From: a phage
Strand: one strand, 5' to 3'
Length of the DNA: 64,000 nt
Sequence record: PZ179883.1
This document shows positions 1 to 64,000 of the stretch, piece by piece. Positions within the stretch are counted from its first letter, which is position 1, and every line of letters begins with the position of its first letter. A program made the translations under genes and the position numbers. The notes under the pieces were generated by a model. It was given only the letters and a program-made list of their open reading frames with translations. It searched no databases and was not told the origin of the DNA.

Positions 1-417
1 GCGCATGATGTCAGGAATAGCACCTACATCTGGCATTTTCTTATTTCGTTTTTCCGGAGGAAGCTCAGCATTAGTTTGAATTTCGATTATTTTAGACGTA
101 GCATTAAACATCGCCCTTTGCTGAACATATTTTTCTGTTTCTTTTACTAACCAACTGTGGTCTTCTGGAGAATCGGCTAGTTTTGAAATAAGTGTTTTTA
201 CACCAGAATATTCTGTTTCAGTAAATGAACTATTTTCTAATGCAACATTTAACGCATTAATAGATGGAACGCTATGGTACTCATTAACATGAGATTTGAT
301 TAATTTGAATGTATTTTTAGCTGGACCACTTTCAAAATATTCTGAATCCATATATGGCCAAACTTTTGAAAAATAAGCTTGATCAAATATGAGATGAGAA
401 AGAATAATTTCTACCAC
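1..417 (-). CDS. 41: Replicative DNA helicase gp41, N-terminal part; gene runs off the window start; apparent GTG start
   Basis: Minus-strand translation from ~417 reads VVEIILSHLIFDQAYFSKVWPYMDSEYFESGPAKNTF, matching the T4 gp41 N-terminus as I recall it; lies downstream of gene 40 as in T4. Not in the ORF track (partial, non-ATG start). Confidence 0.8.
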   Translation of the reverse strand, partial: MVEIILSHLIFDQAYFSKVWPYMDSEYFESGPAKNTFKLIKSHVNEYHSVPSINALNVALENSSFTETEYSGVKTLISKLADSPEDHSWLVKETEKYVQQRAMFNATSKIIEIQTNAELPPEKRNKKMPDVGAIPDIMR

Positions 418-426
418 ACTTACTCC

Positions 427-789
427 TTAAAAGAATTTAAATTTTTTCTTTGACCTTTTATTAAATGCATCTTGTAGTTGCATTGTAATACATTTTTCTA
501 CATGAGGAGCTAACTCAGCTTTTCTTTCTTGGTCAAGAACAGCAAAGTCCATTACGACTTTTCCATCAACCCAATCTAATTTTGTCACATACACAATGTG
601 TGTAGAACCATCTTCTAGTTTAATGACAATCTCCTGGATAACATTTTCCATGGCAGATTTAATTATCTTAAGAGATTCATTAAAAAGACGTTCTTTTCTT
701 TCTTCTTCCCCCTCCGAAGAGGGGGATTCGTCAATAATTTCTAGATCTAAATCTAAATCATCTTTATTCATTAAATTCTTCCATATCAC
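427..789 (-). CDS. 40: gp40 head vertex assembly chaperone (by synteny)
   Basis: 120 aa ORF between uvsX and 41, the T4 position of gene 40; acidic N-terminus. Confidence 0.6.
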   Translation of the reverse strand: MIWKNLMNKDDLDLDLEIIDESPSSEGEEERKERLFNESLKIIKSAMENVIQEIVIKLEDGSTHIVYVTKLDWVDGKVVMDFAVLDQERKAELAPHVEKCITMQLQDAFNKRSKKKFKFF

Positions 790-1945
790 TTAACTGATCT
801 AGGTCAGTTTCTAAATCAGCAGCTGATTTACTTTTACTTTCTGGGGATTTAAATTTTTCAACCTTTGAGTTAATTAATTCATCAACTTCAGCTTCAACAA
901 TTTCATTACTATCAATAGCGCCTAATTGATAAGCACGTTTAATAGCATCCCGGAATGGTTGATGCTTAAATAAAGGACCCCAAAATGTAGTGCAATTGGT
1001 ATCTTTTGCACGCCAAGATTTTTCTTCGCGAATCATCTCGCCGGTTTCTTCATCAAGAAATTCACGAGCATACCAGCCATTTTTAGGTTTTACTACAAAT
1101 CCTAATTCAAGGGCCATATCTAATAATCCAGAATAAGGATCGATGCCACCATCAAATTTAACATCAATAAAGAATTTACTTTTTTCTTTGACGGTACGAG
1201 ATTTTTCTACATTTAGAACAAATTGATACCCCTGAAGATCAGAACCATCTTTAATCTGACGTTTACCGATAATGAATACAGTATCAGCCGAATACATTAC
1301 GCCTGTACCACCTGTCATCACGGTTTTACTAAACATTTCAATTGTTTCAATTGTATGGTTAACCGCAACACACGGAATGTTTTTAATACTAAAATAAGGA
1401 GTAACAATACGGAATAATGACTTCAGTGATTTAGCACGAGTCATATCTGCCACAGATTTTTCATTCAAGGCATCTTCCGTTTCTTTCTTAGAAGCCATAT
1501 TACCAATTGAGTCGATGAATACAATAACTTTTTCACCGCGCTCAATAGCTTCAAGCTGATTCACCATATCAATTTTCAGCTGTTCAACTGACTGGATTGG
1601 TGTATGAATTACTCGTTCCGGGTCAACTCCCATGGATCGCAAATAAGCTGGAGTGATACCAAATTCGCTATCATAAAATAGACAAACCGCATCAGGATAT
1701 TTGTTCAAATATGCCGCAACCATAGTCAAAGACATATTTGATTTAAAGTGTTTAGAAGGACCTGCGAAAATAGTTAAACCAGACTGCATACCGCCATCAA
1801 TCGCACCGGAAATAGCGATATTAAGCATTGGGATTTTTGTACGGATTACATCCTTTTCATTAAAGAACTTAGATGTAGTCAGTTCAGCAGTCATTTTAGA
1901 AGTGGAAGCTTTAATCAAACGGGATTTTAAATCTGCAATAGACAT
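764..1945 (-). CDS. uvsX: UvsX RecA-like recombinase
   Basis: 393 aa beginning MSIADLKSRLIKASTSKMTAELTTSKFFNEKDV, near-identical to T4 UvsX; RecA fold Walker motifs. Confidence 0.95.
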   Translation of the reverse strand: MSIADLKSRLIKASTSKMTAELTTSKFFNEKDVIRTKIPMLNIAISGAIDGGMQSGLTIFAGPSKHFKSNMSLTMVAAYLNKYPDAVCLFYDSEFGITPAYLRSMGVDPERVIHTPIQSVEQLKIDMVNQLEAIERGEKVIVFIDSIGNMASKKETEDALNEKSVADMTRAKSLKSLFRIVTPYFSIKNIPCVAVNHTIETIEMFSKTVMTGGTGVMYSADTVFIIGKRQIKDGSDLQGYQFVLNVEKSRTVKEKSKFFIDVKFDGGIDPYSGLLDMALELGFVVKPKNGWYAREFLDEETGEMIREEKSWRAKDTNCTTFWGPLFKHQPFRDAIKRAYQLGAIDSNEIVEAEVDELINSKVEKFKSPESKSKSAADLETDLDQLSDMEEFNE

Positions 1946-2022
1946 TCATTTTTTCCATAGGCATCATTATATTTTCCTCACTGGTTAAAGATAGAATAAT
2001 TATAACACAATAAATTTAGGCA

Positions 2023-2865
2023 TTAATCAACTGCTATTGGATGAATAGCATTAAACTTATGAAATGCTTCTGATTTTTCTTTACGCGAAACACACATGCG
2101 AAGAACCTTTAATGGCTCGTCTTCTTCACCCAACGATTTTCGTTTTTCAATATTCGATGTTTTCCAACGAGCTTGCTCTGGAAACTCTCTATTGATTTGC
2201 TCAAGCGCTCTATTATGTTTAGAATTACTACGAATTGAACTACATCCACCGGGAGCGTGTGATTTTCCAGATACAACTAGATATTTGAACAAGGCCAAAT
2301 GCGGATAACCTTGATTAATTAAATTGAGAAATGCATACATATCTTCGCATAAATCAATTTTTCCATACCCAATTTGTTCTGTCGTAAGTTTTCCGAGGTC
2401 ATACCATGTATTCGTGAATCCATATGAGTTTTCACGATAATTACCCCAAGATGAAGTAATTTTAAAAATTGGTAGACGAGCATGACCGTGATAATACCCG
2501 CAATCCATGGCATCTTCAACATATTGAATCAATTCATAGAACTGTTCACGAGTTAATTGATTAATTTTATCTACACGCCGTTTATCGTCTCTCTTTCGTA
2601 TTGAACTCATACGAATAGTAGTATCATCATCAATCATCCAGATTCGTTGACCTGCATACATATCAGTAATTGCTTTACGAGTACCAGCAATTCCATTAAC
2701 ATCATCAGGAATAGTTATAATTTTAGCTCTAGACCCATAAGCGTCATAATAAGCTTTTTCTTCGTGTTTACGTACTACAATATGAGGTTCATAATCAGTT
2801 GGAAACATATCAAGGGCAGAAACTGCCCCTACACGCTGATAACTTGGAATTACGAATTGAATCAT
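2023..2865 (-). CDS. Glycosyltransferase at the beta-gt locus; not T4 beta-gt-like, possibly a T2/T6-type beta-glucosyl-HMC-alpha-glucosyltransferase
   Basis: 280 aa ORF occupying the uvsX-to-42 interval where T4 has beta-gt; sequence does not resemble T4 beta-gt as I recall it. Assignment is by position. Confidence 0.5.
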   Translation of the reverse strand: MIQFVIPSYQRVGAVSALDMFPTDYEPHIVVRKHEEKAYYDAYGSRAKIITIPDDVNGIAGTRKAITDMYAGQRIWMIDDDTTIRMSSIRKRDDKRRVDKINQLTREQFYELIQYVEDAMDCGYYHGHARLPIFKITSSWGNYRENSYGFTNTWYDLGKLTTEQIGYGKIDLCEDMYAFLNLINQGYPHLALFKYLVVSGKSHAPGGCSSIRSNSKHNRALEQINREFPEQARWKTSNIEKRKSLGEEDEPLKVLRMCVSRKEKSEAFHKFNAIHPIAVD

Positions 2866-3503
2866 TTAAGTGCCTTACATTTGTCAAAATGGTATCTTGT
2901 CATATTTGGCCCACGTCCTTTTAGTCCGCAATGCGGACATATTTTTTCTATCAAATTATGAGGTTTTCCTTTACGATTTTTAGACATCGTTTCTTTAATT
3001 ATTTTAGCTTTTTCTACGCCAAAAATTTCTTCATAAGTTTTACCAGAATTTTCCTTGGCTCGATTTATAATTCCATATGCCTGCTCATTTTTACCATACA
3101 TTGGATTACCTTCGCCTTTCATTCTTTTAGAATGATCAGGACGCTTGATTCCACGAAAGGCATTTCCGCACTTATATCTTTCTTCTGGAGATAGTTTTTT
3201 ACCGTACATTCCATTTAATTTGCCTGGAAAACTTCCTCCCCATGCTTCATTCTTTAAATTATATGAATCCGGACAATTAGCAGCATCTAAACAAGTTAAA
3301 ATAATTTCTTCAACCTGTCTAAACATTGGTCCTTCATATAATATTTCTTTATTAAAGGATTTTATTCCATATTTCTTTTTAGCATGTTGCCAAACTACAC
3401 CCGAACCATCATAATTCGGGTTGTGACCATCATGACTTCCTATATACCACTTTTTAGTTTTAGGATGTTTATACTTATAAACATGTGGCACATTTACTTC
3501 CAT
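2862..3503 (-). mobile_element. Free-standing GIY-YIG homing endonuclease with C-terminal zinc-finger region
   Basis: N-terminus VYKYKHPKTKKWYIGS fits the GIY-(10 aa)-YIG motif; repeated NPMYGK-type motifs; CPHC...HFDKC zinc-finger-like C-terminus; 4 nt and 10 nt overlaps with flanking genes. Confidence 0.7.
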
Positions 3504-4234
3504 TTTCCAGTATAATCCTTTTTAGCAATATGAGTCTCACCGGTGTTCCACCAATGGTCAACTAAATAAAACTGATTTTCGTACACATGAAGACTTCCAA
3601 CGTTCCATATAATAGAACCTGCTTTATATTGCCGCGATGGGTCGCCTGCATTCAAATCAGATACTAATTTATCTAGTACGTATTTTTGCCAAGCATAATC
3701 ATTACGATAGCCTGCCCAGCAATCATTGCTTCTCATGCTAACAACCGCATTGACTTTCTTATCACGAATCAGGTACTGTACTGTATTCGTACACATGAAA
3801 TCTGACATACCATCTTTATTGTAGTCAAACTGCATAGATGGACGAGTATAAATCATGATACCACGTCGAGAATCAGGATTTTGACCAAGTTCAGCTAAAC
3901 ACATATCATACTGGGCATAGTTATCTTCTGACCAGATGGCCCAACCATAATTCGAGTTAATTTCGCCTTTAGAAGATGCTACCTGCTGCCAAATCTTTGG
4001 TGTTTCACCTGGAATATCTTTAACAAACAAACTTTGAGACTTATACCATTCAAGTTCACGCTGAATGTATTCATCATTAAGAGCGCCAAAAATAAACGGT
4101 TCATCTGCTACAAATGATGCGCCAATAATTTCAATAGTTTTAACGCCAGTTTTATCAACTACGAAATCTTTTTCTTTTAATGCAAGCCCCAAATGAAGAC
4201 GGATTTCTTCAACTGTCATAGAGTCACTAATCAT
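3494..4234 (-). CDS. 42: dCMP hydroxymethylase gp42
   Basis: 246 aa, same length as T4 gp42; thymidylate-synthase-like fold motifs. Confidence 0.95.
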   Translation of the reverse strand: MISDSMTVEEIRLHLGLALKEKDFVVDKTGVKTIEIIGASFVADEPFIFGALNDEYIQRELEWYKSQSLFVKDIPGETPKIWQQVASSKGEINSNYGWAIWSEDNYAQYDMCLAELGQNPDSRRGIMIYTRPSMQFDYNKDGMSDFMCTNTVQYLIRDKKVNAVVSMRSNDCWAGYRNDYAWQKYVLDKLVSDLNAGDPSRQYKAGSIIWNVGSLHVYENQFYLVDHWWNTGETHIAKKDYTGKWK

Positions 4235-4387
4235 TTAAACCTCAATTGATACATTCATATTTAACTTGTAACAGTAATAAACCCCAACCTAAAATAATAG
4301 TTGGAATCATAAGAGGAACCGTTACACTATAGTATATACTTATTATAATCATCAAGATTAAAAGCAACACTGCTATAATTTTGCTTT

Positions 4388-4639
4388 TCATTCCTTCTCT
4401 CTGATGATAATTACTTGATTTGGCTGTGCAGACTTTTTAGTTTCACCAGCAATTGACCAAATAAATGTAATAAACCAACCAATGATTGACCAGTTAAACA
4501 GTAAAGATGTAAAAAAGATTCCTACTGTCGATTTTGACCCACGCATCAAGGCAATGAACCAAGGAAGCATGTATATAATAATAGCCAACACACCTGAAAC
4601 TAAAACCATAAAAATTGAACCTGCTACTAAAGTTTCCAT
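4388..4639 (-). CDS. imm: Imm superinfection immunity membrane protein
   Basis: 83 aa with two hydrophobic helices; between 42 and 43 as in T4. Confidence 0.7.
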   Translation of the reverse strand: METLVAGSIFMVLVSGVLAIIIYMLPWFIALMRGSKSTVGIFFTSLLFNWSIIGWFITFIWSIAGETKKSAQPNQVIIIREKE

Positions 4640-4646
4640 GTTTTCC

Positions 4647-5027
4647 TCACTTAGTCAAATTTTTTACGCATGAATTATAAGAATTTACTACATACTCAAT
4701 CGGAGCATTTTTACCAGTACGCCATTGATAATTATTAGCCCAATTAGCCCAAAGTTCGGCACAGTAACTTTCAATTTTTTCTTCACGTGTAATCACATCT
4801 GAATTACGATATGCTTGAGCAGATTCATCTGGACGAATAGCTTCGTCAAAATTCGCCTGCATTTGTTCTACTGTCTGTTTTGGAGCTTCTTTATAACACT
4901 TAACATTAGGATTATAAAATTTGCTTGAACAGTTTACAATTTTTCGTACATCAGACTGATTTACTACTGGTCCTTGAGCTACACAGCCAGTAAGACCCAA
5001 TGCAATAACCAAAATAGCGATTTTCAT
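4647..5027 (-). CDS. Predicted lipoprotein (lipobox LTGC)
   Basis: N-terminus MKIAILVIALGLTGC is a classic signal peptide plus lipobox; lies between imm and 43, where I recall no gene in T4. Confidence 0.6.
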   Translation of the reverse strand: MKIAILVIALGLTGCVAQGPVVNQSDVRKIVNCSSKFYNPNVKCYKEAPKQTVEQMQANFDEAIRPDESAQAYRNSDVITREEKIESYCAELWANWANNYQWRTGKNAPIEYVVNSYNSCVKNLTK

Positions 5028-5037
5028 AATAATTTCC

Positions 5038-5274
5038 TCAAATACAAGTAGTAATTACTCCAGTAGTGCTTACACAGGTATTACCTAATTGAACACCCAG
5101 CGTTCCATTAGTATTCATATGAAGATTATCATCAATTTTTGTTGATACTTTACCATTCATGCGAATAACAGTATTAGATTCAATCACATTCTGAGTGTCA
5201 TTTTCAATATCAATAAATGGAACAGCTGCTAATGCAACTAAACACGCTGCTAAACAACCATAAACAATTTTCAT
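5038..5274 (-). CDS. Small secreted protein (about 78 aa) with N-terminal signal peptide
   Basis: Internal start MKIVYGCLAACLVALAAV with GGAG Shine-Dalgarno; the longer ORF-track version (5038..5463) reads through an early promoter and is likely artefactual. Confidence 0.5.
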   Translation of the reverse strand: MKIVYGCLAACLVALAAVPFIDIENDTQNVIESNTVIRMNGKVSTKIDDNLHMNTNGTLGVQLGNTCVSTTGVITTCI

Positions 5275-5304
5275 TTTATTCTCCAAATCCGTATCAGTTG
5301 ATAA

Positions 5305-5360
5305 TTGTATAGTACCACGGAAGAACAGGGATGTAAACCATTTTGTGAAAAAATTTTTAA
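5305..5360 (-). promoter_or_regulatory. T4-type early promoter (TTTACA-N17-TACTAT with A/T-rich UP element)
   Basis: Minus strand -35 at about 5332-5337, -10 at about 5309-5314; upstream of the small secreted-protein gene. Confidence 0.6.
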
Positions 5361-5426
5361 TGAATTCCAGAGGTCCAGAATCATCTATTTTTCCTAAGTA
5401 TAGATTTATATTACTTGTATGAAAAA

Positions 5427-5442
5427 GGGACCCGGAGGTCCC
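5427..5442 (-). terminator. GC-rich tetraloop hairpin followed by a T-run (terminator/RNA stabiliser)
   Basis: gggacc-cgga-ggtccc with T-run on the minus strand; just 3-prime of gene 43. Confidence 0.55.
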
Positions 5443-5455
5443 TAGATTTATTCTA

Positions 5456-8152
5456 TCAGCCAAACAGGAAGTCTAACGAAGCTTTTTCCTCATAGTCCAT
5501 ACCCGCCGATTCACACATACCCGCAAGCGGTTTAACAAACGATTTTTGGAACAAAGTTGAGTAGTCAATCCAAGACAGTACATCAGAACGAATTTCTTTT
5601 GGAAGTTCCGTACCCGATGGCCAAGCAATGCACTTGTCACCAAATGGATTTCCCTCACGTAATGGAAGAACCATTACCTTATTTCCATCCAAAATTGGAG
5701 CTACACCTAAACCGCTAACAGCTCGACGATAAGTTAGCACCCCACGAATGTGGAACGGGCATTTAAATCCTGGCCAACCTTTATCGTCATATTTCGCTAT
5801 ATCGTTCGCAGTTTTTACTTCAGCAATAACTTTATAGTCAAGTTGACGATATTCTTTCTCAAAGTTCTTATAGTATTCTTGGACAGACTCTTCACCTTCC
5901 TGAAGAATGCGACGAATACTTTCTTCGAGAGCTTCTTGTACTGCTTTTGGTGTTGAACTCTGCTGAGTTTCCATACCCATGATTTTTAGATGTGGTTCAG
6001 CAAATCGTTTATCTTCCATATCATAAACGTTCAGAGCATAACGTTTTTTCGCTTTCCAAAATCCACCAACACCCTTTGAACCAAGCGGAGGACAAGAAAT
6101 AGCTTCACGGTCCATATGCATCAGATGCTCGCGGTTATTCATATAATCACATAACTCACGATATGCAACATCAATCATAGGTTCCATCTTTTTCTTACCA
6201 AACTGATTCATGAATTCAACTAAATCATTTTGTTCTTTAAAGCGATCAAGACCTACTTTTTCAATAACTTTATCTACACAAACATATACCGAATCAGTAT
6301 CACCCGCTGCGATGAAATCTTCGCCATTAGTTCCACACACCTTATTCAAGTATTCATTAATTTTACGAGCAATCCACTGAATACCAACTTGACCAAAAAT
6401 TGTGATAGCAGTAGCATTTCGCAAATCATAATAACGGAAATGAATATTACCAAGAGCACCATAAAGACTGTTGATAAGAATTTTACGGTTTAGCTGATTT
6501 GTGTTAGCAAGAGTAGCTGCTTTTTCACATTCTTCAATCAGACTATTAAGAACAGATTCGGTGTAATTCGATAATTCATTTAAGAAATCATCATTGAACT
6601 TAACATATCGTTCAACTTCTGGTTTAGTTGAACAAGACCCTGCACCTTTCATAATAATCTTTTTAATAGCTTCGGCATTCATTTCTTCGGCGAACATTTT
6701 CTTTTTCCAATCTTTACGCTGGAAAAATACTTTAGCGATTTCCTTTGGAATGATACCTTCTTGGTGCTTATCATACATCCATCCATTCGGAGAGCAAGAA
6801 TATTCATCACTTGGCTTAGGAGCTGTTCCTGCGATGTATTCATGAATTGGATGAACTTTGAACTGACCACGAATAGTTTCAGGACTAATGTTAACCTGAC
6901 GAATAATGCTAGGATACAGAGACGTCAAGTCAAAACTCATAATGTATCGACGGGCAATCGCTTTAGGTTCAAACACAAATGCACCTGGAAAACTTTGTTT
7001 AACGTGCGAACCTTGTTGAGGAATAACCTTGTGTTCACCTTTCAATGAGTTAAAAATAATAGCATCCCAAGTTTTAATAGGACTCATTACACCAGAAAAA
7101 GGCATTTTAGCGTAATAAGACATACTTAAAACTAGATCGATAAACCCACGAATTTTATCAATTGCTTGAACTGATTCTACGTCAATGATGTTATAACTAA
7201 TGTATCGTTGATGATTAGTCTCACGAAGTTTATTAATAGGACCGTCGTATGGTAATTTACCTTTTTTGGTTTCATGTTGAGCAACTGATTCCAAAGAGAA
7301 TGATGGCAAATTAGTAAATGCGAATTTTTTGTACAAATCTAAATAATCAAGAATAGATACGCCATCAATAGAATAAATTTCTTTGCTACCGTACATATTT
7401 TGAATTAGTTTAGATTTTACTCGACCGATTGGGGAGAAGCGTTTCATACTGCGTTCGCCCAGAACCATTTTAACGCGATTCATGATATACGGAACGTCAA
7501 ATCCCTCAATATTCCAACCGGTAAAAATAGCAGGTCGTTTCTGTTCCCAGAGATTAATATATTCCATGAGCATATCACGCTCATTATCAAATGGCATATA
7601 AATTACTCGGTCAAGAATTTCTTGAGGAACTTCATCACCACCTTCACAGTCAAGCTTAGCAGCTAACTTTGCATCCCATTTTGATACTGAACCGTACATT
7701 GAATTCAAAAGGTCGAAAACATAAAAACGATCATCAATTGAATCGTAATGAGTGATAGCATCAATTTCATATTCAGCTTTCATTGGGTCAGGAAATTTAT
7801 CACCAGTAACCTCAATGTCACAGTTAGCTACACGAACAAATTTTCGGTCATAAACAATTTCTGAACCATACGTATCACTGATATAAGCGAGTTTAAAATC
7901 GTTCATACCGAGAGCTTCGAGACCGATGTCTTCCATTCGCTTCATCCAATCTCGAGCATCTTTCATTGATGGAAATTTTTGAGGAGCGCAGTTTTTACCG
8001 TAGATGTCTTTGTATTTTGACTCTTCCTTACAATGCCTAAACATAGTTGGAAGATATTCTACTTCACGAGTACGTTCCTTTCCGTTTTCATCAATATAAC
8101 GTTCAACAATATTATTTCCGACTGTTTCGATAGAGATATAAAATTCTTTCAT
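5456..8152 (-). CDS. 43: DNA polymerase gp43 (family B)
   Basis: 898 aa, T4 gp43 length; exonuclease and polymerase motifs (for example DTDS); preceded by the gp43 translational operator hairpin. Confidence 0.97.
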   Translation of the reverse strand: MKEFYISIETVGNNIVERYIDENGKERTREVEYLPTMFRHCKEESKYKDIYGKNCAPQKFPSMKDARDWMKRMEDIGLEALGMNDFKLAYISDTYGSEIVYDRKFVRVANCDIEVTGDKFPDPMKAEYEIDAITHYDSIDDRFYVFDLLNSMYGSVSKWDAKLAAKLDCEGGDEVPQEILDRVIYMPFDNERDMLMEYINLWEQKRPAIFTGWNIEGFDVPYIMNRVKMVLGERSMKRFSPIGRVKSKLIQNMYGSKEIYSIDGVSILDYLDLYKKFAFTNLPSFSLESVAQHETKKGKLPYDGPINKLRETNHQRYISYNIIDVESVQAIDKIRGFIDLVLSMSYYAKMPFSGVMSPIKTWDAIIFNSLKGEHKVIPQQGSHVKQSFPGAFVFEPKAIARRYIMSFDLTSLYPSIIRQVNISPETIRGQFKVHPIHEYIAGTAPKPSDEYSCSPNGWMYDKHQEGIIPKEIAKVFFQRKDWKKKMFAEEMNAEAIKKIIMKGAGSCSTKPEVERYVKFNDDFLNELSNYTESVLNSLIEECEKAATLANTNQLNRKILINSLYGALGNIHFRYYDLRNATAITIFGQVGIQWIARKINEYLNKVCGTNGEDFIAAGDTDSVYVCVDKVIEKVGLDRFKEQNDLVEFMNQFGKKKMEPMIDVAYRELCDYMNNREHLMHMDREAISCPPLGSKGVGGFWKAKKRYALNVYDMEDKRFAEPHLKIMGMETQQSSTPKAVQEALEESIRRILQEGEESVQEYYKNFEKEYRQLDYKVIAEVKTANDIAKYDDKGWPGFKCPFHIRGVLTYRRAVSGLGVAPILDGNKVMVLPLREGNPFGDKCIAWPSGTELPKEIRSDVLSWIDYSTLFQKSFVKPLAGMCESAGMDYEEKASLDFLFG

Positions 8153-8192
8153 AGATATTCCTTAGTTTATAGCCCGAGTTATTAGGCTCTTG
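8153..8192 (-). promoter_or_regulatory. Gene 43 translational operator (autoregulatory gp43-binding hairpin plus Shine-Dalgarno)
   Basis: Minus strand reads GAGCC-UAAUAACU-CGGGCU then AUAAACUAAGGAAUAUCUAUG, the classic T4 gp43 operator hairpin and loop. Confidence 0.85.
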
Positions 8193-8210
8193 ATATATTA
8201 TACTCCAAAT

Positions 8211-8228
8211 AAGGGGCCGAAGCCCCTT
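8211..8228 (-). terminator. C(UUCG)G tetraloop hairpin between regA and 43
   Basis: Minus-strand RNA GGGGC-UUCG-GCCCC. Confidence 0.6.
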
Positions 8229-8230
8229 GC

Positions 8231-8599
8231 TTAATTACCAATCGTATATTTGGGAACGAGTTTCCATTCATGTTTTTGTTTAAAAGAAATAACTCGGAAG
8301 TTATTAGTTAAATCTTTCATAAAAGTTCTTTGACCAGGAACGATTTCAATCAGTCCCCAATCTTCTAACAGCCATGCAATCGAATCACGACGAACTTCAT
8401 CTTCTTCTGTCATTTCAACTTGACGGCCATCCATACGAAGCATTTCTTTAAAATGAACGATATAGTATAGTCCTTTTTTCTGGAGAATATGACAGGATTG
8501 ATACAGAACTTTATCTTTATTATTAGCAATTCCCATGCGAGTCAAGGTTTCTTTAACTTTCAGAAAATCTTCAGGTTTTTTAAGAGTAATTTCAATCAT
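8231..8599 (-). CDS. regA: RegA translational repressor
   Basis: 122 aa, matches T4 RegA length and position upstream of 43. Confidence 0.9.
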   Translation of the reverse strand: MIEITLKKPEDFLKVKETLTRMGIANNKDKVLYQSCHILQKKGLYYIVHFKEMLRMDGRQVEMTEEDEVRRDSIAWLLEDWGLIEIVPGQRTFMKDLTNNFRVISFKQKHEWKLVPKYTIGN

Positions 8600-8600
8600 T

Positions 8601-9164
8601 TTACCATTCCAATGCTAGTTTTTTGAGTTGTTTCTGTTCTTTTACGTTCTTAGTCACTTCTTTCAAAAAATCATCCGTGACTAAACCTTTTAGTTCTTTT
8701 AATACTAAAGGAAGTTTTCCATTTTTAGTAAGAATTGATTTATAGTTAATTGCATCATTTGTATTAACTTGATACCGCTTAGCAAGTAACTTAATAATCA
8801 ATACTTCAGTAGAATCTTCAACCAGTTTTGCCCATTTACCATATCTTTTACCCCGAGGAACAGCAGCCATCAGATAATTAAAATGGGCTTCATCGCTTAA
8901 ACCTGATCCAATTAAATTCATAGCATATACAGCTGGCATGCACTCAGGAAATTGTGATAATGCATTCTCAACCATGTATTTTGAATAATCTTTTTGAGCA
9001 ATAGAGCATTTAGTTTTATTATTGATAGCCCCAATTATTTCAAAAAACTCATTTTCAGCTTTTTCTTTAAAAGAATCAGCAGCAGATTGGACAGCTGTCC
9101 AATCTTTTGAATACCAAGCAACTTGATGCTCGTTTAATTGAATATCATCTTCAAATAAGCTCAT
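8601..9164 (-). CDS. 62: Clamp loader subunit gp62
   Basis: 187 aa, T4 gp62 length; synteny. Confidence 0.9.
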
Positions 9165-9165
9165 A

Positions 9166-10140
9166 TCACTTCCACTGCATTTCGCATGCCAATTGAATGA
9201 AAAGATATGCTAAATGTAATTCAGTATTAGCCGCAATTCCATGATACTGGTTATTTTCACCAACAATTTCATACATACGAATAATACTTTGCGGAGTTAC
9301 GCGTGTATAAATTTCTTCGGCAAGTTTACCTACGAACCACGAATAATCAGCTGCATATTTTGGTGCTAAAGCTCTGAGCTGTTTAACATCTTTATTTTTG
9401 AGAGATTCAAGAACATCATCAATAGCACCACGATCGTTAGTAACCAGTGATAAAATACCAGCATCCAAAACACCTTTAGATGAATAACTATCGAGCTCAC
9501 CAATAGTTTTACGAAAATCAGGAAAATTCTTTTTAACCAAAGCTGCTACAACTTTCATATCAGCTATAGCAATTCCTTCATGCTTACAGATTTCAGTCAA
9601 TCGACGAATCATCTGCTTCATCATTTCAATTTTATCTTCATCGGTCGGTTGACCGAATGTAATAACTCGGCAGCGTGACTGAAGAGGTTTAATAATACCA
9701 TCAATATTGTTAGCAGTAATAATAATACTACAGTTTGAACTATAAGCTTCCATAAAGGAACGAAGATGTCGCTGAGACTCTGCTAGCCCTGAGCGGTCAA
9801 ATTCATCAATAACAATTACTTTTTGACGACCATCAAATGAAGCTGCACTAGCAAAATTAGTCAAAGGACCGCGAACGAAATCAATTTTACAATCTGACCC
9901 ATTCACAAACATCATATCAGCATTTACATCATGACACAATGCTTTCGCTACGGTTGTTTTACCTGTTCCTGGAGAAGGAGAATGAAGAATAATATGTGGA
10001 ATTTTACCTTTACTTGTAATAGATTTAAAGGTTTCTTTATCAAAGGCGGGAAGAATACATTCATCGATAGTAGATGGACGATATTTCTGTTCAAGAATGT
10101 GTTCTTTTTCATTTACAGTAATCATAATTTCCTCATTCAA
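9166..10140 (-). CDS. 44: Clamp loader ATPase gp44
   Basis: 324 aa with Walker [11 protein letters not shown] and Walker B IVIDEFD. Confidence 0.92.
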
Positions 10141-10157
10141 GTTTTAGTGTAAATTAT

Positions 10158-10175
10158 AAAGGGCCGAAGCCCTTT
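10158..10175 (-). terminator. C(UUCG)G tetraloop hairpin between 45 and 44
   Basis: aaagggccgaagcccttt; RNA GGGC-UUCG-GCCC. Confidence 0.6.
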
Positions 10176-10176
10176 A

Positions 10177-10863
10177 TTAAAAGTCGTGGGTAGAATCAGC
10201 TTCAAGAGCTACTACATAATTCGCATGTTCACCTTCAAATTTAGCAGCGCCTTGTTTACCTTTTGCCCAGAGAAGAAGTTTATAATTTCCTGGTTGCATT
10301 TTCATATTTGCCATATTGATAATGAAATTAAATGTATTTTCACCATCATAATCACCAAGAGTCAAAGAATATTTAACACGGGTCAAAGCAGAATCTTCTA
10401 CTTTGTTAAAACCGTTAATTACAATTTTACCTTCTTTTACTGTGATAGCAATTGTATCAATCTGCAGACCGCGAGATACACGCAACAGCTGTTGAAGGTC
10501 TTCAGCTTTAATTTCAGTAACAACAGATGCTACCGGGAATGGAATTGGTTTATTAGGAGCAACTACTGTACTCGGATCGGCTGCTGGCCAAAAAATTGTT
10601 GAACGGGCATCAGCAATTTTAATATTACCATCTTCTGACTGGGAAATTTCTGCATCATCATTAACGAGAGACAGAATACCAAGAAAACCGTTCAAATCGT
10701 AAATCGCTACATCAAAATCAATAGTGTCAGAAATATTTGCTTCCGCATAAGTTGTACCATTAACCGCGCGAGTCATAATAAATTGACCGGATTTAAGCAT
10801 AATACCAGAGTTAATAGTAGCGAAATTTTTAAGCAGAGCAGTAGTATCTTTAGACAGTTTCAT
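10177..10863 (-). CDS. 45: Sliding clamp gp45
   Basis: 228 aa, T4 gp45 length; synteny. Confidence 0.9.
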   Translation of the reverse strand: MKLSKDTTALLKNFATINSGIMLKSGQFIMTRAVNGTTYAEANISDTIDFDVAIYDLNGFLGILSLVNDDAEISQSEDGNIKIADARSTIFWPAADPSTVVAPNKPIPFPVASVVTEIKAEDLQQLLRVSRGLQIDTIAITVKEGKIVINGFNKVEDSALTRVKYSLTLGDYDGENTFNFIINMANMKMQPGNYKLLLWAKGKQGAAKFEGEHANYVVALEADSTHDF

Positions 10864-10919
10864 GTAATTTCCTTCAATTCAAAATGAGATTTAATTTTAT
10901 AACTAATTTAATAAAGCAA

Positions 10920-11309
10920 TTAACGATTAAAATCAGCAGCAATTGTTTCCGCAACAATTTGAGCAGCAACAATTAGACGTTCATCTGCATTACCGCAATA
11001 ATCATCTTCAAGGCGTTCACCGCATGAAGTCATAATAAATTTAGCACCAGCATTTAGAGATTCTGTCGTATGTTTGCGCATTAGTTCAATCCATTTATCA
11101 CTCACTTCACGATCGATAGCTTCATAATACGCATGACGAGCAGGTGCAGATTTAATTTTATTCTGAATAACTTCCATTGCGTTATCAGAAAGAGACAAAA
11201 CCCATGCTCGACGAATTTTATTTTGGTTTTGCGGATTTGATTCAGAACGCACGTGTTTTGGCTGAATATCTTTTACATCAACAGTATAATTCACAGTAAT
11301 TTTAGTCAT
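10920..11309 (-). CDS. rpbA: RNA polymerase binding protein RpbA
   Basis: 129 aa following gene 45 as in T4. Confidence 0.7.
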
Positions 11310-11318
11310 AATACACCT

Positions 11319-11507
11319 TTAGTCATAATAATCAGTAACAGTCCAAGCTTCATTCCTGTTGGACATTATTTTCGTATATTCTGATTTAAATGCATTCTTA
11401 AGCATAGATTCAGTAACTATATGCTCTTCATTAGAAAAATTATTTCTCAGAATATATCGTTTTATTTCAGGAATAGTTAATAAATGCTGTCCAGTTGAAT
11501 ATTCCAT
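11319..11507 (-). CDS. Hypothetical protein (T4 45.2 position)
   Basis: 62 aa ORF between rpbA and 46. Confidence 0.5.
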   Translation of the reverse strand: MEYSTGQHLLTIPEIKRYILRNNFSNEEHIVTESMLKNAFKSEYTKIMSNRNEAWTVTDYYD

Positions 11508-11562
11508 GTTTTTCCTCCATAGAGATTATACTCTAATAAATTAAAGCATAATCTCTTATAAA

Positions 11563-13245
11563 TTAAACCATTACAGTAAATCGACCAACTTTCTTCATTT
11601 GAAGATGCTGACCATATTCTTGCGGGTCATGGTCTTTATGCGAAATTATAAAAACATTAGTGTTTTTCATTGAATTTATAATATTAGCTACACCTTTAAT
11701 ACCTTCGGCATCAAATGACCCATCAAACACTTCATCAAGAATTAATGTACTAATACTAACACCAGATACGATAGAAGCAATATCACGCCAAGTAAATAAA
11801 AGAGCAATATCAATTCGTGCCTTTTCACCTTCACTAAATGAAGCATAACTAAAATCTTCACGACCACGGGATTTAATTGTCTCATTAAATTCTTCATCTA
11901 ATGTAAACACATAATCCGCTTCCATTATTTTAAGATAATGGTTAATCTGCTTATTAAATAATGGAATGTACTTTTTAATAATAGCACCTTTAATACCAGA
12001 ATCTTTGAGCATATCAGTCAAAATTCCTCGGTGGTATTTTTCCATTACTAAATTAGTTTTTGTCTTAACAATTTTATCAAGTTCTTCTTGAAGCAATGCT
12101 ATTTCATCAGCATGGTCAATAAACTCGGATGATGCTTTTTCTATAGCTGCTTTAACTTTTTTAGCTTTATCTACTGTCGTGATTAGAGATTGCTTTTTAT
12201 TGCGAATATCATTTGCCAACGACTGCTGGGTTTTAATATTATCTCGGTATTCATCAACAAGAACTTTTAAATTATCACGATGTGTTGAAAGCTGTTCAAA
12301 CGAATGCGTACATTCAGAAACTTTATCTTTAATTTTAGAAACAACTTTATCACCGGAACTTAATTGTGACAAGCAGGTTGGACATAATCCACCTTCGTGA
12401 TACATATTAATGACTTTATTATACGAGTCAATTTTTGATTTAATTAAAACTGCTTCTTGACCGATTTTATTAAATGCATCAGTCGGGTCTTCATCTAAAA
12501 CAATATTAACTAATCTTTCATTAGCTTCTTCTATTTCCGATTTTAGCGTTCTAGCTTCTTTTGCCAAATCATCATACATATTTTGAAGACGAGTAAGGTT
12601 GTCACCCGTTAATTTTTTCTGGCGTTCAACGTTATCATTATATATTTTAATTTGTTGGATAATACTATCTTTTTTAACGTCAAGCACTTGGTTTTGTGAA
12701 TTTAATTCACGTATTAGTGCTTTATTAAGCTTATCCATTTCAGCTAATGTTCCTACCTCAAGCAGGTCTTCCACAAGCTTTCTTCGCGCAGGGGTCGACA
12801 AACCCATGAAAGGGGTATACCCTGCTGTACCAAGGACAACAATCTGCTTGAAACTGGCATATGACATTCCGATAAGCTGTTCAAATTCTGCTTGGAAATC
12901 TTTACTGCTGGCAGATTCATTAAGACGTGTACCGTTAACGGTGATTTCGAAAACGTTTGGTTTTTGTCCTCTTTTGATATAGTACTTTTTCTCATCATAT
13001 TCCATCCACAGTTCAACTAAAAGTTCTTTCTTATTTGTGCTGTTTATTAATTGGCCTTTCTTTACATCACGAAATGGCTTGCCAAAAAGCCCAAATGTGA
13101 TGGCTTCTAACATAGTAGACTTACCACCGCCATTTCGTCCAGTAATAAGAGTTTTTTGAACCTTATCTAATTGAATGTCAATAGGATTTCCACCTACTGA
13201 CATTATATTTTGATACCTAACTCGGTTTAGTTTAAAATTCTTCAC
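11563..13245 (-). CDS. 46: Recombination endonuclease subunit gp46 (SbcC/Rad50-like ATPase)
   Basis: 560 aa; Walker A GRNGGGKST; long coiled-coil middle; CPTC zinc hook-like motif. Confidence 0.92.
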   Translation of the reverse strand: MKNFKLNRVRYQNIMSVGGNPIDIQLDKVQKTLITGRNGGGKSTMLEAITFGLFGKPFRDVKKGQLINSTNKKELLVELWMEYDEKKYYIKRGQKPNVFEITVNGTRLNESASSKDFQAEFEQLIGMSYASFKQIVVLGTAGYTPFMGLSTPARRKLVEDLLEVGTLAEMDKLNKALIRELNSQNQVLDVKKDSIIQQIKIYNDNVERQKKLTGDNLTRLQNMYDDLAKEARTLKSEIEEANERLVNIVLDEDPTDAFNKIGQEAVLIKSKIDSYNKVINMYHEGGLCPTCLSQLSSGDKVVSKIKDKVSECTHSFEQLSTHRDNLKVLVDEYRDNIKTQQSLANDIRNKKQSLITTVDKAKKVKAAIEKASSEFIDHADEIALLQEELDKIVKTKTNLVMEKYHRGILTDMLKDSGIKGAIIKKYIPLFNKQINHYLKIMEADYVFTLDEEFNETIKSRGREDFSYASFSEGEKARIDIALLFTWRDIASIVSGVSISTLILDEVFDGSFDAEGIKGVANIINSMKNTNVFIISHKDHDPQEYGQHLQMKKVGRFTVMV

Positions 13246-13505
13246 AAAAGATTCCTTTTAATGTATCTTTTAGACCATTCTATCATATCATCATAATCTA
13301 AAAAGTATTCATCAAATTCAGCCATGCAAACAACGCCTTGTGCTGTTTTTGATGTAATATAAATTATTCCAACATATCTAGAATCTTCTTCGGTATAATC
13401 AATGTTTGCTATGAATTCATCATTAATGTCAAATGTCGAAAACTTCACAGTATGCATCCTTAATACAAGATACGGCCATATCTCGCAATGATTTAGGTGT
13501 GTCAT
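13242..13505 (-). CDS. Hypothetical protein (46.1 position); true start probably internal
   Basis: ORF between 46 and 47; overlaps the neighbouring ORF in another frame. Confidence 0.35.
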   Translation of the reverse strand: MTHLNHCEIWPYLVLRMHTVKFSTFDINDEFIANIDYTEEDSRYVGIIYITSKTAQGVVCMAEFDEYFLDYDDMIEWSKRYIKRNLL

Positions 13506-13692
13506 TATCTAAAATGTTGAAGTTAAAAGATACAGCCCAGTCAGTGCAGACCGTAACCTTTTTAATACAATTATCTTCAACCTTTAGCGGTTCAAACCAA
13601 TATTCAATAATTTCTTTATGCCCAATATCATCTTTTACTTCGCATTCAAAATGCTGACTCATCATAACATTTTTAAATTCATCAAAAGTCAT
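13429..13692 (-). CDS. Hypothetical protein (46.2 position)
   Basis: 87 aa ORF; stop overlaps the gene 47 start. Confidence 0.4.
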   Translation of the reverse strand: MTFDEFKNVMMSQHFECEVKDDIGHKEIIEYWFEPLKVEDNCIKKVTVCTDWAVSFNFNILDNDTPKSLRDMAVSCIKDAYCEVFDI

Positions 13693-14708
13693 TGTGTTGC
13701 CTCTACATATAACTGATTTGCATATTGAATAAGTGCTTCGCGATCAGAATCAGTGATGTCTGGAATTGCATTAATGTATTCTTCCATCAACGTCTGAAGA
13801 GATTGAACTTCCACTTCTTCGTTATCATCTGATTCGACAGAGTTATCAATCTTTGACACAACTCGTAATGAATGCACAACTTTTTCTAGTTCAGATTCGA
13901 ACTTCGTTAGATTTTTGTCTACCTCAGTTACTATAACACGTACTGATAGATTTGTAAAATCTTTATAGTCAATTTTTCCCTTAAATGGATATTGAATTCG
14001 ACGATGCCAGGTAGTGTTGTTTGGAATAAATTCCATTCGTTCTGTTTCTGTATCAAACATCCAGAATCCACGAGGGTCATTCTCGTCACCTGCAGTTAGT
14101 GTCCATGGTGTCCCAATATATCTGACGTTAGCAGCCTCAGAGATAGTATGGAAGTGACCAGACCACACCTCTTTATAAGTCTTAAGGAAATCAGGTTCAA
14201 GACCGTGAGATTTCATTCCTTTATAAAAATAAAATCCATTCAGCTCCCAGTGACCGACACAAAAAGAAGCAGATGAAGTTTTGATGTGTTCAAGAATTTC
14301 ACCAGTATTTTCTTCACACATCCAAGGAATTAAATCAATCAAGCATCCGTCAAAATCTACTGTAGTAGGCTTATCATATACTTTAACATTAGGATATTTA
14401 GCCAAAAGCTCAGTAGAAGCATTTGGATGCATTACATTTTTATAGTGGAGATCGTGATTTCCTACAATAGTATGTAATGTGATTCCAACGTCATCAAGCA
14501 TTTGAACTATTTCACGAGCAAACTCCATAGTTTTATGCGTGATTGCTTTTCGCACATCAAAAATATCACCATATTGAATCCATGTAGTAATTCCATTTTT
14601 CTTAGAATATTCTATCGCTTGTTTAATTCCATCAATTTGAATACCGCGAATCCATTCATCATCAGCTTTAACGCCTAAATGCCAATCACCTAAATTTAAA
14701 ATTTTCAT
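13689..14708 (-). CDS. 47: Recombination nuclease subunit gp47 (Mre11-like phosphoesterase)
   Basis: 339 aa; calcineurin-like phosphoesterase motifs (DWH, GNHD). Confidence 0.92.
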   Translation of the reverse strand: MKILNLGDWHLGVKADDEWIRGIQIDGIKQAIEYSKKNGITTWIQYGDIFDVRKAITHKTMEFAREIVQMLDDVGITLHTIVGNHDLHYKNVMHPNASTELLAKYPNVKVYDKPTTVDFDGCLIDLIPWMCEENTGEILEHIKTSSASFCVGHWELNGFYFYKGMKSHGLEPDFLKTYKEVWSGHFHTISEAANVRYIGTPWTLTAGDENDPRGFWMFDTETERMEFIPNNTTWHRRIQYPFKGKIDYKDFTNLSVRVIVTEVDKNLTKFESELEKVVHSLRVVSKIDNSVESDDNEEVEVQSLQTLMEEYINAIPDITDSDREALIQYANQLYVEATQ

Positions 14709-14868
14709 ATATCAAGAACCGTCGTTGAAATGCAAAATAAAATTATTGAAATAAATCCATCTGGAGTACTAAAGAACCCAATCCAACACGCTCTGGTGAA
14801 CAAATAAAACGCTAGAAAAAGTATCACATATCCAAGAAATATCATTATATCAAACTCCGTATAAAGCT

Positions 14869-14887
14869 AAAGGGCCGAAGCCCTTTA
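14869..14887 (-). terminator. C(UUCG)G tetraloop hairpin at the 3-prime end of a-gt
   Basis: Same aaagggccgaagcccttt unit. Confidence 0.6.
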
Positions 14888-16087
14888 TTTTGTAATAATG
14901 TCAAACTGTTCTTTAAAGCAGAAGCTTGAATCTTGGTGCTGATACAAAAATTCATAAGCTTTTTCACGTTCGCGGTCATAAAGAGCTCGGTCAGATGACA
15001 GTTCTTTAATACGTTCAAATGTTGATTCCATGTCATTTTCATCAAACCAAACGATACCGCTATCATGAGAAATTAATGGAGTATTATCAACACGGAATTT
15101 TAAATTTTCGCCCGTAGATTTCCAAAATACCGGAATTGTTCCACATGCACCAAGCTCGAGATGAGTGTATTCTAAAGAACGCTGTAGATATTTTTTGTCC
15201 AACTTACTCAGCTGATAACCAAATCCGGATTTACTCATGCGTTCAAGCATTTCGCTATTTACATAACGGTCAAGAATTTGCGTTGGCAAATTAGGAGCAA
15301 TTTTAATTTGGTCTACTTGATGAAGACGATAATACTCGTATGGAATTCCTTTTTCTTTAATAGGAATGAACGCTGGAGAACGTTCCAGACCTTCCATAAT
15401 AGTACTTAGTCCTGCAGGTTTAAGATGTTTTTCATGAAAATCAAACATCTGATAAAAGCCTTTCCATGTAGTCGTACGACCAATCCAACGGTTGATATTC
15501 ATGTTAATTTCAGAAACATCTTTCCAGTAGGTTGACCGAACCTTCGCAATATCCATAGGAGGCTGAAAGTTATATACGGTCGGCGCTTCTTCAATATCAT
15601 CAAACAGAGAAACTGTTTCTGGATACCATTCTTTCATCAAAACTTTATTAAAGTCACCATTATCAGAATGGCTAAAAATAACATCAGCTCGACGAACAGT
15701 TTCTTCTAATCCCAAATTTCGGCGCAAAGAAAGAGAAGAATGGTCATGTTGATAAACTACAACACGAACCGAAGGTTTAATGTTATCAATAATTTTTTTA
15801 TAGTTATTAATAGTGTCTTCTTCAACCGAAGTAGCAGGAACTGAATTGATAATTAGAATATCACAATCATTTACCAGCTTAAGTGTTTTATCGTATTCTT
15901 TTGCCAATAAAACCGGAATTGAAAATGATTTATAATCATGCGCACAATTACGAGTAAATGATTTATCTTTAGCATAAACCAAAGTTACTTCATGACCATT
16001 TTTAATAAACCAATCACGCTGCTCAAGAGAAAATTTAGTTACACCGCAACCTTCAAGACCTCGAGCCATAAAAATACATACTTTCAT
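14885..16087 (-). CDS. agt: HMC alpha-glucosyltransferase
   Basis: 400 aa beginning M.VCIFMARGLEGCGVTKFSLEQRDWFIKNGHEVTLVYAKDKSF, near-identical to T4 a-gt as I recall it. Confidence 0.95.
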   Translation of the reverse strand: MKVCIFMARGLEGCGVTKFSLEQRDWFIKNGHEVTLVYAKDKSFTRNCAHDYKSFSIPVLLAKEYDKTLKLVNDCDILIINSVPATSVEEDTINNYKKIIDNIKPSVRVVVYQHDHSSLSLRRNLGLEETVRRADVIFSHSDNGDFNKVLMKEWYPETVSLFDDIEEAPTVYNFQPPMDIAKVRSTYWKDVSEINMNINRWIGRTTTWKGFYQMFDFHEKHLKPAGLSTIMEGLERSPAFIPIKEKGIPYEYYRLHQVDQIKIAPNLPTQILDRYVNSEMLERMSKSGFGYQLSKLDKKYLQRSLEYTHLELGACGTIPVFWKSTGENLKFRVDNTPLISHDSGIVWFDENDMESTFERIKELSSDRALYDREREKAYEFLYQHQDSSFCFKEQFDIITK

Positions 16088-16140
16088 TTAATATCCTCTT
16101 TGTTTTGGTTTATTTTACCAAAAATTTATAAAGCAATATA

Positions 16141-16154
16141 GGAGCCGAAGCTCC
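16141..16154 (-). terminator. UUCG tetraloop hairpin upstream of a-gt
   Basis: ggagccgaagctcc. Confidence 0.5.
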
Positions 16155-16330
16155 TATCCACATAATACGCCATACAGAGGCTCGTTAGAACTTTTAAATT
16201 TTATGCGCTTATATTTTATAGTTCCTTCTGCTTTAGCTTTATCATGAGACTCTTTAAAGCGTCTCATCATTTCCTCTTTAGAGGAACGAATTTTATTATA
16301 ATCTATTTCAGAAGTCTGGGTGTTCATCTT

Positions 16331-16537
16331 TCATAGTTGCCACCATTTTTTGACTTGATAGGAATCAACCCACACTTTCATATTAGGGTCTGCTCTTACA
16401 ATAGGAGGATTAACTTCTTTAATTGAACTATCATGGTATTCTTTTTCAGAAATTTTCACACAAAGATGACCATTTAAAGATTCAGTAAATCCTGCATTAA
16501 TTTTAAGACGCTTGAATTTTACGTGTGTAAGCATCAA
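16331..16537 (-). CDS. Hypothetical small protein
   Basis: 68 aa ORF between a-gt and 55. Confidence 0.35.
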   Translation of the reverse strand: MMLTHVKFKRLKINAGFTESLNGHLCVKISEKEYHDSSIKEVNPPIVRADPNMKVWVDSYQVKKWWQL

Positions 16538-16820
16538 TCATATCCTCAATCTGCGATCTAGTAGTCTTCCAAAGAATACTGATGAGTTCATCGTTATATG
16601 GCTGTTTCAGAATATCCCGACTTTTCTTGATAGCATATTCGTATTGAGCAAAATTATTGTTTTCAGCTGCGATCTGAGCGTGCTTATAAAGACGATTCAG
16701 TTCGCGTTTGTTTTTAGACAATAACTTATTTGCTTTTCTTTCTGCTTCAAGACGGTTCTTTTCTTCAATAGAAGAAATAAGCTTTTCCACTTCATCATTA
16801 ATTTCGGGTTTATCAGTCAT
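16503..16820 (-). CDS. Hypothetical coiled-coil protein
   Basis: 105 aa, charged, helical. Confidence 0.4.
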   Translation of the reverse strand: MTDKPEINDEVEKLISSIEEKNRLEAERKANKLLSKNKRELNRLYKHAQIAAENNNFAQYEYAIKKSRDILKQPYNDELISILWKTTRSQIEDMIDAYTRKIQAS

Positions 16821-16821
16821 A

Positions 16822-17040
16822 TTATTTCTCTAATATAAAATAAAAATCATCATCTGTTAAATGATACCGATAGTTTAATTCTACACCATTAGATTTAAAA
16901 GCGGTATCATACGGATTTTCTGGGTCAATATCAATGTCAAGAGCTAAAACTTCCCTGAGATACATTTTAAGTAAATAGGGAATAGCTTCAACTTCAGGTA
17001 TTTCTTCCAAGAATCCGGAGAGGTTAATCGTTAGCCTCAT
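16822..17040 (-). CDS. Hypothetical small acidic protein
   Basis: 72 aa ORF immediately upstream of gene 55. Confidence 0.4.
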
Positions 17041-17587
17041 ATAAAAAATCCAAACTAGGAGAATCGTCTACAACACTTTTCTTTTCAGCCCCCGGTGTTC
17101 TATAGGTTGATTCTTCGTAATGCGTCATTTTATCGTAGATGTCTTGAATAAAAGTTTCATCTACTAACGCAACCATATCGTCGTCACGACTGTCATAGAC
17201 ATTGTGAACGAAGTAACTATATTTCTTTGCAACTTCCTTACGTTCTTTTTTAATACGTTGGACGAATGCATTAAAACAAGCTTGAGTTATATATGCATGC
17301 GGGTTTTTATATTTCGTTTCATCAAAATTATGAAGCCCCTTAATAGAAGCTTCTATACCATCTGCAATCATTTCTTGTTTCCAGGATTGGGTGTATCCTG
17401 AAAAGTTGAAACGTTTAGATAAGCCTTCTGCAATAAGCATAATGGCTAATCCGATGGTATCATTCTGACGAACTACTTTATTTGGGTCTTTATTATTTGC
17501 TAATTCTGTTTTCCAATCAATAATAGCTTGTAAAAGCTCTTTATTGTTTACGTAATTATATTTAGGCTTAGTTTCTGACATTTTCAC
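17024..17587 (-). CDS. 55: Late sigma factor gp55
   Basis: 187 aa, T4 gp55 length and position. Confidence 0.9.
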
Positions 17588-17659
17588 CTCTTAGCTCAAT
17601 TCATAGATCTATTATATCATAATATTTGAAGATCTATCTTAAAGCATAGAGGATATCAG

Positions 17660-17929
17660 TTATCTAAGTAAACAGTATGCTTGGAACACTTTCTCCATCA
17701 TCTTTTTAAATTCATGAATATCTATGTAATGACTAGTTAAATCAGCATGATATAAAAAGTCTAAAAACTTTTCATGTGTGCTAACATATTCACTTTCATT
17801 TAATTCAGAAACATGGCTTTCCCAATATCCAACACCAGTCTTATTTGGGAAAAATGAAATTTTCATATATTGGTCAACATAGAAAATTCCATAATTTTCA
17901 ATAGTAATAGAAATATTAATAAATTTCAT
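17660..17929 (-). CDS. Hypothetical protein (55.x region)
   Basis: 89 aa ORF. Confidence 0.4.
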   Translation of the reverse strand: MKFINISITIENYGIFYVDQYMKISFFPNKTGVGYWESHVSELNESEYVSTHEKFLDFLYHADLTSHYIDIHEFKKMMEKVFQAYCLLR

Positions 17930-18141
17930 ACATTCATCAACTTAGCCGCTTCAAGAGCTGCATCTAGTGAATCAAATTGGTCAACGTATTCAATCAATTC
18001 GCCATAATTAGCGTATAACCACCATTGGCTAAATTCATACTCAAGGATGAATCCATTTCCTTCAATTTGAGTTAAACCAATGCCATTTGTATTTACTTCA
18101 TATCCAGCAAGACGCAAATCGTTAATAAGAGCTTCGTTCAT
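17926..18141 (-). CDS. Hypothetical acidic protein
   Basis: 71 aa ORF, 4 nt overlap with downstream ORF. Confidence 0.4.
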   Translation of the reverse strand: MNEALINDLRLAGYEVNTNGIGLTQIEGNGFILEYEFSQWWLYANYGELIEYVDQFDSLDAALEAAKLMNV

Positions 18142-18143
18142 AA

Positions 18144-18470
18144 TTATACCTTAGTAATTTTCAGGTCTGCAAATTTTTTCTTACGTTGATTTTTCATGCG
18201 ACGAATAGTTTTATCGGAAATTTCATGCTTTTGATAAGCTTTAGATTCTACACCAAAAGCTTTAACATCAAATTCTGACAAGATATATTGAACCAACAAT
18301 TCACGGACAGTATTGCGTCCAATCTTCTGATCATTCTGTTTCATCGTCTGATGAAGCTCTTTTTCCCATTTATCCAAAATTTGAGGAGTTACAATATCGC
18401 CTTTTTCTAGCAAAGAAACTACTTTATCATATGCGTAAGAATTGATGGCGTTTTTAATTTGAATAGTCAT
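18144..18470 (-). CDS. Hypothetical basic protein
   Basis: 108 aa ORF. Confidence 0.4.
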   Translation of the reverse strand: MTIQIKNAINSYAYDKVVSLLEKGDIVTPQILDKWEKELHQTMKQNDQKIGRNTVRELLVQYILSEFDVKAFGVESKAYQKHEISDKTIRRMKNQRKKKFADLKITKV

Positions 18471-18507
18471 ACATTATCCTCAATTACGTTAAAATTTTAT
18501 TATCCAA

Positions 18508-18524
18508 AAAGGGCCGAAGCCCTT
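18508..18524 (-). terminator. C(UUCG)G tetraloop hairpin
   Basis: aaagggccgaagccctt. Confidence 0.55.
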
Positions 18525-18723
18525 AGCTAAACTTTTTGGCACCCTTCCAGCCTTCGTACATCATTGCGACTGACAATGACAAAGCTCCTTCACATGCTGC
18601 ATACTTATTATTCCAGAACCAATTTAGAAAAACTTCATCCTCAATACCATTGTGTTTCATGTTCTGGAAAAATTTGGCGCGTTCTTCAGCAATTCGCTGC
18701 GATAATTTAGATTCAGGATTCAT
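18523..18723 (-). CDS. Hypothetical protein
   Basis: 66 aa ORF downstream of a UUCG hairpin. Confidence 0.35.
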   Translation of the reverse strand: MNPESKLSQRIAEERAKFFQNMKHNGIEDEVFLNWFWNNKYAACEGALSLSVAMMYEGWKGAKKFS

Positions 18724-18939
18724 TTAAATTTCCCAATTACCATTTTCATCAATAAATTTAATCCAGTCATTTACTGACCACTTAGTTGTATCGCCTTTTG
18801 GAGTAGCATTTAAAGTATATAGCCCTTGCTTAAAAAGCATTCGTTTGATATTCATATTTTCCTCAGCTGTAACGATAGCACTCGTTTGATTTACGTTTAG
18901 CAACTCGTTGAGAAATATTATAATCAAAATCATCATCAA
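18724..18939 (-). CDS. Hypothetical protein
   Basis: 71 aa ORF. Confidence 0.35.
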   Translation of the reverse strand: MMMILIIIFLNELLNVNQTSAIVTAEENMNIKRMLFKQGLYTLNATPKGDTTKWSVNDWIKFIDENGNWEI

Positions 18940-19156
18940 TGTAAACTGATTTTTTCAACTTTCTTACTTCACTACGCAATTGACGATTTAGCTCATCTTT
19001 AACTTCTGAATCAATGCCTTTCATTCTACGCCATTTATCTGAGCGAAAAATGTTTTCAACCATATCTTTATGACTTACACCATCAGGAGCTTTACGCTTT
19101 CCGAAATAGTCATAATCACGAACTTTCAAGTCTTTACGACGATACGTTTTACCCAT
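18863..19156 (-). CDS. Hypothetical basic protein (start adjusted to internal Met)
   Basis: ORF-track ORF 18863..19201; internal MGKTYRRKDLK start avoids a long overlap. Confidence 0.35.
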   Translation of the reverse strand: MGKTYRRKDLKVRDYDYFGKRKAPDGVSHKDMVENIFRSDKWRRMKGIDSEVKDELNRQLRSEVRKLKKSVYIDDDFDYNISQRVAKRKSNECYRYS

Positions 19157-19331
19157 GGAGTTTAATTTCCTTAGCAACTGAACTAAATACAGCACGATCA
19201 CAAATCATCTGTTTATGTAACTTGAGTATAAGATAATAAACTTCAAAACCGTTTACATAAGTAACACGAACAACATTACCATTAATAAAATAATATTGTC
19301 CCTTTTTAATCTCTTTATCAACCACAACCAT
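19149..19331 (-). CDS. Hypothetical small protein, first gene after an early promoter
   Basis: 60 aa ORF directly downstream of a TTTACA-N17-TATTAT promoter. Confidence 0.4.
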   Translation of the reverse strand: MVVVDKEIKKGQYYFINGNVVRVTYVNGFEVYYLILKLHKQMICDRAVFSSVAKEIKLHG

Positions 19332-19350
19332 ATCAAATCCTCAAAGGCAA

Positions 19351-19405
19351 TTCATATGTTAATAATACCACAGTTTGAACTTGTTGTAAACAACTTTGTG
19401 AAAAT
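19351..19405 (-). promoter_or_regulatory. T4-type early promoter
   Basis: TTTACA (19378-19383) N17 TATTAT (19355-19360), UP element TTTTCACAAAG. Confidence 0.6.
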
Positions 19406-19488
19406 TATTTTAGGGAATGATAAGAAGTGAATGATAGTTAGAATGGTAATATACAGAATGTGAGAAAGAAAGGCCCAGAGGGCCCATC

Positions 19489-19797
19489 TTAGTCTTCTAT
19501 GATATCTCTATCATATCCAAGTGAAATGAGAGTTTCTTTGAAATGTTTAATGTTCTTTTGTCTAGAATCATTAATGAAAATGACTGGATAACGAATGTTA
19601 AGAGATGTGAATCCAGCGCGTTTAGCAAGAGATACAATCAGTGGACGATCATACTCAATCTTACCGTTATTTGTAAGAACTTTATAGAAAGTAAAAGGAG
19701 CATTGAGCTCCTTTAGAAGTTTTGTAACTGATTGACATCCAGGACAACGACCTACTTCATCTGGAATTCCATAGACTTCAATCTTATTTTGTTTCAC
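19489..19797 (-). CDS. nrdH: Glutaredoxin-like protein NrdH
   Basis: 102 aa with CPGC redox motif; adjacent to nrdG and nrdD. Confidence 0.85.
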   Translation of the reverse strand: MKQNKIEVYGIPDEVGRCPGCQSVTKLLKELNAPFTFYKVLTNNGKIEYDRPLIVSLAKRAGFTSLNIRYPVIFINDSRQKNIKHFKETLISLGYDRDIIED

Positions 19798-19799
19798 AA

Positions 19800-20036
19800 C
19801 TATTCCTTACTGAGAGCAGCATTCAGCTTATTAGTAATTTTATCCAGACGCTCATTGAACTCACTAGAAGATAGTCCTTTTTCTGGAGAAATCAAACTAA
19901 TCACGAAAAATATAGCAATAAAAGGAATAAGGAAAATAGCTCCAACTGCCATAAACAAAAAGAATGTTACGGTTGTAAGAAAATCAGCTAAACCTTTACG
20001 AAATTTATACATATTTACCCTTAATTGATTAACCAA
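19800..20036 (-). CDS. Small membrane protein
   Basis: 78 aa with one long hydrophobic segment. Confidence 0.4.
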   Translation of the reverse strand: MVNQLRVNMYKFRKGLADFLTTVTFFLFMAVGAIFLIPFIAIFFVISLISPEKGLSSSEFNERLDKITNKLNAALSKE

Positions 20037-20126
20037 GCATTGATAAGCACTAAACTATATTGCGAATAAAATTCTGGACCAAAATGAAAAATCATATCAT
20101 TTATAGTGTCCATAATATAATTCAAT

Positions 20127-20597
20127 TTAATCATGTTTCCACACCCCATCGGTATTTGACCAAAGTCGCTGATTATCTGATCCTCGCCACAGCTTTTTGG
20201 TCGGAAGATTTTTCTCATACTTCCCATCAATAATAACATCAACATATTTAAGCATTTCTAGTTGTTTAATATCTTCAAATTTATATCCTGTCCACAACCA
20301 AATGCTTTTATTGGGATAAAGATTTTTTACTGTTTGAACAATGCAATGAACAACATCTCGGTTATCAGGATAGAGAGGGTCTCCTCCAGTTATAGTTAAT
20401 CCTTCTATATAATCATTATTCAAACATTCAATTAATTGTTCTAGTGTTTCACCAGTGAATGGAACGCCATTTCTAGCATTCCATGTTGATTTATTATAAC
20501 AACCTTCGCATTTATGCAAACAACCTGTAACGAAAAGAACGACCCTGCATCCAGGGCCATTCACAAAATCGCAGGGATAAAATCTATCGTAATTCAT
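20127..20597 (-). CDS. nrdG: Anaerobic ribonucleotide reductase activase NrdG (radical SAM)
   Basis: 156 aa; cysteine cluster GCLHKCEGC; overlaps nrdD stop. Confidence 0.9.
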   Translation of the reverse strand: MNYDRFYPCDFVNGPGCRVVLFVTGCLHKCEGCYNKSTWNARNGVPFTGETLEQLIECLNNDYIEGLTITGGDPLYPDNRDVVHCIVQTVKNLYPNKSIWLWTGYKFEDIKQLEMLKYVDVIIDGKYEKNLPTKKLWRGSDNQRLWSNTDGVWKHD

Positions 20598-22411
20598 TGG
20601 TGTTTAACCCTATGCATGATTTCTTTATTTTTGCCAAGATTAAATCCACGTTCATTCGGATTTCCCAAATAACCACAAGTTCTTCTTATTGTGTTCATCT
20701 TTTTAGGATCAGTTTCTCCACAAATAGAACAAACAAATCCGTTTTCAGTAGGAGTCATTTCATGGGTACTTCCACATGTAAAACATTTATCTACTGGCAT
20801 ATTAACACCAAAATAATCTAAATGTTGTGCAGCATAATCCCATACAGCCTCAAGACCCTTTAGGTTATTTTTCATATCAGGAAGTTCAACATAAGAAATG
20901 TGACCACCTGTCGCAATGAAATGATATGGGGCTTCGCGAGAAATCTTTTCAAATGGAGTAATATTTTCTTCTACTGAAACGTGGAAACTGTTAGTATACC
21001 AGCCTTTATCGGTAACATCTTTTACACTTCCATATTTTTCGGTATCAAGTTTACAGAAGCGATAGCACAGGTTTTCAGCAGGAGTAGAATACAAACTAAA
21101 AGCAAATCCAGTTCTTTCAGTCCACTGCTTAAGACGAGCATTCATTTTAGTTAAAATTTCTTGTCCAATATCACGACCGACAAGAATATTCAATTCGTGA
21201 ATACCGATGTATCCTAGGGACACTGAACTTCTACCGTTTTTAAATAACTCAATTATATCGTCATCAGGTTTAAGACGAACCCCGAATGCACCTTCTTGGT
21301 AAAGAATAGGAGCAACAGTCGCTTTAACTCCTTTTAAGGAACTAATTCTACACATCAATGCTTCAAAACATAAATCCATTCGTTCATTGAACAATTCAGT
21401 AAATTTCTGTTCATTGAACTGTGTTCCAATATAAGAATCTAACGCAATACGAGGAAGATTCAGTGTTACAACGCCAAGATTATTACGTCCATCAAGAATT
21501 TCATTACCAGTCGAATCTTTCCATACACTTAAGAAACTGCGGCAACCCATTGGAGAAACAGGAATAGATGAACCTGTGATAGCTTTATTGTTCTTAGCCG
21601 AAATGATGTCAGGATACATTCTTTTACTTGCACACTCTAGAGCAAGCTGCTTAATATCATAGTTCGGATCGTCTTTATAAAGATTAACACCTTCTTCAAC
21701 GAACATAACAAGCTTAGGGAAAATAGGAGTTATCCCATCACGACCAAGACCTTTAATACGATTTTTCAGAATTGCTTTCTGAATCATTCGTTCAGTCCAG
21801 TCAGTTCCCGTACCAAATGTAATTGTTACAAAAGGCGTTTGTCCGTTTGAACTAAAGAGAGTGTTTACTTCATATTCATAAGCTTGAAATGCATCGTATA
21901 CGTCTTTTTCTGTTTTAGATTGAGCATAATTCAACGCATCAGCGATTTGCCATTTTTCTGCATCCTCAATATGTTTTGCATAGGTGCGTTTAACATAAGG
22001 AGAAAGTACTTTATCTACATTCGCAAAAGTCGTTCCGCCGTATTGATGGGAAGCAACCTGTGCAGTAATTTGTGCCATAATTGCAGTAGCAACGCCAATT
22101 GATTTAGGAGTTTCAATCTGTGCATTACCGAGCTTAAACCCGTTCTCAAGCATTCCTTTTAAATCTACTAAACAGCAATTAGTAAATGGAAGAGCAGGGG
22201 AATAATCAATATCATGGAAATGAATAATTCCGCTTTCATGCGCTTTCATAATAAAAGACGGGACCATATTTTTGGCAATGTGTTTAGACACAATACCAGC
22301 CATAAGGTCCCGTTGAGTTGGAAAAACACGAGAATCTTTATTAGCATTCTCGTTTAAAAGGTCTTTATTAGTTTTATGAATCAATCCTTCAATTTCTTTT
22401 TCAATTGTCAT
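20594..22411 (-). CDS. nrdD: Anaerobic ribonucleoside-triphosphate reductase NrdD, uninterrupted
   Basis: 605 aa continuous ORF; C-terminal glycyl radical region and zinc-ribbon cysteines; no intron-like interruption. Confidence 0.95.
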   Translation of the reverse strand: MTIEKEIEGLIHKTNKDLLNENANKDSRVFPTQRDLMAGIVSKHIAKNMVPSFIMKAHESGIIHFHDIDYSPALPFTNCCLVDLKGMLENGFKLGNAQIETPKSIGVATAIMAQITAQVASHQYGGTTFANVDKVLSPYVKRTYAKHIEDAEKWQIADALNYAQSKTEKDVYDAFQAYEYEVNTLFSSNGQTPFVTITFGTGTDWTERMIQKAILKNRIKGLGRDGITPIFPKLVMFVEEGVNLYKDDPNYDIKQLALECASKRMYPDIISAKNNKAITGSSIPVSPMGCRSFLSVWKDSTGNEILDGRNNLGVVTLNLPRIALDSYIGTQFNEQKFTELFNERMDLCFEALMCRISSLKGVKATVAPILYQEGAFGVRLKPDDDIIELFKNGRSSVSLGYIGIHELNILVGRDIGQEILTKMNARLKQWTERTGFAFSLYSTPAENLCYRFCKLDTEKYGSVKDVTDKGWYTNSFHVSVEENITPFEKISREAPYHFIATGGHISYVELPDMKNNLKGLEAVWDYAAQHLDYFGVNMPVDKCFTCGSTHEMTPTENGFVCSICGETDPKKMNTIRRTCGYLGNPNERGFNLGKNKEIMHRVKHQ

Positions 22412-22881
22412 TTTAAACTCTTTCTAAGCTGCTTCTTAAATGAAGCTATTAACTGTGTTTTGGTGTCAGATTCATTATATTCAAATCCTCTTTGAAGCAT
22501 CTCGGCCATCATTTCCTCTTTTCCTAAACGAGAAAATTCCTTTGATTTATCTCCAACAAAGTTAGGGTGAATATTGTTTTGGGTGTAATCGGATTTTAAA
22601 TAAGTAAGTAAATTTTCTAACCATTCAAGATAATCAACACCTTGTCCCTTTAAGCCAGAACGATTAAATTTATGTTTCATTTGACCTTCTGCGGCATTGC
22701 AGAGATTACAAAGCAATCCACGTACCTTTCCTGCTTTTGGTCCATTTAATTCATGGTCATGATCAAGATGATTAGCTTGAACATCAGGATTTAGTTCTCG
22801 TTGGCAAATTAAACATTTACCGTTTTGTGCATCATAAAATTTCTGTTTTTCTTCTTTATATAATTTGCCAGTCAATAACAT
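22408..22881 (-). CDS. 49: Endonuclease VII (Holliday junction resolvase) gp49
   Basis: 157 aa, T4 endo VII length; zinc-binding cysteines and H-N-H-like core. Confidence 0.9.
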   Translation of the reverse strand: MLLTGKLYKEEKQKFYDAQNGKCLICQRELNPDVQANHLDHDHELNGPKAGKVRGLLCNLCNAAEGQMKHKFNRSGLKGQGVDYLEWLENLLTYLKSDYTQNNIHPNFVGDKSKEFSRLGKEEMMAEMLQRGFEYNESDTKTQLIASFKKQLRKSLK

Positions 22882-22921
22882 AATAAAACCCTTACCTTAA
22901 ATAGATAAGGGTATTTATTAT

Positions 22922-22977
22922 TTTTAAGTATTGTAAAACATTCGATGCAATCGTTTATACTGTCGAATCATCTTTTT
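22922..22977. repeat. Direct repeat copy 1 (about 52 bp) encoding a shared C-terminal tail
   Basis: aagtattgtaaaacattcgatgcaatcgtttatactgtcgaatcatc is about 88 percent identical to the copy at 23139-23190. Confidence 0.6.
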
Positions 22978-23100
22978 AGTAGGACGAGAATAGGTTCCTA
23001 CGCAAGTGGTCATATGAGGGTCCGTAGAATGTCCTTTAATAAAAAGTTTCCAAACCTTACCGCCATTTAACTTTTCAGTATAAACCAATTCGGTTTTCAT
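22924..23100 (-). CDS. Small ORF (58 aa) sharing its C-terminal 14 residues with pin
   Basis: Hand-translated as MKTELVYTEKLNGG...MIRQYKRLHRMFYNT; absent from the ORF track (below 60 aa). Confidence 0.3.
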   Translation of the reverse strand: MKTELVYTEKLNGGKVWKLFIKGHSTDPHMTTCVGTYSRPTKKMIRQYKRLHRMFYNT

Positions 23101-23113
23101 TAAAATGTCCTGT

Positions 23114-23218
23114 CAGAAAAAGAATTTTGAGTTTTTTCAAGTATTATAAAACATTTGATGCAATCGCTTATATTGCCGAATCTTTTGGTCAGAAAAAGAA
23201 ATTTGAGTTTCAAGCCAT
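23114..23218. repeat. Direct repeat copy 2 plus partial tandem re-duplication (cagaaaaagaa-tttgagttt motif twice)
   Basis: Second copy covers the pin 3-prime end; the motif cagaaaaagaattttgagttt recurs at about 23114 and 23188. Confidence 0.55.
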
Positions 23219-23640
23219 TCAATGTACTCTGCGGCAGCTTGCATCAGGTTACCTTCATAGCCATCGTTATTTTCTTGCGCAGCTAATTTAGCTAATGCGT
23301 ATGAAATACGTTCACCTTGAAAAGAGGCTTCAGGCTTCTGAACATCTTGGCTAGTTCTCTCTACAACTTCTTCAATTTCGCCATTTTCGACTGATTCAGT
23401 ATTCCACAAGCACCAATACGTAATTGGCTTATCGTAGATGTTAATAATCTTTCCGTCGGAAAGTTCAATTTCAATAATTCCAGTATCAGGTTCTATATCA
23501 TCTTCACATTCTTTTGCAAGTTCACGAACTTTAAAGACAGTACCTGCACTAAGTTCCGGCCAGTAATTACACAGCCCTATATCAACACGATTAATTCTAA
23601 ACCACTTATCTACTGTAATCATGTCCCATCTCCATATCAA
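23137..23640 (-). CDS. pin: Pin-like protein (protease inhibitor position)
   Basis: 167 aa ORF following gene 49 as in T4; assignment by synteny only. Confidence 0.5.
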   Translation of the reverse strand: MIWRWDMITVDKWFRINRVDIGLCNYWPELSAGTVFKVRELAKECEDDIEPDTGIIEIELSDGKIINIYDKPITYWCLWNTESVENGEIEEVVERTSQDVQKPEASFQGERISYALAKLAAQENNDGYEGNLMQAAAEYIEWLETQISFSDQKIRQYKRLHQMFYNT

Positions 23641-23744
23641 TTAAGTCATTTATCGTTGGTTCATTATATACTGTTTCTTCATCAGTGTAAACCGGTTCTT
23701 CCGGCTCTGGCTCTACAGTTTCCCATCTAGCCGCCCACCAAGGT

Positions 23745-23954
23745 TTAACCCCGAAGCTTATTAAGTTCTTCATAATCAATCCAGGATTCTAATCCTGATG
23801 GCAAATCAGATTCAATTTCCCAAAGAAGTTCTTCAATTTTCTGAAGACGATCTAATTCTTCGGCTGGAATAGTAACCATTGACGGAGTTCTTGATACACT
23901 AATATCGTAAATCATATTTACCCCAGTTTGACCATGCAATCGCCATATTTCCAT
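23745..23954 (-). CDS. Hypothetical acidic protein
   Basis: 69 aa ORF. Confidence 0.35.
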   Translation of the reverse strand: MEIWRLHGQTGVNMIYDISVSRTPSMVTIPAEELDRLQKIEELLWEIESDLPSGLESWIDYEELNKLRG

Positions 23955-24133
23955 TTAGAAATAGACTTTTCACCATTAGAATAATAAACTTCGAGTTTAG
24001 CACGATTATTTTTAATTTGAATAACCTTGGCTGTCATCAAAGTTCCATACCCGTAATAAACTGCGACTTCATCACCTACATATACCGCGCTTCCGCGGTA
24101 GTCATGGATATAATCAGTTCCTTCGAGCATCAT
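23918..24133 (-). CDS. Hypothetical protein
   Basis: 71 aa ORF overlapping nrdC stop. Confidence 0.4.
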   Translation of the reverse strand: MMLEGTDYIHDYRGSAVYVGDEVAVYYGYGTLMTAKVIQIKNNRAKLEVYYSNGEKSISKWKYGDCMVKLG

Positions 24134-24393
24134 TTAAAATATTCTCGCAGTTGGTCAAATCCACCAATATGACTTCCATCAGGAGCAAATACCTGGGGCA
24201 TTGTCAAGCCGATTTGAGTATCACGACCTAGTTTAGTCAGAAGCTCAGCAATTTTCTCATCATCAAAAACACCTTTTTCCGGCATAATGTTGATAAATTC
24301 AAACGGCTGTTTCTTCACGGTCAAAAGACGTTTTGCATTATCGCAATACACACATTTATGAATGTTGCTATCATAACCATATACTTTAAACAT
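24130..24393 (-). CDS. nrdC: Thioredoxin/glutaredoxin NrdC
   Basis: 87 aa with CVYC active site, matching T4 NrdC as I recall it. Confidence 0.88.
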   Translation of the reverse strand: MFKVYGYDSNIHKCVYCDNAKRLLTVKKQPFEFINIMPEKGVFDDEKIAELLTKLGRDTQIGLTMPQVFAPDGSHIGGFDQLREYFK

Positions 24394-24394
24394 A

Positions 24395-24685
24395 TTATTC
24401 CTTAATTCCTAGTACTTGTTTAAAAATCTCGTCATAATCAAGACTTTGGCCCGTTTGTTCTTTATGTTTGTATATAATATCACTTACTTCTGATAGCATA
24501 TTTTTATATGAACGAGTTAAAGCAGATTTAAGCACGCTATATCTATCAGGAAATTTACCATGTTCATTATAATAAGCTATTGCTAATTCACGGACTGCCT
24601 TTTCAGCAGTCTCCATATATTCTTTACGCTTGGTCATTTTCTTCTCGGTTAAATCGGTGTTTGCAATGACGACATTTATATTCAA
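24395..24685 (-). CDS. Hypothetical protein
   Basis: 96 aa ORF. Confidence 0.4.
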
Positions 24686-24941
24686 GCTCTGGTTTACGCC
24701 AGTTAATCAATTGGACCTGTTCAGTACCACATTTTGGGCAGTTCGGAACATTCTTAGAAGCCCTTTCGCGGCGTTCAACCATAACCATAATGGCATCCCA
24801 AGCAGGAGGTTTAAAGTCTAGATCGTCACAGCCATGAATCTTTCCACGCATTTCTAAATCGTCTTCTTCACCAGCCATAATAATTTTAATTAGACTGGAA
24901 TTACTTGAAGCTGCAATATCTTCTAATAAGCGCTTTTTCAT
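24624..24941 (-). CDS. Zinc-ribbon protein
   Basis: 105 aa; CPKC...CRHC four-cysteine ribbon. Confidence 0.45.
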
Positions 24942-25867
24942 TTCAATACCTCAATAGCATTACGTAAACCATTTGCTTTGGCGGTTAAAGCCTTAAGAAC
25001 TTTAGTATGCTCTTCAATCTGTTTTTCAACTTCAATTAAGCGTGTATTAAGATATTCGCGTTCTTCACTCAGGTTATCAATCTTTTCTACTTTAGGTTCT
25101 TTTACAACTGGCTTATATGTATTAGGGTTCTTCAGTTTAATTAGAATGCGTGAACTGTACAGCATTGAACCATTATCTTCGGTTTCGTCATACATTTCCA
25201 CTACGTCCATCATCTCCACCATCGTGCAGAGTTTATAAGACAACGAACGAATAGTTTTGTTGTGCTTATTAATTTCTCTAGCTGTCATGGTGCCGAGATT
25301 ACGTGAGTAATAATAAGGAACCTGGATATTAATTAATACTGATGAACCACCTGGCTTGTGTGTTACTTCATCAGCAATAACCCAGTCCTTAACATGAACT
25401 GTATTTGTACGGTCATCGCCCGCGGTAAATAGTTTACGAGCATGCTTAAAAAGCATATTCACTTGGTCATTGAATTGACAAGCGAATTTATCAGCAAATT
25501 TAGTTTCAGGAATGGTAGATAACCAATCAGCCAAATGGGTCTTTTTAACATCGTTAACAATAGTAAATTCAACCAAATCGGTTATAGATGTCGCAGATTT
25601 AATGAAGCTCGGCTTCATAAAGTTTTTAATGTTATCACTAGCTACAGTAGAAGATAACAGACGAGAACGTTTAAACCATTGAAGCAAATTGCCTAACGAA
25701 TGAGAATAAGCGTTTTGAGTATCTTTACAGATATGATTTTCCTGGCTAACATATTGAAGGAAATCACGAAGAATATTATTAATTACTGCTCTGTGCCCGA
25801 TCTGATAATTACGATGTTTAGTAATAAGACTGTCAAAATAATCAATATAATGTTTACGAGTTTTCAT
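24938..25867 (-). CDS. Coiled-coil-tailed paralog A (unknown function)
   Basis: 309 aa; C-terminal 45 residues are a heptad coiled coil. Confidence 0.5.
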   Translation of the reverse strand: MKTRKHYIDYFDSLITKHRNYQIGHRAVINNILRDFLQYVSQENHICKDTQNAYSHSLGNLLQWFKRSRLLSSTVASDNIKNFMKPSFIKSATSITDLVEFTIVNDVKKTHLADWLSTIPETKFADKFACQFNDQVNMLFKHARKLFTAGDDRTNTVHVKDWVIADEVTHKPGGSSVLINIQVPYYYSRNLGTMTAREINKHNKTIRSLSYKLCTMVEMMDVVEMYDETEDNGSMLYSSRILIKLKNPNTYKPVVKEPKVEKIDNLSEEREYLNTRLIEVEKQIEEHTKVLKALTAKANGLRNAIEVLK

Positions 25868-25919
25868 GTTCTTCTCACTTAGTTAATGATTTATACTCCG
25901 AGCCATCCTTGGCTTTAAA

Positions 25920-26921
25920 TTACTTAATTAACTGTAAAGCTTGTTCAAGACGATCCAGGCGATTAACAGATTCTTCCCAAATCCTTTTAGCCTGTTCATA
26001 TTCTTTCTGCGCTTTATTAGAAATTTCTAGAGCTTCTTTATAAGCTTTTTCTAATGCAATAACTTCTGGACGAATTTCTACCGATTCAGGTGAATCATCA
26101 AGATTATCCATTAGTTCCTCAAGGGTAGTTTCTTCTTTAGGAGTATTCACAATTTCTTCGCATTTTTGTTGGTAAATTTCTTTATCAGTAGGTGAGTACG
26201 CACACTTTACTTCACGAAGACTAACTACAATTTTGTATCCTTCCCAACCGCACACATTCTTAAAAGGATAAGTATGAATATTTTCGACTGTTTCCATACA
26301 AAGTAGTGCAGTCTCTAATTGACGAGTTATATCACTAGCAATTGAGAAAAATTTATTAATGTTCTTTTGATTAGCTTCTGGTGTAAAAAATTCATAATTC
26401 ACAAAAATAGCTGCTTTATTTTTATCAAGCTCATATTCTTTTATGATAATCATATCAGAAGCCCAAGGATGAATTTGACGATAATCACCATAGCATAATT
26501 TAGAAGCTGATTTTAGAATTTGCTTTTTGAAAAGTCTGAAATTACTAATCCAACGACGAGTAAAAATATTCTCAGGGTCTTCTTTATTATTAAGATGATA
26601 AGAATTAACATCACCGAACCAATTATATCCTACTACATCTTTGGTTCGTTTAATTTCTTTCCCAAAATTACCAAGAATATCCTGATTAACTAAATATGAA
26701 AGAAGACGAGAACCTTTAAAGGTTTCCTTAATATCACCTTTATCTTCGCGACTAGAAATTTTATGAACTTCATGAATAAATTTGCTGGAAGAAACAATGC
26801 TTACATCAATATTATTGAGCCATTGATTGATAATGGAAATCACGCTATTCTGACTAGACACAGGTTTAACTTTATCATCAATAACGCTGTTGAATGATTT
26901 GATATATTCATTACGAGTCAT
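25920..26921 (-). CDS. Coiled-coil-tailed paralog B
   Basis: 333 aa; shares an FRxxxKQILKSASKL-type segment with paralog C; coiled-coil tail; own early promoter. Confidence 0.5.
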   Translation of the reverse strand: MTRNEYIKSFNSVIDDKVKPVSSQNSVISIINQWLNNIDVSIVSSSKFIHEVHKISSREDKGDIKETFKGSRLLSYLVNQDILGNFGKEIKRTKDVVGYNWFGDVNSYHLNNKEDPENIFTRRWISNFRLFKKQILKSASKLCYGDYRQIHPWASDMIIIKEYELDKNKAAIFVNYEFFTPEANQKNINKFFSIASDITRQLETALLCMETVENIHTYPFKNVCGWEGYKIVVSLREVKCAYSPTDKEIYQQKCEEIVNTPKEETTLEELMDNLDDSPESVEIRPEVIALEKAYKEALEISNKAQKEYEQAKRIWEESVNRLDRLEQALQLIK

Positions 26922-26944
26922 ATTAATCTCCTCAGTAGAAAGTA

Positions 26945-26985
26945 AGAATATTATACCACATCCCTGTGGTAAAGTAAACTAGTTC
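26945..26985 (-). promoter_or_regulatory. Early promoter upstream of paralog B
   Basis: TTTACT N17 TATAAT on the minus strand. Confidence 0.5.
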
Positions 26986-28001
26986 AGTGCATTTAGTGCA
27001 TTGTTCAGTTTAGAACGTTGCTTCGTGAGATTTTTGACTTTTTCTTGAGCTTTTTCTAGCATCTTTTCAGCTTCTAGCACTTCATTAGTTGCTTTAACGA
27101 GTTCATCATCTACTGCCTTGATAGACTTCTCAATCGCATCTGCATGCCATTTTTCAACAGGTTTAAGACTCGGATTTTCAATAGGAAGAAAATTCACTTT
27201 ATTGAATTTCCATGCATCTTTATTACCTGAACTATACATCCAAAATTTAGGATCGTTTGATGAGTAATTGGATAAATTTAAGTTATCTTGCACTTCCTGC
27301 TTTTTCTCTTGTGTGACTTCGTCCTTTCTCAAAAAATCGTATTTAAATGAAACGATCATATCAAGTTCATATGTTGTTGTATGTTCCCAATTTCGCTCAA
27401 AACGAGGTAAAATCTTAGATTGAACAGCAGCAACAACATCCATATACTTAAATGCTTCTGTTAACTGCGATTTAAGGCATTCACAAATTGAAAGAGAATT
27501 TTTTGTATTAGGTTTAAAGCTAATTCGTGCAGTTCTATTATTTTCTTTTAATGGTCTTACTTCCATCTGAAGAGTATAACCATCAAATTTCAGATTCTTT
27601 AAGTTAATATCAGAACCTTTTAATCGACTAGCCGTCGACAAAATTTGCTTTAATTGTCTACGGAACAGAGCAATAAATCTCCATTCAATACGATAATGAT
27701 TTGGATTGAAAAATCCAGATGATAAATCGACCTTACTTTGACCAACGCCTTGAACAAATAGAGGATTTTTATAATCAATAGTTTTACAGAAATCGGTGAG
27801 CTGTTCACGAGCAGTCATTTGTGTAATATACCCTGCTTTACTAAAATTACGCACCCATTCACTGCTATTCGTATACTTAAAGTGATGAATAACACGATTA
27901 ACTTTATCAGGGTCTAAATTATTTTCACACAAAAATGTCATAACATCACGAGTATAGCTGGCATTACGAACCATATCTTCAATTTGAGAACGAGTTTTCA
28001 T
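26979..28001 (-). CDS. Coiled-coil-tailed paralog C
   Basis: 340 aa; similar architecture; coiled-coil tail. Confidence 0.5.
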   Translation of the reverse strand: MKTRSQIEDMVRNASYTRDVMTFLCENNLDPDKVNRVIHHFKYTNSSEWVRNFSKAGYITQMTAREQLTDFCKTIDYKNPLFVQGVGQSKVDLSSGFFNPNHYRIEWRFIALFRRQLKQILSTASRLKGSDINLKNLKFDGYTLQMEVRPLKENNRTARISFKPNTKNSLSICECLKSQLTEAFKYMDVVAAVQSKILPRFERNWEHTTTYELDMIVSFKYDFLRKDEVTQEKKQEVQDNLNLSNYSSNDPKFWMYSSGNKDAWKFNKVNFLPIENPSLKPVEKWHADAIEKSIKAVDDELVKATNEVLEAEKMLEKAQEKVKNLTKQRSKLNNALNALN

Positions 28002-28009
28002 GGTGTTCC

Positions 28010-28897
28010 TTAAGATTTAAGTAAATCAACGATTTTAATTAATTTTTCACGCTCAGATTTAGCTTTACTACTCAATCCAGATAGTCTGAAAATTTCATCA
28101 TCATATTGCTGAATAGAAATATTTAGCTCTTCAATCTGCTTATTAAAATAAGCAATTTGTTCAGAATGTTTTTCATTACTGCGAACTGGTACAGGTTTTG
28201 TAGGTAATTTAGTTGAACTGGATTCATCTGGGCGATAAATTAAAATACAACTTGAACCGATAGGGCATTTTGCACCAGATGAATATTCTAATGTTCCAGC
28301 TTCTTTTAAAACTTCAAAAGCTAAACAGAGATGATGCCCCATATTAACATAATCTGTAGAGCGAGCTCTGATGTAATAATCATCTCCACGAGTACTAAAT
28401 TTAAAGCATTTAAGGTCTTCTGTATTATTGGTCTTAAAAATCATTTGTTTATCTAGACCTTTAGCTAATCGAGCGCCTAATGCTAATAATCGTCGTTGAT
28501 TTTCCCACAAATCCGCTATCATTTGGTCAAATGATAATTTCGGCATTAGTCGACCATAAAGGTCATATCCTTTATTATAATTGCGAAGGATTTCACTCGC
28601 ATTAATACGAGACAACGCTCCAATTTTATTAAGGGCTTTCATGATGCGATTAGATAAACCCATTCCAGATCCGTTTGTTCGTTGCAAATGTTTATCTAAT
28701 CCAAACCCAATATCAACTTTAAATTTATCTAAAATTTCAGCATGAACATCTCTGTCAATAACATTCAAATCCAAAGTTGGGTTAAATCTATGAAAAAATT
28801 TATCTGGCTCTCCACGACGAAGTACAGTCCATTCATTTAATTTTTTATTAACTAAAGATTTAATTACTGCATTGACATTATTAATTACTACTGACAT
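28010..28897 (-). CDS. Coiled-coil-tailed paralog D
   Basis: 295 aa; RRLLALGARLAKG segment parallels B/C; coiled-coil tail. Confidence 0.5.
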   Translation of the reverse strand: MSVVINNVNAVIKSLVNKKLNEWTVLRRGEPDKFFHRFNPTLDLNVIDRDVHAEILDKFKVDIGFGLDKHLQRTNGSGMGLSNRIMKALNKIGALSRINASEILRNYNKGYDLYGRLMPKLSFDQMIADLWENQRRLLALGARLAKGLDKQMIFKTNNTEDLKCFKFSTRGDDYYIRARSTDYVNMGHHLCLAFEVLKEAGTLEYSSGAKCPIGSSCILIYRPDESSSTKLPTKPVPVRSNEKHSEQIAYFNKQIEELNISIQQYDDEIFRLSGLSSKAKSEREKLIKIVDLLKS

Positions 28898-28908
28898 ATT
28901 TTTCTCAC

Positions 28909-29313
28909 TTAATTTTCAATTTTACTAAATACACAGAATATGATGGAAAAGACTATATAAGCACCGCATACAGATTGAACTAATACCATTCCAAAGAACC
29001 AAACAATATTATCAAACAATGTCTGTTTTACGTCGAAAGGACGTAAACTTACAGTAATATTATCACCTTTTTCTATTGAAGAATACATCTCTGGGGAAAT
29101 ATATTCACTAAATCTATAACCGTCTTTGAGTTCATATACAGCAATAAACGATAAACTAGACCCCTTTCCTTGAGTTCCTGTAATAGTATTAACTACAGTA
29201 ACATCATAATCTTTATAATGCATATAATCATTAATAGCATAATAACCATATGCAACTACTACACATAAACAACATATCAATAAATTCAATCTTTTAATTA
29301 TCAACTGTTTCAT
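28909..29313 (-). CDS. Membrane protein (two transmembrane helices)
   Basis: 134 aa with hydrophobic N- and C-terminal segments. Confidence 0.45.
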   Translation of the reverse strand: MKQLIIKRLNLLICCLCVVVAYGYYAINDYMHYKDYDVTVVNTITGTQGKGSSLSFIAVYELKDGYRFSEYISPEMYSSIEKGDNITVSLRPFDVKQTLFDNIVWFFGMVLVQSVCGAYIVFSIIFCVFSKIEN

Positions 29314-29368
29314 AATAATCTCAATTAAAAGGGCTTAGAACCATTATACCATCCTTGGTATAAAGCGG

Positions 29369-29896
29369 TTATGCGAGTACCGTCTTTAACCGTTCTTCAA
29401 ACTTCCGAAGAGTATTTTGGCGTTCAGCTCTTTGCTTTTTGTAAGTTTCAATACGCTCTGAAATGAGAGAGTATCGTTCATTTACTGATTCTTTCATAAA
29501 ATCAGGAATTTCACGAGAAGCTTTAATCTCGTCAAATTTATCAATAACAGCTTGCTCTTCAGCAATTAAGTTATCATACATTAAAATATCTTTCTTGATG
29601 AACTCAATATCTTCTTGAGTTACACGAGACATTTTAGATGCTTTATCCTTTTTGTACTGTTCGTTAGTATCACGAGACCAGTGTAATGTACGATTTTTAT
29701 TCGTATTCTTGTAAATTTCTACAATACCGATCTCATCAATAATAACGATCCAATTCCAACGGGATTTGTAAATTTGTCCTCCATCAACAGTGATTTCACC
29801 TCCGATTGAGATGTCGTTAAAGAACTTGCTTTGCGCTTCAGATTTAAATTTGCCATCGTTGTAATTTACCAAGTTGAAAATATCTTTAGCGTTCAT
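29369..29896 (-). CDS. Hypothetical protein with C-terminal coiled coil
   Basis: 175 aa; first ORF after an early promoter. Confidence 0.45.
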   Translation of the reverse strand: MNAKDIFNLVNYNDGKFKSEAQSKFFNDISIGGEITVDGGQIYKSRWNWIVIIDEIGIVEIYKNTNKNRTLHWSRDTNEQYKKDKASKMSRVTQEDIEFIKKDILMYDNLIAEEQAVIDKFDEIKASREIPDFMKESVNERYSLISERIETYKKQRAERQNTLRKFEERLKTVLA

Positions 29897-29920
29897 TTTC
29901 TGTTCCTCCGTAGTTGATAG

Positions 29921-29960
29921 TTGTATAGTACCACAGAGGAACAGTCTTGTAAACCACTAA
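29921..29960 (-). promoter_or_regulatory. T4-type early promoter
   Basis: TTTACA N17 TACTAT; same core as the 5305 copy. Confidence 0.6.
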
Positions 29961-30271
29961 AAGAAACTTCTTTCACAATTTTTTCCACTGAACCATGCGC
30001 TTACTGCTTTCTTAGTCTCAGGAGCAGTGTTATCCATAAACCATTCAAAGGCAGCCTTTTTATGATTCTGGAGGGCTTCTCGGGCTTTAATCTGCTCACG
30101 GTCTATTAACACTAACATATGAGCCTTTCTTGTCACCATGGGCTTCTTATGATTTTTTGAATACTCCCAGTCATTTGTCCATCGCATTGTCGTTGCGAAT
30201 TGAAATACAGCTTCTTTAATCTTAGTTTCGTAAATTTCACGAGCCTTTGAGTATAACATCATTACCTCCAT
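29957..30271 (-). CDS. Hypothetical basic protein
   Basis: 104 aa ORF. Confidence 0.35.
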   Translation of the reverse strand: MEVMMLYSKAREIYETKIKEAVFQFATTMRWTNDWEYSKNHKKPMVTRKAHMLVLIDREQIKAREALQNHKKAAFEWFMDNTAPETKKAVSAWFSGKNCERSFF

Positions 30272-30361
30272 TCACCAGTTTAATTCTAGTCATCTTTTTG
30301 ATGGCAGTCCATATAATCTATTTCTGAACTGCCTTTTTGTCTTAGAAGGCCTCTTATGAAT

Positions 30362-31348
30362 TTATTTCAGAAGAGTAACCTCAGCGATTTCTTGCCAACC
30401 GTTTTTGTCGGTCATAATAAAGTCAGCAAGATAAAGAGCAGTACGCAGTGAAACATTGCGTAAACGATTAACATTGACTTTCATCCATGATAATGCTTTA
30501 TAAGTTTCTTCATCAGAAAGACCGCGCTTTTGCATCATGTCAGTTGAAAGAATAACATCTTCAACCCTGACCATAATTTCTTCATTAGTGTGAACACCCA
30601 AATCCAAATAAACTGAGCGGGACACCAATGCTTGTAAGTGTGGGGCAAGTTTAGTACCACGGTCTAATTCGCGGTCAATGTCAACGTTTGTGATAAAAAC
30701 AATCGTTCCTTTAAATTCAAACTCACGGTCAATGCCTTTTTCTTCTAAGTAAGAAGATGCAGTGCTCCAGCAGACTTTACGGGTCTCTCCAGTGTCCAGA
30801 GCAGCTTTTAGAAGATTAAGAATGTCCATATCAGAGAAAACATCCACATCATCAATCAAAAGGACGGAATTCTCTTCACGATTATTCCAAAGCTGTTCAT
30901 AAAGACCAATACCAGAGATTTTACCATTAATGCTTTTATATTCAATGTATCCATTATCATTTGCTTTATTTAAAGCTTTATCTAAAGAATACGTTTTACC
31001 AATACCTGCTGCGCCAGAGATAATTAATGAACGAATATTTCCATTAATAATACCGTTCGTCATCATTCCCATAACATTAAATCTTTTATTAATGCGGGTT
31101 TTCATATCTTCATATGATTCTTTAACTTCTTCAACTTTTACACCATCATATGAAATATCTGATTTGTAAACCCAAACACCGCGACGTTTACCGTCAATTT
31201 CAACAAAAACTTTACCATCTCCTTGTGCATCTACCGGAGCATTATCTGGGAACCATTCACCTAAGAGCTCAAAAGTTCCAGAGATTTCTTTACCGAAGTA
31301 GATACCCTTATTGATAGTTACAGTTTTCATTTTATTCTCCAATTTCAC
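30362..31348 (-). CDS. AAA+ family ATPase with about 110 aa N-terminal extension
   Basis: Walker A GAAGIGKT, Walker B LLIDDVD, sensor-1-like ITNV; own early promoter. Confidence 0.6.
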   Translation of the reverse strand: MKLENKMKTVTINKGIYFGKEISGTFELLGEWFPDNAPVDAQGDGKVFVEIDGKRRGVWVYKSDISYDGVKVEEVKESYEDMKTRINKRFNVMGMMTNGIINGNIRSLIISGAAGIGKTYSLDKALNKANDNGYIEYKSINGKISGIGLYEQLWNNREENSVLLIDDVDVFSDMDILNLLKAALDTGETRKVCWSTASSYLEEKGIDREFEFKGTIVFITNVDIDRELDRGTKLAPHLQALVSRSVYLDLGVHTNEEIMVRVEDVILSTDMMQKRGLSDEETYKALSWMKVNVNRLRNVSLRTALYLADFIMTDKNGWQEIAEVTLLK

Positions 31349-31362
31349 ATTTGTTTTGATAG

Positions 31363-31400
31363 GGTAATAGTATCACACTACTACCCTGCTGTAAACAATT
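31363..31400 (-). promoter_or_regulatory. T4-type early promoter upstream of the AAA+ ATPase
   Basis: TTTACA N17 TACTAT; core gatagggtaatagtatcac shared with the copies near 51030 and 51330. Confidence 0.6.
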
Positions 31401-31663
31401 TATTTTAATGTTTGCCAAATTTTTACTGCTTCGCGACGAGATACTTCTACAGCTCCAAGTTCTACAGCTTTTTGGCGTCGCCGAGCGTGTAAGTCATAAT
31501 GTTTAATGCGTTTATCTTGAAACCAAGAACGTTTCATTCCTATTGCTTCTGCCATTTCGTGAAGCTCTTCAATATCTCCATCAGTGAACATATGACAATT
31601 TTTAGTTGGATGACCGCGAAGTTTCCATCCATGATTCATTAAAACATCTACGTAAACTGTCAT
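31400..31663 (-). CDS. Hypothetical protein
   Basis: 87 aa ORF with conserved-looking HMFTDG and HYDL segments. Confidence 0.4.
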   Translation of the reverse strand: MTVYVDVLMNHGWKLRGHPTKNCHMFTDGDIEELHEMAEAIGMKRSWFQDKRIKHYDLHARRRQKAVELGAVEVSRREAVKIWQTLK

Positions 31664-31809
31664 TGATTCTTCTCCAAATAAGTTTCGATAATTTTCTGAG
31701 CGAGATAAACTGCATTATCTTCAGTTGCATCTTCTAAGAAACTTTCAAAACACTCTGAAATTTCTTCTGTGTCAATCAACTTTTTTACTTCAATTGGTGT
31801 AATTTTCAT
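31660..31809 (-). CDS. Small hypothetical protein (start adjusted)
   Basis: ORF-track version 31660..31878 reads through an early promoter; internal MKITPIEVKK start gives about 49 aa. Confidence 0.3.
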   Translation of the reverse strand: MKITPIEVKKLIDTEEISECFESFLEDATEDNAVYLAQKIIETYLEKNQ

Positions 31810-31842
31810 TTTGTTTTTCCGTTTAAGTGTTTGTTTTGATAG

Positions 31843-31900
31843 TTGTATAGTACCATAAAGCTTTATGCTTGTAAACAATTTTGTGAAAAATTTTTGAAAT
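31843..31900 (-). promoter_or_regulatory. T4-type early promoter preceded by a UUCG terminator hairpin
   Basis: TTTACA N17 TACTAT with TTTTTCACAAAA UP element; hairpin at 31907-31924. Confidence 0.6.
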
Positions 31901-31906
31901 AAAAAA

Positions 31907-31924
31907 GGGAGCCCGAAGGCTCCC
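31907..31924 (-). terminator. UUCG hairpin terminator directly downstream of the nucleotidyltransferase gene
   Basis: gggagcc-cgaa-ggctccc with A-run (T-run on minus strand). Confidence 0.6.
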
Positions 31925-31926
31925 TA

Positions 31927-32940
31927 TCATTTATAATAACTTCGGTGGTTTTCAAGATAAACCCTCTCAAGGAAGTCATCCCAAAAACCCATGTCTACTT
32001 TTTGCTGCATACCGTTCTTAGAAGCTTCAGTAGATGCTGCTTCTACTTGATCGACCACATCTTCCAAAAACTCTTGAACCGTTTTAAATGGATGTTTACC
32101 CAACTTCACGTCGAGAATAAATGGAGCATCTTGGAGTGGATAAACCAAGTCACCAGTTTTGTAAATTTCCAATAGTTGAAGTCCACCACGACAAGCATGG
32201 CTCAGAGCTTTCCAGTCAATGCCTTCGTTGGCTTCGGCCTTACGAGCACGTTCACCGTATTCAGCATCTAATTTGTTCAGTGACTGCTTAAGCTCAATAA
32301 GAGAAAGAGTTGTCTGATATTTACGACCCAACACAGTGTAGAACGTTTGTGGGCCTGTTTTCTCATGATTATGGAACACCCATTCACAGAATTCGTTTTC
32401 TGGAAGACGATGCTTAATATCTTCAACTTTAGTACGACGCTGCTTAATGGAACCGTCTTCTTGGTAATCAACCCATTGCTCAGGGATTTGATTAACTACT
32501 TTCAATACATCACGTAATGCTGCCAAACGAGAACCCTTGACACCGTATTTAGAAGCTTGCTTACGGACATATCCTAAATATGATTTCATGTTAGTCGTAT
32601 AAAAACGAGAACGGTTGTCTTGAATAAACTTCCACACATCAGGCAAATCAGATTTAACCACTAACTCAGGTGGAGTGTGAAGCATATCTAACGCTACAGT
32701 TTCACCATCTGCTGCTAATTTAAAGAAATATTTAAGACTATACAATTCGTGGTCAATATCATCTTTAGTGTTTTTAGATGATGTGTTGTTAGTGTTTTTA
32801 CTCATATGCTCTTTAACATTTCCGATAAGAATATCACGAGCAGGAGGAACAAAGATTTCTTTAAAATCTACATCAGATTCTGGGGTAGAAGTTCCATAAA
32901 GATGACTACCAAAATAGCTTTTCATTACTGTTTTCATCAT
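31927..32940 (-). CDS. Pol-beta superfamily nucleotidyltransferase with helical C-terminal domain
   Basis: N-terminal GSHLYGTSTPESDVDFK fits the GS-x(9-13)-D-x-D nucleotidyltransferase motif; 337 aa; start overlaps upstream membrane-protein stop by 4 nt. Confidence 0.6.
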   Translation of the reverse strand: MMKTVMKSYFGSHLYGTSTPESDVDFKEIFVPPARDILIGNVKEHMSKNTNNTSSKNTKDDIDHELYSLKYFFKLAADGETVALDMLHTPPELVVKSDLPDVWKFIQDNRSRFYTTNMKSYLGYVRKQASKYGVKGSRLAALRDVLKVVNQIPEQWVDYQEDGSIKQRRTKVEDIKHRLPENEFCEWVFHNHEKTGPQTFYTVLGRKYQTTLSLIELKQSLNKLDAEYGERARKAEANEGIDWKALSHACRGGLQLLEIYKTGDLVYPLQDAPFILDVKLGKHPFKTVQEFLEDVVDQVEAASTEASKNGMQQKVDMGFWDDFLERVYLENHRSYYK

Positions 32941-33398
32941 TCAGCCTTATATTCAATAACAGGACATACTTTAGCTTTACGAGCTTTTAAAAATTCAACG
33001 ATAATCGATTTCTTGGGTTGAATAGGAGGTAAACCTTTATACGCCCTATCAATATTTTCTACGTGTAAAGCATAATCCTTTTTCCATTTATAATCTTTAT
33101 ATTTTTCACGCAGTTGTGCAGGAATAACAAATGAACCGATAATAAGTAAAACAAGCAAAATGGCAAGTATAAATGCTGATGGAATAAGAGTCCATAAACT
33201 ACCAAAAATAAGCCATTTCTGTATGATTTCTGCGCAGATGATAGTTAGACCTACGAGTATAGTACATCCGAAAAAAGAAACGAAAAATGTAGGGATAACA
33301 ATAGACCAAAAGTATGCGCACAGCGTCTTAGGTCGTTGCCATTCATCGTTAAACAATTTGAATAATTTATAGTGCCAAGAGTTTTCATTAATAATCAT
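32937..33398 (-). CDS. Polytopic membrane protein (3-4 transmembrane helices)
   Basis: 153 aa; long hydrophobic stretches; basic C-terminal tail. Confidence 0.5.
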   Translation of the reverse strand: MIINENSWHYKLFKLFNDEWQRPKTLCAYFWSIVIPTFFVSFFGCTILVGLTIICAEIIQKWLIFGSLWTLIPSAFILAILLVLLIIGSFVIPAQLREKYKDYKWKKDYALHVENIDRAYKGLPPIQPKKSIIVEFLKARKAKVCPVIEYKAE

Positions 33399-33400
33399 AA

Positions 33401-33922
33401 TTATCCTTTCATTGAAGGTGTAACAGTTGTTAAATACTTAATCATAGCTTCAGCTTCTGATTTTGATAATGAAATTTCTTCATTGTTTTGACGAATAGAA
33501 ATAAAATCCGGATGACGGTCACCACCGGCTTTTAAAACACACATATAAGTATCAGTTTCATCTTCAATATTTGAAATGATTGAAGCAGTTCCACACGAAT
33601 GTGGTTTTTGATAAATCAATACAGCTTTTCTTCCACCATTTGACTGTTCATAAACTTTTAATACATCAAACAAATCACTTCTTTTATCAATAGCTAAAAT
33701 GTTGTTTTCATCTTCAATGTTAAATCCTTCGGATACTTCATAAAGTGTCACCCATAAATCACCTATATCGATAGTAGCATTTTCCTTTCCATGACTTTCA
33801 AGAGCATGACAAATTTTCTTGATTTCGTCATAACTCATTTTAATAATATCATCTCCTTGACTAAGAAAGATGTCATTTTTAAATTCAACACGAATTAAAC
33901 CGCTTCCACTTGAAATAAACAT
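33401..33922 (-). CDS. Hypothetical protein, paralog 2 of a tandem pair
   Basis: 173 aa; C-terminus EAEAMIKYLTTVTPSMKG resembles the tail of the upstream ORF. Confidence 0.45.
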   Translation of the reverse strand: MFISSGSGLIRVEFKNDIFLSQGDDIIKMSYDEIKKICHALESHGKENATIDIGDLWVTLYEVSEGFNIEDENNILAIDKRSDLFDVLKVYEQSNGGRKAVLIYQKPHSCGTASIISNIEDETDTYMCVLKAGGDRHPDFISIRQNNEEISLSKSEAEAMIKYLTTVTPSMKG

Positions 33923-33928
33923 ATTTCC

Positions 33929-34486
33929 TCACTTTGAAATCATAGTTGGAATGACAGAATCAAGATAAGTCTTTAACGCAATAGCTTCGTCTTTGGTAAA
34001 TGTGACAATATGTGATCGAAAATCGTCAATTTGGCGAATAGTTAAGACATCTCCCTCTTCATAACATTTTGATACATTTAAAAGAGTTTCATCATTCTGA
34101 TTGCAAGCGTTAGTAATAATAGCATTGCAATTTTTGAGCCATTTTAAACTATGTTTTCTTTCATTAGAATAATAAAAATATTTAATCTTATCTATAAAAC
34201 TATCCCAATGGATAACTGATAAACACATTGACTCACTTTTAATATTAAATCCTGGGCATGAAGAATAAAAATGAATTTTGTGCTCATCATTGATGCTTAC
34301 TATTTTATCAGTATAAGGATATTCAATTTGGGTTAAATGAATGATTTCACTAGGCGTAAAATATAGCATATCGTCTTCTTGTGTCAAACGATACATATTA
34401 TTTACTTTTTCTATAGCTAATTCACCAAAAAGCGGACTAACTTCTAATACTAATCGTTTCATATTGATTCTCTTCGACTCACCCAC
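33929..34486 (-). CDS. Hypothetical protein, paralog 1 of a tandem pair
   Basis: 185 aa; C-terminus EAIALKTYLDSVIPTMISK. Confidence 0.45.
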   Translation of the reverse strand: MGESKRINMKRLVLEVSPLFGELAIEKVNNMYRLTQEDDMLYFTPSEIIHLTQIEYPYTDKIVSINDEHKIHFYSSCPGFNIKSESMCLSVIHWDSFIDKIKYFYYSNERKHSLKWLKNCNAIITNACNQNDETLLNVSKCYEEGDVLTIRQIDDFRSHIVTFTKDEAIALKTYLDSVIPTMISK

Positions 34487-34488
34487 AA

Positions 34489-34593
34489 TTACATACTCCT
34501 TTGAATAATATCAATAATGTTGTTCACCAGATTATAAGTAAACATTGGATAATTATATTGAATCATCACATACACAACAAACAAAACTTTCAT
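34489..34593 (-). CDS. Tiny hydrophobic peptide ORF (34 aa) at the head of the operon
   Basis: Hand-called: AAGGAG Shine-Dalgarno 7 nt upstream of ATG; MKVLFVVYVMIQYNYPMF...; not in ORF track. Confidence 0.25.
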   Translation of the reverse strand: MKVLFVVYVMIQYNYPMFTYNLVNNIIDIIQRSM

Positions 34594-34610
34594 TCTCTTC
34601 TCCTTGGCAG

Positions 34611-34642
34611 TTGACAAGATTACTATATCATAATCTTGTCAA
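34611..34642. promoter_or_regulatory. Perfect 12 bp inverted repeat with 8 nt spacer (candidate operator or structured element)
   Basis: ttgacaagatta-ctatatca-taatcttgtcaa; each arm contains TTGACA; lies directly upstream of the tiny-peptide ORF. Confidence 0.45.
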
Positions 34643-34816
34643 CTTGTAAACCATTAAATGACGTTTTCAATAAAATTCTGAAGCTTTGTGTGAGCATCAA
34701 CCATAATTTTCATTTCTTCCTTTGCGAAAGCTGTACCTCTTTCCCGAGCAGAATACTCATAGTCAGAAACTGCATTAGCATATTCTTCAATTAGCTTCAT
34801 TAAAAACATTTGCTTT

Positions 34817-35047
34817 TCAGTTTTCATTATTCCACCTAATCATTTCAAGATATTGAACTAACTTAGCTTTGGATTTATCCAAATCCTTTTTAGCTGCTTC
34901 TATACCGTCGTATGAATATCCTTCACAGTGCTCAACTGCCAATTGATATGAATCTATTTCAATATCACGTGCTAATTTAATGATTTTTTCAAACTGTTCA
35001 CGTGTTAGCATACTAAACTCTCGTATTATGATCAATAATTTCATCAA
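34817..35047 (-). CDS. Hypothetical protein
   Basis: 76 aa ORF. Confidence 0.35.
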   Translation of the reverse strand: MMKLLIIIREFSMLTREQFEKIIKLARDIEIDSYQLAVEHCEGYSYDGIEAAKKDLDKSKAKLVQYLEMIRWNNEN

Positions 35048-35231
35048 GAAACATATCTAACGCTTCTACAGCATTATCAACTTTAGCTTCAAATTCTTCA
35101 ATACCTGATAAGGCAAAGTTAATGCGTTCCTCATCTGCTTTGCGAATTAAAGCTATCAATTCCTTAATTTTATCCGCTTGTTCAATGCTAGTCATTATTC
35201 CACCACATATGAAAGAGAGAATATTGCACAC
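35013..35231 (-). CDS. Hypothetical acidic protein
   Basis: 72 aa ORF. Confidence 0.35.
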
Positions 35232-35383
35232 GCCATATGAGTTGCAACTTCATCACACATATCATAACGTTTCTTAAGAAGTTCTACAAGTTCTTCACTA
35301 GTGACTTCATCCATGTCGACGAAAAAATCACCATTAATGATGACGTAGATATTTCCTTCTTGATTGAGTGCTTCAATTTTCAT
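35195..35383 (-). CDS. Hypothetical acidic protein (start adjusted to internal Met with GGAG)
   Basis: ORF-track 35195..35428 extends towards an early promoter; [10 protein letters not shown] start has a Shine-Dalgarno. Confidence 0.35.
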
Positions 35384-35407
35384 GATGTTCTCCTCTTTAT
35401 CCGATAG

Positions 35408-35460
35408 TTGTATAGTATCACAGCTCAAATGGAAAGTAAACCGGTAAAATGAAAAAAGTC
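35408..35460 (-). promoter_or_regulatory. T4-type early promoter
   Basis: TTTACT N17 TACTAT; UUCG hairpin immediately upstream. Confidence 0.55.
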
Positions 35461-35473
35461 TCCCGAAGGAGAC
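35458..35473 (-). terminator. UUCG hairpin terminator
   Basis: gtctcc-cgaa-ggagac with flanking A-run. Confidence 0.55.
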
Positions 35474-35478
35474 TAATG

Positions 35479-35865
35479 TTATTCGAGGGAAAGAAGATAC
35501 TTACTTTGGTAAAACATTCCAGTAATATCATCTATCGTGCTTTGAATGGCTGGAGGCATTTCTTTGTAAATGCTGTTAGATTGGTCTAGTATACGATCAA
35601 TCATTTTAATTGTGTCGGTAGGAAGTTTACTGGCATCTGGAATAGAAGGCGTGTATTTTCTACCAGAATACCCCAAATATTGCTCACCAAATTTATCAAT
35701 CAAATCTGGCAACTCAGAGAAAATAAAATCGTATGCTTTGTGTCTAGCATAACTTTTAGTTTCAAAATGCGCAGAATGAAAATAAGCTTGTGCAGCCATT
35801 AATAAACCTAAGTATTCATCTGCCTTTGAAGGTTTTCCACTTTGTGAAAAGTCGCTGAATTTCAT
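35479..35865 (-). CDS. Hypothetical protein (T4 rI.-1 position)
   Basis: 128 aa ORF immediately upstream of rI. Confidence 0.45.
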
Positions 35866-36155
35866 TCAGTCTCCAATTTAATGTTCATAATTCTAGCGTA
35901 TGATTGTGCCATCTCCGCGCCTCGCTCTATACATTCAAAATCGGAAGAGCACGGGTCATTTTTATAAGTCGTTCGCATAAAACTATAGAACTGTTCAGAT
36001 GATTCTACGCTTTTATTTTCAAAAAGCATATAAACGTGTCTAATACCAGATTCCATAAATTTATCAAAATGAGGATCGACATTCGCTTCAATTGGTGGAG
36101 ATAAAGCAAACGCTAATCCTAGCATGGCAAATAGTGCCGTTGCTTTTAAGGCCAT
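35862..36155 (-). CDS. rI: Lysis inhibition regulator RI
   Basis: 97 aa with N-terminal signal-anchor, matching T4 RI as I recall it. Confidence 0.85.
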   Translation of the reverse strand: MALKATALFAMLGLAFALSPPIEANVDPHFDKFMESGIRHVYMLFENKSVESSEQFYSFMRTTYKNDPCSSDFECIERGAEMAQSYARIMNIKLETE

Positions 36156-36167
36156 AAAGGCCTCCTA

Positions 36168-36380
36168 TCATTTTTGTCCTGTATTTACTTTATGCCGATG
36201 CACGGCCTTAACTTTATCAAGGTATTTTTCAAAATTTCGCAATCTAGTATAGTCTGCCGGAGATTGGTTGAGTGATACTTCTCGACGCAAAGCTGAAATG
36301 ATATTTCCAACTTCCCTACGAATTTCATCTAATTGAAGAACAGTAAGATTGCGAAGTTGCTTTTCAGTTAATTGTAGCAT
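36168..36380 (-). CDS. Hypothetical protein (rI.1 position)
   Basis: 70 aa ORF between rI and tk. Confidence 0.45.
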
Positions 36381-36422
36381 ATATACCCCTTTAGTTAGAT
36401 AAACCTATTTATAACTTTTGCA

Positions 36423-37004
36423 CTAACCGAGCTTTTTAGTTAATTCGTTCCAATGTTTTCTACACAAAGAAACATAAATTTCATCACCAATACAGATTTG
36501 ATTACCTTCTTTAACTGGTGTTCCATCTTCCATTAATCGAGCTGTCATAATAGCTTTTTTACCACAATGACAAACTGCCTTTAGTTCAATAAGTTTATCT
36601 GCAATCGCCAAAAGTTCTTTAGAACCTTCAAATAATTTTCCAGCGAAATCAGTCCTTAGCCCATAAGCCATAACAGGAACATTATATGTATCAACAATTC
36701 GACTTAATTGATGCACCTGTTCAGTTTTTAAAAACTGAGCTTCATCTACAAATACACAATGAATATCTTTTTGTGCTTCAGCCCATTTATAGAACTCAAA
36801 AATATCCATATCATCCGTAATAATATTCGCTTCCTGCTTAATTCCAATGCGAGAAACGACTTCACAGACAGAATCGCGAGTATCAATAGCAGGCTTAAGA
36901 ACTAATACACCCATTCCGCGTTCTTTATAATTATGTGCAGCAGTCAAAAGAGAAGCAGATTTTCCAGCATTCATTGCTGCGTAAGTAAAAATTAAACTCG
37001 CCAT
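36423..37004 (-). CDS. tk: Thymidine kinase
   Basis: 193 aa; P-loop AAMNAGKS and zinc-binding cysteines. Confidence 0.95.
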   Translation of the reverse strand: MASLIFTYAAMNAGKSASLLTAAHNYKERGMGVLVLKPAIDTRDSVCEVVSRIGIKQEANIITDDMDIFEFYKWAEAQKDIHCVFVDEAQFLKTEQVHQLSRIVDTYNVPVMAYGLRTDFAGKLFEGSKELLAIADKLIELKAVCHCGKKAIMTARLMEDGTPVKEGNQICIGDEIYVSLCRKHWNELTKKLG

Positions 37005-37013
37005 ATCACCTTC

Positions 37014-37199
37014 TTAAAGCATATTCACATAAGCTATTAATTCGTTTTCTTTCTTATCAAACCGATCAGCAAATTCTTCTTGCTGTTCGGGAGATAGCGG
37101 GCCGTATTCATCATAAAAGGTGTTTGCTTCTGTATGCTCATCTAGAAGTTCATGGATAAGCTCAAACAATTTATCTTTTTGTTCTTTACTCAGACTCAT
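37014..37199 (-). CDS. Hypothetical acidic protein (tk.1 position)
   Basis: 61 aa ORF. Confidence 0.4.
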   Translation of the reverse strand: MSLSKEQKDKLFELIHELLDEHTEANTFYDEYGPLSPEQQEEFADRFDKKENELIAYVNML

Positions 37200-37365
37200 A
37201 TATTAATTTCCAGGAGTTTTAAAATAATTCGCTTTTGCTTAAATATTTCCATAGTTAAATGACCAGTATCTTTTTGACCGATTCCAATGGCAAAACCTTT
37301 ATTGACAGCGAGTTCAATTAAATTATCAAGCTCACGTAACACTTCATACTGTAACTCAAAACTAT

Positions 37366-37578
37366 TCATTTCGGTTTACCTTCTTTAACGAAATCTGGAT
37401 AAGGATAAAATCCCGAATAAAATCCTTCACCTTTATGATTGATGCATCCTTTATTAGAACAATAGCACCAATAATCGAAATCACAAGCCATTTCATCGTT
37501 GCATAAAGCAAAAACAACTGGCCATTTACACTTTTCACAATGGGCATTTTTAAGAATACTAGTTTGGCTCATAACCAT
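37366..37578 (-). CDS. Small cysteine-rich protein (likely zinc binding)
   Basis: 70 aa with 9 cysteines. Confidence 0.4.
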   Translation of the reverse strand: MVMSQTSILKNAHCEKCKWPVVFALCNDEMACDFDYWCYCSNKGCINHKGEGFYSGFYPYPDFVKEGKPK

Positions 37579-37796
37579 GTAACCTTTAAGCAGTATTCTT
37601 CTACATGCTGTTTACGACCTTTCTTATCAATAAAGGTATATTCAACGAATGTTCCAATGTAGTCTTTATCTACATCATGCGGACTATTAATTGGACATTT
37701 AGTACGGCAAATGCGTTCCCATTGACGAATAATTACTGCCTTATTCTTTGGGTCATATGGATGTGGATAATGTATATTCATAATAACGGTTCCCAA
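37569..37796 (-). CDS. Hypothetical protein
   Basis: 75 aa ORF. Confidence 0.4.
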   Translation of the reverse strand: MGTVIMNIHYPHPYDPKNKAVIIRQWERICRTKCPINSPHDVDKDYIGTFVEYTFIDKKGRKQHVEEYCLKVTWL

Positions 37797-38245
37797 TCAA
37801 CAATCACAATTTCTAATTTAGAGGAATATGTATCTAAAATCCCCTCAATAATATCCCAGTTCCCTTTACCTATGCCTGCACCAATCCTAGGCATATAGAT
37901 TGTAGGTTTAATCAGTTTATTTTCACCAAACTCATTTAATTCTAACATACAATTCATTAAAGCGGAATACTCAAAATTTGGCCCTGGTTGAAATTGAGTA
38001 TAAAGGTTGAAGCAATACGCTTTATGAGTCCTAAAGTATTTTTCATAGACTGAGTAAGAACCGAGTTTAGTTACATCACCCCATTCAGTCTGTAATTTAT
38101 CAGCTTCCAAAATTTTAGGGAAAGCTTTGGTTAATTGACCCGCTACGCCTGAACCCATAGTATGAAAACAATTGCATCCATGCGCAATATTTTTACCTTC
38201 AGCGAAAAGGGCGACAATATCGCCCTTGATATATTTTACAATCAT
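37778..38245 (-). CDS. Macro domain protein (ADP-ribose binding/processing)
   Basis: 155 aa; HGCNCFHTMGSGVAGQL is the macro-domain glycine-rich loop; family call is from motif recall. Confidence 0.6.
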   Translation of the reverse strand: MIVKYIKGDIVALFAEGKNIAHGCNCFHTMGSGVAGQLTKAFPKILEADKLQTEWGDVTKLGSYSVYEKYFRTHKAYCFNLYTQFQPGPNFEYSALMNCMLELNEFGENKLIKPTIYMPRIGAGIGKGNWDIIEGILDTYSSKLEIVIVDWEPLL

Positions 38246-38589
38246 CTAGTACTCAATCCTCGATTATAAGAATCTACCAAACGGTCAACCATTGAATGAC
38301 AAGCGGCTTTATCTTTCTCCTCCGCAACTGAACATTCTAAGGTATTCCACTTTTTAGCATATCGTTTTAATAATGTATCGTTTTTGTATCTGCTTGATTT
38401 ATCTCTTTCTCCGTCTTTATATGCATATATTAATTTCTGCGCAAATTCAGCTTGGCATGCTTTATTTTTCCCACAATAATCTGCCGCAGTGCGATTTACA
38501 TATTCTCTAATTTCAGTATATGATGTATCTGCTGACGCAGAAGCAGAAAATGAAATTAATCCTATACATAAAACCAAAATTTTAGTCAT
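38242..38589 (-). CDS. vs: Secreted protein at the vs position
   Basis: 115 aa with signal peptide; synteny only. Confidence 0.45.
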   Translation of the reverse strand: MTKILVLCIGLISFSASASADTSYTEIREYVNRTAADYCGKNKACQAEFAQKLIYAYKDGERDKSSRYKNDTLLKRYAKKWNTLECSVAEEKDKAACHSMVDRLVDSYNRGLSTR

Positions 38590-39127
38590 TTACTATTTCC
38601 AAAAGTTTATTATTTTTAAGGTAATTAGCCTTTTCTAGGACTTCAGAAGCATATTTAGAACCAGCTTTAACATTCCATCCCGAATTATAAGAGGATATTG
38701 CTTTTCTTATATCGCCCTTATGTATATTTAACCAATAAGAAAGTTCAATGTACGCCCAGGAAGCTGAATTGGATCGTTTATTCAACATTCTTTTTATTTC
38801 AGCATCGGTCATATTATAACCAAGTTCCTTAACTCTTGCTCGCATAGTAGGCAAATAATTTTGGAACATTCCATAAGCGTGATGCTTTGGTTTAGATTTT
38901 AAATTAACTCCGCCAGAGCTTTCTTGCCATAAAATAGCAGCCATTATATGACCTAATCCGCTCTTGTGGATATTTTTGTGTGTTTTATATTTTCCATCCT
39001 TAGAAAATTGTTCCCCGAATTGATACGCGTAACGCATGTTATCGAGTTGGACATTACTGAAAGTATGCTCGGAGCTATGTGCCATCATTGAAATGGCCAA
39101 TAGACCAGCGAGTAGTGCTTTTCTCAT
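38582..39127 (-). CDS. Secreted lytic-transglycosylase-like protein (vs.1 position)
   Basis: 181 aa; signal peptide; QESSGG motif typical of SLT-type catalytic glutamate. Confidence 0.55.
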   Translation of the reverse strand: MRKALLAGLLAISMMAHSSEHTFSNVQLDNMRYAYQFGEQFSKDGKYKTHKNIHKSGLGHIMAAILWQESSGGVNLKSKPKHHAYGMFQNYLPTMRARVKELGYNMTDAEIKRMLNKRSNSASWAYIELSYWLNIHKGDIRKAISSYNSGWNVKAGSKYASEVLEKANYLKNNKLLEIVND

Positions 39128-39134
39128 GCTTACC

Positions 39135-39596
39135 TCATTGAGTTTTAATTACTGCTTTAGAAGCCTTTCCTGGTAAACGACGACTGTTGATAATTGCCAT
39201 CCTACATTGAAGTGACGGGTCTTTGAACTTCGCGTTAGGTTTACAAACTGTAAATCCAAGCCAAAGATTTCCATCTGTGATTTCTAAACGTCCAGGACGA
39301 TATTCAACCCCATCAATAAAATCCTCGTCAATGTCAGGACGCGGAGGCATACTCAGGAATTCATTAACTTCTAAAACATGGTCTTTTATTTTATGGAATA
39401 ATTCAAAAACATATGTCTCATCAATCTCCCGTTGAATTGCACGATCAAGAAGATGCTGAGAATATTTTAGATGAAACGATGAGACCCCTGCTGCTTTTGA
39501 TGCCTCACGAATCTCATTGTTAATTTGACGAAACTCCGACTCAAAGTGACGACGAAGCTTATTTCGACGGATAAAAACTTCTGTATTGATAGTCAT
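39135..39596 (-). CDS. regB: RegB site-specific endoribonuclease
   Basis: 153 aa, T4 RegB length and position. Confidence 0.88.
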   Translation of the reverse strand: MTINTEVFIRRNKLRRHFESEFRQINNEIREASKAAGVSSFHLKYSQHLLDRAIQREIDETYVFELFHKIKDHVLEVNEFLSMPPRPDIDEDFIDGVEYRPGRLEITDGNLWLGFTVCKPNAKFKDPSLQCRMAIINSRRLPGKASKAVIKTQ

Positions 39597-39619
39597 GTTA
39601 TTCTCCTCTTAACTGATAG

Positions 39620-39656
39620 AAAAATTATACCACAGTCAAGAGGAAAAGTAAACAGT
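39620..39656 (-). promoter_or_regulatory. Early promoter upstream of regB
   Basis: TTTACT N17 TATAAT on the minus strand. Confidence 0.5.
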
Positions 39657-39934
39657 TATTCTTTAAATCTAATCAATTTATTCATAGACTTTGAAACTTC
39701 TGCACGAACCTCATGTAGATTTTTGAGCTGTTCAAGACGCTGCTCATAGTAAGCAATTTCATCTTCTTCGAGACAGTCCTGTGAATCTTCTTTAAGATAA
39801 CGTGCATAGTCCTGGAAAGCGTTACGAACTACTTCCTGGAAGTCATCAAGACTTTGAATTTTCTTAGGAGCAACAGATACACGACGAGGGGCAGTATAAT
39901 ACTCATAACCAAACCCTGCGCTTAATTGAGCCAT
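39656..39934 (-). CDS. Small protein at the vs.3 position (start adjusted, TAATG coupling)
   Basis: 92 aa from [13 protein letters not shown]; upstream gene stop overlaps this start. Confidence 0.45.
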
Positions 39935-40200
39935 TAGTATTTTTCCTCTGGTTGGAACACTGCGCGACAAGCCCACATACTGGCTTCTTTGAGTTTCATT
40001 TTAGCAATAGTTAACTGATCGAGGCTTTCGGCGTAATTCTTCGCGAGTTCATCATCTTCACAGCTATCAAATGCTTCCCAGAATTCATCATATAAAGCAT
40101 CAAAGATAAGCCCTAAACGAACTTCAGCATCTTTGATAGCATTCACTTTACTGATTTTATCGTCAGTATGTGGTTTATAACCTTTAATGTCTTCAATCAT
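39934..40200 (-). CDS. Small acidic protein at the vs.4 position (T4 Vs.4 is the anti-CBASS sponge Acb2); orthology unverified
   Basis: 88 aa; second of six ORFs between regB and denV, matching the T4 vs.3-vs.8 count. Confidence 0.35.
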
Positions 40201-40414
40201 ATTTTACTTCCTCACCTGTTCCCAAATCATATTCAACTAAACGAATAGGTTCATGAATGCCATATCCTTGAACAGAAATTTCTGTCGTAGGATAAATTCC
40301 ATTAATATCACCCATGTTCCACGCTTCATTAAATTGCTGTTCGCCTGAATTACTAAACCACTCGGCGAAAGCATTTAGCACATCTTCAGAACCTTCAATA
40401 ATTATCTTTGCCAT
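40193..40414 (-). CDS. Hypothetical protein (vs.5 position)
   Basis: 73 aa ORF. Confidence 0.4.
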   Translation of the reverse strand: MAKIIIEGSEDVLNAFAEWFSNSGEQQFNEAWNMGDINGIYPTTEISVQGYGIHEPIRLVEYDLGTGEEVKYD

Positions 40415-40788
40415 TACAAACTCTCAGTAAAGGTACGAGCGATAACGTCGCGCTGCTGTTCCGGAGTCAGAGAGTTAAAGCGAACTGCATAACCGGATAC
40501 ACGGATGGTCAGCTGCGGATATTTTTCCGGATGCTTAACTGCATCTTCCAGAGTTTCGCGACGCAGAACGTTAACGTTCAGGTGTTGACCACCTTCAATT
40601 TTAACTGTAGGTTGTGTTTCAATTTCAATTTCACGGGCATGCAAACCATAGAAAATTTCTGGGTCTACAAAAGAGTCCTCTTTAAAAGTTTTAGAGACAA
40701 TAATTCGTGCTTGAATACCATCTTCAAAATAAATAGTACCTTTATGCGTGCCTTCAAGAATTTGATATGCTTTCATATAACCTCTCAA
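40414..40788 (-). CDS. Autonomous glycyl radical cofactor (GrcA/YfiD-like)
   Basis: 124 aa ending [25 protein letters not shown], the glycyl-radical signature; T4 is known to encode a YfiD homologue. Confidence 0.75.
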
Positions 40789-41114
40789 TTAGAAAATAAA
40801 TTTATCCAAGATTGCTCTTTAATTAAAAATGGCTCAGAATCATATGCCATTAAACTTTGGGTGATTAGTCCTTTAAAAGGTCCATCAATAAATTCCATGG
40901 CAAAATATGGAATTTTATTCATTAATCTTGCATTAGGAGCAGTGCACAAAACTCTGCATCCTTTGAATACGCCTTTTTGTAATTTGTATTGCTTAGGATA
41001 AAATTCGCTCAAGGCGTTGTTATTTGCCAAAATTTCAAAATGATTCACCAATTTATTTTTAATAGTTTTTGGCGAAAAATAAAGATATTCGAAAAGTTGC
41101 GTGTCTGTCATCAT
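40785..41114 (-). CDS. Hypothetical protein (vs.7 position; start adjusted to ATGA overlap)
   Basis: Internal [10 protein letters not shown] start overlaps the upstream gene stop. Confidence 0.4.
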
Positions 41115-41698
41115 TGCATTCCGATTATGAAAAACTGTGGACGAGTAATACCACCAATGCAGCATTTACTATTGCAACAGTGGTGCACAGTTTCAATATG
41201 AATATCGTAAATTTTATCCATATCAGGAGATTTAACAGGCTCATCGATTATATACAAAATCCGCGAAAGCGATAAACCTCTGAACTTGCTTCCTTTATTA
41301 CCGATAAAACTACGGATAGAATCGGTAAATAAGCGGAATCGAATATCATCGCTAGAATAACGAGAAAACTCTTTTTTAATGTGGCCCGCAGAAATTTTAG
41401 CGTAAGCTGAAGTATTAGAAAGAACAATAACTGTTCCACCATCATACAGCCAATTAGCAGCGAAGTTAGTCACAGCAGTTGATTTACCAGATTGACGCCC
41501 ACCATCTAGTCGAAGTGTACAATACTGTTTAAGTAAGTCTTCAAATGGCGGGATATATTCGTTTTTACAAATTTCTTCTACTCTAGCATCAGAATGGTGT
41601 GTAAAAGCATTCATCAGGGATAGATAAGGACCAGTTAAAAATGTTCTCATTTTATTCTCTCTAAATTTGGGCCATTCCATGGCGCATGAATTGTCCAT
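41111..41698 (-). CDS. Small P-loop NTPase (vs.8 position)
   Basis: Walker A GGRQSGKST and Walker B ILYIIDEP; 195 aa. Confidence 0.5.
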   Translation of the reverse strand: MDNSCAMEWPKFRENKMRTFLTGPYLSLMNAFTHHSDARVEEICKNEYIPPFEDLLKQYCTLRLDGGRQSGKSTAVTNFAANWLYDGGTVIVLSNTSAYAKISAGHIKKEFSRYSSDDIRFRLFTDSIRSFIGNKGSKFRGLSLSRILYIIDEPVKSPDMDKIYDIHIETVHHCCNSKCCIGGITRPQFFIIGMQ

Positions 41699-41795
41699 TT
41701 CTGTATTTACCCATTACCGCACTTGGGCTCGACCTTATTACAGGTTGGCGGGAATCCCTCACAGAATCATGAGGTCCAGGTTATTCCCATGTTAT

Positions 41796-42212
41796 TTAAA
41801 TGTAAATATTTTTGCCGTAATACTTATACCAGTGTGGCTTCATTAAAATTTTTTCATCGAGTCGTTGTTGACTCAACTTAATAGCTGATTTGCATGGATT
41901 ATAATCATTTTTCCATTCTACTGGAATATCGCTGATGTCAGGAACTTCAGTATCTTTTATACTGAACCCGCGTTTTAAGCATTCCGTTATAATGTCCGAT
42001 TGACGCTTTCGCAAAAATTCTAACTTATCGTAAAAGAAAGTAACATGACCAGAACCTAAAATAAATTTAGAAGATATTTTAAAATCTTTAACGCGCTTAC
42101 CATTTGCCACATGTTTACGAACTATACCAAAAACACGTGGCAATTCACGATACTCAGCCATAAGATGTTGGTCGGTCAGTTCAGAAACAAGTGTTAAATT
42201 GATACGAGTCAT
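41796..42212 (-). CDS. denV: Endonuclease V (pyrimidine dimer DNA glycosylase)
   Basis: [12 protein letters not shown]...YRELPRVFG matches T4 endo V; start set at the T4-equivalent Met (ORF track gives 42224). Confidence 0.92.
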
Positions 42213-42235
42213 AATTTCCTCCAAGTAGTTGATGA

Positions 42236-42270
42236 ATGTATAGTATCAAAGTCCTTGGAGGAAGTAAACA

Positions 42271-42272
<2 letters not shown>
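42236..42272 (-). promoter_or_regulatory. Early promoter upstream of denV
   Basis: TTTACT N18 TACTAT; its position supports the denV start at MTRINL. Confidence 0.5.
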
Positions 42273-43073
<801 letters not shown>

Positions 43074-43529
43074 TTAAAAGAGGCTGTTCATTATTCGGTA
43101 AAGTGAAGGGCCCATCACATATTGCCACTGAGTACGAGGAATAAGGGCAAAAGCATCCATCTCTGGAATCATAACACCATCTTTATTTTCAAAATAAGAC
43201 TCGCAATGGCAATTTCTAAACATCTCATGCTCTACTGGAATCGTATAATAAAATAACTGTAAGTCTTTATTACTAGAATATTTAAATACACCTAGGTCTT
43301 CTAGAAGGTCTGGATTATAATTGCTAAAACCAGTCTCTTCTAAACATTCTCTTCGTGCTGCATCTAGTGCGTTTAAATCAGAATTTTCTACACGGCCTTT
43401 TGGAATATCCCAGCGATGTGCCATCATTCCAGGCTTACGAGAACCAGTAACCCGTCCCATGAATAAATCTTTATCTTCTGTCATAAAGATAATACCAGCT
43501 GATAATGTTTTCATTTTAATTTCCTGCAT
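43074..43529 (-). CDS. nudE: Nudix hydrolase NudE
   Basis: 151 aa; Nudix box GRVENSDLNALDAARRECLEETG; position after e. Confidence 0.85.
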   Translation of the reverse strand: MQEIKMKTLSAGIIFMTEDKDLFMGRVTGSRKPGMMAHRWDIPKGRVENSDLNALDAARRECLEETGFSNYNPDLLEDLGVFKYSSNKDLQLFYYTIPVEHEMFRNCHCESYFENKDGVMIPEMDAFALIPRTQWQYVMGPSLYRIMNSLF

Positions 43530-43999
43530 TCAATGATAAAGTTATTTAAATTTTGAGTATATTTCTTTTCATCAAAAATCTTTTGTTGTCTGCGTAGCCG
43601 CCATGGCATTTCGATGAACACACACCATATTCCTGATAGTATTGCTGCTGTCAAAATATTAACAAGTATGATTAAAAGAATCCAATCTCCCGTTCTGCCT
43701 ACTGGACTTTCTCCAAAGAAGCAAAATACAAATGATGTCACAGGAAAACTAATAATGTACCACAGAATCATAATTTTATCTGTGAACCAATCAGCGTTCG
43801 TTAATTTAGCGCGACCATTATGAATACATACGAATTTATCATCTGTTGCAGTAGATGGCTTAACTGGTTGATATCCCATTCTAAACTCCCTAATCAGCAA
43901 ATTTTTCATATCTTCGGAACAGCCATTCCAGTCAACTCTATCAACTGGAATGCCATCATCCCCATCATCTAAATCATACCAGCGAGTTTTTAAAATCAT
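43511..43999 (-). CDS. Membrane protein, member of a 3-gene tandem family
   Basis: 162 aa; transmembrane segments; C-terminus FIIECRKLK. Confidence 0.4.
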   Translation of the reverse strand: MILKTRWYDLDDGDDGIPVDRVDWNGCSEDMKNLLIREFRMGYQPVKPSTATDDKFVCIHNGRAKLTNADWFTDKIMILWYIISFPVTSFVFCFFGESPVGRTGDWILLIILVNILTAAILSGIWCVFIEMPWRLRRQQKIFDEKKYTQNLNNFIIECRKLK

Positions 44000-44358
44000 C
44001 TGATTTTCCTACAATCACTCACAAACTCTTTCATTGATTCATTTTCAATATAAGACATGTAGCTATTATATTCTTTTAATTGTATTTTGTAATCCTTTTT
44101 TCTTTGCCAATTTATTTTAAAATTATCATAATGAAAATATAGAATGATACAAAAGAATGAAAATAATGAAATAATTTTAGTATAGCGAAGTTCACTCCAA
44201 ACTTCTATTATATTTACTGTGCCATCGATGTTTAAAATAAGACAGTCAATTAACAATCCAAAAAGACTACCCGCAAGAGCTGCAGCCAACGCCACAGCAA
44301 AAATTAAAAATGACTCAGGAAGCGAATATTTGACTTTATTTAGTTTTGGCTTTTGCAT
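43996..44358 (-). CDS. Membrane protein, tandem family member
   Basis: 120 aa; C-terminus EFVSDCRKIR. Confidence 0.4.
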   Translation of the reverse strand: MQKPKLNKVKYSLPESFLIFAVALAAALAGSLFGLLIDCLILNIDGTVNIIEVWSELRYTKIISLFSFFCIILYFHYDNFKINWQRKKDYKIQLKEYNSYMSYIENESMKEFVSDCRKIR

Positions 44359-44753
44359 CGTGATTCCTTAACAAATTTCATAATTTCATCAAATTCATAC
44401 GCAGCAAGTTTAAGCTGATATTCCTTTTTAATCTTTTTACACTGTGCTTTCCAATCACGTACACGTTTACGATAATGTCTTCCTTGATACCAGTATCCTA
44501 CCCAATTTACAGGTACTAATAAAAGTGGAACTATTAATGGAAGAATTAGCATTAACACAAGTATTTCGCCAGAATCAATATCAGTCATAACATCTAAAAC
44601 ACCTCCAATAATCAATAGAATTACAAATGATATGAGTATAACAGGACCTATTAACACATCAGTAGAAATTATCTGACGCTTTGGTTCATACTTCACAGGT
44701 TTACTTGGAAGGTATAGTGATGGTTTTGACATATTCTCTACATTCCTTAACAA
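44340..44753 (-). CDS. Membrane protein, tandem family member
   Basis: 137 aa; C-terminus MKFVKESRCKSQN. Confidence 0.4.
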   Translation of the reverse strand: MLRNVENMSKPSLYLPSKPVKYEPKRQIISTDVLIGPVILISFVILLIIGGVLDVMTDIDSGEILVLMLILPLIVPLLLVPVNWVGYWYQGRHYRKRVRDWKAQCKKIKKEYQLKLAAYEFDEIMKFVKESRCKSQN

Positions 44754-45309
44754 ATTTTTCTAGTAATAAATCACTTTCAAAATTGGGATTTTCTACAAAT
44801 TTATCAAAAAGATCATCAACAATAGTTAAGATATTCTTTTTACTAAGAATACGTTTATTTTCATGCTTCGTTTCAGAATCAACTATAAGAGTAAAGAAAT
44901 ATTTCTTGCCCTGAAATTTTACAGTAGTATCAATATAAAATAAATTTGACTTTTGTAAATTACGTTTAAACCATGCGTCACTTAAACTATAAATGCCAAG
45001 ATAATCATAATCGTCGTTTAAATAACAAACTGTCCATTCAGGAGAAATGAAATCAGTAAATTCAACATCAAAATCACATGTCAATGAATGAATTGATTCA
45101 ATACTGTTAATAAGTATTCCAGGACGTATTAAGGACTTTTTACCTCTATAAAATCTTCCAGAAAGACTTTCGTCAGTTTCATACGAAGACCCCCAATAGT
45201 AATTACGCCCTTCTGCCATACGTTTAAGAGCATTTAGTAATTGGTCTGGAACATCAACATGTCTTTGGAACTCTTCAAACATTGAATTGAAATCATTTTG
45301 CATTCTCAT
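44701..45309 (-). CDS. Hypothetical protein
   Basis: 202 aa ORF. Confidence 0.4.
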   Translation of the reverse strand: MRMQNDFNSMFEEFQRHVDVPDQLLNALKRMAEGRNYYWGSSYETDESLSGRFYRGKKSLIRPGILINSIESIHSLTCDFDVEFTDFISPEWTVCYLNDDYDYLGIYSLSDAWFKRNLQKSNLFYIDTTVKFQGKKYFFTLIVDSETKHENKRILSKKNILTIVDDLFDKFVENPNFESDLLLEKFVKECREYVKTITIPSK

Positions 45310-45328
45310 TCCTATTTACTCCAAGTAT

Positions 45329-45346
45329 AAGGGGCCGAAGCCCCTT
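45329..45346 (-). terminator. C(UUCG)G tetraloop hairpin
   Basis: aaggggccgaagcccctt. Confidence 0.55.
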
Positions 45347-45350
45347 ATCA

Positions 45351-45944
45351 TTATTTCAGAGAATTAATGTATTCCTGAACATCAGCAGAGGTAGTTTCAA
45401 CCCCAGAAATATTACCGTTAAAGGTTTCAACTCGAGCAAGGGTATCTTCAATATCAACCTTAGTCAGTGCTGCAATTTCAACTACATCATCGGCAGTACT
45501 AATTCCAAGGGCATTTGCTGCACGAGTTTCACGGATATATTCCAATTTAACCGCAAGTTCTTGACGAGCATCATCTAACTCAACTACTTTCTTGGCGATT
45601 TCAATTCGCATTTCAGCATAACCGTCAGCCTTAGTAGTCAACTGCTCAGCTGTTCGACGATATAGTAAACCGAGTTTAGCATGCATTGTTACATCTTGGC
45701 CTTCGGAAAGAAGTTTACGAATTTCACGCTCTTTTGATTCGGCCTGTCGATTCTTTTCGATAACAAGTTCACGAATACGTTTTTCTTCGTTAATAGATTT
45801 AACAGAAGCAGTTTTTAGATCTTTAATTTTATCAAGTAGTTTTGCTGCTGCAGCAGTATACTGTTCTTCGACAGATAGATTTTTAGCCATAGCAGAACCA
45901 AGTTTAGTGCGAATAAACTCAACAATTTTCTTCAGTGTGTTCAT
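45351..45944 (-). CDS. Coiled-coil protein, possibly PspA/IM30-like
   Basis: 197 aa, almost entirely helical heptads; general resemblance to PspA; weak. Confidence 0.3.
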
Positions 45945-46045
45945 AGTATTTCCTTAGGTTAATTGAGATTTAAAATCCGTAGGAGTATAATACTCTATCG
46001 TCAAATTATAGGCTCATAATATCTCAATCATGAGCCTGCGTAAAC

Positions 46046-46309
46046 TTATTTCATATTATTGAAATATTCTTCTGCGATTTCGTCGTTATCATGGTAAACT
46101 TTAGAAGACAGTTTAACATAACCTTCTGCTGTGAACATATTAATCACAACTTTTACAGTATACCACTGACCGTCTTCATTACCCATTACTGCGTAAGTTT
46201 CAAACATCGGATGGTCAGGACCGATGACTTTAATATCATTCACTGTACGACCGAAATCTTCTGAAACGCATTTCATAAAGAAGTTGAACAGTTCGCCGTA
46301 ATTATCCAT
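46046..46309 (-). CDS. Hypothetical protein (start adjusted; ORF-track N-terminus overlaps an early promoter)
   Basis: Internal MDNYGELFNFF start with GGAG; about 87 aa. Confidence 0.4.
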   Translation of the reverse strand: MDNYGELFNFFMKCVSEDFGRTVNDIKVIGPDHPMFETYAVMGNEDGQWYTVKVVINMFTAEGYVKLSSKVYHDNDEIAEEYFNNMK

Positions 46310-46348
46310 TTCATTCTCCAAGTTGTTTTCTGTATCAGTAGTTGATAG

Positions 46349-46405
46349 TTGTATAGTACCATGGAAGAACAGAGATGTAAACAGTTTTGTGAAAAAATTT
46401 TTAGG
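46349..46405 (-). promoter_or_regulatory. T4-type early promoter
   Basis: TTTACA N17 TACTAT; near-identical to the 5305 copy including the UP element. Confidence 0.6.
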
Positions 46406-46538
46406 GAATTCTAGGGCAGGGATGGGCAATTAAAGGATAGGATAATATATTATAAAGGGTATAAACTAAATGATGCCTAGAGAGGTCCAGAAAGGCCTAG
46501 ATACCAAAAAGCCCTATCATTTAGATAGGGATTTAAAA

Positions 46539-47102
46539 TTATTTACCTAGTTTACTTATTATAGCTTCTGCAGCAGCTTTTAGCTTAGATGCAGTGTTAA
46601 TACGATTTTTAATTTCAGTATACGCATCGCCAAGAACATCAAGGCTATCAGAATAAACACTTACACTATTGCGTTCGCTATTTGAAATAGAACCTTTAGT
46701 TTTGCGGTCAAAATCGGTGTACACGTCTTGAAGATCGCGGGCTGCCTTCTTTGCATCATCCAATGCATCAAGAGCTTTATTCAAAGCATTAACGTATTTT
46801 TTAGTGTCGAACATATTCTTAGAAATTTTAACAGGTGCGCGTTCAGGAGTAGCTAACACAGATTTAGGAACCTGAGCGCCAGATGCCAATTTCTTAGAAA
46901 TTTTGAAAAATGCTTTATTGAATTTATTTTCTTGACTCATTGTAAAAGAACTATTATCGATGTTGTACATTTCAATAGCTTTAGCTTTCCACTTAAGAAA
47001 ATCGCCGCGGTCTTTTGGGTCCAATTGGAAGAATACTTTAGTAAGATCTGCTTCAGATGGTAATTTTGCTGCTTCGGTTAAAAATTCGGCATAGGTTTTC
47101 AT
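46539..47102 (-). CDS. Internal protein with capsid-targeting leader (possibly IPIII-like)
   Basis: Begins MKTYAEFLTEA; 187 aa, close to T4 IPIII size. Confidence 0.55.
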   Translation of the reverse strand: MKTYAEFLTEAAKLPSEADLTKVFFQLDPKDRGDFLKWKAKAIEMYNIDNSSFTMSQENKFNKAFFKISKKLASGAQVPKSVLATPERAPVKISKNMFDTKKYVNALNKALDALDDAKKAARDLQDVYTDFDRKTKGSISNSERNSVSVYSDSLDVLGDAYTEIKNRINTASKLKAAAEAIISKLGK

Positions 47103-47191
47103 TTAAAATCCTTGAAATAATTTATCGGTTGGTTATTAATTATTTATTACTTTGTTACTATCCGTAACAGCGTTATCCGAGTGATTCAAAC

Positions 47192-47222
47192 TAAAAAGCC
47201 CCAACCTTTCGGTCGGGGCTAA
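47192..47222 (-). terminator. Rho-independent terminator with GNRA loop, copy 1
   Basis: Minus strand AGCCCCGACC-GAAA-GGTTGGGGCTTTTT downstream of the internal-protein gene. Confidence 0.7.
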
Positions 47223-47227
47223 GAATG

Positions 47228-47701
47228 TCATTTGATTTGTTTAGCAGACCAAATGCGGTCTTTAATAATTTTTTGGATGTCTTCAACATACTCAAGAGAG
47301 TGAACATGTGGATTATCTTTGAAACTATAAGCACGGGCTAACTTTTGGCCTTCGGTTTTGATTACTAAAAGCTCTTTAAGGATAGCTTCATATTTAGCGA
47401 TAATTCCTTTAACGATATTTTTTTCTTGTGCCGCTTTAGGATCTGCTTTAGGAGCAGGTTTACCCGAAGCCTTTGCAAAAGCAGCGCCAGTAGCAACTAA
47501 ACTTTTCCAGGCCATACTAACTGCATTTCCCGTAAATCCTTCCGCTTTCATGTCGCGTGCAAACTGGAATCGCGATTCATCAGAAGCATCTTTATAGGAA
47601 TATTTACCCGCGGCAATGGCAGCTTTTGCAACAGCTTGAATTTCGGTGCTAGATGCTTCATTTAACACCGCTTCATTTAAAAATTGAGTATATGATTTCA
47701 T
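47228..47701 (-). CDS. Internal protein with capsid-targeting leader (start adjusted)
   Basis: Internal start MKSYTQFLNEA; ORF-track N-terminal extension reads through a terminator hairpin; late promoter TATAAATA upstream. Confidence 0.5.
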   Translation of the reverse strand: MKSYTQFLNEAVLNEASSTEIQAVAKAAIAAGKYSYKDASDESRFQFARDMKAEGFTGNAVSMAWKSLVATGAAFAKASGKPAPKADPKAAQEKNIVKGIIAKYEAILKELLVIKTEGQKLARAYSFKDNPHVHSLEYVEDIQKIIKDRIWSAKQIK

Positions 47702-47739
47702 CTTATTTCCTGTTTTAATTTGTAGATTTAATATACTAA

Positions 47740-47747
47740 TATTTATA
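47740..47747 (-). promoter_or_regulatory. Late promoter (TATAAATA) upstream of an internal-protein gene
   Basis: Plus-strand tatttata about 35 nt upstream of the MKSYTQFLNEA start. Confidence 0.55.
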
Positions 47748-47750
47748 CCA

Positions 47751-47781
47751 AAAAGCCCCAACCTTTCGGTCGGGGCTAAGC
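47751..47781 (-). terminator. Rho-independent terminator, identical copy 2
   Basis: Same 31 bp sequence, downstream of the stable RNA/tRNA region. Confidence 0.7.
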
Positions 47782-47825
47782 CTTGCGGCAACCTTGTCGG
47801 GGTTCCACCTGCTAAGGCAAGTGTT

Positions 47826-48083
47826 TGTACGAAACGCCGGGATTCGAACCCGGTTATTAAGTAGTTGACGCTACTCAATATTTTTAAAAGGCCATATCTC
47901 GACCATATCCGAACGTTCCGTCAAAAACGCTACTCGGCTTACGGCAAAGATATTTCCTCGAATCGATAATTCGGTGCGCCGTTTCTGCTGTGATAGTAAA
48001 GAGCCAGAACACAGTAAAACTGTGGGAGGAAACTATACTCCAGGGAACATCAGTCCGACGACTTACCGGTAGCGACCCGGTTT
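47826..48083 (-). ncRNA. Putative stable small RNA region with a tRNA-like 3-prime module
   Basis: Minus strand has a canonical T-arm (CCGGG-TTCGAAT-CCCGG) and a 5 bp stem/7 nt loop, but no matching 5-prime acceptor strand; boundaries uncertain. Confidence 0.3.
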
Positions 48084-48084
48084 C

Positions 48085-48435
48085 TTAATATTCTTTTAAA
48101 GAATCAATATATTCACGGCGTTTACGCCACAAATCAATTGCTTCATACGCGGATTCAGCATTTCGAATTAGCCGGCATTTATGTAAAGACTTATGATTTT
48201 GATATTGTGTAGATAACGGAATTGTATCTAAAAGGTCTTTACGATCAAAATATTCGTAACCATCTAAACCAAATGAACGATTTTTGAGAAATTGCCAATG
48301 ACCATATTCGTTTTCGACATAAACATAATCTGCATGCTGATAAAGCAAATTAATTACACGTTCAGAAATAACAGTATCATTATGATTAAAATAGAATGTT
48401 AAATCATGAACTACTAAATAAACATTACCTTTCAT
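48085..48435 (-). CDS. Hypothetical protein embedded in the tRNA/stable RNA region
   Basis: 116 aa ORF between the tRNA-Arg gene and the stable RNA region. Confidence 0.4.
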   Translation of the reverse strand: MKGNVYLVVHDLTFYFNHNDTVISERVINLLYQHADYVYVENEYGHWQFLKNRSFGLDGYEYFDRKDLLDTIPLSTQYQNHKSLHKCRLIRNAESAYEAIDLWRKRREYIDSLKEY

Positions 48436-48451
48436 ATTTTCCTCACTTAAT

Positions 48452-48527
48452 TGGTCGAGGCAGTAGGGATCGAACCTACGACCTAGGACTTAGAAGGTCC
48501 TTGCTCTTCCTTCTGAGCTATGCCCCG
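48452..48527 (-). tRNA. tRNA-Arg (anticodon UCU), CCA encoded
   Basis: Hand-folded cloverleaf: acceptor CGGGGCA, anticodon loop CUUCUAA, T-arm GTAGG-TTCGATC-CCTAC. Confidence 0.8.
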
Positions 48528-48530
48528 TAA

Positions 48531-48612
48531 TTGGGGTGACCGATGGGAGTCGAACCCATGACTACGAGAATCACAATCACAATCTCGAGTTCTACCAACT
48601 GAACTACGGCCA
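48531..48612 (-). tRNA. Atypical tRNA-like gene: His-type (GUG) with a 6 nt tandem duplication giving a 13 nt anticodon loop; possible pseudogene
   Basis: Canonical acceptor, D- and T-arms and C73 discriminator; anticodon stem CGAGA/TCTCG encloses TTGTGATTGTGAT instead of 7 nt. Confidence 0.5.
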
Positions 48613-48727
48613 CATTAATACCTACTCCAACAATCAAGATGTCTTCACACGAAATTAAGAGAAGAGTGATCAGTTCAACCCCTATAATCGCGTCAAGTAG
48701 ATATTAATGTGACAGTTGTCACAAATT

Positions 48728-48802
48728 TGGCGGACGTGATAGGATTCGAACCTATAACCAATCGCTTAACAGGCGATCGCTCTGCCATTGAGCTACACAT
48801 CC
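48728..48802 (-). tRNA. tRNA-Asn (anticodon GUU), CCA encoded
   Basis: Hand-folded: anticodon stem ATCGC/GCGAT, loop CUGUUAA, T-arm ATAGG-TTCGAAT-CCTAT. Confidence 0.75.
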
Positions 48803-48806
48803 AAAT

Positions 48807-48894
48807 TGGTGGGGAGTGGTGGAGTCGAACCACCCGAGTCGCAATGACAATGGATTTACAGTCCACACCGCTACCTCTACGGGATAACTCCCCA
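48807..48894 (-). tRNA. tRNA-Tyr (anticodon GUA), class II with long variable arm
   Basis: 88 nt; anticodon loop CUGUAAA; T-arm GGTGG-TTCGACT-CCACC. Confidence 0.75.
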
Positions 48895-48902
48895 AATTAA
48901 TT

Positions 48903-48977
48903 TGGTGGCCCTGGGTGGAATTGAACCACCATCTGGCGATTATGAGTCGCTTGCTTGAACCTTCCAGCTACAGGGCC
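48903..48977 (-). tRNA. tRNA with CAU anticodon (Ile2/lysidine-type or elongator Met)
   Basis: Anticodon loop CUCAUAA; T-arm GGTGG-TTCAATT-CCACC; T4 tRNA-Ile equivalent by position. Confidence 0.7.
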
Positions 48978-48978
48978 T

Positions 48979-49054
48979 TGGTGCTGATTGACGGAATCGA
49001 ACCGCCGACCTTCTCATTACAAGTGAGTTGCTCTACCTACTGAGCTAAATCAGC
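48979..49054 (-). tRNA. tRNA-Thr (anticodon UGU)
   Basis: Anticodon loop CUUGUAA; acceptor GCTGATT/AATCAGC; CCA encoded. Confidence 0.8.
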
Positions 49055-49059
49055 AAAAC

Positions 49060-49149
49060 TGGCGGAGGCGATAGGATTTGAACCTATGAGTCGCCGGAGC
49101 GACTGCCGGTTTTCAAGACCGGTGCATTAAACCACTCTGCCACGCCTCC
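49060..49149 (-). tRNA. tRNA-Ser (anticodon UGA), class II
   Basis: 90 nt; anticodon stem CCGGT/ACCGG, loop CUUGAAA; long variable arm. Confidence 0.8.
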
Positions 49150-49151
49150 AG

Positions 49152-49225
49152 TCTCCGTGGCAGGATTTGAACCTACGACATTCTGCTCCCAAAGCAGACG
49201 CTCTACCAAACTGAGCTACACGGAG
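49152..49225 (-). tRNA. tRNA-Pro (anticodon UGG), 3-prime CCA not encoded
   Basis: Anticodon loop UUUGGGA; abuts tRNA-Ser, like the T4 Pro-Ser dimeric precursor. Confidence 0.8.
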
Positions 49226-49235
49226 TAAATTAAAT

Positions 49236-49309
<74 letters not shown>

Positions 49310-49314
49310 AAATT

Positions 49315-49401
49315 TGGTGCGAGAAGTGGGACTCGAACCCACAAGGAAATCATTCCGCAGCATTTTAAGTGCTGTGCCTTTACCAATTTGACCATTCTCG
49401 C
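49315..49401 (-). tRNA. tRNA-Leu (anticodon UAA), class II
   Basis: 87 nt; anticodon loop CUUAAAA; T-arm GTGGG-TTCGAGT-CCCAC; CCA encoded. Confidence 0.8.
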
Positions 49402-49407
49402 TCTATA

Positions 49408-50040
49408 TTATTTATTACGTGAAAAAGATTGTTCTATCAATTCTGGACACTTTCGTTCTATCCATTTTCTAGCTTTTTGTGGGCTTATACCTATTATTTT
49501 AGCAGCTTTACTAACCCATCCAAATTTAGAATAATCGATTTTAACTAATTCTTCGTAAATTTCATCAGTTAAAATCTTTTCATTAATATTTACCAGTAAA
49601 TGATATAATTTATTATCATTAGCAATTTTAATGAATCTTTTATAGTTTCCGCCTTTACTTAAACCTAATGAAGTAATTGCAGATGATATAGTAGCCGAAT
49701 TTAATAATGCGTTTAAAATTTCTTCATCACTAACATTATAACGCTTTTTATTATTTTTAATATTTTTACCAGCAAAAGTATCAGTTTGCGAATGGCAATT
49801 TGGACATAATAATCTTAAATTTGATTTAAGATGATTTTTGTTATTTCCATCAATATGGTCTAATTGCAGAACAATATGCTTATTTTGCCATTTTGAAATT
49901 TTACAAATTGCACACTCATATGGAAAAATATTTTCTTTTATTATTTTGTCTTTCAGCTTTCCTGTACTAAAATTTGGATGTTTTCCTTCAAAAATTTCAG
50001 CTAATTTAGTATCCATAATATAATTCCCAATTATTAACAA
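49408..50040 (-). mobile_element. HNH homing endonuclease
   Basis: 210 aa; LQLDHIDGNNKNHLKSNLRLLCPNCHSQTD is an HNH motif with zinc-binding cysteines; helix-turn-helix-like C-terminus; ends 6 nt from tRNA-Leu. Confidence 0.7.
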
Positions 50041-50126
50041 AGGCTCTCTAACAAGAACCCTTGATGATAGAGGGTATTAATCAGTGCGATATGAGTTAAT
50101 AATAACAAATAATTCTTAAAGCATAT

Positions 50127-50414
50127 TTACCATTTATAATAATACATATTTACGATGCATTCAAGACCCAAAGGATTCTTGAAAATATCATATTCAAGAG
50201 GACCTTTTTCTGTTTCAATAAAGAAATCAAAATTTACTGTATTAAATTTACGTTCTTCCTTCACTAATTTAACTTGAGAAGATGAACGGTCAATGTAAAC
50301 CTTTTCAACTTCAAAACATGTTAAAATGCCATAATCATCAATCAAAGCTTTAGCCGCGTCTTGATCATATTTATATCCATTTTCAATGGATGATACTTTC
50401 GCATAAAGAATCAT
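50127..50414 (-). CDS. Hypothetical protein
   Basis: 95 aa ORF. Confidence 0.4.
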   Translation of the reverse strand: MILYAKVSSIENGYKYDQDAAKALIDDYGILTCFEVEKVYIDRSSSQVKLVKEERKFNTVNFDFFIETEKGPLEYDIFKNPLGLECIVNMYYYKW

Positions 50415-50416
50415 TA

Positions 50417-50815
50417 TCAGCCTTCATCAACAATAGTGTGAGTATTAGCATTTACGATTTGCCACCAATCAAAGCGATTAGAATCCATCGGTTTGTTTTC
50501 ATTTTCTTTGATAATGTCACGGAGTTCATCTTCAGAGAATGCTTTAGCAATTAAATCGGTATACCCACCACGGGGATAATAATTATCACCTGCAAACAAA
50601 AGGAAATTTACCTTCCCGGAAGCAACATATGCTTCCTTAGGATACTTGTTTCCTGCGTGGTCAACCACTTCAATATAACGGTAAGGAATATCGGTTCTTT
50701 CAACCCATTGCCATGCCGCCGCAGGGGAATCGAAAGCATCTACACCTAAACGATTATCTTCATCTTTAGACGGATTATTTTCGTAATCCGCATATACATA
50801 ATATTCAACGTTCAT
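50417..50815 (-). CDS. Hypothetical acidic protein
   Basis: 132 aa ORF. Confidence 0.4.
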   Translation of the reverse strand: MNVEYYVYADYENNPSKDEDNRLGVDAFDSPAAAWQWVERTDIPYRYIEVVDHAGNKYPKEAYVASGKVNFLLFAGDNYYPRGGYTDLIAKAFSEDELRDIIKENENKPMDSNRFDWWQIVNANTHTIVDEG

Positions 50816-51000
50816 TATTCACCTTTAGAAATTTTATCCATAACAATAGCAATTAAACCAATTAAAAATGCTACTACAAGTGAAAACACATTTTCTGCTG
50901 TAGTCAATAATCCACATATAAATCCAACAAACATTGAAAAACTAAAAGCGGAAGCAGAAATTGCAATAGCAACATTTCGAATTAATTCACAACGTTTCAT
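50815..51000 (-). CDS. Small membrane protein
   Basis: 61 aa with two hydrophobic helices; own early promoter upstream. Confidence 0.4.
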   Translation of the reverse strand: MKRCELIRNVAIAISASAFSFSMFVGFICGLLTTAENVFSLVVAFLIGLIAIVMDKISKGE

Positions 51001-51024
51001 TTTATTCTCCTCAGTAGTAGATAG

Positions 51025-51060
51025 GGTAATAGTATCACTACCCTATCTAAAAGTAAACTT
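51025..51060 (-). promoter_or_regulatory. T4-type early promoter
   Basis: TTTACT N17 TACTAT; upstream of the small membrane protein. Confidence 0.55.
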
Positions 51061-51292
51061 ATTTTTTACGAAAAATTGATTTATTTTCTGCTGCCCATTT
51101 TTCAATAACTGCAGCAGGACCAGTAACAACAATTTTATCACCGTAATCTTCTGCGGCGAGTTGACCGAAATTATCTAATGCATCACGAAGAACTCCATGA
51201 GGCATTTCACCCATTTTATCTTTCTTGCCAGTGTAAATAAACTCAACTTTTACATCAGCAGTTTCAGCAATAAATTCTTGGTAAGTTTTCAT
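51059..51292 (-). CDS. Internal protein at the IPI locus, divergent from T4 IPI
   Basis: Internal start MKTYQEFIAE (exact T4 leader) followed by sequence unlike T4 IPI as I recall it; adjacent to 57B as ipI is in T4. Confidence 0.6.
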   Translation of the reverse strand: MKTYQEFIAETADVKVEFIYTGKKDKMGEMPHGVLRDALDNFGQLAAEDYGDKIVVTGPAAVIEKWAAENKSIFRKK

Positions 51293-51322
51293 TTTGATTT
51301 CCATTTGGTTTTGTTTTGATAG

Positions 51323-51368
51323 GGTAATAGTATCACAACTAAAACCCTATGTAAACAACTTTGTGAAA

Positions 51369-51370
<2 letters not shown>
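51323..51370 (-). promoter_or_regulatory. T4-type early promoter upstream of the IPI-locus gene
   Basis: TTTACA N17 TACTAT. Confidence 0.6.
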
Positions 51371-52053
<683 letters not shown>

Positions 52054-52054
<1 letters not shown>

Positions 52055-52779
52055 TATAGTACCTTTAGTGTATTTTTAATTTTAGAAAAAAGTTCTTCAA
52101 GAGAACCATCGTTTGTAATTACTAAATCGCCATCACGAATTGGCAATCCAGCTTCTGTAATATGTGTATCATTGGATTTTTGACCAGGACGAACTACATG
52201 AATTACTGTAGCACCCATCGCCCTAGCCGCATCCATTTCATGATCTTGACGGGTATCAGGAACGATATAATAATCATAACCTGAGTTAAATTTATCAAGA
52301 TAATCTAAAGCAAATAATTTTACCCAATACATGCGGTCGAAGTTATTAACAATCAAATCCGTACCTAGGGCTTGCATCAGACGACGGACTGACCATTGAT
52401 CTTCAATATTATTTATAACGTCAATAATCTTGTTACATGCTACGGAATCAACTGATTCTTGTCCTTCGTCCTCAAAAACAAACACATCTTTAATTGGGCT
52501 TTTACCATTAAGATAGCAAAATGCTTGTTCCATAATCGTGATTACTTCTAATTTAGTCAGATTTAAATTAGTCTCACGATCATAGTCAATTCCTTCAAAC
52601 TCTTTACGAGTTAAGCAAGGATAGTCGGTGTTTGCTGCAAATACACCCCATGCATAAGCCAATGCATCCTTAATAGGACCAGCAAGTTGATATTTAACTG
52701 CAGAATAATTATTCATGATAAAATCTGCAGTAGTATCTTTTCCACTACGCTTTACACCACTTAAAAAGATTAGTTTCAT
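52054..52779 (-). CDS. 1: dNMP kinase gp1
   Basis: 241 aa; P-loop GVKRSGKDT; T4 gp1 length. Confidence 0.93.
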
Positions 52780-52828
52780 ATGTTTCTCCTCAAATTTAGT
52801 TAAGATTATAACACATGAAACTGAAGCA

Positions 52829-53359
52829 TTAAACTTCTGCTATAATTTTGCCATCTTTTTCTACTTGAAAATACGTATAAGGAATCGTTGCTGTACATAC
52901 TAAAGCTGGGTCTGAATCTTCCGTGTAGCTAAATTCTACTTCAGACAGGTCAGAAACCCAAGGCTTATAAAAATTTATTGACATCACGATTTCAGTTTTA
53001 CTATTATCTAAAATGTAAAGCGTAATGTACTCAGGACCTGTTTTTTGGGCAGTATTTTCGCCTGTAAGATAGTTACTAGTTCCTAGCATCCATTCATACA
53101 TTCCTATCCACGACTTAAGCTCTTCATCAACTATAAATCTCACGATGAGTGGATCGTACTCAAATGTAACACCTGGACGTTGTGCTCGGCCTAGTCCAAA
53201 CGGCCCAGTCACGGTATCAGTAACAGGTATTCTAATTCCTGGAATAGGAACTGACTGAGCATTTAAAGTAAAAGCAGATGTAGTATTACTATGTGGTATT
53301 GATACTACAAAGTTAGTTGTATTTGCTTGGTTAAAAATTTGTTGCAGAGCTTGCGACAT
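52829..53359 (-). CDS. 3: Tail completion / sheath stabiliser gp3 (start adjusted)
   Basis: Internal Met gives 176 aa (T4 gp3 length); ORF track gives 52829..53440. Confidence 0.8.
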   Translation of the reverse strand: MSQALQQIFNQANTTNFVVSIPHSNTTSAFTLNAQSVPIPGIRIPVTDTVTGPFGLGRAQRPGVTFEYDPLIVRFIVDEELKSWIGMYEWMLGTSNYLTGENTAQKTGPEYITLYILDNSKTEIVMSINFYKPWVSDLSEVEFSYTEDSDPALVCTATIPYTYFQVEKDGKIIAEV

Positions 53360-53465
53360 ATATTCCTCATAATGCTTTATAACTGTTGGTGGTATAATGG
53401 GTCTAAGTCCCTTCCATTCAATTCCATTTAGAACAAACAACAGAAAAGAATGGAAGATAATAGAA

Positions 53466-54290
53466 TTAAATATTTGACCAGACTTTGTTTGCAGAGAAAC
53501 GTTTTCCTTTTGAAACGAACTGCTGAAGTGGCATCAATACAACGTTCGCCCAGTCTTTCGGGGCGATTTCAACAAGGCTACCCATAATATTACCAGGTAT
53601 ATATGCCTTAATCATTTGGTCTGCACCCCTAAATCCTTTCACTTGACTCCAATCAATTTTTAATTTCGTTTTATTAGTAATAGTAGGTGTATTTGAATAT
53701 TGCTTTAAAAGCTCTTCTAGAAACTGTTGACGAGCTTTAGGTGGAATATAGTGCAAGTTCAATCCGTACATTAAATTATGCTTACCTAAACCAAGGTAAA
53801 TTATCAAAGGAAATTTATCCCAGTAAGGAAGAGTTTCCTTGTGTTTAGCATCATAAGCAAAAGCATATATTCGTCCCGGCTGCGGGCGAACAACCTTATG
53901 TCCTTTTACTTGCTTAATAGTTTCAGCAAACCACTTTCTGGTTTTATTATTAATTGCTGCGCCTTCATTACGAATTTTATCGCGCAATGTTTGTCTGAAT
54001 GAATTTATCATAAGCAGTTGTCTTTCTTGCTTATTGAGTTTATTCATTGGTTTTGATTCAAGCTTTTGAATCTTTTCAGCCGTTTTAATTCCTGAAGCAT
54101 ATTTTGACATTGCTGAAGTAAACGTAGAGTATTTGATTCCTCTTTCTTCAGCAAATTGCTTTCCTGTCATTCCTTTTGCTTTGGCCTTTTTGTATTCAAG
54201 ACCTATCTGAATCCATTTCTTTTCGTTTAATGATTGCTTAACCTTTGGAACTTGGGGAATGCTTTCATTAATTATTTGAAAAATAGCCAT
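53466..54290 (-). CDS. 2: DNA end protector gp2
   Basis: 274 aa, T4 gp2 length and position. Confidence 0.88.
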
Positions 54291-54742
54291 TATGCCCCCT
54301 TAAAGCCAAGAGCTCGTAATCCATCTTCTGTTAGAATTCTAAATTTTATTCCACGCTTTTCAGCTAAAGATTGTGCTGCTTTCCATTTGTCGGTATTAAC
54401 AGAATATGTATAAATTTCATTCATAAATCTTTTCTTCGCTGCGGTTGTTAGATGTGCTGGTTTAACTGGTGGTTGTGTTTCTTTTTTAGGTTTTATTTCA
54501 ATAAAAAATTCTTGTCCAGAAGAATCTTTCATCCAAATATCCATGAAGTATCTACGTTTTTTCCCTTCTGCATTACAAAAATAAGGAATTACTGCTGTTT
54601 CACTACCCCATGCAATAATTTCTGGATTTTTATCTAACCATTCAAAAAAGAATTTTTCCCAATTTGATCTATACGTAATTTTTTTAGGGTCACCTCTATA
54701 CTTTGATATATTTTTAGGAACCCATTTTCCAGAATATGCCAT
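54290..54742 (-). CDS. 4: Head completion protein gp4
   Basis: 150 aa, T4 gp4 length; divergent from gene 53. Confidence 0.88.
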
Positions 54743-54753
54743 TGGATTCTCCT

Positions 54754-54761
54754 TATAAATA
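54754..54761 (+). promoter_or_regulatory. Late promoter (TATAAATA) for gene 53
   Basis: tataaata about 30 nt upstream of the gene 53 ATG, followed by GGAGGG. Confidence 0.7.
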
Positions 54762-54768
54762 GATAATA

Positions 54769-54776
54769 TATTTATA
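54769..54776 (-). promoter_or_regulatory. Late promoter (TATAAATA) for genes 4-2-3, divergent from the gene 53 promoter
   Basis: Minus-strand TATAAATA about 20 nt upstream of the gene 4 ATG with AGGAG Shine-Dalgarno. Confidence 0.6.
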
Positions 54777-54789
54777 AACAGGAGGGCCC

Positions 54790-55380
54790 ATGCTCTTTAC
54801 ATTTTTTGATCCGATTGAATATGCGGCCAAAACGGTGAATAAAAACGCGCCGACTATTCCTATGACAGATATTTTTAGAAACTATAAAGACTATTTTAAA
54901 CGCGCTCTTGCGGGATACCGCTTACGTACTTATTATATCAAAGGTTCACCACGCCCGGAAGAATTAGCAAATACTATATATGGAAATCCACAGTTGTATT
55001 GGGTTTTATTGATGTGTAATGATAATTATGACCCGTATTATGGATGGATTACTTCACAAGAAGCAGCTTATCAAGCATCTATACAAAAATACAAAAATGT
55101 AGGTGGAGACCAAATAGTATATCATGTGAATGAGAACGGTGAAAAATTTTATAATTTAATATCATACGATGATAATCCATATGTTTGGTATGATAAAGGT
55201 GATAAAGCTAGAAAATATCCTCAATATGAAGGAGCACTTGCTGCTGTTAATACGTATGAAGATGCTGTTATTGAAAATGAAAAACTTCGTCAAATAAAAA
55301 TAATAGCAAAATCAGACATCAATTCATTTATGAACGACCTTATACGTATAATGGAGAAATCTTATGGAAATGATAAGTAA
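54790..55380 (+). CDS. 53: Baseplate wedge protein gp53
   Basis: 196 aa; late promoter TATAAATA about 30 nt upstream. Confidence 0.9.
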   Translation: MLFTFFDPIEYAAKTVNKNAPTIPMTDIFRNYKDYFKRALAGYRLRTYYIKGSPRPEELANTIYGNPQLYWVLLMCNDNYDPYYGWITSQEAAYQASIQKYKNVGGDQIVYHVNENGEKFYNLISYDDNPYVWYDKGDKARKYPQYEGALAAVNTYEDAVIENEKLRQIKIIAKSDINSFMNDLIRIMEKSYGNDK

Positions 55381-57091
55381 TAACCTTAATTGGTTTGTTG
55401 GTGTTGTTGAAGATAGAATGGACCCATTAAAATTAGGTCGTGTTCGTGTTCGTGTAGTTGGTCTGCATCCACCTCAAAGAGCACAAGGCGATGTAATGGG
55501 TATTCCAACTGAAAAATTACCATGGATGTCAGTTATTCAACCTATAACTTCTGCAGCAATGTCTGGAATTGGAGGTTCTGTTACTGGACCGGTAGAAGGA
55601 ACTAGAGTTTATGGTCATTTTTTAGACAAATGGAAAACTAACGGAATTGTCCTTGGCACGTATGGTGGAATAGTTCGCGAAAAACCGAATAGACTTGAAG
55701 GATTTTCTGACCCAACTGGGCAATATCCTAGACGTTTAGGAAATGATACTAACGTATTAAACCAAGGCGGAGAAGTAGGATATGATTCCTCTTCTAACGT
55801 TATTCAAGATAGTAACTTAGACACTGCAATAAATCCCGATGATAGACCACTATCAGAGATTCCAACCGATGATAATCCAAATATGTCAATGGCTGAAATG
55901 CTTCGCCGTGATGAAGGATTAAGACTAAAAGTTTATTGGGATACCGAAGGATATCCGACAATTGGTATTGGTCATCTTATCATGAAGCAACCAGTTCGTG
56001 ATATGGCTCAAATTAATAAAGTTTTATCAAAACAAGTTGGTCGTGAAATTACTGGAAACCCAGGTTCTATTACAATGGAAGAAGCGGTAGCTTTATTTGA
56101 ACGTGATTTGGCTGATATGCAACGTGACATTAAATCACATTCTAAAGTTGGCCCAGTTTGGAAAGCAGTTAATCGTTCTCGTCAAATGGCATTAGAAAAT
56201 ATGGCATTTCAGATGGGTGTCGGCGGTGTAGCTAAATTTAACACAATGTTAACTGCTATGTTAGCCGGAGATTGGGAAAAAGCATATAAAGCTGGTCGTG
56301 ATTCATTGTGGTATCAACAAACAAAAGGCCGTGCATCCCGTGTTACCATGATTATTCTTACAGGTAATTTGGAATCATACGGTATTGAAGTGAAAACACC
56401 GGCTAGGTCTTTGTCAGCAATGGCTGCTGCTGTAACAAAGTCTTCTGATCCAGCTGACCCTCCTATTCCGAATGATTCGAGAATTTTATTTAAAGAACCT
56501 GTTTCTTCATATAAAGGTGAATATCCGTATGTTCACACAATGGAAACTGAAAGCGGTCATATTCAGGAATTTGACGATACCCCGGGACAAGAACGATACA
56601 GATTAGTCCATCCGACTGGAACATATGAGGAAGTATCACCGTCAGGAAGAAGAACAAGAAAAACTGTTGATAATTTGTATGATATAACAAATGCTGATGG
56701 TAATTTTTTGGTAGCTGGCGATAAAAAGACTAATGTCGGTGGATCAGAAATTTATTACAACATGGATAATCGTCTTCACCAAATAGATGGAAGCAATACG
56801 ATATTTGTGCGTGGCGATGAAACTAAGACAGTTGAAGGTAATGGAACTATCCTAGTCAAAGGTAATGTTACTATTGTAGTTGAAGGTAATGCTGACATTA
56901 CAGTTAAAGGAGATGCTACTACTTTAGTTGAAGGAAATCAGACTAATACAGTAAATGGAAATCTTTCTTGGAAAGTTGCTGGGACAGTTGATTGGGACGT
57001 TGGTGGTGATTGGACAGAAAAAATGGCATCTATGAGTTCTATTTCATCTGGTCAATACACAATTGATGGATCGAGGATTGACATTGGCTAA
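55364..57091 (+). CDS. 5: Baseplate hub / tail lysozyme gp5
   Basis: 575 aa beginning MEMISNNLNWFVGVVED; internal lysozyme domain resembling gene e; C-terminal VxGxxxxx beta-helix repeats. Confidence 0.96.
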   Translation: MEMISNNLNWFVGVVEDRMDPLKLGRVRVRVVGLHPPQRAQGDVMGIPTEKLPWMSVIQPITSAAMSGIGGSVTGPVEGTRVYGHFLDKWKTNGIVLGTYGGIVREKPNRLEGFSDPTGQYPRRLGNDTNVLNQGGEVGYDSSSNVIQDSNLDTAINPDDRPLSEIPTDDNPNMSMAEMLRRDEGLRLKVYWDTEGYPTIGIGHLIMKQPVRDMAQINKVLSKQVGREITGNPGSITMEEAVALFERDLADMQRDIKSHSKVGPVWKAVNRSRQMALENMAFQMGVGGVAKFNTMLTAMLAGDWEKAYKAGRDSLWYQQTKGRASRVTMIILTGNLESYGIEVKTPARSLSAMAAAVTKSSDPADPPIPNDSRILFKEPVSSYKGEYPYVHTMETESGHIQEFDDTPGQERYRLVHPTGTYEEVSPSGRRTRKTVDNLYDITNADGNFLVAGDKKTNVGGSEIYYNMDNRLHQIDGSNTIFVRGDETKTVEGNGTILVKGNVTIVVEGNADITVKGDATTLVEGNQTNTVNGNLSWKVAGTVDWDVGGDWTEKMASMSSISSGQYTIDGSRIDIG

Positions 57092-57620
57092 TATACTTCC
57101 AATGAGCGCTGATTTAGGAGAATCCATGGAAGGTTCTTCTATCGACGTCACCTTTACCGCTCAATTAGAAACAGGTGAAACGTTAGTATCTATAAATATA
57201 ACTAGTTACGAAGAAACTCCTGGGGTTTTAGTAGAAGAAAATCGTTTATATGGAACGTATGAATCTGTATTTGGATTTGGAAATGATGCGTTGAAATATC
57301 GTTTAGATAATGAATTTAAAACCGCTGCTTCATGGGAAGACCTTCCAACTGATTCTAATACTCAGTTATATTTATGGAAAGCTCCTCAAAACCTTCAGAA
57401 GACATTCACTTACGAAGTAACATTAATATATGACTACCAAGAACAAGGTGAATCTGGAGGTTCTGGCAGTAATTCTAGGTCATCTTCTGATACTACTGAA
57501 CCAACGAATCCTCCAGCTCCAATAAGAAAAACTCTTGTTAAAAATTACACAAAAACTATAGTTGGAAATTGGAGTCGTTGGGCTAATAAATTGAGAAGCT
57601 ATGTGTATGAGAGGCCATAA
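57063..57620 (+). CDS. Hypothetical protein (5.1 position)
   Basis: 185 aa ORF between 5 and 5.4; start may be internal. Confidence 0.5.
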
Positions 57621-57914
57621 ATGTCAGGATTAAGTTATGATAAGTGTGTTACTGCCGGCCATGAAGCATGGCCTCCAACGGTTGTGAATGCTACACAAAG
57701 TAAAGTATTCACCGGAGGAATTGCTGTTCTTGTAGCAGGCGATCCAATTACAGAACATACAGAAATTAAAAAGCCATATGAAACACATGGCGGAGTGACA
57801 CAACCTAGAACTTCTAAGGTATATGTCACTGGAAAGAAAGCTGTTCAAATGGCTGATCCAATATCATGCGGTGATACTGTGGCTCAGGCATCATCTAAAG
57901 TATTCATTAAATAG
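57621..57914 (+). CDS. 5.4: gp5.4 PAAR-type spike tip protein
   Basis: 97 aa, T4 gp5.4 length. Confidence 0.8.
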
Positions 57915-57922
57915 GATTTAAA

Positions 57923-59905
57923 ATGGCAAATACCCCTGTAAATTATCAATTAACAAGAACAGCAAATGCTATTCCCGAGATATTCGTCGGGGGTACGTTT
58001 GCTGAAATAAAACAAAACCTCATTGAATGGCTTAATGGCCAAAATGAATTTTTGGATTATGATTTTGAAGGCTCAAGATTAAACGTTCTGTGTGACCTTT
58101 TGGCTTATAATACGCTGTACATTCAGCAGTTTGGTAATGCTGCTGTGTATGAAAGCTTTATGCGTACTGCTAACTTACGTAGTTCAGTAGTTCAAGCGGC
58201 ACAAGATAATGGATATTTACCTACTTCAAAATCAGCTGCTCAAACTGAAATTATGCTAACTTGTACAGACGCATTGAATAGAAATTACATTACTATTCCT
58301 CGTGGTACTCGCTTTTTAGCATATGCAAAAGATACTTCAGTTAATCCTTACAACTTTGTATCTACTGAAGATGTTATTGCTATTCGTGATAAAAATAACC
58401 AATATTTTCCACGTTTAAAATTGGCCCAGGGACGTATAGTAAGAACTGAAATCATTTATGATAAATTAACACCTATTATCATTTATGACAAAAATATTGA
58501 TAGAAACCAGGTTAAACTATATGTTGATGGAGCAGAATGGATTAACTGGACAAGAAAGTCAATGGTTCATGCTGGTTCTACATCAACAATTTACTACATG
58601 CGTGAAACTATTGATGGAAATACTGAGTTTTATTTTGGTGAAGGCGAGATTTCTGTTAATGCGGCAGAAGGAGCATTGACTGCTAATTATATTGGAGGTC
58701 TTAAACCTACCCAGAACTCTACGATTGTTATTGAGTACATCAGTACTAACGGTGCAGATGCGAATGGTGCAGTCGGATTTTCATACGCAGATACATTAAC
58801 AAATATAACTGTCATCAATATTAATGAAAACCCAAACGATGACCCAGATTTTGTTGGGGCAGATGGCGGCGGCGATCCAGAAGATATTGAACGTATTCGC
58901 GAATTGGGTACTATTAAACGCGAAACCCAGCAACGCTGCGTAACTGCGACTGACTATGATACATTCGTTTCAGAGAGATTTGGTTCTATTATTCAAGCCG
59001 TTCAGACTTTCACTGATTCTACTAAACCTGGTTATGCATTTATTGCTGCTAAACCTAAATCAGGATTGTATTTAACTACTGTGCAGCGTGAAGATATTAA
59101 AAATTATCTCAAAGATTATAATTTAGCTCCTATTACGCCATCAATTATTTCTCCTAATTATCTTTTTGTTAAGACTAATTTAAAAGTCACATATGCTTTA
59201 AATAAGCTGCAAGAATCAGAACAGTGGCTAGAAGGTCAAATAATTGATAAAATTGATCGTTATTATACCGAAGATGTAGAAATTTTTAACTCATCTTTCG
59301 CTAAATCTAAGATGTTGACATATGTAGATGATGCAGATCATTCTATCATTGGCTCATCCGCGACAATTCAAATGGTACGTGAAGTACAAAACTTCTATAA
59401 AACGCCTGAAGCGGGTATTAAATACAATAATCAAATAAAAGATCGTTCTATGGAATCTAATACGTTTTCATTTAATTCTGGACGAAAAGTTGTAAATCCT
59501 GATACTGGTTTAGAAGAAGATGTATTATATGACGTTCGTATAGTATCAACAGACCGAGATTCTAAAGGAATTGGCAAAGTTATTATTGGTCCATTTGCTT
59601 CTGGCGATGTTACAGAAAATAAAAACATTCGTCCATACACGGGCAACGATTTTAATAAATTAGCAAATTCTAGTGGACGCGACAAATACTATGTTATCGG
59701 TGAAATAAATTATCCAGCTGATATGATTTATTGGAATATCGCTAAAATTAATTTAACATCCGATAAATTTGAGGTTCAGACTATTGAACTATATTCTGAC
59801 CCAATAGACGATGTTATTTTCACACGTGATGGTTCACTGATTGTATTTGAAAATGATTTACGCCCGCAATACTTAACTATCGATTTGGAGCCTATATCAC
59901 AATGA
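57923..59905 (+). CDS. 6: Baseplate wedge protein gp6
   Basis: 660 aa, T4 gp6 length. Confidence 0.93.
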   Translation: MANTPVNYQLTRTANAIPEIFVGGTFAEIKQNLIEWLNGQNEFLDYDFEGSRLNVLCDLLAYNTLYIQQFGNAAVYESFMRTANLRSSVVQAAQDNGYLPTSKSAAQTEIMLTCTDALNRNYITIPRGTRFLAYAKDTSVNPYNFVSTEDVIAIRDKNNQYFPRLKLAQGRIVRTEIIYDKLTPIIIYDKNIDRNQVKLYVDGAEWINWTRKSMVHAGSTSTIYYMRETIDGNTEFYFGEGEISVNAAEGALTANYIGGLKPTQNSTIVIEYISTNGADANGAVGFSYADTLTNITVININENPNDDPDFVGADGGGDPEDIERIRELGTIKRETQQRCVTATDYDTFVSERFGSIIQAVQTFTDSTKPGYAFIAAKPKSGLYLTTVQREDIKNYLKDYNLAPITPSIISPNYLFVKTNLKVTYALNKLQESEQWLEGQIIDKIDRYYTEDVEIFNSSFAKSKMLTYVDDADHSIIGSSATIQMVREVQNFYKTPEAGIKYNNQIKDRSMESNTFSFNSGRKVVNPDTGLEEDVLYDVRIVSTDRDSKGIGKVIIGPFASGDVTENKNIRPYTGNDFNKLANSSGRDKYYVIGEINYPADMIYWNIAKINLTSDKFEVQTIELYSDPIDDVIFTRDGSLIVFENDLRPQYLTIDLEPISQ

Positions 59906-62900
59906 CAGTAAAAGCACCTTCAGTCACTAGTCTCAGAATTTCCAAGTTATCCGCAAATCAGGTGCAAGTACGCTGGGATGACGTTGGTGCTAATTTCTAC
60001 TATTTTGTAGAAATCGCTGAGACAAAAACAAACTCGGGGGAAAATCTCCCGAGCAATCAATACCGATGGATTAACTTAGGATATACTGCAAATAACAGCT
60101 TCTTTTTTGATAATGCTAATCCATTGACATCGTACATTATTAGAGTAGCTACAGCTGCACAGGATTTTGAGCAGTCTGATTGGATTTATACCGAAGAGTT
60201 TGAAACTTTTGCTACAAACGCTTATACATTTCAAAACATGATTGAAATGCAATTAGCTAATAAATTCATTCAGGAAAAATTTACTCTTAATAATTCTGAC
60301 TATGTTAATTTTAATAATGATACTATAATGGCTGCATTGATGAATGAATCATTCCAATTCAGCCCATCATATGCTGATGTTTCATCAATAAGTAATTTTA
60401 TTATTGGTGAAAATGAGTATCATGAAATACAGGGTTCTATTCAGCAAGTATGTAAGGATATTAACCGAGTTTATTTGATGGAATCAGAAGGGATTCTATA
60501 CCTTTTTGAGCGTTATCAACCTGTAGTTAAAGTATCCAATGATAAAGGACAAACTTGGAAAGCTGTAAAGCTCTTCAATGACCGCGTAGGATATCCTTTG
60601 TCTAAGACAGTATATTACCAATCTGCGAACACAACATACGTTCTAGGATACGACAAGATTTTCTATGGCCGCAAATCGACTGATGTTAGATGGTCAGCTG
60701 ACGATGTCAGATTTAGTTCTCAGGATATAACATTTGCTAAACTTGGAGATCAACTTCATTTGGGATTTGATGTTGAAATATTTGGTACTTATGCTACATT
60801 ACCAGCGAATGTATACCGCATTGCAGAAGCTATTACTTGCACCGATGATTACATTTATGTTGCCGCCAGAGACAAAGTTAGATACATAAAAACAAGCAAT
60901 GCACCCATAGATTCTGATCCATTATCTCCAACATATTCGGAAAGGCTTTTTGAACCTGATACAATGACTATAACCGGAAATCCTAAAGCAGTATGCTATA
61001 AAATGGATTCTATCGGTGATAAAGTTTTTGCTCTTATTATTGGTGAAGTTGAAACATTAAATGCTAATCCTAGAACATCAAAAATAATTGATTCTGCTGA
61101 TAAAGGAATATATGTTTTAAATCATGACACAAAAACATGGAAAAGAGTTTTTGGCAACACTGAAGAAGAAAGAAGACGTATTCAACCAGGGTATGCGAAT
61201 ATGTCAACTGATGGTAAATTAGTTTCTCTATCATCGAGCAATTTTAAATTTTTAAGTGATAATGTTGTTAATGACCCTGAAACTGCAGTAAAATATCAGT
61301 TAATCGGTGCTGTTAAATATGAATTTCCTCGTGAATGGTTAGCTGATAAGCATTATCATATGATGGCATTTATAGCAGATGAAAAGTCTGATTGGGAAAC
61401 TTTTACTCCTCAGCCGATGAAATACTATGCAGAACCATTCTTTAACTGGTCTAAAAAATCTAACACACGTTGTTGGATAAACAACTCTAATAGGGCTGTG
61501 GTAGTTTATGCAGATTTAAAATATACTAAAGTTATTGAAAATTTTCCAGAAACATCGCCAGATAGATTAGTTCATGAATACTGGGATGACGGCGATTGCA
61601 CTATAGTAATGCCAAACGTTAAATTCACGGGATTTAAAAAATATGCGTCTGGGATGCTTTTTTATAAATCCTCTGGTGAAATAATTTCTTATTATGATTT
61701 TAACTATCGAGTGAGAGACACGGTTGAAATAATTTGGAAGCCAACTGGAATATTTTTAAAAGCATTTTTACAAAACCAAGAGCATGAAACCCCTTGGTCG
61801 CCTGAAGAAGAGCGTGGATTAGCTGACCCTGATTTAAGACCATTGATTGGCACAATGATGCCTGATTCTTATTTGTTACAGGATTCGAATTTTGAGGCAT
61901 TTTGCGAAGCATATATTCAGTATCTTTCTGATGGATATGGAACCCAGTATAATAATTTACGAAATTTAATTCGTAACAAATATCCACGAGAAGAGCATGC
62001 ATGGGAATATTTGTGGTCAGAGATATATAAAAGAAACATTTATTTAAATGCTGACAAACGTGATGCTGTTGCAAGATTTTTTGAATCACGTAGCTATGAT
62101 TTTTATTCTACTAAAGGAATTGAAGCATCATACAAATTTCTTTTTAAAGTTCTTTATAATGAAGAAGTTGAAATTGAAATTGAATCTGGTGCTGGTACTG
62201 AATACGATATAATCGTTCAATCTGATTCTTTAACTGAAGATTTGGTAGGACAAACGATTTATACAGCCACAGGAAGATGTAATGTTACTTATATAGAAAG
62301 AAGTTATTCTAATGGTAAATTGCAATGGACCGTAACTATTCATAATCTTTTGGGAAGATTAATTGCTGGTCAAGAAGTTAAAGCAGAAAGACTTCCGAGT
62401 TTTGAAGGCGAAATTATTCGTGGTGTTAAAGGAAAGGATTTGCTTCAAAATAATATAGACTATATTAATAGAAGCCGATCATATTATGTAATGAAAATTA
62501 AATCCAATTTACCTTCTTCTCGCTGGAAATCTGACGTTATTCGTTTTGTTCATCCAGTAGGATTTGGATTTATAGCAATTACCCTTTTAACGATGTTTAT
62601 TAATGTTGGTTTAACTCTTAAACACACAGAGACTATAATTAATAAATACAAAAACTACAAATGGGATTCTGGATTGCCTACTGAATATGCTGATAGAGTA
62701 GCTAAATTAACTCCAACTGGCGAAATTGAACATGATTCAGTGACAGGAGAAGCAATTTATGAACCTGGCCCAATGGCTGGTGTAAAATATCCTCTTCCTG
62801 ATGACTATAATGCTGAAAATAGTAATTCAATATTTCAAGGTCAATTGCCTTCTGAACGACGCAAGTTAATGAGTCCTCTATTTGACGCATCTGGAACAAC

Positions 62901-63000
62901 ATTTGCACAGTTTAGGGATTTAGTTAATAAACGTCTAAAAGATAATATAGGAAATCCAAGAGACCCTGAAAATCCAACACAGGTTAAAATAGATGAATGA
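59902..63000 (+). CDS. 7: Baseplate wedge protein gp7
   Basis: 1032 aa, T4 gp7 length. Confidence 0.93.
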   Translation: MTVKAPSVTSLRISKLSANQVQVRWDDVGANFYYFVEIAETKTNSGENLPSNQYRWINLGYTANNSFFFDNANPLTSYIIRVATAAQDFEQSDWIYTEEFETFATNAYTFQNMIEMQLANKFIQEKFTLNNSDYVNFNNDTIMAALMNESFQFSPSYADVSSISNFIIGENEYHEIQGSIQQVCKDINRVYLMESEGILYLFERYQPVVKVSNDKGQTWKAVKLFNDRVGYPLSKTVYYQSANTTYVLGYDKIFYGRKSTDVRWSADDVRFSSQDITFAKLGDQLHLGFDVEIFGTYATLPANVYRIAEAITCTDDYIYVAARDKVRYIKTSNAPIDSDPLSPTYSERLFEPDTMTITGNPKAVCYKMDSIGDKVFALIIGEVETLNANPRTSKIIDSADKGIYVLNHDTKTWKRVFGNTEEERRRIQPGYANMSTDGKLVSLSSSNFKFLSDNVVNDPETAVKYQLIGAVKYEFPREWLADKHYHMMAFIADEKSDWETFTPQPMKYYAEPFFNWSKKSNTRCWINNSNRAVVVYADLKYTKVIENFPETSPDRLVHEYWDDGDCTIVMPNVKFTGFKKYASGMLFYKSSGEIISYYDFNYRVRDTVEIIWKPTGIFLKAFLQNQEHETPWSPEEERGLADPDLRPLIGTMMPDSYLLQDSNFEAFCEAYIQYLSDGYGTQYNNLRNLIRNKYPREEHAWEYLWSEIYKRNIYLNADKRDAVARFFESRSYDFYSTKGIEASYKFLFKVLYNEEVEIEIESGAGTEYDIIVQSDSLTEDLVGQTIYTATGRCNVTYIERSYSNGKLQWTVTIHNLLGRLIAGQEVKAERLPSFEGEIIRGVKGKDLLQNNIDYINRSRSYYVMKIKSNLPSSRWKSDVIRFVHPVGFGFIAITLLTMFINVGLTLKHTETIINKYKNYKWDSGLPTEYADRVAKLTPTGEIEHDSVTGEAIYEPGPMAGVKYPLPDDYNAENSNSIFQGQLPSERRKLMSPLFDASGTTFAQFRDLVNKRLKDNIGNPRDPENPTQVKIDE

Positions 63001-63997
63001 TTCAAGTGTTATCTATCGTGCGATAGTTACTTCAAAATTTAGAACAGAAAAAATGTTGAATTTTTATAATTCAATTGGGAGTGGTCCGGATAAAAACACT
63101 ATCTTTATCACATTTGGAAGATCAGAACCGTGGTCATCAAATGAAAATGAGGTGGGCTTTGCTCCACCTTATCCAACTGATTCTGTATTGGGTGTAACTG
63201 ACATGTGGACTCATATGATGGGAACCGTAAAGGTTCTTCCATCTATGCTTGATGCGGTTATTCCTCGTAGAGATTGGGGAGATACTAGATATCCGGATCC
63301 ATACACATTTAGAATTAACGATATTGTAGTATGTAACTCAGCTCCTTACAATGCTACTGAATCAGGCGCAGGATGGCTAGTATATCGTTGTTTAGATGTT
63401 CCTGACACAGGAACATGCTCAATAACATCTTTGACTGACAAGGATGAATGTATTAAGTTAGGTGGAAAATGGACTCCTTCTGTTAGGTCAATGACTCCTC
63501 CTGAAGGTCGAGGAGACGCGGAAGGAACAATCGAACCTGGAGACGGATATGTTTGGGAATATCTTTTTGAGATTCCGCCTGATGTATCTATAAATAGATG
63601 CACAAATGAATATATCGTAGTTCCTTGGCCTGAGGAATTAAAAGAAGACCCAACTAGATGGGGGTATGAAGATAATCTCACTTGGCAACAAGATGATTTT
63701 GGATTAATTTACCGTGTTAAGGCAAATACTATCCGTTTTAAAGCATATTTAGATTCAGTTTATTTTCCTGATGCTGCATTGCCAGGAAATAAAGGATTTA
63801 GACAAATATCGATAATCACGAATCCTCTTGAAGCTAAAGTTCATCCAAATGACCCAAACGTTAAAGCTGAAAAGGATTACTATGATCCGGAAGATTTAAT
63901 GAGGCATTCGGGCGAAATGATTTATATGGAAAATAGGCCACCTATTATCATGGCAATGGATCAAACAGAAGAAATCAATATTCTGTTTACATTTTAA
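62993..63997 (+). CDS. 8: Baseplate wedge protein gp8
   Basis: 334 aa, T4 gp8 length. Confidence 0.9.
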   Translation: MNDSSVIYRAIVTSKFRTEKMLNFYNSIGSGPDKNTIFITFGRSEPWSSNENEVGFAPPYPTDSVLGVTDMWTHMMGTVKVLPSMLDAVIPRRDWGDTRYPDPYTFRINDIVVCNSAPYNATESGAGWLVYRCLDVPDTGTCSITSLTDKDECIKLGGKWTPSVRSMTPPEGRGDAEGTIEPGDGYVWEYLFEIPPDVSINRCTNEYIVVPWPEELKEDPTRWGYEDNLTWQQDDFGLIYRVKANTIRFKAYLDSVYFPDAALPGNKGFRQISIITNPLEAKVHPNDPNVKAEKDYYDPEDLMRHSGEMIYMENRPPIIMAMDQTEEINILFTF

Positions 63998-64000
63998 ATT

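Follow-up and report, generated by a model that had tools for sequence, protein, structure and literature searches.

Five tightly packed minus-strand genes in the phage DNA studied here – a window of 64,000 nucleotides – probably make up the nrdC.11–mobD.2 early transcription unit of a T2/T4-type phage (Tequatrovirus). The last of them encodes NrdC.11, a nucleotidyltransferase of the RlaP family, whose most likely role, by analogy with its characterised relatives, would be RNA-end repair as a form of counter-defence. Counter-defence had been suspected in an earlier, sequence-only reading of this DNA, and it agrees with what is currently predicted for RlaP enzymes, albeit not in the form of the signalling nucleotidyltransferase that was then envisaged.

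The nrdC.11–mobD.2 unit

The features of the region, all on the minus strand, are as follows.

31847..31875, minus: early promoter of the next unit (a 49 aa ORF and a DUF4031 gene), TTTACA-17-TACTAT with an upstream TG
31906..31925, minus: intrinsic terminator, AGGGAGCC-UUCG-GGCUCCCU followed by a U-run, 8 pairs (6 GC)
31927..32940, minus: nrdC.11, 337 aa RlaP-family nucleotidyltransferase (PF10127; phrog_388, E 8e-137)
32937..33398, minus: small membrane protein, 153 aa (phrog_944; 860 phage records)
33401..33922, minus: MobD.1 paralog, 173 aa, with the same two Pfam domains as MobD.1
33929..34486, minus: mobD.1, 185 aa from a GTG start, PUR/Whirly-fold protein
34489..34593, minus: mobD.2, 34 aa peptide (phrog_3515, E 6.5e-22), with the same length and position in T4
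34609..34644, minus: inverted repeat around the −10 element, AGTTGACAAGATTA - 8 nt - TAATCTTGTCAACT, with perfect 14-nt arms
34622..34650, minus: T4-type early promoter with GTTTACA (−35), a 17-nt spacer and a TG-extended −10 TATAGT (scan 10/12 with TG)

The ORF listing recovered the five frames much as first described, with successive spacings of 2, 6 and 2 nt and a final 4 nt overlap (ATGA), and the promoter and terminator scan, which placed a promoter at one end and a terminator at the other, bore out the idea of a single early unit. Both the UUCG terminator, whose stem is followed by the tail TTTTTTATTT, and the early promoter beyond it were found, and phage G9062 has an annotated terminator at the corresponding site (−18.9). 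The promoter upstream of mobD.2 is identical in T4, and Yersinia phage fPS-2 carries an annotated 'promoter' feature at the homologous site.

The cassette had been taken for an orphan, yet three of its genes are T4 nrdC.11, mobD.1 and mobD.2. Judging by sequence matches, the nrdC.11–mobD.1–mobD.2 early gene block is present in hundreds of T4-like phages and mostly catalogued already: 685 phage records match it, and 429 contain at least 80% of it. Of the alternative that the sequence-only reading had allowed for – a conserved, characterised T4 nrdC.x/mobD.x set with a housekeeping function – the conservation is real, but not the characterisation or the housekeeping. Mistaken labels for these genes are widespread in public annotations, among them 'thioredoxin', 'MobD molybdopterin biosynthesis' and 'helicase loader'. 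Searches of all five proteins with NCBIfam and PADLOC models gave none above threshold.

The arrangement in the window is that of most Tequatrovirus members, and it is T4 that is atypical at the nrdC.11/mobD.1 locus. The exact position held in T4 by mobD, a free-standing HNH homing endonuclease, is filled here by the MobD.1 paralog and the membrane-protein gene, in an endonuclease-free layout common to about 430 Tequatrovirus records; T4 lacks the paralog. Work on the paralog or on the membrane protein therefore has to turn to T2-like phages. The order MobD.1 – membrane protein – NrdC.11 is maintained in Gaprivervirus, Mosigvirus and Tequatrovirus.

The 153 aa protein, credited at first with 3–4 helices, is continuously hydrophobic from residue 25 to residue 98, which leaves room for roughly 2–4 helices; it has no Pfam family, and sequence and profile searches of the PDB returned nothing significant. 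Its family, which forms 449 clusters at 50% identity, combines a variable core with a conserved N-terminus (INxNSWHYK..PxSLCxYFW) and C-terminus (KAxKxKVCPxIEF), C27, K143, C145 and P146 being invariant in an alignment of the family. T4 NrdC.7 was compared as a candidate homolog and is not homologous.

The proposed coupling of this protein to the nucleotidyltransferase turned out to be synteny within a lineage. Among 51 diverse phage loci with the membrane family, 34 have no NrdC.11-like gene within 4 kb, and a scan of their flanks gave no NrdC.11 HMM match and no convincing GS..DxD ORF; the 17 loci with NrdC.11 all lie on T4-like contigs. The membrane protein is thus linked to the nucleotidyltransferase only within Tevenvirinae, and it is probably an independent accessory gene from a broad phage family. 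A functional module of all five genes is disfavoured, since the membrane protein so often occurs without the nucleotidyltransferase and is missing at the T4 locus. One membrane-family locus carries a nucleotidyltransferase-like ORF of unrelated appearance.

NrdC.11 and the RlaP family

The 337 aa protein is 99% identical to T4 NrdC.11, and its Pol-beta nucleotidyltransferase character, proposed from the start, is supported by Pfam, whose RlaP family (PF10127) matches at E 2.4e-11 and 44.3 bits, past the gathering cut-off of 23. The match is confined to residues 7–135, which correspond to profile positions 23–142 of 249; PF10127 is also precomputed on 120/120 NrdC.11 homologs, among the matches listed. 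The GS/D-x-D motif noticed at the N-terminus is present as GSHLYGTSTPESDVDFK, a generic Pol-beta GS-x10-DxD pattern, and G11, S12, D23, D25 and D85 are invariant among orthologs down to 54% identity. Going by the motif pattern, D85 would be the third catalytic Asp.

NrdC.11 thus shares the GS and three-Asp signature of the RlaP family (PF10127, COG3541), the RNA ligase-associating Pol-beta nucleotidyltransferases. It differs from Pfam RlaP in a low-complexity insert (residues ~40–62) within its ~337 aa, in a C-terminal half that falls outside the Pfam alignment and, as regards the family's namesake trait, in a locus without an adjoining RNA ligase. No RNA ligase, Pnkp or RtcA/B gene is found among the annotated neighbours of nrdC.11 in T4, G9062, VR7, Mosigvirus or KpV477; the T-even RNA ligase and kinase genes lie elsewhere in the genome, unlinked to nrdC.11. 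The AF2 model is poor (pLDDT 56, with the N-terminus below 40), and sequence and profile searches of the PDB found nothing, the PfRlaP crystal structure being seemingly undetectable in the copy searched.

What RlaP enzymes do has been described for bacterial members from Pseudomonas, which add 1–2 nucleotides to RNA 3'-OH ends (December 2025 preprint, PMC12776372). The same study names T4 NrdC.11 as an RlaP member, in a cluster (cluster 5) separate from that of the characterised Pseudomonas enzymes. These enzymes label rRNA, full-length tRNA and tRNA fragments with little NTP specificity, and act preferentially on the 3' end of a mimic of the cleaved anticodon rather than on the acceptor-side strand; as the addition is untemplated, the correct nucleotide is regained in only a minority of products (PMC12776372). 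In phages, the family is predicted to restore nucleotides ahead of ligation (PMC7824862). T4 survives the loss of nrdC.11–mobD.3 (PMC9825161), and such dispensability in the laboratory is what is expected of counter-defence genes.

Against this background, the original suggestion of a cGAS/CD-NTase- or OAS-like enzyme – one that, together with the membrane protein, would make or intercept nucleotide signals against CBASS, Thoeris or comparable systems, or mediate superinfection exclusion – is scarcely credible. The generic motif would suit such an enzyme, as would the 4 nt overlap of the two genes and the retention of their order in several Tevenvirinae genera. However, no PADLOC model, CD-NTases included, matches at E <= 0.1, no such Pfam family is listed at that threshold, and RlaP is both the best and the only significant Pfam family of NrdC.11. 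Characterised RlaP enzymes, moreover, target RNA 3' ends and not small molecules, proteins or DNA (PMC12776372), and nrdC.11 occurs in T4 without the membrane gene, just as the membrane family mostly occurs without the nucleotidyltransferase.

It is also very unlikely that NrdC.11 is an MNT/KNTase-type transferase acting on a protein or a small molecule – for instance one that, in the manner of MntA antitoxins, disarms a HEPN-type host toxin. The matches to PF01909 (NTP_transf_2; 13.6 bits against 21) and to NF047752 MntA (13.2 against 60) fall far below the family cut-offs and span just the 18-residue GS..DxD motif, and the structural model of NrdC.11 is unreliable. RlaP is again the significant family, and its enzymes left E. 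coli proteins unlabelled (PMC12776372).

A closer relative of the RNA-end repair reading is that NrdC.11 acts on RNA 3' ends to mend tRNA 3'-CCA termini or to tail host or early phage RNAs and so affect their stability. The broad substrate range and weak NTP specificity of RlaP would fit, and no ligase adjoins nrdC.11; the phage also has a tRNA cluster of its own, annotated in close relatives in the region matching ~49–50 kb of the window. We nevertheless regard it as rather unlikely: RlaP favours the cleaved-anticodon end over the acceptor side, and its addition ends after 1–2 nt, a poor fit to tailing.

MobD.1 proteins and the probable hairpin at the early promoter

The paralogy of the two soluble proteins, with their similar C-terminal tails, was correctly recognised at the outset: MobD.1, which has an alternative in-frame ATG at 34462, and the 173 aa protein are 27% identical (E 1e-9). 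Both carry the T4_y05I domains PF24449 and PF24448 above the gathering score, with 134 and 75 bits in MobD.1 and 114 and 83 bits in the paralog. The paralog has a narrow distribution, with ~434 phage records at >=80% identity, all of the Tequatrovirus type, and only 13 clusters in a search of 5.8 billion proteins.

In the structural model, MobD.1 is built of beta-beta-beta-beta-alpha repeats that assemble into a PUR-type domain, followed by a C-terminal domain modelled at low confidence. By fold, MobD.1 and its paralog are thus PUR/Whirly (PC4-like) proteins, for which binding of single-stranded RNA or DNA is predicted. The likeness to PUR-alpha, Whirly and MRP1–MRP2 is one of fold: sequence identity is 5–10%, with no sequence-level membership, and Pfam places MobD.1 in families of its own, PF24449 and PF24448, apart from PUR/Whirly. 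A BFVD fold search returned solely the MobD.1 family itself, and sequence and profile searches of the PDB gave nothing significant for MobD.1. The 34 aa MobD.2 does have the strong Shine-Dalgarno sequence ascribed to it (AAGGAG, 6 nt ahead of the ATG); its hydrophobicity is only moderate (mean Kyte–Doolittle 0.68), and it has no full-length transmembrane segment.

The perfect palindrome noted upstream of the unit exists, though it is longer than the 12 bp first stated, with arms of 14 nt (34609–34622 and 34631–34644, with an 8-nt loop). No other perfect hairpin-type repeat in the 64 kb window is as long. Of 30 windows simulated with a first-order Markov model (as opposed to dinucleotide-preserving shuffles), none had arms of at least 14 nt, and arms of at least 12 nt came up on average 0.23 times per simulation. 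The loop contains the −10 element, the −35 precedes the 5' arm, and the AAGGAG of mobD.2 starts 5 nt past the stem, unpaired in the centroid fold.

As RNA, the repeat folds at −24 kcal/mol (z −5.1). The −35 and the loop/−10 are invariant across 9 variants. In the aligned stem, 95% of cells are paired, and 5/14 pairs are altered on both sides, with G:U intermediates; the Mosigvirus versions carry compensatory changes. In view of this covariation between genera, read-through transcripts probably form an RNA hairpin at the palindrome, whose 5' arm should be absent from RNA begun at the embedded promoter. Similar hairpins with unrelated arm sequences recur at other early promoters, forming a class, and at other early promoters in the window the spacer pairs with the Shine-Dalgarno sequence itself.

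Alternatively, a dimeric phage protein, for which MobD.1 is the obvious candidate, could bind the palindrome as a DNA operator, serving autoregulation of the unit or early-promoter shut-off. The repeat and the core of the promoter overlap; the unit itself encodes MobD.1, which Pfam labels a 'putative transcription factor' and whose fold is known from ssDNA-binding transcription factors; and Tequatrovirus and Mosigvirus differ in the arm sequence as well as in MobD.1. The shut-off of T4 early promoters is, besides, still unexplained (PMC2988021; PMC3014915). Yet the non-Watson–Crick positions in stems of the hairpin class are mostly sense-strand G:U (23, against 6 A:C), as expected of RNA pairing and not of a symmetric protein site, the arms at other early promoters are unrelated, and PUR/Whirly proteins bind to single-stranded nucleic acid rather than to palindromes in a duplex. 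Within the window, the half-site has no exact match beyond the two arms, and copies with 1–2 mismatches are at chance level (23 found, 16 expected). Altogether, an operator seems decidedly improbable.

A possible role in RNA-end repair and its known parallels

We infer the following course of events. Host RNA polymerase would start at the strong T4-type early promoter and transcribe mobD.2, mobD.1, the mobD.1 paralog, the membrane-protein gene and nrdC.11, in that order, stopping at the UUCG hairpin terminator. By analogy with the Pseudomonas enzymes, NrdC.11 would extend RNA 3'-OH ends by one or two untemplated nucleotides and so restore those excised from tRNAs cleaved by RloC-type host anticodon nucleases, whereupon a usable tRNA would be resealed by the phage's Pnkp and RNA ligase, whose genes lie elsewhere. 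Several points weigh against this view of NrdC.11: RlaP matches its residues 7–135 only, its cluster is not that of the characterised enzymes, its structural model is poor, neither an RNA ligase nor a Pnkp gene adjoins nrdC.11, and RlaP-type addition regains the correct nucleotide in just a minority of products. Since the genes of MobD.1 and its paralog share a unit with nrdC.11, it is plausible that both proteins are RNA-handling or regulatory partners. The hairpin would form only in transcripts arriving from upstream, marking them off from those begun at the embedded promoter.

A more ambitious reading, which we hold to be unlikely, joins a dedicated RNA-end restoration module of MobD.1 proteins and NrdC.11 to a genome-wide early-promoter hairpin device of T-even phages. 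In such a module, MobD.1 would hold the broken tRNA halves for the untemplated nucleotide adder, much as MRP1/2 hold guide RNA, and classical T4 tRNA repair would be extended to nucleases that excise nucleotides; the conserved pairing of the gene for the MobD.1 C-domain with that for the membrane protein could place the activity at the membrane. In the device, early-promoter spacers could pair with their own 5'-UTR or Shine-Dalgarno sequence, so that read-through and promoter-initiated mRNAs are handled differently, which, if true, might bear on the unexplained shut-off or handover of early expression.

The hairpin has its closest parallels in the hairpin-controlled translation initiation regions of T4 (genes e, soc, 49 and I-TevI) and of Aeh1 mobE, where a promoter lies inside a hairpin that folds in read-through transcripts, whereas promoter-initiated transcripts lack the 5' arm (PMC3014915). 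Here, too, the promoter is embedded in the hairpin, with a predicted start. In those regions, however, the embedded promoter is late or middle rather than early, and the Shine-Dalgarno sequence is inside the stem, while that of mobD.2 lies 5 nt downstream of it.

For the RNA-end repair reading, the obvious comparison is with the action of T4 Pnkp/Rnl1 against PrrC. If NrdC.11 acts like bacterial RlaP, T-even phages would hold the missing step – the re-adding of excised nucleotides – that is needed against nucleases such as RloC, which were believed to defeat phage repair. T4 Pnkp/Rnl1, the first example of phage counter-defence by RNA repair, belongs to the same phage lineage and follows the same proposed logic, the repair of host-inflicted tRNA damage. 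But Pnkp and Rnl1 heal and seal a simple nick, whereas NrdC.11, whose gene is unlinked to theirs, is predicted to replace nucleotides that have gone missing.

The block and its distribution

The block consists of five minus-strand ORFs with gaps of 2, 6 and 2 nt followed by a 4-nt ATGA overlap, and this anatomy – including the UUCG terminator and the next early promoter – is as the sequence-only reading described it.

Features of the block and its downstream flank
31927–34593, minus: five ORFs of 34 aa (MobD.2), 185 aa (MobD.1), 173 aa (MobD.1 paralogue), 153 aa (membrane protein) and 337 aa (NrdC.11)
31906–31925: terminator 3′ of the last ORF, a stem-loop with UUCG loop and U-run
31875–31847, minus: T4-type early promoter directly beyond the UUCG terminator
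31660–31809, minus: 49 aa ORF (phrog_6888)
31400–31663, minus: gene for an 87 aa DUF4031 protein (PF13223, E 1e-21)
30362–31348, minus: NrdC.10 homologue (phrog_1250), whose P-loop similarity to NTPases of the AAA and STAND types is weak (Pfam E about 1e-4, under cut-offs)

The genes are not the unrecognisable orphans they were first taken for: nrdC.11, mobD.1 and mobD.2 are named in T4, and 685 phage records match the block by megablast, 429 of which contain at least 80% of it, the best being Tequatrovirus genomes at 98% identity. NrdC.11 is identical to its T4 namesake at 331 of 336 residues and MobD.1 is 87% identical to T4 MobD.1, while the T4 counterpart of MobD.2 – from whose annotation the name is taken – shares its length, position and upstream sequence. 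T4 differs in carrying mobD, a free-standing HNH homing endonuclease gene, at a known insertion site between nrdC.11 and mobD.1 (PMC2988022), where the window has the 173 and 153 aa genes. The commoner arrangement is the one without the endonuclease: about 434 records contain the 173 aa gene at 80% identity or more, and 860 contain the 153 aa gene. As T4 is viable after deletion of nrdC.11–mobD.3 (PMC9825161), the block is accessory.

The DUF4031 gene and the 49 aa ORF, served by an early promoter of their own, separate nrdC.11 from the nrdC.10-like gene; in T4 the corresponding gap is just 114 bp. The early promoter beyond the terminator (31843–31878) is a 20-nt quasi-palindrome, 80% complementary and centred on AAGCTT, in which the −35 and −10 regions pair with each other; it could have arisen by chance.

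Annotation errors for these genes are widespread in public records (matching phage records H1–H30, H86, H88 and H95). NrdC.11 frequently appears as ‘thioredoxin’, or even as ‘HNH homing endonuclease’, MobD.1 or MobD.4 as ‘molybdopterin-guanine dinucleotide biosynthesis protein MobD’, and small ORFs neighbouring the block as ‘helicase loader’. Elsewhere, a locus of the closely related Yersinia phage ZN18 (L180) is 100% identical to window 50400–51400; its positions 116–1130 correspond to about 49000–50030 and 2470–2928 to about 51370–51830. The matching region contains a cluster of 11 tRNA genes, and a 152 aa gene called ‘RNA ligase’ by PGAP is, by its position, presumably T4 57B (a 2H-phosphoesterase, Acb1) and not a ligase.

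NrdC.11 and the neighbouring membrane protein

That the 337 aa protein belongs to the nucleotidyltransferases is borne out by profile searches. It matches Pfam PF10127 (RlaP, ‘RNA repair pathway DNA polymerase beta family’) at 44.3 bits (E 2.4e-11; gathering score 23) in an alignment spanning residues 7–135 only, and PHROG 388 ‘nucleotidyltransferase’ at E 8e-137; the GS and DxD residues (G11–S12, D23, D25), together with D85, are invariant among orthologues down to 54% identity. Assignment to COG3541 had been made already in 2006 (PMC1524935). PDB searches gave no matches, and the AF2 model, built from close homologues only, is poor. By its sequence, then, NrdC.11 is a member of the RlaP family. 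The cGAS-like signalling role proposed earlier fell away, no PADLOC model – CD-NTases included – being matched at E ≤ 0.1; similarity to MNT/MntA is confined to an 18-residue motif, far under threshold.

Two Pseudomonas RlaP enzymes, characterised in a December 2025 preprint, use Mn2+, extend RNA 3′-OH ends by one or two NMPs, act on neither DNA nor protein, favour the 3′ end of a substrate mimicking a cleaved anticodon and partly restore aminoacylation of a tRNA missing one anticodon-loop nucleotide; T4 NrdC.11 is explicitly placed in the family there, in a separate cluster 5, its function being called unknown (PMC12776372). A jumbo-phage comparison predicted that phage RlaP acts ahead of ligation, replacing nucleotides that RloC-like nucleases have removed (PMC7824862). 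By analogy, NrdC.11 is most likely an RNA 3′-end nucleotidyltransferase, used most likely for RNA repair as counter-defence; the original suggestion of counter-defence would thus be loosely right, albeit not by way of cGAS-like signalling. The annotated neighbourhood of nrdC.11 contains no RNA ligase or Pnkp gene.

The 153 aa protein has a hydrophobic core (residues 25–98) and no relative in Pfam, NCBIfam or PDB searches. Exhaustive HMMER searching at E ≤ 1e-3 returned 449 clusters (50% identity level), most of them full-length matches of 120–170 aa. When 31 diverse members are aligned, a variable membrane core is seen between conserved N- and C-termini (INxNSWHYK ... PxSLCxYFW and KAxKxKVCPxIEF, respectively), and C27, K143, C145 and P146 are invariant.

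A mechanism coupling the nucleotidyltransferase to this protein had been envisaged. Among 51 viral loci encoding the membrane family, whose flanks were checked for NrdC.11 and GS..DxD ORFs, 17, all on T4-like contigs, have NrdC.11 downstream of the membrane gene at a distance of about 2 kb or less; the other 34, which include jumbo-phage and 30–100 kb contigs, have neither an NrdC.11 match nor a convincing GS..DxD ORF within 4 kb. T4, conversely, has nrdC.11 and lacks the membrane gene at the locus. The linkage is therefore lineage synteny and no evidence for a two-component system, and the membrane protein, a broadly distributed phage protein, is probably independent of the unit. In one 150 kb viral contig (L152), the ORF that comes after the membrane-family gene (4478–5509, 343 aa) has an NTase-like motif of another kind (..SKQDFGDIDVLVS..), and HMM comparison found no relationship between this ORF and NrdC.11.

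Association with the MobD.1 family is tighter: in 18 loci, the membrane gene has a gene of that family directly upstream. In T4-like phages of the Klebsiella type, this upstream gene encodes the MobD.1 C-domain only (68–75 aa; about 3770–4010 in loci L137, L139, L140, L142 and L145, 3271–3501 in L005), and between the membrane gene and nrdC.11 there are one to three additional genes.

MobD.1 and its paralogue

MobD.1 and the 173 aa protein are indeed paralogues with similar tails: they are 27% identical, share the C-terminal tail and both contain PF24449 and PF24448 (‘y05I-like putative transcription factor’ N- and C-terminal domains). Sequence comparison marks the 185 aa copy as the conserved orthologue: its IPTMISK tail recurs in relatives at 45–51% identity, and a gene of its type adjoins the membrane gene in single-copy genomes (VR7, Mosigvirus). 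The 173 aa copy is confined to Tequatrovirus. One aligned protein (P0131 in alignment A2, 179 aa) is a natural chimera of a MobD.1-type N-terminus and the C-terminus of the 173 aa paralogue, which implies recombination between tandem paralogues, merging two genes into one.

MobD.1 is predicted to adopt a PUR/Whirly fold, at 5–10% sequence identity to PUR/Whirly proteins. Since these are PC4-like single-stranded DNA/RNA-binding families (PMC7549692), MobD.1 is a predicted single-stranded nucleic-acid binder. The best-supported account of the block is an early-expressed accessory unit whose enzymatic part would be an RlaP-type RNA 3′-end nucleotidyltransferase, alongside two PUR/Whirly-type predicted nucleic-acid-binding proteins, a small peptide and the probably independent membrane protein.

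Hairpins embedded in early promoters

Promoter-embedded perfect repeats
34609–34622 / 34631–34644: inverted repeat upstream of mobD.2, 14-nt arms, 8-nt loop
51018–51049, minus: second hairpin, −35 at about 51057, ORF start about 51000

The palindrome upstream of the block, first reported as 12 bp, is perfect but longer, and exceeds in length every other perfect hairpin-type repeat of the 64 kb window; arms of at least 14 nt arose in 0 of 30 first-order Markov simulations of the window. An early promoter overlaps it, with the −35 (GTTTACA) just upstream of the 5′ arm and a TG-extended −10 (TATAGT) in the loop; the 3′ arm follows directly, with AAGGAG 5 nt beyond the stem. T4 has the identical promoter and repeat, whereas the Mosigvirus arms are TTGGTAGGA(C/T)TA / TA(A/G)TCCTACCAA, with −35 and loop conserved. 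Across nine distinct variants – a small sample of essentially two clades – 95% of cells are paired and 5 of 14 pairs have changed on both sides; pairing is lost when partner columns are slid, and several Tequatrovirus variants contain G:U. The element folds as RNA at −24 kcal/mol (z −5.1). As the 5′ arm is expected to be missing from transcripts that the embedded promoter initiates, only read-through transcripts would fold.

The second hairpin, the only other perfect repeat in the window with arms of at least 10 nt, comprises GTTTAC, the 5′ arm TAGATAGGGTA, a TG-extended −10 (TACTAT) in the loop and the 3′ arm TACCCTATCTA, followed by GAGGAG and the ATG of a membrane-like ORF (MKRCELIRNV...). 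At three minus-strand early promoters (−35 at about 42268, 29953 and 39652), the spacer is complementary to the downstream Shine–Dalgarno itself (TTCCTCCAAG vs CTTGGAGGAA; CTGTTCCTC vs GAGGAACAG), so the ribosome-binding site could be masked in read-through but not in promoter-initiated RNA. A scan of IMG/VR for GTTTAC-N15-TGRTATAGTA found many T4-like early promoters ahead of different genes, and in 24 of 109 distinct sequences at least 10 of 12 spacer/post-(−10) positions are paired, which, with the pairing in the window, suggests that such complementarity is general among T-even early promoters. In stems picked by Watson–Crick content alone, sense-strand G:U outnumbers A:C by 23 to 6, a bias that favours RNA pairing in the sense transcript over a symmetric protein operator.

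A narrow search of the literature, including two T4 reviews, returned no description of this hairpin class. The cassette itself is already catalogued, and the recent characterisation of the RlaP family names T4 NrdC.11. The present analysis contributes the class of promoter-embedded hairpins, the assignment of the PUR/Whirly fold, and an account of how the membrane family is distributed and its motifs are arranged. The same promoter-in-hairpin logic is known for the T4 genes e, soc, 49 and I-TevI (PMC3014915), from which the mobD.2 element differs in being placed at an early promoter and in leaving the Shine–Dalgarno unsequestered.

Follow-up and report, generated by a model that had tools for sequence, protein, structure and literature searches.

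The tk.4 locus

The stretch of DNA analysed here (the window) comprises 64,000 nucleotides of a phage genome, sequence record PZ179883.1. On its minus strand, positions 37778..38245 hold an open reading frame of 155 codons, running from an ATG to a stop, which encodes a protein with a single macro domain. This ORF is tk.4 (adfM) of a T4-like phage. Its product is 100% identical in amino acid sequence to T4 Tk.4, whose entry is ORF 60.5 in X04567, and alignment places the counterpart, annotated as tk.4, at 60922..61389 of T4 NC_000866. The surrounding part of the window, 37568..39856 (tk.3 to vs.3), shows 98.8% nucleotide identity to T4 in blastn, and 99.8% identity to phage ECO07P4 extends across 3.2 kb. 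The tk.4 ORF lies far beyond what chance would produce.

Directly upstream of tk.4 lies vs (38242..38589, minus strand), the gene of the valyl-tRNA synthetase modifier, and directly downstream lies the tk.3 orthologue (37569..37781, minus strand), which encodes 70 aa from an ATG at 37781 and was assigned by alignment to T4 and by PHROG 2008. As read from the sequence, the TGA stop of vs overlaps the ATG of tk.4 in an ATGA, and the TGA of tk.4 overlaps the ATG of tk.3 in another. The gene is part of a tightly packed, translationally coupled run on the same strand. The initial annotation had located the ORF between tk and vs, which is accurate: vs adjoins it, while tk.3 and three small ORFs separate it from the thymidine kinase gene tk (36423..37004, minus strand). 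The ORF 37569..37796 was considered as a gene additional to the T4 set and was rejected when blastn identified it as the tk.3 orthologue. A promoter scan gave nothing above chance (17 found, 21.8 expected).

In the T4 reference record, tk.4 is labelled "phosphatase; contains A1pp phosphatase motif", and many related records use "macro domain protein" or "Poa1p-like family protein with Macro domain". Relatives of Tk.4 are encoded by 2,751 of 50,697 phage records (about 5%, E ≤ 1e-5), including phages of Tequatrovirus and those of Klebsiella, Vibrio, Acinetobacter, and Pseudomonas. Annotations of the domain go back years, and a 2025 preprint described a role, so the gene is already known; this work adds only the recognition of a Gln-type active site and the distinction of Tk.4 from the DarG-type phage macrodomains.

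Fold and macrodomain class of Tk.4

The initial annotation recognized a macro domain in the 155-aa ORF, and this assignment is borne out by several lines of evidence. Residues 22–132 are covered by Pfam Macro (PF01661) with 27.7 bits, above the gathering cutoff of 22 bits, and PHROG 335 ("phosphatase") matches the protein at 1e-65. The AlphaFold2 model, with a mean pLDDT of 96.2 and a pTM of 0.91, has the three-layer alpha/beta/alpha architecture of the macro fold.

When Tk.4 was searched against PDB sequences, the matches were BT1257 (E 1e-9), yeast Poa1p (E 3e-6), SCO6735 (E 3e-4), Thermus aquaticus DarG (E 5e-4), TARG1 (E 6e-4), and Mycobacterium tuberculosis DarG (E 6e-3). The structural-neighbour list gave BT1257 (18.6), Poa1p (17.8), M. 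tuberculosis DarG (17.5), T. africanus DarTG (17.0), and TARG1 (16.9), after which the next best entries, coronavirus macrodomains followed by PARP14 and others, reached at most 13.8. The nearest neighbours are therefore those of the ALC1-like/TARG1/Poa1p class, with a clear gap to MacroD-type and viral macrodomains. MacroD and Af1521, which the initial annotation had proposed as comparators, scored only 10–12 against 16.9–18.6 for this class. On the strength of the PDB matches and the structural-neighbour values, Tk.4, a stand-alone macro domain, belongs to the ALC1-like/TARG1/Poa1p class and not to the MacroD/Af1521 type.

Active-site residues and their conservation

Both glycine-rich loops of a macro domain are found in Tk.4. 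The ADP-ribose-binding loop 1 spans residues H22–L38 (HGCNCFHTMGSGVAGQL; 38132..38182, minus strand) and contains N25 and the stretch G31-S-G33-V; residues 23–38 read GCNCFHTMGSGVAGQL, exactly the glycine-rich loop that had been quoted in the initial annotation. The phosphate-binding loop 2, P119–W130 (PRIGAGIGKGNW; 37856..37891, minus strand), contains I121-G-A-G124-I and aligns with MPRIGCGLDRLQW of TARG1, with G126 opposite the catalytic D125 of that protein. N25, G33, and A35 are invariant across 48 homologues, and P119, I121, G122, and G124 are invariant across these and 80 bacterial relatives.

The catalytic-position motif of Tk.4 is N80-L-Y-T-Q84 (37994..38008, minus strand), and the Q84 codon, CAA, occupies 37994..37996. 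For the comparison with known enzymes, reference sequences were taken from printed PDB alignments and aligned with Tk.4 and its family members by MAFFT (alignment A2). This alignment and a profile alignment to TARG1 agree on the register of NLYTQ, and both were used; a single-sequence phmmer alignment to BT1257, in which the motif was misaligned, was set aside. In the same columns stand YLITK of TARG1, NFPTK of DarG, MFPTK of PhiKZ gp104, and NMIGQ of both SCO6735 and BT1257, and Q84 faces TARG1 K84, DarG K80, and SCO6735 Q85. Because these motif columns line up, the position of the catalytic lysine in TARG1 and DarG is, as aligned, held by Gln84 in Tk.4. Two further residues of loop 1, H22 and N25, align with SCO6735 H24 and N27, and N25 also aligns with N23 of PhiKZ gp104.

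This glutamine is unchanged in 128 of 128 relatives, namely 48 mostly phage-derived homologues and 80 bacterial genomic relatives. N80 and Y82 are likewise invariant in the 48 phage-type sequences and in the 80 bacterial relatives plus Tk.4, and T83 is found in 79 of 81. The bacterial relatives were found with a pattern on residues 21–30 only; therefore, the invariance of Q84 is independent of that scan. As to the catalytic residues whose loss, according to the initial annotation, would speak against its proposal, the picture is divided: the macro fold, N25, and Q84 are in place and both residues are invariant, but the catalytic lysine of DarG and TARG1 and the D125 of TARG1 are absent.

An acidic position was also observed in the same comparison. 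D49 (38097..38099) is invariant in 128 of 128 family members examined, while this column holds Tyr in DarG, SCO6735, BT1257, Poa1p, and PhiKZ gp104, and Leu in TARG1. Judged from these alignments, D49 is a conserved acidic residue specific to the Tk.4 family.

The phosphatase label raises the question of whether Tk.4 is a Poa1p-like ADP-ribose-1''-phosphate phosphatase that clears the by-product of 2'-phosphotransferase-type RNA repair or tRNA splicing. Of the Poa1p residues mutated in deposited structures (H23, S30, and F152), the first is retained as H22 and the second is conservatively replaced by T29; the third, however, gives way to G126 in Tk.4, and most relatives have Ala there. The label itself goes back to domain homology rather than to an assay, and the sole phenotype found for tk.4 is specific to DarTG2, which a phosphatase would not explain. 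To our knowledge, RNA repair in T4 is performed by Pnk and Rnl1, neither of which makes Appr>p. We regard a phosphatase role as very unlikely.

At its active site, Tk.4 resembles a group of Gln-type ALC1-like macrodomains represented by SCO6735 of Streptomyces coelicolor and BT1257 of Bacteroides (PDB 5e3b, 2fg1, and 2afc). Like SCO6735, it combines Gln at the DarG/TARG1 lysine position with the His and Asn of loop 1. In SCO6735, Gln85 occupies the lysine position, and activity is lost in both Q85A and Q85E (PMC9411070). This enzyme clears DarT-made thymidine-ADP-ribose from DNA with higher efficiency than either DarG or TARG1, and the mechanism suggested for it is water-mediated (PMC9411070). 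The resemblance has limits, as Tk.4 is only 22–29% identical to SCO6735 and BT1257. It lacks the insert of 4–5 residues after the Gln, where both proteins carry a mobile loop, GxxxxSKG; the DNA-contact lysines K34 and K89 of SCO6735 correspond to S32 and G88, and the family-specific D49 stands in place of Tyr.

Role of Tk.4 in resistance to DarTG2

DarT2 is known to ADP-ribosylate thymidine of single-stranded DNA, and the macrodomain of DarG2 undoes this modification (PMC11825919). In the HIDEN-SEQ study, a T4 insertion library was grown on Escherichia coli expressing DarTG2, and tk.4 was the sole significantly depleted gene; a clean tk.4 knockout sensitised T4 to DarTG2 (bioRxiv 10.1101/2025.11.20.689424). 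This genetic evidence comes from a preprint, in which a single plasmid-borne DarTG2 was used, with cells in minimal medium at 30 °C (bioRxiv 10.1101/2025.11.20.689424). According to these published experiments, tk.4 is required for the growth of T4 on a DarTG2 host. The name adfM (anti-DarT factor Macrodomain) was chosen by the authors, who noted the structural likeness of the gene product to M. tuberculosis DarG and judged that an enzymatic removal of the ADP-ribose on DNA "seems likely" (bioRxiv 10.1101/2025.11.20.689424).

Taking the genetics together with the active site described above, we consider it highly probable that Tk.4/AdfM is an ALC1-like-class macrodomain that removes DarT2-made thymidine-ADP-ribose from phage DNA in a Q84-dependent manner. 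Both the removal by Tk.4 itself and the role of the glutamine are what we infer from this combination. In the proposed mechanism, DarT2 of a DarTG2 host would attach ADP-ribose to thymidines of TNTC sites in single-stranded DNA replication intermediates and thereby block phage replication. Such sites occur in the window at about 37 per kb, both strands counted. The ADP-ribose moiety would then be bound in the macro-domain cleft of Tk.4 through the two glycine-rich loops, and hydrolysis of the thymidine–ribose bond would restore normal DNA, allowing replication to resume. The invariant Q84, in a protein without a catalytic lysine, probably positions the substrate for water-mediated hydrolysis, as in SCO6735. 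Some points weigh against this explanation: Tk.4 has neither the catalytic Lys of DarG and TARG1 nor the Asp of TARG1, G126 being found there; the DNA-contact lysines K34 and K89 of SCO6735 are missing as well, and the score on the DarG model, 30 bits, is far from the cutoff of 250.

Protection may not be purely catalytic, because SCO6735 and DarG inhibit DarT also through direct binding (PMC9411070). In the extreme form of this idea, Tk.4 would protect mainly by binding or occluding DarT2, and catalysis would not be needed. Inhibition of DarT in vitro persists with the catalytically dead variants SCO6735 Q85A, DarG K80A, and TARG1 K84A (PMC9411070), and AdfB of phage ICP1 is a pure DarT binder (PMC11481870). 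On the other hand, the 155-aa Tk.4 lacks the C-terminal DarT-binding domain of DarG, its match to the DarG model being limited to positions 2–146 of 338. Moreover, strict conservation of the residues that bind ADP-ribose and of those at the catalytic position extends to phage and free-living bacterial relatives without a DarT2 neighbour, a pattern that speaks for selection on an enzymatic function. Protection chiefly by occlusion is therefore quite improbable in our assessment, and removal of ADP-ribose from DNA is retained as the preferred explanation.

The initial annotation had suggested that the protein could reverse host ADP-ribosylation, in a phage group that itself uses the transferases Alt, ModA, and ModB, or could degrade ADP-ribose-derived signals. 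The idea of reversal survives as an anti-DarTG2 function, which the knockout genetics support and which would be exerted on DNA; its extension to host proteins or to Alt, ModA, and ModB targets is improbable. Reversal of the latter is unlikely because these T4 enzymes modify arginine, and we know of no macrodomain of the Tk.4 class that cleaves the arginine–ADP-ribose linkage. For the degradation of signals, nothing in the evidence points that way: no tk.4 phenotype other than that on DarTG2 has been reported, and nothing links the gene to an encounter with Thoeris-type signals or to the degradation of signalling nucleotides in T4. Reversal of protein ADP-ribosylation by T4 or host transferases, or destruction of ADP-ribose-derived immune signals or O-acetyl-ADP-ribose, is thus the least probable of the alternatives and can be regarded as remote.

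Tk.4/AdfM explains the natural resistance of T4 to DarTG2. Since relatives are found in about 5% of sequenced phage genomes, this type of counter-defence bears on host range and on the choice of phages for therapy.

Relation to DarG, PhiKZ gp104, and bacterial macrodomains

In PADLOC and NCBIfam, Tk.4 matches nothing but DarG models (36 bits in PADLOC, and 30.3 bits for NF048014 of NCBIfam), and the NF048014 cutoff is 250 bits, far above the score obtained. DarG of T. aquaticus (5m31/5m3e) and M. tuberculosis (5m3i) uses catalytic K80 where Tk.4 has Gln84, and it possesses a C-terminal DarT-binding domain, which Tk.4 lacks, as it does an adjacent darT. The view of Tk.4 as an orphan DarG was rejected in light of the score far below the cutoff, the replacement of Lys by Gln, and the missing DarT-binding domain.

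A scan of species-representative genomes yielded 233 loci with Tk.4 relatives (32–43% identity), often on megabase contigs, from Rhodobacterales, Hyphomicrobiaceae, Verrucomicrobia, Desulfobacterales, Hymenobacter, and others. The neighbourhoods of 80 of these 233 loci were kept for analysis. No neighbour family occurred in more than 10 of the 80 loci, and a single-sequence phmmer search, which is of limited sensitivity, detected a DarT2 homologue within 4 kb in 0 of 80; none was found in the window either. Because a DarT2 neighbour is missing in these 80 loci and in the window, the Tk.4 family is one of stand-alone macrodomains and not of DarT-operon antitoxins, which argues against a simple "orphan DarG" origin.

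Two homologues, P0072 and P0118, are labelled as coming from bacterial metagenome-assembled genomes (MAGs) but were rejected as such, since they lie on T4-like phage contigs with Rnl1, PNKP, and dCMP deaminase; they are therefore uninformative on the bacterial context. On two contigs deposited as Bacilli and Culicoidibacterales MAGs (L002 and L003; GCA_051648945.1 and GCA_051660865.1), T4-type genes (Rnl1, PNKP, dCMP deaminase, a Dda-like helicase, and spanin) flank the Tk.4 homologue. Judging by this gene content, both contigs almost certainly derive from phages and ended up in bacterial MAGs through binning.

The name AdfM was also given, independently, to gp104 of phage PhiKZ (PMC13309987). 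This protein removes DarT2-made ADP-ribose from an oligonucleotide in vitro, and the N23A substitution reduces its activity (PMC13309987). Both proteins are single macrodomains of phages that counter DarTG2, and both carry the loop-1 Asn (N23 in gp104 and N25 in Tk.4). PhiKZ gp104, however, is a true DarG-type protein, with the FPTK lysine and a match to M. tuberculosis DarG at E 9e-25. On the DarG HMMs it scores 133–138 bits, which is also below the full-length cutoff, against 30.3 and 36 for Tk.4. BLASTP aligns only 23 residues of the two proteins, and hhalign gives a probability of 96%. As the DarG-HMM scores, the FPTK lysine versus Gln, and these alignments indicate, the two AdfM proteins fall into different subfamilies whose catalytic residues differ, and they are probably independent acquisitions that share a name. 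The use of one name for the distantly related Gln-type Tk.4 and Lys-type gp104 is likely to cause confusion when annotations are transferred.

A broader proposal is that T4 AdfM de-ADP-ribosylates DNA through a distinct, Gln-dependent mechanism and was recruited not from DarG but from a widespread stand-alone bacterial family (HGCNC...NLYTQ, invariant D49), and that T-even and PhiKZ-like phages converged independently with different active sites. We hold the chances for and against this proposal to be evenly balanced. If it is true, the T4 enzyme might also accept other thymidine- or ester-linked ADP-ribose adducts.

Another T4 protein of related function is AdfN (gene 30.3, NADAR), which counters the guanosine-specific DarTG1 (PMC11825919). 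Like Tk.4, it is a stand-alone eraser of the T4 lineage that reverses DNA ADP-ribosylation by DarT; unlike Tk.4, it has the NADAR fold and acts on guanosine, against DarTG1. Judging by T4 map positions, its gene presumably lies outside the window.

Other features of the tk–vs region

Several further observations concern the DNA around tk.4. The segment between tk and tk.3 (37005..37567, 563 bp) contains three small ORFs on the minus strand (61, 57, and 70 aa), and it gives no alignment to the 367-bp tk.1/tk.2 segment of T4, while its flanks are 97–99% identical. From this comparison, the segment resembles a cassette of small genes that has been swapped or is variable. Within tk.4 and antisense to it, a terminator-like hairpin of 8 pairs followed by a T-run is present on the plus strand (38207..38227); it is probably a chance match.

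The N-terminus of Vs (38242..38589, minus strand) resembles a signal peptide (MTKILVLCIGLISFSASASA), which is odd for a protein that modifies a cytoplasmic enzyme, if Vs does so. In the HIDEN-SEQ preprint, vs was the most depleted gene in minimal medium (bioRxiv 10.1101/2025.11.20.689424). The product of the adjacent vs.1 (38582..39127, minus strand; 181 aa), annotated as hypothetical in T4, also has a signal-like N-terminus, and it gives weak PHROG matches (E 1e-5 to 6e-4) to lytic tail protein and endolysin families. These sequence features suggest that Vs.1 may be a secreted lytic-transglycosylase-like enzyme.

Follow-up and report, generated by a model that had tools for sequence, protein, structure and literature searches.

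Vs.8 of T4-like phages, a probable early accessory ATPase with a terminase-like core, and a candidate structured RNA in front of its gene

The large terminase of phage T4, gp17 (Terminase_6N, PHROG 2; PDB 2o0h, 3cpe, 3ezk), is a late protein of 610 aa in which a nucleotide-binding core is combined with an N-terminal stretch of about 140 residues that includes an adenine-binding Gln motif, a subdomain II, and a whole RNase H-like nuclease domain. The core has a P-loop of the type Arg-Gln-x-Gly-Lys-Ser/Thr, a second strand followed by a helix, an Arg-Gly pair eight residues before Walker B, and a Walker B of the form hhhhDE with the catalytic Glu; behind these it carries a TTT coupling motif. 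The first RecA-like domain of SF1/SF2 helicases (T4 UvsW, PDB 1rif; RecD; Dda) belongs to the same general ASCE alpha/beta fold, and these enzymes have two such domains in tandem. The small T4 protein Vs.8 (UniProt P13318) has been less fortunate. Its family, PHROG 1488, and the sister family PHROG 2586 are both listed as 'unknown function', so that membership names the protein and explains nothing, and literature searches found no published functional, biochemical or genetic study of it.

Here we consider vs.8 in a stretch of 64,000 nt of phage DNA (PZ179883.1; the window). DNA identity to Yersinia phage ZN18 is 97.8%, and relatives annotate vs.8. The gene is vs.8 of a T4-like phage (Tequatrovirus), a T4-type early gene. 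It was first noticed as a mechanically called ORF on the minus strand (41111..41698, 195 aa), which the original prediction took for a small P-loop NTPase. The ORF with both Walker motifs is present as claimed, and the reading as a small P-loop NTPase stands. The length of 195 aa is correct for the mechanical call but not for the gene, whose real start is almost certainly, by comparison with homologs, the ATG at 41650 (MRTFLTG...), which trims 16 codons and leaves 179 aa. The features of the locus, in the order of transcription, are:

41796..42224, minus strand: denV (endonuclease V), transcribed just before the RNA element and vs.8 (Pyr_excise, 5e-14; PHROG 1183, 1e-62)
41651..41698, minus strand: 5' extension of the 195-aa ORF, non-coding and part of the upstream RNA element (non-triplet indels, frame differences)
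41111..41650, minus strand: vs.8 coding sequence (179 aa plus stop), predicted P-loop ATPase (ORF, PHROG 1488, start of the homolog alignment)
41477..41503, minus strand: Walker A or P-loop, GGRQSGKST, residues 50-58 of the 179-aa protein (sequence; D49-K56 invariant)
41237..41260, minus strand: Walker B, ILYIIDEP, residues 131-138, with Asp136 and the catalytic-type Glu137 (sequence, conservation)
41114..41122, minus strand: C-terminal Gly-Met-Gln right behind the last core beta strand, where the protein ends (alignment A1, AF2 model)
41111..41114, minus strand: ATGA overlap of the vs.8 stop TGA (41113-41111) with the vs.7 start ATG (41114-41112) (sequence)
40785..41114, minus strand: vs.7 (109 aa), the coupled downstream gene (PHROG 2049, E 8e-54)
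40414..40776, minus strand: vs.6, a GrcA-like glycyl-radical 'spare part' protein (Pfam Gly_radical, 2e-18; annotation in relatives)
39934..40200, minus strand: vs.4, a homolog of Acb2, of the anti-CBASS cyclic-nucleotide sponge family (Pfam Acb2_Tad1_hairpin, 3.3e-18)
39656..39934, minus strand: vs.3, a homolog of T4 TadIV-1, an anti type IV Thoeris sponge (PHROG 2037, 3e-40)

As both denV and vs.8 are on the minus strand, the description of vs.8 as lying upstream of denV holds in plus-strand coordinates only; vs.8 is transcribed after denV.

Several observations agree on the shorter form of the gene. The ATG at 41650 is the start of every homolog in an alignment of 18 homologs (A1), in which there is no protein-level conservation 5' of M17 (numbering of the 195-aa ORF). 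The protein matches PHROG 1488 (E 6e-79) over residues 3-179 of the 179-aa form, as a full-length member would, and that alignment begins at residue 19 of the 195-aa ORF. Annotated homologs are mostly of 173-181 aa, and the annotated length of vs.8 in ime09 is 540 nt. Upstream of the ATG, reading frames differ among relatives, and there are indels not divisible by three, of 8 nt in T4 and of 1 nt in FBB1 and fGh-Ecl01. On these grounds 41651-41698 is part of a conserved non-coding element, which the T4 annotation of 219 aa (NP_049732) spans because of the 8-nt insertion only. The correction is relevant to cloning, since non-coding RNA sequence has been taken into the T4 reference annotation (219 aa) and into many 195-aa ORF calls.

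The gene is widespread. It is present in 1013 phage records (about 1000 T4-like phage genomes), and the order denV or IP gene, vs.8, vs.7 is kept in seven relatives. Among 1.8 billion proteins the Vs.8 family comprises about 50 representatives at 50% identity, of which 44 match PHROG 2586 too; complete members have about 140-260 aa, most of them 160-185 aa.

The trimmed 5' extension belongs to a larger element between denV and vs.8 that is conserved at the level of a predicted RNA structure, with the following parts:

41671..41788, minus strand: conserved, putatively structured RNA of 118 nt (alignments A5, A6 and A10; RNAalifold)
41788-41783 with 41755-41750, minus strand: stem P1
41749-41746 with 41713-41710, minus strand: pseudoknot PK1, a linker pairing (proposed)
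41745-41742 with 41735-41732, minus strand: hairpin P2, ACCU-GUAAUA-AGGU
41731-41714, minus strand: invariant joiner, CGAGCCCAAGUGC-GGUAA
41683-41671, minus strand: 3' hairpin, GCCAUGGAAUGGC

The architecture that we propose from the alignments consists of P1, P2, the invariant joiner CGAGCCMAAGYGC-GGUAA and two pseudoknots. Permutation tests of the pairing were made on 16 sequence variants with segments curated by hand, because an automatic helix finder mis-assigned P1 in many copies. The stems covary: in a count of pairs, 87.8% were paired as against 77.4% in shuffles and there were 49 double-change cells as against 16, with none of 500 shuffles as high. Folding of single sequences was uninformative (z-score 0.7). 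The RNA occurs in T4-like phages, rV5-like phages (Vequintavirus), phage Ivi and phages of 46-70 kb, unrelated coliphages included. About 1100 phage copies are recorded, among them 18 candidate ones from Campylobacter phages. Its place in T4-like phages is at the head of the early operon that runs from vs.8 to vs.3, in T4 itself around coordinate 64.9 kb; in the other phages, tRNA gene clusters adjoin most of the copies examined. Neither a sigma-70 promoter nor an intrinsic terminator is predicted between denV and vs.8.

Comparison with described RNAs returned no match in Rfam 15 for 12 copies from four phage groups (E limits of 10 for the window copy, 5 for five T4-like copies, and 1 for six copies from other phages). 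The core strings of the element are in no searchable paper, and the four matches to the core in bacterial genomes are all chance ones that come without the rest of the motif. T4 rnaC and rnaD were considered and rejected, as neither shows the conserved core when its sequence is inspected by eye alone. A resemblance in sequence to twister or hatchet ribozymes had no support from the Rfam models. A small upstream ORF (MRHGMAQI / MCQGMA...) was also discarded: its start is ACG or UUG in some copies, its frame varies between phages, and in FBB1 a compensatory stem change produces a stop after four codons. The proposed pseudoknots and the highly conserved unpaired joiner are typical of riboswitches and small ribozymes, and the RNA may act as a ribozyme or ribo-regulator, or exist as a stable RNA in its own right. 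We see an even chance for the proposition, taken as a whole, that the 16-codon stretch and the roughly 90 nt before it make up an undescribed compact class of RNA and that, separately, Vs.8 may be an early counter-defence mimic of the terminase ATPase.

In the protein, the P-loop GRQSGKS (residues 51-57) fits the Walker A consensus GxxxxGK[ST], with a terminase-type Arg-Gln preceding the Gly-Lys. Among the 18 homologs, which extend down to about 40% identity, D49-K56 (DGGRQSGK) is invariant and is followed by [ST]. Conservation of the P-loop residues had been suggested as a check, and these T4-like phage homologs all retain the Walker lysine. In the alignment of the 50-member family (A2), conservation reaches at least 90% at R52, Q53 and G55. 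Walker B, ILYIIDE, is of the form hhhhD followed by a catalytic-type Glu, as in the ASCE division. E137 and P138 are invariant among the 18 homologs (A1), and D136 is at least 90% conserved, the sole change being to Glu in one sequence. In the same alignment there is no or almost no variation at R113, at R124-G125 and at the terminal Q, with G177 and Q179 strictly invariant; across the 50 members the C-terminal residue is Q or E. Invariance down to about 40% identity argues that the Walker motifs are more than chance resemblances. There are exceptions farther out. In a remote metagenomic branch His replaces the Walker Lys and the Walker B Glu is absent, and in two other members the Gly before the Lys is disturbed; ATP hydrolysis is therefore not a family-wide requirement.

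How does Vs.8 compare with gp17? When the 50 family members were aligned by hhalign to 40 T4-type TerL N-termini, the probability was 97.7% (E 1.6e-12, 124 columns). The P-loop of Vs.8 falls on 161-SRQLGKT-167 of gp17, pairing RQSGKS with RQLGKT, and RG and DE fall on R245-G246 and D255-E256; identity is about 15% over the aligned core. A search of all 177,635 distinct PDB sequences with the 50-member HMM gave T4 gp17 as the top three matches (6e-7 to 9e-6), and TerL of Thermus phage P74-26 is also in the match list. The 50-member profile was needed for this, as a profile of the 18 close homologs gave nothing significant in the PDB. PHROG 2, 'terminase large subunit', is matched by 29 of the 50 members (best 3.9e-8), and no PHROG family with any other functional annotation is matched. 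Terminase_6N of Pfam is matched below threshold by 21 of the 50; Vs.8 itself scores 15.2 bits against a gathering cut-off of 22 bits, and all Pfam matches of Vs.8 fall under the gathering thresholds. Judged by these profile comparisons, the core of Vs.8 has its homolog in N-subdomain I of gp17, the T4-type large terminase; this is the nearest characterised relative of Vs.8, and the two share the P-loop type, the strand and helix that follow, the Arg-Gly pair and Walker B.

In other respects the two proteins differ greatly. Vs.8 has none of gp17's first ~140 residues, subdomain II or nuclease domain, and it ends in GMQ where gp17 carries TTT; the GMQ would occupy the place that the C-motif has in terminases or motif III in helicases. 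Its gene, flanked by denV and vs.7, is a long way from genes 16 and 17 and is expressed early, whereas a large terminase would be expected to be late and beside small terminase and portal genes. That Vs.8 is itself a terminase is ruled out by the absence of the nuclease domain and subdomain II, by the end of the protein after the last core strand, and by early expression.

Comparison of folds brings in the helicases. The AF2 model of Vs.8 (pLDDT 81.6) is a single domain with an alternating beta-alpha core of five strands, the last of which is E173-176. Foldseek relates the model to RecA-like domains of helicases and to packaging ATPases, phi29 gp16 and P74-26 TerL among them; the matches are weak (TM 0.4-0.5), and SF1/SF2 helicase domains outrank the terminases. 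These matches are to ASCE proteins, a division in which the core sheet has an extra strand between the P-loop strand and the Walker B strand (order 5-1-4-3-2). Vs.8 might then be a nucleic-acid remodelling ATPase, a one-domain relative of SF1/SF2 helicases that serves as an ATP-dependent clamp or chaperone on RNA or DNA, possibly on the RNA upstream. The top structural matches are indeed the first RecA-like domains of SLFN11, DSH9, T4 UvsW, RecD and Dda, and the conserved structured RNA is directly upstream in all T4-like phages examined. The C-terminal hhhhGxQ, which places Gly-x-Gln at the motif III position, resembles on our own reading the SF1 motif III GDxxQ. Pfam AAA_30, presumably of the SF1 helicase type, is matched by 12 of the 50 members, but the AAA_30 and AAA_19 matches of the family are weak and sub-threshold. 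However, the RecA-like domain, of which a helicase requires two, is single in Vs.8, motifs Ia to VI are not recognisable in it, and the sequence profile scores terminase above any helicase. Nor are the RNA and the protein an obligate pair, as the RNA is found in FV3 and Ivi without a Vs.8 homolog among the annotated neighbouring ORFs. We consider such a remodelling role unlikely.

The ATGA from which the original prediction had read translational coupling to the next ORF is confirmed in the window, and the 4-nt overlap of vs.8 and vs.7 recurs in five relatives (T4, ime09, Bp7, fGh-Ecl01 and AnYang). Vs.7 is found in 933 phage records, and five further T4-like genera have its gene next after vs.8. 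Not every Vs.8 has this partner: Vs.7 is missing beside a distant Vs.8 in L035 and, it appears, in L033. A model of Vs.7 (pLDDT 51.8, from three usable full-length sequences) is too poor to use. In T4, vs.8 and vs.7 are both classed as 'early RNA, early protein' (PMC9697503 supplement). Other neighbours include RegB, and homologs of Acb2 and TadIV-1 lie downstream in the same gene string; the Acb2 identity suggested earlier for the vs.4 position is borne out by its Pfam match. TadIV-1 is Vs.3 of T4 and blocks type IV Thoeris; in the same Thoeris screen, expressed Vs.8 was negative, giving no inhibition of the type IV system (PMC13243611).

With such neighbours, Vs.8 might be a terminase mimic or decoy, an early copy of the terminase ATPase surface that is present before gp17 and binds ATP for shape only. 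It could occupy TerL-recognising immune sensors (of the Avs1-3 type) yet leave them inactive, or else titrate a partner of the terminase. Avs sensors recognise TerL. The nearest characterised relative of Vs.8 is the ATPase core of the phage's own gp17, Vs.8 is early and packaging late, and two proteins of proven anti-defence function come from its operon. A remote branch that has lost the Walker Lys would fit as well, as catalysis is then dispensable for some members. On the other side, about 15% identity over the aligned core makes surface mimicry not evident, and strict invariance of the catalytic residues in the T4-like homologs (A1) favours real chemistry. PADLOC gave weak, generic ATPase matches only (E 0.005-0.02) and no anti-phage-defence family. 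On balance a decoy of this kind appears quite improbable.

Two further readings fare much worse. A kinase that acts on small molecules in nucleotide metabolism, as T4 Tk and gp1 do, would suit the small size of the protein and the presence of tk only a few kb away, and there is one remote member with a weak match to TK (E 0.013); but P-loop kinases lack a Glu behind Walker B, and the conserved Glu of Vs.8 is the hydrolase signature of ASCE ATPases. A match to a characterised kinase would have spoken against the NTPase reading, and none was found for the T4-like members in Pfam, NCBIfam, PADLOC or the PDB, nor did they match any kinase family or structure, making this reading very improbable. 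NCBIfam gave nothing useful for Vs.8 at all. A Pfam Conotoxin match to a Cys-rich tail (E 0.001) was judged to be chance, being seen in one of 50 members in a stretch that is not conserved. It is scarcely credible that Vs.8 is the decaying remnant of a duplicated terminase gene, truncated though it is relative to TerL, when the ORF is intact and of constant length in about 1000 genomes of several genera, the catalytic residues are invariant at 40% overall identity, and the protein is detected early in infection.

We are thus left with Vs.8 as, probably, an early ATP-hydrolysing accessory ATPase of the ASCE division with a gp17-like core, co-translated with Vs.7 and not engaged in packaging. 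The identity of the gene, the conservation of its motifs, the homology of its core, its early expression, and the operon that it shares with two sponges of proven anti-defence action are the established footing of this proposal. From it we infer ATP hydrolysis, joint action with Vs.7, and a part in host takeover or counter-defence rather than in DNA packaging. As a 179-aa single-domain P-loop ATPase, Vs.8 would bind ATP through Lys56 and Ser57 and Mg2+ through Asp136, with Glu137 as the likely catalytic base for hydrolysis. It would act as an early, non-structural accessory protein, and in enterobacterial T4-like phages it would be made in a fixed ratio with the translationally coupled Vs.7.

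On this reading, the ATPase core of a packaging motor may be reused as a small stand-alone early protein with all catalytic residues retained. Vs.8 is a conserved early protein of T4 and is encoded beside Acb2 and TadIV-1, recently shown to be sponges of immune signals. Should the RNA element be confirmed, phages that are among the best studied would turn out to carry a new family of structured RNA.

The window is a T4-like genome, and the 2-kb region around the P-loop ORF is 97.8% identical to that of Yersinia phage ZN18 and ~96% identical to that of phage ime09. Genes on the minus strand run e, a small internal-protein-like ORF, denV, a 145-nt spacer, vs.8, vs.7, vs.6, vs.5, vs.4, vs.3 and regB, an order that identifies the ORF as vs.8. 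The original prediction had put it upstream of denV; as transcribed, it lies downstream. The interval from denV to vs.8 has no predicted sigma-70-type promoter or intrinsic terminator. The features that matter here are:

41796-42224, minus strand: denV
41671-41788, minus strand: RNA element of ~118 nt, between denV and vs.8
Minus strand: vs.6, GrcA-like
39934-40200, minus strand: vs.4, Acb2 family (Pfam Acb2_Tad1_hairpin, 3e-18)
39656-39934, minus strand: vs.3, homolog of T4 Vs.3/TadIV-1

The same gene string holds homologs of both T4 anti-defence sponges, Vs.3/TadIV-1 and Vs.4/Acb2. T4 Vs.3 was recently demonstrated to be the anti-Thoeris sponge TadIV-1; with Vs.3 to Vs.8 expressed one by one, Vs.3 alone inhibited type IV Thoeris (PMC13243611). 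Read from the methionine that fits T4-type annotations, the window Vs.3 has 92 aa and would fall in the long form, active according to that study. A GrcA-like glycyl-radical gene remains near the Vs.8 homolog in distant phages as well: it precedes the homolog in L033 (PP397179.1) and follows it in the distant Vs.8 locus L035. This may reflect plain synteny or a functional link.

The Walker A (GGRQSGKST, nt 41477-41503) and Walker B (ILYIIDEP, nt 41237-41260) motifs are present as predicted. All 18 full-length Vs.8 homologs, with identity down to ~40%, share D49-G-G-R-Q-S-G-K56, R113, R124-G125, E137-P138 and the C-terminal Q179, and all but one keep D136; judged from this alignment, the P-loop is real. 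Searching 1.84 billion representative proteins with a profile yields only 50 relatives. Their complete members have ~140-260 aa, mostly 160-185, so shortness is a constant feature rather than an artefact of truncation. Across the 50 aligned members, the P-loop Arg-Gln is better conserved than the lysine. The Walker lysine is kept in all T4-like homologs and is absent only in a remote metagenomic branch (P0056, P0058, P0060, P0064, P0065, P0067, P0068), where histidine replaces it (SGH[ST]). In this branch the Walker B DE becomes D[CV]A or D[CV]S, without the glutamate, and the motif is gone in P0067; the P-loop Arg-Gln or Arg-Arg is retained (Arg-Met in P0064). The branch would be a lineage of pseudo-enzymes or, alternatively, one with a different chemistry. 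In two further family members the glycine preceding the lysine is changed.

The sole functionally annotated PHROG kind matching the family is the terminase large subunit: PHROG 2 is matched by 29 of the 50 members (best E 3.9e-8) and PHROG 7579, a second terminase family, by two. Pfam matches of the 50 members are all sub-threshold (AAA_14, 34; Terminase_6N, 21; AAA_30, 12). When aligned by hhalign with an alignment built from 40 T4-type terminase N-termini, the family scores 97.7% probability (E 1.6e-12, 124 columns). In T4 gp17, 161-SRQLGKT-167 is placed against Vs.8 RQSGKS, the second strand against the strand after the Vs.8 P-loop, the invariant R245-G246 against R124-G125, and D255-E256 against D136-E137. 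As a control against the possibility that any P-loop would do, the family profile was run against all 177,635 distinct PDB sequences. T4 gp17 entries take ranks 1-3 (E 6e-7 to 9e-6), followed by an SRP receptor (8e-5) and the Thermus phage P74-26 terminase (4e-3); helicases come at 0.04 or worse. The Vs.8 AlphaFold model (pLDDT 81.6) has a long N-terminal helix followed by a five-strand alpha/beta domain. In the PDB it has weak matches (TM 0.4-0.5), namely the first RecA-like domains of SF1/SF2 helicases, phi29 gp16 and the P74-26 terminase ATPase; the predicted viral structures that it matches belong to small uncharacterised T4-like and jumbo phage proteins. Helicase domains, in turn, are relatives of the terminase ATPase. 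Taken together, the PHROG, hhalign, PDB profile and structure matches argue that the core of Vs.8 and the terminase ATPase are related.

Vs.8 is, however, not a terminase, as it misses four defining features. It falls below the Terminase_6N threshold, is without subdomain II and the nuclease domain, and has GMQ at the place of the gp17 TTT coupling motif. Unlike the terminase, it is also an early gene: T4 vs.8 and vs.7 are classed as early by both RNA and protein in a time-resolved study (PMC9697503 supplement). Some automated GenBank annotations nonetheless label Vs.8 "terminase large subunit" or, wrongly, "endoribonuclease".

From motif conservation and homology, Vs.8 most likely binds and hydrolyses ATP via canonical residues, and most likely serves as an early accessory factor, together with Vs.7 in most T4-like phages. 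Rival readings make Vs.8 an early terminase mimic serving as a decoy, or a nucleic-acid remodelling ATPase of one domain. The nucleotide-kinase reading is disfavoured, since Vs.8 has the catalytic Glu and shows no kinase match, characterised nucleotide kinases included. A dead remnant is likewise disfavoured because the protein is conserved and has been detected. The original prediction, a small P-loop NTPase of unassigned function coupled to the next gene, was real and correctly read.

Its length needs revision. The 195-aa frame at 41111-41698 exists as a mechanical ORF; the alignments place the true start at the ATG at 41650, which makes the protein 179 aa long. At this position all homologs open with M(R/K)TFLT, the PHROG 1488 (Vs.8 family) alignment begins there, and most annotated homologs have 173-181 aa. 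Upstream of this ATG the phages differ through indels (8 nt in T4; 1 nt in FBB1 and in fGh-Ecl01) of a kind that a coding sequence would not bear, so the region is not coding. The T4 reference Vs.8 (NP_049732; L002 5254-5913 = NC_000866 64253-64912) is annotated with 219 aa only because the 8-nt insertion joins an upstream frame to the gene; its 40 N-terminal residues are translated non-coding RNA element, and the conserved protein has 179 aa.

The predicted ATGA overlap of vs.8 with vs.7 lies at 41111-41114, and the same 4-nt overlap occurs in T4, ime09, Bp7, fGh-Ecl01 and AnYang. In five further genera a Vs.7 homolog follows vs.8. Phage records number 933 for Vs.7 versus 1013 for Vs.8, and in L035 (Vs.8 of 28% identity) vs.5 and vs.6 homologs come next, without vs.7. 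The pairing is therefore not universal.

The spacer upstream of vs.8 is better conserved than the protein: ACCTGTAATAAGGTCGAGCCCAAGTGCGGTAA is near-invariant across Tequatrovirus, Dhakavirus, Karamvirus, Marfavirus and Roskildevirus, whereas Vs.8 identity drops to 36-44% across these genera. The RNA element is also found in the compared loci L002-L030, L035 and L040-L049, and in ~1100 phage records, non-T4-like phages included. In the architecture that we propose, a covarying stem (P1) and a hairpin (P2) are combined with an invariant joiner containing GGUAA and with two pseudoknots (PK1 and PK2). In T4-like copies, RNAalifold finds compensatory changes in all five pairs of the outer stem P1 (GGGAA/UUCCC, AAAGG/CCUUU, AAAGC/GCUUU) and a P2 of ACCU/AGGU, with one variant, GCCU/AGGC. 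PK1 joins the 4-5 nt linking P1 to P2 with the bases directly after GGUAA (CCCU:AGGG, UCCA:UGGG, CCC:GGG; CUGGU:GCCAG in Karamvirus). In a 21-sequence alignment, 87.8% of helix cells are paired versus 77.4% in shuffles, with two-sided changes in 49 cells versus 16; none of 500 shuffles attains these values, and in slid registers pairing falls to 25-58%. The G-U pairs are compatible with the vs.8 strand only. No Rfam 15 family matches among 12 copies, and the core strings are absent from searchable papers.

The surroundings of the element vary. In the IMG/VR T4-like contigs L013 and L021, an internal-protein gene with N-terminus MKTYKEFITEAK (capsid-targeting type) is inserted between RNA core and vs.8; in ime09 and many relatives, unlike these contigs, Ip4 precedes the element. 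The T4-specific 3' hairpin GCCAAGGAAUGGC is duplicated where an internal-protein gene separates core from vs.8, and in L013 and L021 the 3' hairpin GCCAAGGAAYGGC stands on both sides of that gene, for which reason it may mark a cassette insertion point. The Karamvirus-like contigs L020 and L023 carry two tandem diverged copies upstream of vs.8, and in L020 the second copy shows the compensatory change to GCCU/AGGC in P2.

The core is not confined to T4-like phages: BLAST and pattern scans also locate it in Vequintavirus FV3, in rV5-like contigs, in the 45-kb phage Ivi and in viral contigs of 46-70 kb. Most of these copies precede a tRNA cluster by ~200-600 nt. For FV3 and Ivi, whose records were checked, no Vs.8 homolog is among the annotated neighbouring ORFs. 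In the non-T4-like phages P1 reads GGGG/CCCC, GGAAC/GUUCC, GAAUG/CAUUC, GAGUG/CACUC or GAGGG/CCCUC. PK2 is a long-range pairing of the 5' side of the P1 loop with the segment after PK1, and its complement differs in nearly every group (CUCCGG:CCGGAG, CGGA:UCCG, CCAG:CUGG, AGGG:CCCU, GAGG:CCUC, CACAC:GUGUG, ACCG:CGGU, ACCA:UGGU, CCGA:UCGG). In a permutation test on 16 hand-curated variants, with segments picked by hand and phylogeny ignored, cognate complementarity of P1 and PK2 exceeds all 20,000 permutations, and that of PK1 all but seven. In the 46-70 kb contigs (L042, L043, L045, L047, L048), AGTGCYMTTTCCGTTGTGRYGA recurs around the element at a spacing of ~150-220 nt, shortly before the tRNA cluster, and is possibly a phage promoter or processing signal. 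BLAST hits in the phage collection include 18 Campylobacter phage records, which may be chance matches or a further host range of the element.

The element may act as a small RNA that is stable in itself, as a cis-regulatory leader, or in processing or protection. The nearest relative and the start codon of Vs.8 are now defined, and the RNA element is a more unusual object than the adjacent vs.8.

Follow-up and report, generated by a model that had tools for sequence, protein, structure and literature searches.

The Gene Block between e.5 and nudE

The 64-kb window, meaning the whole stretch of phage DNA analysed here, is a Tequatrovirus (T4-like) genome. On its minus strand lies a block of overlapping genes in the order e.5-e.4-e.3-e.2-nudE. 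The first, e.5 (44701..45309), encodes a soluble protein of 202 residues carrying PF26876 (Phage_T4_Y06P); the last, nudE (43074..43514), encodes a Nudix hydrolase and has its ATG at 43514, with an alternative ATG at 43529. Between e.6 and e.5, a GC-rich CUUCGG hairpin (45327..45348, minus strand) marks the upstream edge of the block. Three minus-strand ORFs of 162, 120, and 137 codons are present exactly where the original prediction put them, and sequence comparison identifies them as T4 genes e.2, e.3, and e.4, as follows. The e.2 gene (43511..43999) encodes 162 residues and belongs to PHROG 2203, with a precomputed PF26896 assignment; e.3 (43996..44358) encodes 120 residues and belongs to PHROG 2330; e.4 (44340..44732) encodes 130 residues from its ATG and belongs to PHROG 2604 and PF26873 (Phage_T4_Y06O). 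The 137-codon frame of e.4 does exist, but it needs an unlikely TTG start at 44753, and T4 and related records annotate the start at the ATG at 44732. The three genes had also been described as downstream of nudE; in the direction of transcription, they are upstream (5′) of it.

These are genes already catalogued. At the DNA level, the locus shares 93–97% identity with T4 e.2, e.3, and e.4 and with over 500 Tequatrovirus records, and the proteins are orthologues of the T4 proteins (UniProt Y06x_BPT4 series) at 80–97% identity, with the order from e.5 to nudE kept. Reference T4 carries a frameshifted e.2 of 102 residues, whereas the e.2 of the window is intact. Each protein matches its family model along its length: e.4 matches PHROG 2604 over residues 1–130 (E = 3e-70), e.3 matches PHROG 2330 over its full length (E = 1e-59), and e.2 matches PHROG 2203 over residues 1–160, N-domain included (E = 1e-77). 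PF26873 is present in all close relatives of e.4, the T-even e.3 proteins are 78–93% identical to that of the window, and PF26896 is carried by relatives of e.2, of which the more distant, at 30–44% identity, are found in Dhakavirus and phage LQ5.

The annotation of e.2–e.4 reads “conserved hypothetical, predicted membrane protein”, and a literature search by gene name returned no functional study of them, only mentions in supplement tables. Scans against Pfam, NCBIfam, and PADLOC gave no meaningful matches, and a scan of IMG/VR gave four loci only. A search of 1.84 billion representatives with the e.4 profile returned six matches only. Besides the cluster representative of e.4 itself and one homologue of Gaprivervirus type, these were fragments and chimeric variants of e.4. 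Nothing beyond the trivial came from Rfam and tandem-repeat scans of the region.

Predicted Architecture of the e.2, e.3, and e.4 Proteins

Multiple hydrophobic helices had been predicted for each protein, and hydropathy bears this out, with two per protein. The e.2 protein has a putative cytoplasmic N-domain (residues 1–75), TM1 at about 76–96, a short loop, TM2 at about 106–129, and a basic tail ending NLNNFIIECRKLK. In the e.3 protein, an N-tail (MQKPKL..VKY) is followed by TM1 (about 17–42), a loop, TM2 (about 61–77), and a basic tail ending MKEFVSDCRKIR. The e.4 protein begins similarly, with MSKPSL..VKY, and continues with TM1 (about 26–48), a loop, TM2 (about 57–79), and a long basic tail ending MKFVKESRCKSQN. 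The tails are rich in K and R, and the loops are acidic. From the hydropathy and the positive-inside rule, each protein is predicted to form a two-helix membrane hairpin with both its N- and C-termini in the cytoplasm, leaving predicted periplasmic loops of only about 8–18 residues. A hairpin of this kind, a basic cytoplasmic tail, and a C-terminal [LI]xxF[IV]KECR are the marks of the e.2/e.3/e.4 superfamily that we propose, and all three proteins carry them.

The AlphaFold model of e.4 (pLDDT 68) has helices at residues 24–49, 54–108, and 111–127; that of e.2 (pLDDT 50) is too poor for use. A Foldseek search of BFVD with the e.4 model found its own family only, and PDB sequence searches with e.5, e.2, and e.6 found nothing. 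Separately, the e.6 protein was considered as PspA-like, which would make the block resemble a psp operon; it has no PDB match, and its hhalign comparison with a PspA sequence, at Prob 0.3%, did not rise above shuffles, so the idea was rejected.

Relationships among e.2, e.3, and e.4

The three proteins had been described as tandem paralogues, a claim that stands for e.3 and e.4 over their full length and for the tails of e.2 and e.3, while the direct link between e.2 and e.4 is marginal. Single-sequence BLASTP among e.2, e.3, e.4, and e.5 paired only e.3 with e.4, at a non-significant E of 0.024, and hhalign stayed below Prob 10% when the alignments were limited to Tequatrovirus (Neff about 1.2). 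The paralogy gains support once more diverse T-even members, from Mosigvirus, Gaprivervirus, Jiaodavirus, and Dhakavirus, are added to the profiles. With these multi-genus alignments, e.3 and e.4 match at Prob 95–96.5% (E from 2e-8 to 8e-10), with 112 columns aligned in global mode, and the C-module of e.2 matches e.3 at Prob 85–91%. Likewise, the whole of e.3 is covered by its match to the PHROG model of e.4 (E = 0.0087).

The original prediction would fall if nothing were shared beyond hydrophobicity. Profile alignment shows that the e.3–e.4 similarity goes beyond composition and architecture: the score is 51.2, against 18.6 ± 4.5 and a maximum of 29.7 for segment-wise column shuffles. Under the same shuffling, the e.2 tail scores 39.6 against e.3, compared with 13.4 ± 3.0, a link of e.2 to the family that rests on some 20–35 tail columns; compared directly, e.2 and e.4 score 25.7, barely above the highest shuffle (25.0). 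For five further small membrane proteins of the window, Imm among them, hhalign gave Prob of at most 12.6%. A merged MAFFT alignment of e.2, e.3, and e.4 was left out since the tails were misaligned in it. The profile comparisons thus support shared ancestry of e.2, e.3, and e.4 as diverged tandem relatives of one type of small membrane protein. In the databases consulted, they are separate families, and neither the link nor the shared junction motif is recorded there. A further two-helix protein of the window (153 aa, 32937-33398), with a KKDY...EFLKARK tail, was tried as another paralogue, and its similarity was not significant.

The C-Terminal Motif and Selection

A related C-terminal motif was part of the original prediction. 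It is indeed shared by e.2, e.3, and e.4, the tails of which end in F-[IV]-x-[ED]-[CS]-R, but its occurrence in e.5 had been missed: the soluble e.5 protein bears the same motif near its C-terminus, LLLEKFVKECREY, 11 codons ahead of the stop. F[IVL].[ED][CS]R occurs six times when the 64 kb are translated in all six frames, with a chance expectation roughly estimated at less than one per window; four of the six lie 3–11 residues before a stop, one in each of the successive genes e.5, e.4, e.3, and e.2. A relaxed form of the motif picks out the same four among 194 ORFs. Across five genera, 17 instances were found. The F, C, and R residues are retained among paralogues and genera despite codon differences (TTT/TTC, TGT/TGC, and AGA/AGG/CGA), which argues that the motif is under selection at the protein level. 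The same motif also terminates a soluble protein of 102 aa in Jiaodavirus and one of 109 aa in Gaprivervirus. Since it ends soluble, apparently unrelated proteins as well, the motif alone is no proof of whole-protein paralogy.

The tails are under purifying selection. Among 5–12 closely related sequences and over short segments, dN/dS is 0.08–0.18 in the tails outside the gene overlaps versus 0.72–0.85 in the e.4 hairpin, and entropy profiles agree. The diversification that had been predicted is seen within Tequatrovirus, where variation is concentrated in the membrane hairpin and loop. The e.2 loop has a dN/dS of 1.86 over just 9 codons; in no segment of meaningful length does dN/dS exceed 1.

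Gene Junctions as Recombination Sites

Adjacent genes of the block overlap by 32 nt (e.5/e.4), by 19 nt (e.4/e.3), and by ATGA (both e.3/e.2 and e.2/nudE). Before each downstream start, within the motif codons of the upstream gene, there is a purine-rich, Shine-Dalgarno-like stretch. These features are compatible with the translational coupling asserted in the original prediction, and we regard the e.5-e.4-e.3-e.2-nudE block as probably coupled.

The four junctions, all read on the minus strand, are organised as follows. At J1 (e.5/e.4), the FVKECR codons of e.5 occupy 44737..44754, and an exact 16-nt repeat, AAATTTGTTAAGGAAT, lies at 44742-44757. At J2 (e.4/e.3), the FVKESR codons of e.4 occupy 44358..44375, with the second copy of the 16-nt repeat at 44363-44378; the ATG of e.3 falls inside the R-C codons. 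The FVSDCR codons of e.3 mark J3 (e.3/e.2; 44008..44025), where TGTAGGAAA is Shine-Dalgarno-like for e.2, and the FIIECR codons of e.2 mark J4 (e.2/nudE; 43523..43540), where TGCAGGAAA plays the same part for nudE. The ribosome-binding site or start codon of the following gene falls within the motif codons, so that every gene boundary is a short direct repeat. When about 4,000 junction pairs were compared for such repeats, J1–J2 and J3–J4 came out in the top 0.6%.

Copy number among T-even phages, the comparison called for in the original prediction, does vary. The e.2 gene is missing from about 50 of some 500 Tequatrovirus records. Its deletion in natural genomes is precise, with J4 as the crossover partner of J3 and the crossover within TG(C/T)AGGAAA, inside the J3/J4 core. 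Six places encoding the e.3 variant P0001, which represents a cluster of 163 sequences, were examined, and all six have this e.2-less arrangement. In UFV05/UFV11, an in-frame e.4/e.2 chimera stands in place of all three genes. The repeated junctions act as recombination sites that add and remove copies, and the motif may have spread as part of a junction cassette.

It could be asked whether the ORFs are related at all, the shared motif being instead a by-product of a repeated nucleotide cassette (Shine-Dalgarno plus next start) selected for coupling or shuffling. The motif always overlaps or abuts the Shine-Dalgarno or ATG of the next gene, the J1/J2 repeat is exact at the DNA level, AGG, a rare arginine codon in T4, is placed where AGGA forms, unrelated-looking soluble proteins end in the motif too, and the junctions do recombine. 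We nevertheless find this explanation quite improbable. The e.3–e.4 profile match covers helices and tails far outside the overlaps and is far above shuffles; the motif residues are kept through codon changes, including CGA for arginine, which destroys AGGA; the e.5 motif sits 11 codons ahead of its stop; and the low dN/dS extends across whole tails of 33–51 residues, beyond the overlap.

A second alternative takes [LI]-x-x-F-[IV]-K-E-C-R to be a portable C-terminal short linear motif that tags otherwise unrelated small early proteins of the e–tRNA hyperplastic region, directing them to one partner or membrane-anchored complex. The proteins so tagged would be the membrane proteins e.2, e.3, e.4, and Mosigvirus gp147, soluble e.5, and the soluble Jiaodavirus and Gaprivervirus proteins. 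As the motif codons double as the ribosome-binding site of the next gene, “tag plus coupling signal” could travel together in recombination, and genes newly plugged into the operon would come with both tagging and translation already provided. We think this distinctly unlikely.

Expression and Possible Roles

Only two late-promoter consensus sites, TATAAATA, are found in the region, at 43051-58 and 43064-71 (43051..43071, minus strand), between nudE and the lysozyme gene e; none lies upstream of e.2–e.4. It follows that e has late promoters of its own. The sites separate lysozyme expression from the e.5–nudE block. In T4, the e.2–e.5 mRNAs are of the early class, and all four proteins have been detected, appearing early, middle, or late (PMC9697503, supplements). 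Knockdown of T4 e.2–e.5 causes no fitness defect (PMC11879866, supplement).

Adjacency to the lysis genes had prompted the suggestion of a role in lysis timing or superinfection exclusion. T4-type phages have no lysis cassette at the e locus, and in T4 the timing of lysis is already accounted for by t, rI, and rIII, which lie in other parts of the genome. A lysis-timing role would make e.2–e.4 holin- or antiholin-like regulators acting with lysozyme e, in keeping with a predicted architecture like that of class II holins and with the position of e within 1 kb of their genes. Nevertheless, it is with nudE, which stands between, and not with e that e.2–e.4 form a tight overlapping block, and many viable phages, T4 among them, have lost e.2 or carry it frameshifted. 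Given the early mRNAs, the lack of a knockdown effect on fitness, and the separate late promoters of e, a role in lysis timing is unsupported, and we consider it highly improbable.

The superinfection side of the suggestion can be put more broadly as conflict at the envelope: e.2–e.4 would act like Imm, the T4 superinfection immunity protein, blocking the entry of superinfecting DNA, or would counter a membrane-based host defence, with the hairpin and loop as the arms-race surface. As is Imm, they are small, early, two-helix membrane proteins; e.2–e.5 are non-essential in the laboratory, copy number differs from phage to phage, a typical trait of accessory conflict genes, and variation is focused in TM1, the loop, and TM2. 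However, the Imm of the window (4388-4639, minus strand) aligns with the e.2, e.3, and e.4 profiles at hhalign Prob of only 0.1–1.2%, too low to indicate homology, and no defence-related model is matched. The periplasmic loops are short, the cytoplasmic tails are the most constrained parts, and relaxed constraint on a membrane anchor fits the dN/dS pattern equally well. An envelope conflict is, in our view, fairly unlikely.

A Proposal for e.2–e.4

Our preferred proposal, to which we give about an even chance, is that e.2–e.4 are diverged tandem paralogues of an inner-membrane protein specific to T-even phages, made early from a probably coupled block, with recombining junction repeats and a tail that docks a cytoplasmic partner. 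Each protein is predicted to consist of a two-helix hairpin and a basic cytoplasmic helix ending [LI]-x-x-F-[IV]-K-E-C-R, with e.2 having an additional cytoplasmic N-domain of 75 residues. Their expression is early, from the overlapping, probably coupled block. Recombination at the junction repeats, or at equivalent points in the first membrane helix, enlarges, shrinks, and hybridises the array. The hairpin would be mainly a change-tolerant membrane anchor and the conserved tail the working part, most likely docking one shared partner from the cytoplasm at the inner membrane; candidates are a host factor and soluble e.5, in which the same helix is present. The role of the proteins would be an accessory one, dispensable in the laboratory.

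The family link and the junction mechanism are modest new detail, and current views are not overturned. They give a concrete handle on three of the many little-characterised early T4 genes. It is best to treat e.2, e.3, and e.4 as one family with e.5 and, since they may be redundant, to delete them together. A partner should be sought at the cytoplasmic tail, which is conserved, rather than at the membrane hairpin. In addition, the locus offers a small and clean case of junctions between overlapping genes that serve as recombination sites, at which copy number is altered while reading frames, and probably coupling, stay intact.

Comparison with Known Systems

Class II holins, such as S of phage 21, are two-helix membrane proteins with both termini cytoplasmic and a charged tail at the C-terminus, a layout that e.2–e.4 share by prediction only. 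They differ from these holins in being of the early class, larger (120–162 aa), and dispensable or absent in viable phages, and they are not expressed late from a lysis cassette beside an endolysin. T4 Imm is similar in being a small, accessory early phage protein with two membrane helices, but it has neither a long basic tail nor the F-[IV]-K-E-C-R ending.

The closest parallel to the junctions is with the PeSL cassettes, which mediate modular shuffling in the hyperplastic regions of T4-type genomes (PMC2839356, PMC4122927). In both, non-essential genes are bounded by short conserved sequences whose recombination inserts, deletes, or swaps genes among related phages; the e.2 deletion, with its crossover inside a boundary repeat, is an instance. 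A PeSL is an intergenic early promoter of the sigma-70 type plus a stem-loop, whereas the J1–J4 repeats are coding, the motif being overlapped with the next Shine-Dalgarno and start, and J1–J4 have no hairpin or strong promoter. Recombinants at this locus keep their reading frames and, probably, their coupling.

Gene Identity and Membrane Architecture

More than 500 Tequatrovirus genomes match the 2.4 kb around the three ORFs at 93–97% identity, and the gene order is that of T4: denV, ipII, e, nudE, e.2, e.3, e.4, e.5, e.6. On these grounds, the three consecutive ORFs are T4 e.2 (43511–43999), e.3 (43996–44358), and e.4 (annotated ATG at 44732), all on the minus strand. All three are already known from T4, where they carry the annotation of predicted membrane proteins, and Pfam and PHROGs keep them as separate uncharacterised families. 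The 137-residue e.4 of the original prediction requires a TTG start; the annotated ATG gives 130 residues. Since these genes are read towards falling coordinates, their place in the transcript is upstream of nudE, rather than downstream as had been stated. Plus-strand ORFs in the interval are short (48–71 aa), Rfam has no match for the region, and a tandem-repeat scan of it found trivial 8-nt arrays only. Nearby, within 42271–43037, ipII adjoins e directly; ipIII, which lies between them in T4, is missing here. In one IMG/VR genome (L005, 2917–3532), e.5 is present as ORFs of 145 and 93 aa, split by a frameshift or else through misassembly.

Each of the three proteins has two hydrophobic helices, in agreement with the multiple helices proposed originally; the anatomy first described was largely right, and the finding is real. 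The AlphaFold model of e.4 (pLDDT 68) has helices at residues 24–49, 54–108, and 111–127. With K/R-rich tails and acidic loops (in e.4, net charges of +3, −3, and +9 for N-tail, loop, and C-tail), both termini are predicted to be cytoplasmic by the positive-inside rule. A 69-aa metagenomic protein, P0194, is a natural e.4 variant in which an in-frame deletion removes both membrane helices, fusing the N-tail straight to the C-tail.

Relationship among e.2, e.3, and e.4

The relationship is barely visible in single-sequence BLASTP, where only the e.3–e.4 pair reaches E = 0.024, and Tequatrovirus-only profiles were too shallow to detect it. A tblastn search brought in more distant members. Mosigvirus and Gaprivervirus have e.5, e.4, and e.3; Jiaodavirus has e.4 and a protein at the e.5 position; and Dhakavirus and phage LQ5 have e.2. 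Mosigvirus has an additional two-helix copy, ending NLENFIKECRGK.

With these multi-genus members, hhalign matched e.3 to e.4 at a probability of 95–96.5% (E = 2e-8 to 8e-10, 112 columns, global mode) and the e.2 C-terminal module to e.3 at 85–91% over the tail; e.2 against e.4 gave only 3–27%. The scores were calibrated by shuffling alignment columns within segments (N-tail, first helix TM1, loop, second helix TM2, C-tail). The e.3–e.4 score was 51.2 against 18.6 ± 4.5 for the shuffles (maximum 29.7), that of the e.2 module with e.3 was 39.6 against 13.4 ± 3.0 (maximum 23.6), and that of e.2–e.4 was 25.7 against 15.8 ± 3.5 (maximum 25.0). Five other small membrane proteins of the window, including Imm, served as controls and gave probabilities of at most 12.6%. 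The PHROG e.4 model also matches e.3 over its full length (E = 0.0087), and the two share the N-terminus M-x-K-P-x-L...VKY. Judged from these profiles, e.3 and e.4 are homologous, and the membrane-plus-tail module of e.2 is related, at least via its tail, with a direct e.2–e.4 relationship marginal. The proposed tandem paralogy thus stands for e.3 and e.4 and for the e.2 tail, and the similarity goes beyond hydrophobicity, given the shuffles and the shared C-terminal motif. A further candidate paralogue, a 153-aa two-helix membrane protein at 32937–33398 (minus strand), was rejected: its tail, KYKDYKWKKDY...IIVEFLKARKAK, is superficially like that of e.3, and the profile comparison was not significant.

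The C-Terminal Motif

When the window is translated in all six frames, the pattern F[IVL].[ED][CS]R has six matches, four of them 3–11 residues from the stops of the consecutive genes e.5, e.4, e.3, and e.2; a relaxed pattern recovers the same four genes among 194 ORFs. The motif is real and far from chance, and it extends from the three genes for which it was first noted to the soluble 202-aa e.5, missed at that time. The family link among e.2, e.3, and e.4, with e.5 brought in via the shared C-terminal helix, is new here.

Seventeen instances from five genera give the consensus [LI]-x-x-F(17/17)-[IV]-K-E-C(13/17)-R(16/17). The helical hydrophobic moment exceeds the shuffle mean in 15 of the 17, few being individually significant. 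F, C, and R are retained between paralogues and between genera despite codon changes (TTT/TTC, TGT/TGC, AGA/AGG/CGA). The Shine-Dalgarno sequence or ATG of the following gene (AAGGAA, TGYAGGAAA) always falls within or next to the motif codons, and the initiation codon of e.3 sits within the R-C codons of e.4. The motif is constrained both as protein and as RNA. Purifying selection is strong along the entire tails where they do not overlap another gene (dN/dS of 0.18 in e.4, 0.13 in e.3, and 0.08 in e.2), and the e.5 motif has no non-synonymous changes at a pS of 0.09. Evolution of the e.4 hairpin is close to neutral (0.72–0.85), and entropy profiles are consistent with constrained tails versus a near-neutral e.4 hairpin.

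The e.4 tail (residues 88–130; 44340–44500) has a second, internal motif-like segment, RVRDWKAQCKKIKK. Alignment programs match it to the e.2 C-terminal NNFIIECRKLK, which suggests an internal duplication of the e.4 tail helix. The motif also terminates small soluble proteins, apparently unrelated elsewhere (MFIAKCRAK; LFLEYCRS...), in Jiaodavirus Merci (L010, 4657–4965), Gaprivervirus SP18 (L009, 5211–5540), and a further locus (L012, 304–654), and is therefore not restricted to the membrane paralogues. Four minus-strand genes for ipII-like and other variable internal proteins (starts 42552, 47102, 47701, and 51292) begin with the capsid-targeting MK[TS]Y.[EQ]F[IL].E. Its core EF[IL]xE resembles the EF[IV]xE of the C-terminal motif, a likeness that may be coincidence.

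A second tandem small-protein family, soluble and with three to five members, directly follows e.3 in Mosigvirus mogra (L007, 3731–4525) and Gaprivervirus SP18 (L009, 3691–4959); it is absent from the window. All its members terminate in W-V-S-S-S-x-x-C, which gives the region a second case of tandem paralogues conserved at the very C-terminus.

Possible Functions

The original prediction suggested lysis timing or superinfection exclusion. In T4, supplementary data class the e.2–e.5 mRNAs as early and, at the protein level, e.4 and e.5 as early, e.2 as middle, and e.3 as late (PMC9697503); in a CRISPRi-ART supplement, knockdown of e.2–e.6 was scored as without fitness effect (PMC11879866). Nearby late-promoter consensus sites occur only between nudE and e. 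Taken together, the early mRNAs, the null knockdown, and the promoter positions argue against a role linked to lysozyme or lysis timing, and a function deduced from proximity to e finds no support.

As to exclusion, on which these data do not bear, the likeness of Imm to e.2–e.4 is architectural only, and hhalign found no homology between them. The protein taken to be Imm, by size and position only, is the 83-aa, strongly hydrophobic membrane protein at 4388–4639 (minus strand), a negative control in the profile comparisons. Family, structure, and defence-model searches gave no functional lead, and the e.4 family barely extends beyond T-even phages, with only 6 representatives among 1.84 billion. 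Our best inference is that the membrane hairpin would be an anchor and the conserved basic amphipathic tail the functional part, which may dock a common cytoplasmic partner, possibly e.5, bearer of the same helix.

Junction Repeats and Copy Number

From e.5 to nudE, the genes overlap by 32 (e.5/e.4), 19 (e.4/e.3), 4 (e.3/e.2), and 4 nt (e.2/nudE), and Shine-Dalgarno-like purine-rich stretches lie within the motif codons, an arrangement consistent with the proposed translational coupling. The block starts at a GC-rich CUUCGG-loop hairpin between e.6 and e.5 (45329–45346), a copy for which Rfam has no match. Four further copies lie at 8211–8228, 10158–10175, 14869–14886, and 18508–18525, and all five are on the minus strand (AAGGGGCTTCGGCCCCTT and variant forms), against a chance expectation of none; they resemble the stable UUCG hairpins of T4 intercistronic regions.

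The e.5–e.4 junction is similar in DNA to that of e.4–e.3, sharing an exact 16-mer, and the e.3–e.2 junction to that of e.2–nudE; both pairs are within the top 0.6% of ~4,000 gene-junction pairs in the window. These junctions are recombination sites. In L005 (3875–4674), e.2 is precisely absent, and the new junction has the e.3–e.2 sequence on its left and the e.2–nudE sequence on its right, with the crossover within TG(C/T)AGGAAA. This haplotype, produced by crossover of the two junction repeats, also occurs in L013–L018 (1501–2300), where e.3, with CRKLK at its end, directly overlaps nudE. The CRKLK-ending e.3 (P0001) represents a cluster of 163 sequences, and in six of six genomic places examined that encode it, e.3 adjoins nudE. 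Tblastn hit counts (at least 60% identity) suggest that e.2 is missing from ~50 of ~500 Tequatrovirus records; its complete absence is a common natural haplotype.

In phages UFV05 and UFV11, one in-frame chimera replaces e.4, e.3, and e.2 (106 aa, P0143; L008, 3001–3321, in the complete vB_EcoM-UFV11 genome). It joins e.4 residues 1–31 to e.2 from TM1 on, hairpin and tail; both genes have TCCTG at the corresponding P-V of TM1, and the crossover lies there. A frameshifted e.2 of 102 aa is found in reference T4 and in several other phages. Relative to the window (43511–43999), the T4 gene (L001, 3473–3961; NC_000866, 67472–67960) carries two indels, −1 and +1, that flank a stop codon, and its product has neither TM2 nor tail. 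P0192 and P0193 show the identical form in other phages, so the allele is real; the gene is probably decaying. Across these variants, the copy number of this gene type thus varies between one and at least three.

A further addition of this analysis is the mechanism by which junction repeats change copy number. It is analogous to PeSL-mediated shuffling in the hyperplastic regions of T4-type phages (PMC2839356, PMC4122927) but, unlike that process, acts inside overlapping coding sequence.
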